A stretch of 20,000 nucleotides of DNA from Catajapyx aquilonaris (taxonomy: Eukaryota). The stretch is from positions 57,737 to 77,736 of the forward strand of contig JYFJ02001510.1 in NCBI GenBank assembly GCA_000934665.2, given 5' to 3'. The translations under genes and the position numbers were made by a program. The notes beneath the pieces are model-generated. The model was not told the DNA's origin. It was given only the letters and a program-made list of their open reading frames with translations, and ran no database searches. Positions 1 to 20,000 of the stretch are shown piece by piece (the stretch's first letter is position 1; the number at the start of each line of letters is the position of its first letter).

Positions 1-366
1 CATTAAAAATTACCTGAAATATGTGGACTTATTGAGTATCTGATATGAAATATTTGAAAACTGCATTCCAGGTGAATTTCTGACTTGTGAGTTATCTTTA
101 AGAAGCTGTATTTATTAAAATAACAGATGTGCTAAATAAAATTTAATATGACAAAATAATTTGTCATTAAAATTAAGATATATTTATTGTTTATGCAATT
201 CCCAAGTTTGCAATTTTAAATTTCTACATTCAGTCAAATGCATGAGAGATTAAGAGGCTATACCACATGCATTAGAATTCAGCTCACATGCTGTCAGTAG
301 ATGTGTTTATGAACATTTGTAAGTCACATTGGCCCCCTGGTTAATTAATGTTTCTGTCTCCTCCAG

Positions 367-668
367 GCTGTGTGAATGTGATCTGTTCTGACAAGACTGG
401 CACTTTGACCCGAAATGAGATGACTGTGACATCAATCCTGACTTCAGATGGTCATTGGGCTGAGGTGACAGGTGCAGGGTACAGTGGGGAGGGTGCCATT
501 CACATCAGAAACATGAGCAAGGATGATGGGGATCCTAGCACTTATTCTGCCCGCGAAGCAGTGTACCGTCTGTTGGAGGCTGGCTGTGTGTGCAACAATG
601 CTGTCATCAATGGGGATAGCCTCAGAGGGCAGCCAACAGAAGGCGCTCTCTTGGCTGCTGCAATTAAG
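367..668 (+). CDS. ATP2C1: SPCA Ca2+/Mn2+-ATPase, internal exon with the phosphorylation motif (upstream exons lie outside the window)
   Basis: Acceptor tttctgtctcctccAG (AG 365-366); donor AAG|gtgagg. Encodes (G)[20 protein letters not shown]...GCVCNNA...[14 protein letters not shown] is the P-type ATPase phospho-Asp motif. Confidence 0.95.
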
Positions 669-697
669 GTGAGGGACTCCTCCAGTAGATATACATA

Positions 698-1170
698 CAG
701 GGTGCAGGAATTTAACATGCCTGCAGCCCCCACCCAACTCCTCTGATACGGTAGGGTACTTAGAACGTCTCCACAACTGGGATTTGGGGCTGCAGGCCCT
801 CCAGTGAGGCCCCAGACTCATTCGGGCGGGTGGCAGGCGAATCTGTGGAAGGAGGCTGAGGGCATGCTGCGCGATGCTGTGCAGTGTGTTGGGGAAAATA
901 AGCCTAGTGCTCTTGGCCTTGTTGAGGTTTTCTACCCATCCCACGAGAGCTCTGCAGTGGTTTGGATCTGGTTAGGATTCTGGTTCAGAAGGTTCAGAAG
1001 GCGACAAGGCGTTCACCTGAGGGAGTCGCGCCTCGCTGGAGCACTGGAAGTGTCAAATCCTTGGTCGGGGAGACTCTCTAAGTACCCCACCATCATCATA
1101 AAGCTAGGCTGGGAGTTAACGGGGGGCTGCATGCCTGTATCAATGAAAACTTTGCCACCACACACCTCAG
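698..1170. mobile_element. Degenerate MITE, probably Tc1/mariner-derived
   Basis: Starts TA|CAGGGTG. About 716-825 is an imperfect inverted repeat of about 1015-1137 (ggtagggtacttagaacgtctcc vs reverse complement ggtggggtacttagagagtctcc; ctccagtgaggc vs ctccagcgaggc). The right boundary is eroded and approximate. Confidence 0.6.
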
Positions 1171-1259
1171 ATACCTCACCTATTTTGACATACGCTGTAG
1201 TTATGTATGCCATTGGAAAGCCTGTTAGTGATTTTTCCAAATATTTGCTTACTGGTATC

Positions 1260-2883
1260 TATAGAGTGATTCACTTGCACACAACCCTGCTTTTGTGAAA
1301 TTTTTGGGGAGAATGTGAAGAGTAAAGCTGTATGTAGTGGGTATGTCGTGTGAAAGTACTGGCGGAACACGATTGGCAGCCGGCCAAAATCTTCCCTCCC
1401 AGAGAGACAGATTGAACTGGCTACACTGCGCTGGCCATGTCACAGCAGGAGGGCAGGGACGCGAAAAATTCAAACAGCCCAGGCGACTCCATGCTTAGGT
1501 AGAGGACACAAATTTGGAAATTGGAGACGGGAGAGAGGGTGGGGGGTCCGAGGCGTGGCTGGCGTTCAAGGAGTAAAATTAGAGATGGGACCACAGTCAT
1601 CCCGCAAGTGAAATTAACTGGAAAACTCGTGTCATGTCGCATTAACAGTTGCAGAGAAAACTGCATGCGATTATGCATGTTATCAAGGACATCATGGGCA
1701 TAGGTCACCCACACTCAAACAATCACTTCAGTTGTCGTCATGATATGATGATGTATTGTGATTTAATTAAATTCCTGCATTTAAGTGGTGAAACACTTTA
1801 TGGCCAACCTGCAGGAGGCATCACTTGGCCGACAATCTTGCCTTCACAAAAGCACATACACGTTTGCACGTATGAAAAAACTGACAATGCATGAACATAT
1901 CCGCACCACATTGGCACCCAACCTCAAGAAATCATGCAGCATCCCAAAACTATCAGTTTCACTATACCAGCACCAACATGACACTAATGAATAATCAATT
2001 GGAAGCATTACAACAAAACGACTGCTTCAATCACTCATTGCTTTACAGAACTGTATCACCAATACCCAGCTGTTCCCTTAACAACAAAAGACGTGATCCC
2101 CTCTTCAACAGAGACTATTTCTTCCACTACCGTGATGACCAAGGGGGAGCGTTATCTCACTTGCCTGTCAATGGCCACCCACTCATAGTCTGTAATACAT
2201 TGTTCCATGCACCATCCTCTTTGCATGAGACTACCTTCTCACCCCTCAACTGGCCTGAGACGCAGGACCTCGGTTGGTTGAATTTAGATTTGGAGGTGGC
2301 CCACTTCAAAGGTGCACGTGTAAATAATCACAATTTCCCACTTATAATTCAAGAATTTTATAGAATCACAATACATCATCATATCATGATGACAACTGAA
2401 GTGATTGTTTGAGTGTGGGTGACCTATGCCCATGATGTCCTTGATGACATGCATAATCACGTGCAGTTTTCACTGCAACTCTTAATGCGACATGACGCGA
2501 GTTTTCCAGTTAATTTCACTTGCGGGATGACTGTGGTCCCATCTCTAATTTCACTCCTTGAACCCCAGCCACGCCTCGGACCTCCCACCCCCTCTCCCGT
2601 CTCCAATTTCCAAATCTGTGTCCTCTACCTAAGCATGGAGTCGCCTGGACTGTTTGAATTTTTCGCGTCCCTGCCCTCCTGCTGTGACGTGGTCAGCGCA
2701 GTGCAGTGTAGCCAGCTCATCCTGTCTCCCCGGGAGGGAAGATTTTGGCTGACTGCCAATCGTGCGGCGCCAGTACTTTCGCACCAACACTACATTCGCA
2801 CGACAGATATAATTATTAACTCATGAAAGCATGGGGATAAAAGCTACTAACAATCCCTAAGGCAACAAGTGAATCACATCATA
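1260..2883. mobile_element. Old small MITE split by the long inverted-repeat element
   Basis: Perfect 12-bp inverted pair gtgattcacttg (1266-1277) / caagtgaatcac (2866-2877), each with a TA-like outer end (tatagagtg.. / ..cacatcata). The pair brackets the element at 1344-2805. Confidence 0.45.
1344..2805. mobile_element. Foldback-like element with ~450-bp inverted arms (about 1344-1793 and 2334-2805) and a ~540-bp spacer
   Basis: The arms are near-identical reverse complements, and ORFs 1421..1714(-) and 2413..2826(+) translate almost identically. Probable termini are TGTCGTG...CACGACA with flanks GGTA/GATA. No recognisable transposase. Confidence 0.85.
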
Positions 2884-3021
2884 TCACTGATGCATTTGCA
2901 GGTGATGTGACAGGTGCAAGTGGAAATGTGCCCATGTAACTTCTTTCATTATGGTTTATGTAGTTTTACTGATATGCAAAGAAAGAAAGGGACTTTGATA
3001 TGTTGCAATATCTTATTCCAG

Positions 3022-3126
3022 CATGATATGTATGGGATTCGTGACAGATACGTACGTCTGCAAGAGTTTCCATTTAGTTCAGAGCAGAAGATCATGGCAG
3101 TGAAGTGTGTTGCCAGAAATGGTCCG
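3022..3126 (+). CDS. ATP2C1: SPCA exon, N domain
   Basis: ttattccAG|CAT ... CCG|gtgagt, 105 nt, phase 0/0. Encodes HDMYGIRDRYVRLQEFPFSSEQKIMAVKCVARNGP, containing the PFSSEQKxMAV motif. Confidence 0.93.
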
Positions 3127-3373
3127 GTGAGTTGCAATTTCATCACTATTCAACATATATTAGTAGAATAGAAATTGGTGAAGCTAAAAAAGCTCATGAT
3201 TTCACTAGCCATTTGTGAAAACCTTTACTATAAGAACATGAATAACTTGTAAGAATTAAGAGCTTTAATTTAGTAAAATGTTCCGTTGTGGCTTCTGAAA
3301 ATAACTTGCTTCTTTTCTCATATTTTTCAATGTTGTTGCATTAATATTGACATTGATTGGTCTTGGTGTCCAG

Positions 3374-3701
3374 GGAAAAGAAGAAGTATTCTTTGTGAAA
3401 GGTGCCCCAGACCGAGTGCTAGGGCAATGTGTCACTTATGAGAAGAATGGACAGCCTGTAGCCATGGATCGAAAGAAGGAAGAGGAGTTCTTGGCCAAAA
3501 CATATGAGCTTGGGAGGCAGGGACTCAGAGTTGTGGCACTTGCACGTGGTCCTAGCCTACAGGAACTTGCTTTCCTTGGCGTGGCAGCCATGCATGATGC
3601 CTTGAGGCCAGATGCTCGTGAATGCATTCTCACACTGCAGGAGGGAGGGGTCAGTGTGAAAGTCCTCACTGGAGACATGCAGGAGACAGCATGTGCCATT
3701 G
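3374..3701 (+). CDS. ATP2C1: SPCA exon, N/P domain
   Basis: gtccAG|GGA ... ATT G|gtgagt. Encodes GKEEVFFVKGAPDRVL...GLRVVALA...DALR...VKVLTGD..ETACAI, with the KGAP and TGD motifs. Confidence 0.94.
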
Positions 3702-3931
3702 GTGAGTTTTGACGGCTATTCATGTGAGGAGAAACTAGTGGTTGAGTAGAAGTTGGGTTGGAGGTGCATATTGTATTGAGATGATACCGAGATATCAGCT
3801 ATTATTGGTTCAAAATGTTACCTTTTGTGACATCCTCTCTAGGGGGTGCAATTGTGTGTGTTATTTTTCTAATCCTCGTACCACAATTCCATCATACAAG
3901 TTTTATAATTATTACCGCAGTAAAACTATTA

Positions 3932-4077
3932 AGGCCAAAACACAAAGATTTTGCGGAAGCGTCAAGCGGCAAACGCCTGTCCCGCCAATTATTATTTATT
4001 ATTGGCAATAATATGCCTGCGACAAATATGCCGCAACGCGCGCCGTTTTCCGCGCTTTTTTTTTTGTGAAATGGCCT
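3932..4077. mobile_element. PIF/Harbinger-like (Tourist-type) MITE
   Basis: TTA|AGGCCAaaaCACAAA ... TTTGTGaaaTGGCCT|TTA: 3-bp TTA duplication, imperfect TIRs, and internal symmetry (gcggaa/ttccgc, gcggca/tgccgc). CpG-rich inside a CpG-poor intron. Confidence 0.7.
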
Positions 4078-4393
4078 TTATTGGTACAGTAACAATAAGC
4101 AGTACCATAAGGCTTGGTTACACCATTGCTGATACAGCCTCAAACCTGGGCTTGCTAACTGTTAAATTGTCAGCAACAGTAAACCGAAAGATGACAGTAC
4201 GTTTGTTATAGAGCATCATGCCAGTTGGGGTTACCAGAGGCCAATACATCTGGGGGTACCTGTTAGACTGGTATTAAGTAGGGTTGTTTTTCTCAAGCTG
4301 TGCCACCCTAACTTTTAGAATTTTTATGGGGCATTTTATTGCCTGGGAGTGTTCCAAATGTCCCCACACCCGTGAAGGCCAGTCTACCATTTG

Positions 4394-4639
4394 AGGGGCA
4401 GTTGCCAATTCACATGGAAATATGGCCTTAGAATACACTGTAGGTGTAGGTCAATATAAATGTGTAAGGGATTGAATGGAAAATCCTGGTTTTTCTCAGG
4501 CTATGGGTGAGATTCTGGGCATTTGCACTTATGCACGATTGTAGAAAATGTGCTCCCATTCAACGATTTCTGTTCATCCCAGATTTTGTGCTGACAACTT
4601 CTTGAATTGCCCTTAATTTGTGACCTTGCAACTGCCCCT
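4394..4639. mobile_element. Degenerate MITE with 12-bp TIRs (possibly TTAA-target, Kolobok-like)
   Basis: AGGGGCAGTTGC (4394-4405) / GCAACTGCCCCT (4628-4639). The flanks ttga and ttat resemble an eroded TTAA. Confidence 0.45.
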
Positions 4640-5598
4640 TATTGCCATGCGTATCTTTTAAGTAGTTAAAATACCTACAAATCCTACTGCAGCTTAGCCA
4701 CCAGATGGAAATATTCAAACATTTGGTCACCTCAATTTTACTTATATGCTGCTCTAAATGTGAAAATATGGTAAGCCTAATAACAGTGACAAACCCAGGT
4801 TTTAGTGTACCCCTGCAATGGTTAAATTCAACCTAAAGCTTTATAGAAGGAGCAGAAAGGTCCCTTCTGACCCCCCTGTTCTTCCCAAATGTTATCAAAA
4901 TAGTCATGTCTTCTTATTTTCACTTCCTGTTTCCCTCCCCTCCTTTTCTCCTGCTGCTAGATGAAATAAAATTACTGTTGCTGGGAAACAAACTACTCCT
5001 GCAAGATGCTGGGCCGATTAGTGTAAAATGTTAAAATTGTTATAAATGAATCGGATGTGCATGGCTAACCCTCACAGCAACCCAGTGCTCATGGCACTTG
5101 GCGCAACTTTTCTTCCAATGGGGTCTCCTGGCAGTATGCAATGTTGGGTGGAGATCGATTATACTGTACCTTTAGATATGACGATACAATCGGCACTACT
5201 TATCTAGCTGTGCCACACTCCTCAACTAGCTGTAAAAATAGGATAAGTCATCTTAATGTGGGGTTGCTGTACACTTGTTATTGTGAGAGTATTATATTTG
5301 TAAACATTTTGATTTAAATACTAGTTCACACAAGACACATTTTTGAGAGAATTCAAATTGTGGTATAGGTCAACTAAGGAGTCAGAAATGTATTGGTTTT
5401 ACTCGTGTACTGTACTTATTTTAGCTGAAGAATAATAATACAACACTCAAGTCTTAATATTGTGCTCATGAAAGCGATTAGGTTGTTTTGTTACTTGGTT
5501 ATTCCGTGATTCATTTCGTGGATTTAAAGCATTAGTTCATCTTGTGAGGATTCATCAAAAATGGCACATGATATGACTTTGCAATTATCCTATTTCAG

Positions 5599-6100
5599 CA
5601 TCCCTCCTTGGCTTGGAGGTGAGTCCTCGCACTGCCCTATCTGGAGACCATCTGGACTCCTTGGACGACTCGCAACTGTCTTCAGCAGTCCCAATAGCCA
5701 CAGTGTTTTATCGGGTTAGTCCTCGCCACAAGCTGAGGATAGTGAAGGCACTTCAAGCATCAGGGAAAGTGGTTGGAATGACAGGGGATGGGGTTAATGA
5801 TGGGGTGGCCCTTAGGAAAGCAGACATTGGAATTGCCATGGGGAAGAATGGGACAGACGTGTGCAAAGAGGCTGCTGACATGATCCTGGTGGACGACGAC
5901 TTCAGGACAATCTTGGCTGCTGTGGAGGAAGGAAAGGGGATCTTCCACAATATACGAAACTTTGTTCGCTTCCAGCTCTCCACCAGCATATCTGCCCTCT
6001 CCCTTATTGCTGTCTCTACCATGGCTGGAGTGCCCAACCCACTTAATGCCATGCAGATTCTCTGGATCAATATCCTCATGGATGGACCCCCTGCTCAGAG
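5599..6100 (+). CDS. ATP2C1: SPCA exon, P domain plus M5-M6
   Basis: tatttcAG|CA (phase 1, matching the previous exon) ... CAG AG|gtaaga. Encodes [37 protein letters not shown] and the SPCA/PMR1-type M6 [22 protein letters not shown]. Confidence 0.97.
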
Positions 6101-6604
6101 GTAAGAGATACTCACTGTAAATTTTGGAATTGTGGACTCAGGAAAGTAAACTCCAAAGTAGGGATTTGTTCAGTTGGTGTCAGTTGACTTGGGAAACAAG
6201 CTCATTGACCTAATATGAGAGTGGTCATCATATGGCAGATAGTGAGCAGTTAAAGATGAGATAGCTTCATGTCTAAAGAAAAAGGGTTACCTTTTTAAAG
6301 AAGAGAAGGAATAGGAGAACCCGAATCGTCTCTCCTTTCCTGGGAAATACCGAAAACCTTCCGTATGTACAATTGATCCATTCAGTGAGATCACCTTAGA
6401 GTCACAGATCTAGGAAGCAAGGCAATCAAAAGATTTTTTTTTTTTTTTTTGGAATAGTTGTGATCTGTGTAGTAATGGAAATCATTCAGTAAATATAACT
6501 CGAGAGATATTTATTTCCAAGTCCCATTGGTGTGTGTGTATCTATTGTCAATTTTGGCATACATAGGTGTAAAAAAATGTTCTTCCTGGTCTTCTCCCCA
6601 CCAG

Positions 6605-6848
6605 TCTTGGTGTAGAACCAGTAGACCCTGATATAGTTCGGCAGCCACCACGTAACGTTCAGGAGCCAATGGTGACCCGCACCCTCATCTTCAATGTGGT
6701 GCTGTCTGCTGCCATCATAATCTCCGGTACCCTGTGGGTGTTCCAGAGGGAAATGAGTGACAATGTCATCACGCCCAGAGACACTACTATGACCTTCACC
6801 TGCTTTGTCTTCTTCGGGATGTTCAATGCTCTCAGCTGCAGATCTCAA
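6605..6848 (+). CDS. ATP2C1: SPCA exon, M7-M8
   Basis: ctccccaccAG|T (phase 2, completing Ser) ... CAA|gtaagc. Encodes SLGVEPVDPDIVRQPPRNV...TPRDTTMTFTCFVFFGMFNALSCRSQ. Confidence 0.95.
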
Positions 6849-7287
6849 GTAAGCTGGATAGTTTCATTTAAAAATCACACACTATTGTGTAACAATGAAA
6901 ATTATGTGGCAAAATTATGAACAGGCAGAGTGGAAAAAATGCCCACCAAAACGAGCATTACATTACCAAAAGTACTAGTTTACTTTTATCTTGTGTTGCT
7001 TAGTGGGGTTATGTTTTTGTTACGACATTTTGTTCCACTCTCCTCTGTGTTGCTGTTCTACAGGTTGATTGAACAGATATGTCTCTGAGGCACTGTAGGT
7101 GTTGGTGTTGAGAATTCACTTGCCGTCACCTGCAACATCTGTGATACATTTGATCAATCCGCCTGTACATTTTTATGAGGGTTCAATATACTGTACCTGC
7201 AACTTCACTAGACAGTTTGATGGTAATATTCAGATCATTTAGTTAGCATCCTTTAAGCACATCTTCTTCTTCACCTGTGTCTTCCAG

Positions 7288-7560
7288 AGCAAGTCAATCT
7301 TTTCTATAGGCCTGTTCAGCAACAAAGCGTTCCTCTGTGCTGTGACGGGGTCAGTTCTGGGCCAGATGGGAGTGGTTTACCTCCCACCACTGCAGCGTGT
7401 GTTTCAAACTGAGGCCCTCACAGCAGTGGACCTTCTGTTCCTCGCATCACTGGCTTCTAGTGTGTTTATCATCTCCGAACTTAAGAAGCTTGCCGAAAGC
7501 AGGCTCAGGGACAGGAGACGCACGAGATCAAAGTTGACAAAAGATATGGACTACGTTTGA
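7288..7560 (+). CDS. ATP2C1: SPCA terminal coding exon, M9-M10 and C-tail
   Basis: gtcttccAG|AGC, phase 0. Encodes SKSIFSIGLFSNKAFLCAVTGSVLGQMGVVYLPPLQRVFQTEAL...KDMDYV, with TGA at 7558-7560. Confidence 0.94.
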   Translation, partial: SKSIFSIGLFSNKAFLCAVTGSVLGQMGVVYLPPLQRVFQTEALTAVDLLFLASLASSVFIISELKKLAESRLRDRRRTRSKLTKDMDYV

Positions 7561-9369
7561 CACCTCATTCCCTCACCCTCTGCCCTTTTATTTAATTGCC
7601 CTTGGAGAGAGTGCAGCAGATTTGTCGTCGTCCCACCCTTTCTCTGGCCTGTACTTCTCTACTCATCTTGCACAGTTCCTCAAGCCATGTCACGTGTGTT
7701 GCACGACTTGCTGAATCGATGGAAGAAACAATGCCTGATGCAGCTTTTTTATCAGTGTGTTTAAAGAAAGTGGAATCCCGGTGTGTGTGTGTGAGAAAGG
7801 ACTGAAGTCGAACGGCATTCATTTTTATGCGAGACAGTATTACGTGTCTGGAAACGGTGTTGTTGGCTTGTTGCGCATAATATTTTTGTGTTCCTGTTGT
7901 GTGTAAGAAAGAAGAGAGGCATGTTTCCATTAAGAAATTAATGATGCACTTATGGCCCCTGTTCTTTTATTATTTCATTGCGGCTGCTGTTAAAGTGTCT
8001 CATATCTGGAGTGGGCAACAACTGCTGGCTCTATAATGTAAAGAGTGATTTACTTTTTTACATACATGATTATAAAATGATGTCTAGTCTGGAATATTTC
8101 TTACGATCCCATGATTTCAGCCGGGTTTGCAACTATGTGTACAAAGTGTTTAGGCTTTCACCCAGTGCCTGCTGTTCGTGGCTGTTGCTCAAAATTTCGG
8201 ACGTAAGTACGACGATCGCGACCTTCGCCGTCCTATATTTTGTAAAGTGGCGATGTTAGAACCCCCCCTCCTAGATTCCACCTGACAAAATCCGTGATTG
8301 ATCAAACGGGCGAGGATCGGGAAATGACGTCACTTGCCCACGTCATTTGTGGCCTCCTTTCCAGATCGAGCATCAAATACTCCCTCCAAATTTACATGGC
8401 AATACCTCATGCCCTCTGACTCAAAAGAGAAATTCCAAGCAAAGCGGTCTAATAAAATATGCCACTTTTGCCTTCTTCTTTTTTTTTCAATTATGTGTTC
8501 TAGACGGCGGCGAACTTACTACTTGGTCAACATGCCTGAATCTTTAATTACAGTTGACAGTATCGGCTTCCGATTTATCGACAGGTGTCGCGTTATAGGA
8601 AGGACCACAATGGGCCGGTGTGAATTGGTGCCCCTGCTTGTCTAATGAATTTCGGCGATATTGGGAAGCCGGTTCAAGATGAGGGTGTCAGCCTTTTGGG
8701 AGATGCAGGCTTTCAATTCAATGGTGGATTAGATGTGATAGGCGATGTCAACCCCATTCGCGACGTATAATGTGACATTATGAGCTACGATGTGTTATTT
8801 GCATATTCATGTAAAATTGCGTGGAAATTAGTGGAAGTTGCGCGATGTTTTGTGTGGAGGGGAGAAAAAAAAATCGTGTAATGGTACAGTACGTGCATGT
8901 ACTATCGGCACGTTTGGTATGATGGCACATGTCTACATCTAGGGAGGGCGAAATTAACTGACAAAAAGCATAAGCTCGAACCAAATTCATCTAGGGTACA
9001 ATTTACTAGAAAAAAAATTGGGTGGGAGTTGGATGCAATAACTTAATTCGGCTACTTTTATCCCTCTCCGTCCCGCTGTACTACTAATGGCATAGTAATG
9101 CTATTAGTAATTAGAGCCTTGACAGTTAATTTGAGCCGTGGTGGAAACTTGACGTCTAACAGAATAATGGCCAAAGTACATAGTGTACGATAGTCGTGAC
9201 ATTTAAAATTTTATGCAGTATATCGGTACGCTTGTTGGTGGTTGAGGTTCGTGTGTCCAATGCTGCTTCACATGTTAGTATGTGGTACAGTACAAGTTAG
9301 TGCCAATGGATAAAAGAGGACCGGTAAAAAAATTCAAGAGTCAGATAAATGGTTGAATATTTTCACACG

Positions 9370-9375
9370 TTTATT
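9370..9375 (-). promoter_or_regulatory. Candidate distal poly(A) signal for alpha-catulin
   Basis: tttatt on + is AATAAA on -. It is followed on - by a U-rich tract (ctcttgaatttttttt). Confidence 0.3.
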
Positions 9376-9650
9376 CCACGAGCTGAGCGATACGTACACG
9401 AGAACGATAGGCGTCCTTGGCGTCGGCGTGTAAACCGTCGCCGCCGCCTTTCTTCGTATAGGTTCAGTCCGCCTCCCAAAACCCCGTGATTTATTGACAT
9501 TTTTTTTCCTCCTTTTTTTCATATATACTTTTTGGAAGGGTCGAGTGATTGAGGTAGTTGGGTGATTTTGGGGCCAAGGGTTAAACATGGTGAATGGTGG
9601 GGTGTTAACAACAACAGCAACAGCAACATCAACATCAACAGAAATCATAC

Positions 9651-9662
9651 AATAATAATAAT

Positions 9663-9708
<46 letters not shown>

Positions 9709-9739
9709 CGATATGGTTGGCTATAAGGGGNATAATAAT

Positions 9740-9779
<40 letters not shown>

Positions 9780-9801
9780 CGATATGGTTGGCTATAAGGG
9801 G
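9651..9801. repeat. (AAT)n microsatellite, present twice around a single N
   Basis: (AAT)n + cgatatggttggctataagggg at 9651-9730 and again at 9732-9801; N at 9731. Confidence 0.95.
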
Positions 9802-10968
9802 AAGGGGTGGGGAGGGGGGTCCTGAGCAACTACAGGGAGGGGAGGGGGCGGACTGAAGTTTACTTGAACACTGCTTCGCAAGGCGCACCTGGGAGACTTT
9901 ATGCGCAATATGCCTTGGTTTCTTTTCTCTCTCTCTTTTTTTTTTTACTCATCTTTGTAAAGATTTATATATAAGGCTCGTTGGTGGCGTCCTTTTTTTT
10001 GGCGAATGGAAGTCCAGCGGGAGTTTATGCATTGTATGCACGTTATGCAAAAAACACAAAATGAAAAAATTTTCCAACTCAATAAAAAACTGCGCCTTGA
10101 AACCGTGCGAGTACAGGCGCTTTGTTCACATTGCATGCGTGTATAAACAACATCTGTATTAGCTTCGCGTCATAGGCCATTTTTTGCATTTTTCTCTTCT
10201 TTTTTTTAAAAGGAATTCTGCCTGTTTTACATTTTTTTAAGAGACCATTCCAGGCTCCCGAGATTCTTTAATCCTCATGTAGGATTCAACGCCATGTGAA
10301 GGCGTTTGTCGTATTATACTATGGAGGCGAAACGGGTTCAGGGATGGGACCAACGGAATGGAACAGTGTACATGTAGAAGTCGATATGTTACGACGTGGC
10401 TTCTCATACGTTTTGGTACCAGTTTGATGGATACGCGTATACAAATACGCGTAACCATCAGGGATGGCACTACAACTTGGTAACTTTAACTTGGCCATCG
10501 CTATATGTGTTCTCTAGGTTATAGCCTTCGACCTTTTCGACCTGCTCCTATAGTTTGTCCGGAAATAATGACGTGACACTTAATCGATGCTATTATTAAT
10601 GACGTAAATTACTGGTAATGATGTCTATAAAGGCCTCTGATATTAATTTACAGGATGATTGTCAACGGTTTCAGGCCATCAACCAGTGTTCCTAACAGTG
10701 TAGTTGGCCCAACATAAATTTCCAAAAGGCGGGGGGACTAGTTGGCGGTCTCTGCCGTGCCATACACACTTGTTAGGAAGCATACGTTAATTCTCATTTG
10801 GCACATTTTTTTTCTCTCTCTCTTTTTCAAAAACCTCCTGTGACACTAAGCTGCTCAAATTAGTCTATAGTGCAAAAGTTGAGTCCTGAGCGCGAACACA
10901 AACCGTGCGCGGCTAATAGGCTTAATAAGCAAGTGCTTCATTGTATACCACTGTCAACTATAGTCCAA

Positions 10969-10980
10969 TTTATTTTTATT
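10969..10980 (-). promoter_or_regulatory. Candidate proximal poly(A) signals for alpha-catulin
   Basis: Two adjacent tttatt give tandem AATAAA on -, about 550 nt after the stop codon at 11528. Confidence 0.35.
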
Positions 10981-11527
10981 CAGTTTACTAGCGTGCCGTA
11001 ATCCTGCGCCGGATTTGTCTCTTACACATGCTAACCTTATACGCTTCGATACTACAGTCGGCTAGTTTCATGTCTGCGGCCCTTTTATCCCCCAGCCCAA
11101 AAACCGCATGAGAAGTCCACGTTTTAGCACGGAAAGGTTGAGTTAAACTCATAATTAGCGATATGTGTGCTAATGCCAAGCGAGCGAATCAACGTAAATT
11201 TTCAGAATGTTCGGTTGATCGTGATTGGCCAGTACGGGCGTTCAGACGGGATACGTTACGACCGTAACGCCTCTTGTGTGAACGCACACCTGATGTCCAG
11301 TATATGCAAAAGTGCACAACGACAAACCGAACCGTCCGCCTCAAAAATGAACAAGTGCTTAAGAAGCACATAAGTCAGTAAGTAGTTCCAGGTGCAAGGT
11401 CCAAGGTATAGGTATAGATAGAGTTTGGGATAGTTTTTTCCATATATTTTTTTCTCTCTTAGAAGAGAAGGAAGGAGACTCGGGTCCGCCGGCCATCGCC
11501 TTTCGACCGGCGGCCCATCCCATATTG

Positions 11528-11659
11528 TCACATGCTTGGGTCAGATCCGGCTCCTCCTGCCCCCTTTCCGCCTTCTCCGCCTCCTCCACCGCCGCTGCCG
11601 TCGTCGAACGGGGAGGCGTTCGTGCCCCGGGGCGAAAGGCCTCGGAAGTCCAGGTTGTA
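11528..11659 (-). CDS. CTNNAL1: Alpha-catulin terminal coding exon
   Basis: On -, tttttcttggttctaattcccgcccgcAG|TAC has a ctaat branch point and is phase 0. Encodes YNLDFRGLSPRGTNASPFDDGSGGGGGGEGGKGAGGAGSDPSM*. It continues ...CFLCASK in frame and resembles the YxLDF + Gly-rich tail I recall from insect alpha-catulins. Confidence 0.85.
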   Translation of the reverse strand, partial: YNLDFRGLSPRGTNASPFDDGSGGGGGGEGGKGAGGAGSDPSM

Positions 11660-14600
11660 CTGCGGGCGGGAATTAGAACCAAGAAAAACTTTAGACTCAT
11701 ATTATCTTCTGTGAGAGGGGGGTTTAGCCACACCGTCTTGCTCTCTATTCTAGATATGCAGCTCATTCAAGTCAGTTTCTGGTTAGGTGCACAAGTCAAA
11801 AAAAGCCGTTTCCTCGACACTAATCGCATGTTTTTTTGTCATTTTTGGTCGGCGGAAACGATGCCACCTGCGGAAATGCAGCGTTAGAGCGAAGAGTCGG
11901 ACAATATATGATTCCTGTTCGCTGTTTTTTAGGACTTTTGATAGGAAGGGGGTGGAAGTGCCGATAAAAGGCGGAGCATAAATTTTAATGGCTCTGCTGC
12001 TGTGACGATCGACGCAGTGTTATCTTGCTTTTATATTGAACGTTTGCAGCCTTTAACAAGGGACGAGCTTGGTTGGGGACACGAGCGGAAAAAAAAAGTG
12101 CAAATGCTTATGGATATTTACTCTGGATGATCAGTTAAGCCGCGGCCTTTGAAAAGGACGCTGCTAGTCACTAGGCCAATTTCAGGTAATTCCATCCAGT
12201 CATTACATGTCAGCAGGGGCATGGTGGTAAAACAACCCTATTTGCAAGAAATTACCGGAAAATGATGTCCATTGAATGGCAAAAATACATGTAAAGACCA
12301 GAATCGCTGTCACAATCGAAGGATTGAATATCCTTTGATAGCTGCATAGTCTACTAGTGAGATCATTTATTTTCAAATATTTTTATAGCGGACTGGCTCG
12401 TACTGGCTGATGGTCACTCATCCATATTTTTGTAGAATGTTTTGCAAATTTGGATAACATGGTAATGATTTTGAAGTGTAATTACGTCCCTCCCAAATGA
12501 GGTGCTTTGGTCCAATATTGAAAAACTGTATGGTTCACACTGCAGTTCTGCTTTCAAGTCCATAGAAATCCCCCTGGTTCTAATATTTTGACCCGAATGA
12601 ACCCAGAAATGGAATCGTACATAGTCCGACTCTTTTTGAGCAGCGTCGCAATGCCTTTGCCTCATCCAAAAACTGGGCTATATGCATCCACCAGCAAAAA
12701 AAATAAAATAAAAAAATAAAAAAGGCACAGACTTAATAACGATGGTAGTAATGGACGGGAGAAGAGCACTTTGCCATTTATCACGTCTTGTACTGTATAT
12801 ATAGAGGTAGAGAGGTATATACCGTATAATCTGGAGCACTGCGGCGGAAGCTAAGAGGAGGGAGGGGGGTCAGTGAACTCGTATATATATAGATAACATG
12901 ACCAAATCCATTTTTCAGCTGGGGATCTAAAGACAGAAACCCAGTTAAAAAGTGACGATACCCTGGAAAATGGGGGAGAGTTTAATGGTTTTTCTCTTCA
13001 CGTGTGGGCGGGGACTTCTGATGGTGTGTCAGTGCTGTGCAGGTTAGATGCAGTGTTAAGTCGATTATTATATGGTCATGTTAGTCGCTTCCCAAACTTT
13101 GCCGCGACCAAGGGCGATATTTTTTTAAGTATTTACTATAATAATTATTTTTCTCTTTATGTATTTTTCTTCCCCCCCCCTCATGCAGTTTTGATTTACA
13201 GTATGCTTCTCCCGGTTTTGCATGCTGTGCACAAAATGTTGGATGATGAATGATGACAAGCCCAATACTTCAGGGTGTATTGTACTGTTGTGAGAGGGGG
13301 TTGCCCCCCAAAACTCTCTTGAGCGCCGATGGTCGCGACGGGTGCACATATTATGTCGTTAATAAATGGCAAGGGCTGTTCGGTTACGTGACTTTGGTCT
13401 TAAAGATATTCCGGAATGCGTGCATTCAACTGTGTGTGAATTTACCTTATAAAGTGACTCAGCTGCACGGAAAGCGGTTCCGAGAAAGGCACGAATGTGA
13501 TTTTGACAAGGATTTATTCCACCTGCACTGATACGCTACGCCTCTATGAATACCGTGAGTCTGGAATGGAAGAAGCACGGTACACACATATTTTTAAACA
13601 GAATTGGCACCGCATGACTATTTTTATTGTTATCGGTATTACTGATGGGTGGGTGGGGGTGGAGAGAGAAAAAAAAAAGAAAAGTGCCGGTGATGTATAT
13701 ATGCGGAGCGAATGATTATCAGGGCCAGCGCCATAAACACCAGAATACTCTTCGATCGCAGTGATTGCAATTAGCGGGCAGCACCGGAGCCTAATTATCG
13801 ATGATGAATGGGAACCCGGCTGGTGATGGATGAGTTGGTGGAGAGGCAGAGACTTGCGCCTGTATTATACAGAGCGAGCTCGAGCAACAGCGCCTTGCAT
13901 GGCTTTTTCTTTTTTTCTTTATTCGTTTTTTTCCAGAGAGAAAGAAGATTGCCGGGAGAGTACAAGTGGGGCTGAAGAACCCCAATTTTGGCCCACTGGC
14001 GGAAGTGCCAGGGACTTACTATTGAATGAGCCCAGGCAGGGAGCACCACGAGGAGCCTCAGGGGAGAATCGATCAGAATACTGCGAGCGCCTGGCGAGCG
14101 CCTGGCGAGCGCGAGCGAGTTCTGCCCCCTGACGTCACAGGCTTGTGGGCCAAACAGAAGCCGGCGAGTTGCTCGTACACCCACGAGTGGCCAATCAGCT
14201 CGTCCGGCGAATTTACTCACGCGGACCGATGTCCAATCAAAGGAACCACTCTCTCGGATAGTCTCATCTCTCTCCGGAAATTTGGTCTCTTTCCTGTTTC
14301 ACTTGTAAATGCGGCTGGCATCTGGCCCCCGAGCTATGGAGAGGGTATTTGGGGGAGGGCCAACCCCGGGTCCCTGGGCGGGGCGGCCCCCGCGGGTGAG
14401 CCCCGTCTCTTAGGGGCTCCCGCTATACCCAGGTACAGGACATACAACAAAGCGGCGGCGGCTGCGGCGGCAACAAATTTGGCTGCTGCTGACACCTGTC
14501 ATACACCAGGCTAGGAGACAAGCAGGTGCAGGACACAAGGTGGTGACAGTGTCAGCTCTTTTTTAGTTTTACATTTTTTTTTTTTTTTTAAAGTGGCGGT

Positions 14601-14676
14601 GGCGATGGCGGTGGCGTTGGCGGCAGTTATGTACATTGTTTTTTTGTCTAAATTTGGATAAGACGCCGCGGGCTAC

Positions 14677-14781
14677 CTTTCGCAGAGTGGCAAGCGACCC
14701 AGCGGGTGCCACGTTGGTTGCTGGTGCGGACAACCAGTCGTCCCCATCCAGATCCACTCTCGACGGCATGATCACGGCGTG
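14677..14781 (-). CDS. CTNNAL1: Candidate in-frame cassette exon of alpha-catulin
   Basis: ccctcttacAG|CAC ... AAG|gtagcc, 105 nt, phase 0/0, no stop. Encodes HAVIMPSRVDLDGDDWLSAPATNVAPAGSLATLRK. The donor is weak. Confidence 0.45.
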
Positions 14782-14927
14782 CTGTAAGAGGGACCGGCGC
14801 CTGCTCCCCAGTGCCATATCCCCTCTCCGTACTCACCACCACACAGCACACACCCACACACACACAATCCACACTACAGCCCGCGGGAGAAACCGAGCTC
14901 GCTTGATGTGTGAACTGCCTCCGCTTG

Positions 14928-14948
14928 TTAGACTGTAGGCGGGCCCGC
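14928..14948 (-). CDS. CTNNAL1: Candidate short alternative terminal exon of alpha-catulin (AGPPTV*)
   Basis: Strong polypyrimidine acceptor ccctcttcctctccctccAG|GCG GGC CCG CCT ACA GTC TAA, phase 0. Confidence 0.55.
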   Translation of the reverse strand, partial: AGPPTV

Positions 14949-15924
14949 CTGGAGGGAGAGGAAGAGGGCTGGAATTTCAACCTGCCTGCCCTCCCACTAT
15001 AACCACACACGGTCCAAATGCCATATGTGCACTCGCCATCTGCACACAGCCTCCCCTGCACGTATCCAGTTTCCCATGATAATTACAATTTCCTTTCACT
15101 GCTGGTGACATTTAGACTCTCTGACAGCCTACTGTTCCAATGAAAGGTCATTCAGCATTGTTACATTATATTCAGGGCATACATCAACCTGGAGTAACTT
15201 TATTTAAGGTGCCCTTTCACGTAGTCTGCAATAATCGGAGTGTTTGTGCTACTTTACAAGAGCAAGCAAGAATAAACAGTGCGTTACAGTATATACCATC
15301 ATGGAGCCACTTTCCTAGATGAAAAAGCTGCCGATTGCAAGTGCCCATCACCTATTCAATAAGTGGTGCATAAATAGCAGTGGGTTCGATGCAATTTGGG
15401 GGCGCCAAGTGTCATTCATTATTCACTCCACTCATCGGGCATATAGCAGTCCACGTGACAGGCCGTTCAAGTTACTGTTTAGTTAACACATTCTGTACCG
15501 GTTGAATGCGGCTCCACTAAATTCCCTCTGCCCCATAGCAGCCTATCCTCGCCCGCCTGCTGCTGCCTATAGCTCTGCTTGCACAGGGGAATAATGAGAG
15601 TGACGGGAGATAAATATAAAGGCGGGAGACGCAGCTTGCCTGCCCCGAGGCGGACTAGAGGCTCGGTTTCTCCTGGGAGTAATTGGAAGGGCGGCGGGTG
15701 AGGTGGGGCGGCGAGTCATCAGAGGAGAGAGATATATCCAGGAGGAGATATAGCACGAAGGAGGCCATGAGTGTGTGCATGGACGCTGCCGCCTGTTGGA
15801 GACGCAGCAGGGCTCTGTTGGAGGAACATTGGGAGGGACAACAGGGAGGACTCGAGGTGCGGCAGAGGAGAGATTGGTGGTAGGTGGGGAACCTGATGGA
15901 GGAACCCTAGGGGCTGAAGCTCAC

Positions 15925-16131
15925 CTTGGAGGCGCAGAGGAAGCAGGTGGTGACCACCTTGGAGATAACGTTCATCAGTTCCTTGGTCTGCTGGATGACT
16001 GCGTCCACTTTGGTGAAGGTGGCGGCCTTGCCCACGGTGGGGTTCTTCACGGTGAACTGCAGCTGCTGGACGTAGGTGGGGATTTTGTCCAGGAACTCCA
16101 GCAGCTCCTTCTTCTGGGGGCCGCTTGGTAC
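15925..16131 (-). CDS. CTNNAL1: Alpha-catulin exon, C-terminal vinculin-homology region (upstream exons lie beyond the window)
   Basis: ctccgttggcAG|GTA ... AAG|gtgagc, 207 nt, phase 0/0, high GC3. Encodes VPSGPQKKELLEFLDKIPTYVQQLQFTVKNPTVGKAATFTKVDAVIQQTKELMNVISKVVTTCFLCASK, with the alpha-catulin-type GKAATFTKVD..I..TK.LMN signature. Confidence 0.9.
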
Positions 16132-18488
16132 CTGCCAACGGAGCGATTTCCAACATTGCTATACACTTGCCTATAGTCACCCTCAACCAGACGTGATTAC
16201 GTCAAATCAGTCAGGAGCAGTCCACTCATGCCGACACTATTCAATGAACCGTGCACTGTAAGCTGCTGATTTGCTGTGCAAACATTTTCCGTGTTAGAGA
16301 AGAATATATTGATCATGAGAATACACCCGCGCCACTGCAGCTAATATTGTAAATCAGATGATATGTCCATTACGGCGAATGTCCTGAACGTCCTCACAGC
16401 TGGAGACTGACAACTGCACTCTCCAAAAGTGATCTTTATTCAGCAAACCTCCACGTGTATATACGGTCCATTAATAATTTAAGGGGTCTACTTGGATGGT
16501 ATGAGCAAAGGGGCCAGGAGCAAAAGTGAAGTCATTACCTGTCATTCAAAATGCAGCTTTAATATTAATGCGCTCTATTGCTGCTTTGCCCATTTCGGAA
16601 CGTTATCTATATATTGCGTCTCTGAAGATATCCTGCCGCAGACACAAGACTGGCACTGGACGAATTGAATCAATCTCCCACTTTTGTGTTGTAACACTGT
16701 GAGCAATTTCAAGCCTGCGGGGAATCTAATACACGCGTTGGACAATGTAGGACACTCAGCCTACTGCGAATATAGCGTTACCATGTTCCTGGCAGAATAA
16801 TGCAGGAACTACGTTCTTTCTGAACTTATCCAGTGAAGTAATACATAAGCTAATGCTTTTTGATGGAATAGGGCATAACGGCCCATGAATAAGGAATATG
16901 TAAATGGACGTCTGATCCTTTTTTATGTCAGCTTGTATAGCGCAGTGCCTAGGAAAATGCTTTTGAATACTGCAACGGTGCCTCGAAGCTCCTCACACCG
17001 CTTGTTACGAAGCACAAAAGACAACCCAAGGGCACTAATGGTAAATTAATTTGACGCTAATGAAAGCATATTATGTTCTCGAATCCTGCGCTCGCGAAGG
17101 TTGCTCCAGAATATTTTGGCGTCCATCGTGCTGCGCCTTATCATCTCCGCCAGTTGAGCATGCATATATCCTCATAAGCATATGTGGCATGCCTGCTGCA
17201 ATATGGATTTCAGCAACAGCCAGCAAAATATTTATATTAGTTTTAGTTGTATTCCAAGTGAATCGCCACTTCCATTTAAATGTAAAAATAATCGAACACT
17301 CTCCTATATTTTATGTGAACAAAACTCCTATCCATATGTCAACAACCTATTTCCTATCAATTTTACACAGTGGAAAAATTCCAGAAAGAGACTTTCCTGA
17401 AGTGCATCAAATATACCAGTACATCACTAACATGATAACATCGCGAGACTAATGGTCAGATCTAATCCCACCCTCTAACCTGTTTGTGCCCCCGTTTTTC
17501 CGGATGGCAAAATGCTACGCACACTGTCGGTGTAACTCACGTGCTAAAGATAGAGAAATGATATATCACACTTGGATCCGAACCTCACCGGGGCTCGAAT
17601 GTAAGACCGGTGCCAAATTTCACGCCGAAATCGTCTGCTCTTCCCGTACTCCATATTTTTTTTTGACGGCATCCAGTCAAAAACTGAGATCGATCGTGCC
17701 CCCGGCCCCCCTCTCCTATACCTTCTATCCCCACCCCCCTTAATTTTTTATCCCCCTCAGCGACATAAAATGCTGCAGGCTGGAAGGAGCCCGTCGTGGT
17801 TTGCATCTTAAAGAAGGTTCGATCCGTCTGAGAAGTAGGACTTTGGCCCTGCGGCACCGCCCAAAAACACACCTCCATCCGTGTTATCGCCGATGCTTCT
17901 TGCGATTGATTTTGCCCGATCTGCGATTTAAAACACGTCTCTTGTTTTTTTTACGCGAGTATTCAAAATTCCAGGCGCATGATATACATAATGTCCGATT
18001 TTCCGGCTTCATTATAGGATGTCGTGAATAATGAGCCTTCGAAATTACCTGCAGTATCAAGTGACATGGACGTGAACGAAATATTGTCTTTAGGTGCAGC
18101 CGGTACCGGCAGTGGCGTCGCTATAGGCAGGTGCGGGGGATGCGGACCGCACCGGGTGCCACCCTCAAAGGGGGTGATACCCAAGTGATGTGTGAAATTT
18201 TTTGGAACCCTTGAGAGAATGTATGCTTTCTTTGCGGCTTCCACACATCGATGGAAACTACGGAAATAATTTAAAGGTGTACGAGGTGTGATCAAAAAGT
18301 TCCTGGACTGTCGACTACATACCGTGAAATCCAGTGGAGGTACGAACTTGTGACGTTAGGGGGTGCTAGGTACACCTTTCATCTATATTAGTCTGAAAAT
18401 TTTCGTCTTCATAGGTGCACATGTTTCCGAGTTTCGGGAGTTTTCTTGACACCGTGTTCTTGTGCTTCTGCGATTTTTCGAAATCGCT

Positions 18489-18933
18489 TATGTTAGGGAG
18501 AAAAAGATTTGTAAATTTTGCTTCCAGCTCAACAAAACTTCGGATGCAACCAACCGAATGCTGAACAAGGCTTTTGATGAGCAAGTTGTAAGACAAGCAA
18601 TAACATATGAGTGGGTTAACAGCTTCGAAGGTGGCGCGTCAAGTTTGCAGCAAAATCAACTCAATGCTGATCATTTTCTTTGACATTTTAGGAATTGTGC
18701 ATAGGGACTTTCTCCCTCCTGGTAAAACTGTCAACGGCAAGTATTATAGGGCCTACTGGGATGGTTTGAGACGATTTAGGCTCAAATGGCCGGAGATGTG
18801 GAAGAACATATAGACTGGTTGCTGCACCATGACAATGCCGCCTGCACACACCTCACGCGTATAGTCAGGGACTTCCTGATAAAAAATAACCTGACCACTG
18901 TTCCCCACCCTGCATATTCGTTTGTCCTGGCCA
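18489..18933 (+). pseudogene. Mariner transposase remnant, frameshifted and internally deleted
   Basis: HTH part REKKICKFCFQLNKT...YEWVNSFEGG is joined directly to ARQVCSKINSMLIIFFDILGIVHRDFLPPGKTVNGKYY. It then reads WLLHHDNA and TVPHPAYSFVLA (a degenerate YSPDLAP), across several frames. Confidence 0.9.
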
Positions 18934-19380
18934 AGGGGGTACTCACCTCGGTACTGTGCTCTGTACAGTCTCATTAGTCATTACGAAAGCTCCGACAGAT
19001 GGAGACCGAGGTAGGGCCTCGCCCCAGACCAAAAACCTAATATTAGGGCCTTTCAGGTCAAAGGTCAGGCTGCAACAAACCATTGGAAATGCCCTAAAAA
19101 GTGTGCTGATTAATTTGCATGTGCTGGTGATTTTATTGGACCTATATAGTTTAAATTGTAGGTTTAAATATTTGGGGGGAGGGTGATAGGTGATAGGCCA
19201 CAAAATTCAACAATCACCATAAAATATTTGATTTAGGTTACATTTTTTAGCCTTATTAGTGTGTTAATAAGTAAAAGAATGTGATAATTTGTGTTTCAGT
19301 ATATTCTTAAAAAATATTCGTGTGCCAAAAACAAAAAAACCCTGTTATGATTTCTTTTCATGTGATATTTAAAAAAAATT

Positions 19381-19435
19381 GTGGTATAAAAATTTCCCTG
19401 GTATAAAAATATCCGTGGTATAAAAATTCACGTGG
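19381..19435. repeat. 17-bp tandem repeat, about 3 copies
   Basis: gtggtataaaaatttcc / ctggtataaaaatatcc / gtggtataaaaattcac / gtgg. Confidence 0.85.
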
Positions 19436-19515
19436 CTTGAATAAGGTGTAGGCTGATAACGGGGTATGAATTATTATTTATTATTATTACTGTTGCCCAA
19501 TTTTTTTGGTACGTC

Positions 19516-19593
19516 CAAAAATGGGAAATTCGCTGGAATTGTTGTATACGTGCCCAAGGTCACTACTTGCTACTTTGAAGGTGGCAAATGTTA
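19516..19593 (+). pseudogene. Mariner transposase C-terminal remnant
   Basis: QKWEIRWNCCIRAQGHY followed by YFEG in another frame matches the mariner C-terminal W..RW..CI...G.YFE motif, just inside the right TIR. Confidence 0.8.
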
Positions 19594-20000
19594 ATGAGTG
19601 TTTTCATGAACACAGTCTGGAAACTTTTCGATCACACCTCGTACACTTTTAAATTTTGTTCTTTTCATGACAACTATTCACATGGCAATCAATGATATAC
19701 ATGAAAGCTTCATTAGTATACTAAAAAATAACCAAGTATTCTGTACGGTCGGGTACGGGAGAGGGGGGCGGAGGGGGGCGGGTGACACCACGAGTTGCCG
19801 CACCGGGTGACAACAACACTAGCGACGCCACTGGGTACCGGTATCGCCAAGGGTGTCGAGGGAGGAATTTACAACTCAGTACGAATCCGGTTGGAATGAC
19901 GGCTGTCGGAAGAAACGATATGCAACGATGGCAATCATTCCGCCGGAAAAAAATCTGTCTTTTTGCTGCCATACACAAAAGGTAATACGTACCGATGTAA

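Follow-up and report, generated by a model that had tools for sequence, protein, structure and literature searches.

Base pairing between distant segments of an intron is known to influence exon choice in arthropods. In Dscam1 and 14-3-3zeta, a single docking site competes for several selector sequences, and mutually exclusive exons are the outcome.

Two Drosophila genes in which RNA structure acts on a pair of acceptors come closer to the case described here. The sections of Raker et al. 2009 (PMC2724269) on which we draw describe, in Atrophin (CG6964), a stem that incorporates the stronger, proximal acceptor and equalizes the two sites; disrupting and compensatory mutations have validated the short boxes involved, which show 100% conservation in 12 Drosophila genomes. 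The same sections describe boxes around the proximal acceptor in intron 4 of Nmnat (CG13645), which loop this acceptor out and shorten the distance between the donor and the distal one; which acceptor is used determines the C-terminus of the protein. The later MIMOSAS work also treats Nmnat.

We analyze here an intron of the alpha-catulin gene of Catajapyx aquilonaris, in a window of 20 kb (the whole stretch of DNA under study), where a long stem is predicted to form over an alternative 3' splice site. As far as the cited sections go, several traits recall Atrophin: the stem takes in the stronger, proximal acceptor, both the proximal and the distal acceptor are used, and use of the proximal one lengthens the exon. 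However, the extension is in frame in Atrophin whereas it brings a stop codon in alpha-catulin, and the alpha-catulin stem (~86 bp over ~950 nt) is a prediction only, whereas the short Atrophin boxes are conserved and confirmed by mutation. The resemblance to Nmnat, again within those sections, lies in complementary segments that loop out the proximal of two acceptors and in a choice that sets the C-terminus. Unlike in Nmnat, the alpha-catulin stop is not followed by AATAAA or ATTAAA (- strand, between 14950 and 14200), and an RNA contig continues from there into a cassette exon.

The sequence-only reading of this DNA had compared the locus with Dscam1 and 14-3-3zeta. The comparison holds for long-range intronic pairing as an influence on exon choice and is otherwise loose: alpha-catulin has one pair of arms, one cassette exon and two acceptors, and its gene model is without a cluster of mutually exclusive exons. 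Nor do we see a docking site with several selectors, the 5' arm having one outstanding partner among 395 windows, with the next at -135.6 kcal/mol, about the mean of shuffled arms (-136.3). Atrophin and Nmnat are closer. Our literature search, judged by titles and the beginnings of abstracts, returned no report on RNA structure in alpha-catulin splicing. The text of PMC2724269 has zero matches to 'catenin', 'catulin' and 'CG2987', and its supplementary files except file 4 have zero matches to 'CG2987', 'catenin' and 'Cat-r'. It is plausible that the alpha-catulin stem represents a new, non-Drosophila example of a known acceptor-balancing mechanism.

Splice forms of the alpha-catulin gene

The exon upstream of the intron (15925..16131, - strand) encodes 69 aa ending in VVTTCFLCASK, and a contig of sequencing run X5 spans it at 15925-16134. 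Over these 69 aa it is 83-87% identical to arthropod proteins that are named alpha-catulin and carry PF01044. By sequence similarity we assign the host gene to alpha-catulin, of the vinculin/alpha-catenin family (Pfam PF01044), in agreement with the earlier identification. The exon ends at a donor reading AAG|GTGAGC (15925|15924, - strand). Two acceptors lie downstream on the same strand. The proximal one (14949..14975) consists of a pyrimidine tract and an AG at 14950-14949, with an exon start at 14948; the distal one has its AG at 14783-14782 and an exon start at 14781.

Evidence for splicing comes from run X5. The kind of this run is not on record; we treat it as RNA-derived because its contigs carry spliced joints. 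It is available as contigs only, from one run of low depth, and its contigs show the presence of forms, not their ratios, while expression levels, minority isoforms and partial editing are invisible in them; RNA evidence on the intron is read only from the parts that X5 covers. One contig joins 15925 to 14781, with removal of 1143 nt bounded by GT..AG on the - strand (k-mer depth 2.3). A second joins 15924/15925 to 14947/14948, with removal of 976 nt, also GT..AG on the - strand (k-mer depth 3.9), and then runs unspliced from 14947 through 14781 to 14754. Furthermore, an identical stretch of 27 nt, which maps to 11633-11659, is found at two loose contig ends, one at 15925 and the other at 14677. 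The donor at 15924 is joined to three acceptors: 14781, 14948, and 11659 with both others skipped.

These joints confirm that the alternative acceptor predicted from the letters is in use. They also change the gene model in two respects. The intron had been taken for the last one of the gene; since both 15925 and 14677 are joined to 11659, it is not, and the true terminal exon starts at 11659. Its coding part (11528..11659, - strand), delimited by the X5 loose-end sequence and by translation, reads YNLDFRGLS...SDPSM and closes with a TGA at 11530-11528. The short product AGPPTV* had been ascribed to a separate terminal exon. What we find instead is a 167-nt upstream extension (14782..14948, - strand) of the exon that starts at 14781: it reads AGPPTV and then TAA at 14930-14928, a premature stop, after which the contig continues unspliced and the two motifs named above are absent.

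The exon starting at 14781 is itself an in-frame cassette of 105 nt (14677..14781, - strand), defined by the X5 joints and by translation. It encodes 35 aa, HAVIMPSRVDL...LRK, ends at a donor reading AAG|GTAGCC (14677|14676), and can be skipped, as the joint from 15925 to 11659 shows. The two acceptors differ in quality. The pyrimidine fraction at positions -20 to -3 is 0.89 for the proximal acceptor against 0.67 for the distal one; the proximal acceptor is intrinsically the stronger and the distal acceptor the weaker. No match to the branch-point pattern YTNAY was found outside the acceptor itself. This revised gene model, with a cassette at 14781, a terminal exon from 11659 and a proximal acceptor leading to a premature stop, is independent of any role of the stem.

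A predicted stem over the proximal acceptor

Six nested helices, A to F, had been read from the - strand, the innermost closing a loop of ~520 nt. A script check located all six pairs of complementary segments. Helix A (15756-15742 with 14825-14811) has 15 bp including 2 G.U, helix B 10 bp including 2 G.U, helix C 13 bp without a flaw, and helix F 10 bp including 2 G.U; helices D and E, whose pairing was judged by eye, each have one bulged base. To assess them together, we computed the partition function of a 1455-nt context (16131..14677, - strand). The mean pair probabilities are 0.83 for an extension of helix A, 0.965 for A, 0.99 for B and 0.97 for C, and helix D (15655-15648 with 14943-14950) reaches 0.94-0.97. 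Helix F is left with a probability of 0.02. Helix E does not form in this prediction, its 3' strand pairing instead with the nearby pyrimidine tract in a local hairpin (14954-14960 with 14989-14995; probability 0.71-0.89).

The minimum free energy structure of 15930..14760 displays a nearly continuous long-range stem, 15728-15644 with 14819-14953. In the 1455-nt context, B and C are connected by additional pairs. Counting pairs with a probability above 0.5, the stem comprises 86 bp (52 G-C, 23 A-U and 11 G.U) between 15763-15645 and 14804-14952; it contains three 1x1 mismatches (C.U, C.U and U.U) and closes a loop of 692 nt, with an overall span of ~690-960 nt. In a 3.5-kb context (16400..12900), the minimum free energy structure retains all pairs of the A extension (5/5), A (15/15), B (10/10), C (13/13) and D (8/8), and none of the ten pairs of F.

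The 5' arm of the stem (15645..15763, - strand) is C/U-rich, starts 161 nt downstream of the donor and holds one strand each of the A extension, A, B, C and D; its self-structure is weak, at -0.165 kcal/mol per nt. The loop (14953..15644, - strand) holds the segments claimed for helices E (15622-15634 and 14986-14997) and F (15581-15590 and 15052-15061). The 3' arm (14804..14952, - strand) is G/U-rich, with a GU-repeat tract as its middle; it extends over the proximal acceptor and stops 22 nt short of the distal acceptor AG. According to the folding prediction, the proximal AG is paired within helix D at a probability of ~0.97, and part of its pyrimidine tract is covered by the local hairpin, paired with 14989-14995.

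Of the original six-helix proposal, helices A to D are retained, merged into one interrupted stem of ~86 bp (probabilities of 0.83-0.99), while folding predicts neither E nor F; the loop closed by A-D is 692 nt rather than ~520. The placement of helix D directly over the proximal acceptor is borne out, as is the remark that pairs other than Watson-Crick ones are of the G.U type in the transcript, with 11 G.U pairs and zero A.C 1x1 mismatches. On the strength of these models, the A-D pairing is genuine as complementarity but smaller than first described.

It is quite possible, if a shade doubtful, that this stem regulates acceptor choice. We suggest the following mechanism. The stem would join the C/U-rich tract found 161 nt past the donor at 15924 to the G/U-rich tract spanning the proximal acceptor. 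It would hide the AG and the first exon bases of this stronger site, whose use leads to the premature stop of AGPPTV*. With ~690 nt looped out, the donor would be brought near the distal acceptor, the weaker site, at which the 105-nt cassette begins. The stem may in this way set the balance between a truncated product and the full-length one that includes the cassette, as stems do in Drosophila Atrophin and Nmnat. Two features expected of stems of the Atrophin/Nmnat type are found here, namely a stable stem between segments more than 150 nt apart, and a proximal acceptor covered by it in an alternatively spliced intron. That the stem forms in vivo and alters splice-site choice is what we infer. 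The X5 contigs count against it: they show the proximal acceptor in use even with a stem predicted over it, and its depth (3.9) is similar to that of the distal joint (2.3).

Composition, strand and competing explanations

Pairing could also be incidental. C/U-rich and G/U-rich tracts may exist in this intron for other reasons, for example as sites for regulators that bind pyrimidine tracts or GU sequences, as microsatellite-like sequence, or through a strand skew linked to transcription, and play no role at the splice sites. We consider this rather doubtful, and several observations favor it. Dinucleotide shuffles of the whole region (14790-15780, 991 nt) gave no excess stability on the - strand (-342.5 versus -339.6±8.6; z -0.34; 5/20 as good), and z +1.43 on the + strand. 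By this measure, which the sequence-only reading had itself put forward, the fold is no better than its shuffles. Because a whole-sequence shuffle blends the C-rich and the G-rich arm, we also shuffled the arms separately. On the - strand, the native arms reach -179.8 kcal/mol against -136.3±8.0 for their dinucleotide shuffles (z -5.46; 0/100 as good). This excess is specific to base order and speaks against incidental pairing, although shuffled arms already attain -136 kcal/mol and composition hence provides most of the duplex energy. On the + strand the values are -142.3 versus -123.1±7.3 kcal/mol (z -2.64; 0/100).

When the 3' arm alone was shuffled in its 991-nt context, the - strand lost 17 kcal/mol (-342.5 versus -325.6±5.4; z -3.13; 0/40 as good), while the + strand was unaffected (-303.0 versus -302.6±3.9; z -0.09; 18/40 as good). 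The choice of partner is similarly distinct. Among 395 windows on the - strand, none pairs better with the 5' arm than the true 3' arm, at -174.0 kcal/mol for the nearest scan window and -179.8 for the exact arm. The best non-overlapping competitor, at 11750-11480, yields -135.6, a margin of ~38-44 kcal/mol that incidental pairing does not readily explain. On the + strand, the true 3' arm is only sixth among 395 windows.

We further scanned pairs of 150-nt windows lying 225-1575 nt apart, 4484 pairs on the - strand and 4142 on the + strand. The stem arms score -133.1 on the - strand (mean -50.7, sd 16.2). Only 11 window pairs do better, and all of them derive from an unrelated DNA inverted repeat of 94% at 1.3-2.8 kb; the next best pairs score -113.8 (- strand) and -111.2 (+ strand), and the stem arms themselves -97.7 on the + strand. 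On both strands, many of the highest places in the scan go to the GC-rich neighborhood of 14000-16100, which dominates there. In a DNA-level alignment of the arms, counted by hand in the sense of the - strand, transitions of the G.U type outnumber those of the A.C type by 7 to 1.

Between B and C, a GU-repeat-like tract is paired with a C-rich tract, which is easily obtained from composition alone. The GU-repeat tract at the center of the 3' arm favors incidental pairing, as does the use of both acceptors in any event. Helices A (15 bp) and C (13 bp), on the other hand, are complex, non-repetitive sequence, and the stem lies exactly over an alternative acceptor whose use is verified. The complementarity of the arms is specific, and specific to one strand, while composition still supplies most of the duplex energy. 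A search against Rfam gave nothing above the gathering score; the two weak matches, H19_3 (20.4 bits, threshold 46) and EBv-sisRNA-1 (19.1 bits, threshold 58), are taken as chance.

A different function for the stem appears quite improbable. The stem has its foot (14804-14825) 22-44 nt ahead of the distal AG, and the end of this foot, 22 nt from that AG, falls where the branch point is expected; this counts against the balancing mechanism, since a stem placed there might inhibit the distal site or favor skipping. The stem could then mask the distal branch-point region together with the proximal AG and promote the skipped form that joins 15925 to 11659, which does exist. It could also serve as a double-stranded substrate for ADAR or Dicer, an interrupted duplex of 86 bp being long enough in principle for enzymes that bind double-stranded RNA. 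However, no branch-point consensus could be placed. An X5 contig shows zero other letters over the covered part of the 3' arm (14804-14947), the 5' arm being uncovered and contigs dropping minority variants, so that partial editing would not appear in them. Computationally, nothing separates the branch-point and double-stranded RNA options from the balancing mechanism.

That the arms descend from the terminal inverted repeats of a transposon (MITE or foldback element) or from an old inverted duplication, now decayed, with RNA pairing as a relic, is very improbable: the + strand arms do exceed their arm-wise shuffles, as a DNA inverted repeat would, and a clear transposon-like inverted repeat lies elsewhere in the window, but in context the + strand gains nothing from the native 3' arm, neutral decay predicts rough symmetry where we count 11 G.U pairs and zero A.C 1x1 mismatches, no target-site duplication was seen on reading the flanks, DNA contigs of runs X1 and X4 are unbroken across 14628-16800, and blastn of 14600-16000 against the 20-kb window returned only the 13-mer of helix C in inverted orientation (E 0.99), neither arm being present there in a further copy. 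Within this window, the locus lacks the marks of a MITE or of terminal inverted repeats, and the prospect of a high-copy MITE family, raised in the earlier reading, finds no match there.

Isoforms in relatives and an ant intron hairpin

We return to the proposal that the stem balances acceptor choice, and turn to relatives. Protein searches yielded no relative above 88% identity (best 79-88%). Among the homologues listed, the tails that follow the conserved exon end CF.CA[ST]K fall into classes. In one class, this end is directly followed by a YNLDFRGLS... tail, equivalent to the skipped form; the same tail occurs in ant alpha-catulins. In a second class, found in Hymenoptera, a long insert starts with HN.xMPQYVEL, related to the HAVIMPSRVDL cassette; further inserts of the form ..[ML]P.RV.. 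occur in a leafhopper and a stick insect. Inserts homologous to the cassette, of the pattern H..MP..V.L, are found in other insects. A third class consists of short alternative tails in ant entries labeled 'isoform X5'. Other tails include a crustacean YELRLP... form and products of intron read-through. From these classes, we conclude that the three-way choice has counterparts elsewhere in insects.

In metagenomes, 19 loci encode the exon; they are distant, at 64-84% identity. We folded the arthropod introns of ten of these loci, and the minimum free energy structures were lists of many helices, which we rejected as uninterpretable. Five of the 19 loci are termite-like and represent three closely related sequence groups; conserved blocks in their introns may only reflect relatedness, and these were likewise set aside.

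Two ant contigs, L001 and L002, carry the whole region and are identical over an intron of 554 nt. This intron is orthologous to the one described here and is located between a ...CATK exon and an HN.IMP exon; L001 has its donor at 10207, followed by the HNLIMP exon at 10762 and by YNLDF at 12308. A hairpin is predicted between 10293-10323 and 10418-10446 of L001, with pair probabilities near 1.0. As a 171-nt hairpin, its minimum free energy of -43.8 compares with -24.5±3.25 in shuffles (z -5.94; 0/200 as good). The 3' strand of the hairpin holds a U-rich tract and an AG at 10435-10436, a putative proximal acceptor. The sequence that follows reads VTLAFYIKQ* and resembles VALASRKII, the tail of an annotated ant isoform; it is from this isoform of another ant that use of the L001 acceptor is presumed. 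Read-through peptides of many ant-like contigs suggest, at the level of protein rather than DNA, that both strands of the hairpin are conserved among ants.

The ant hairpin thus resembles the stem described above in its orthologous intron and in a 3' strand that would hold a proximal acceptor giving a short tail. It differs in being local, ~150 nt in size and AT-rich, without sequence similarity to the arms of the 86-bp stem. It is an analogy drawn from one distinct DNA sequence, and not evidence of homology or covariation. By extension, RNA stems that conceal a strong, truncating proximal acceptor might govern the choice of the alpha-catulin C-terminus throughout insects, with a logic that is conserved and a sequence and geometry that are not. 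We regard such a generalization as unlikely. Were it true, the same task would be performed by a long-range stem of 86 bp here and by a 150-nt hairpin of two ant-conserved intron blocks in ants, and such stems would act as tunable switches by which a cytoskeletal scaffold protein is made in truncated, cassette-containing or cassette-less form.

For the present locus, a stem that works as proposed would provide a clear case of structure-controlled acceptor choice outside Drosophila. The case would be unusually long, G.U-rich and strand-specific, in a gene with C-terminal isoforms that insects share as a conserved feature, and the stem would offer a simple handle on the balance among the truncated, cassette-containing and cassette-less forms of alpha-catulin.

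A possible competing pairing and a distant inverted repeat

A perfect 14-nt palindrome at 14937-14950, detected as a blastn self-match, spans the proximal acceptor of the alpha-catulin gene together with the opening bases of the lengthened exon. This palindrome could allow an alternative local or intermolecular pairing, in competition with helix D, the part of the predicted intron stem that pairs over the AG of that acceptor.

Elsewhere, a large DNA-level inverted repeat occupies 1348-2784, with inner arms of 361 nt (1421-1781 and 2346-2706; 94% complementary, 564 nt spacer) and outer arms of 86 nt (1348-1433 and 2699-2784; 86% complementary). It forms by far the strongest long-range duplexes of the window (-265 kcal/mol in 150-nt windows) and resembles a transposon of the foldback or TIR type.

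Intronic contigs and variation between runs

Contigs from X5, a run of unrecorded kind that we treat as RNA-derived, were also observed within introns, at 14204-14607 and 15151-15339, at low depth (about 1.6-3.8). These positions lie 3' of the cassette exon's donor and inside the stem loop, and the contigs may come from pre-mRNA that is still unspliced, from retained introns or from DNA carry-over. At 14560-14627 the contigs are interrupted by a genomic run of A and by a hexamer repeat.

Over 16200-16407, a contig from the DNA run X1 differs from the window by seven single-base differences and a 4-base deletion at 16304, all located in the intron upstream of the exon that begins at 16131, and a second DNA run, X4, matches the window there without differences. 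The X1 differences in this interval are probably allelic variation. None of the differences between X1 and the window falls in the stem arms.

Orthologous introns in ants and termite-like loci

In the orthologous ant intron (L001, 10285-10455) we found a very stable hairpin (z -5.94), identical in the second ant locus, L002, and its 3' strand carries a putative proximal acceptor leading to the tail VTLAFYIKQ*. Intron read-through peptides of many ant-like contigs suggest that both hairpin strands are conserved among ants.

Five further metagenome loci (L003, L004, L005, L007 and L009), forming three closely related termite-like sequence groups, have long, near-identical intron blocks in common after the ...CATK exon. 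Among them are the first 115 nt or so past the donor and a block surrounding a TTCCCAG|GGG site. An additional insertion of about 300 nt is present in L005 and L007. Such near-identity may reflect constraint, or close relatedness alone.

Insect relatives of the cassette exon

Compared with the listed homologous proteins P0025-P0034, P0157 and P0164, the 35-aa cassette (14677-14781) is the short counterpart of a related alternative C-terminal insert that is far longer in Hymenoptera (HN.xMPQYVEL...EEDCLYP...), and is likewise related to [ML]P.RV-containing inserts in one leafhopper and one stick insect. Because of these relationships, the alternative region of alpha-catulin seems to be old in insects and very variable in length.
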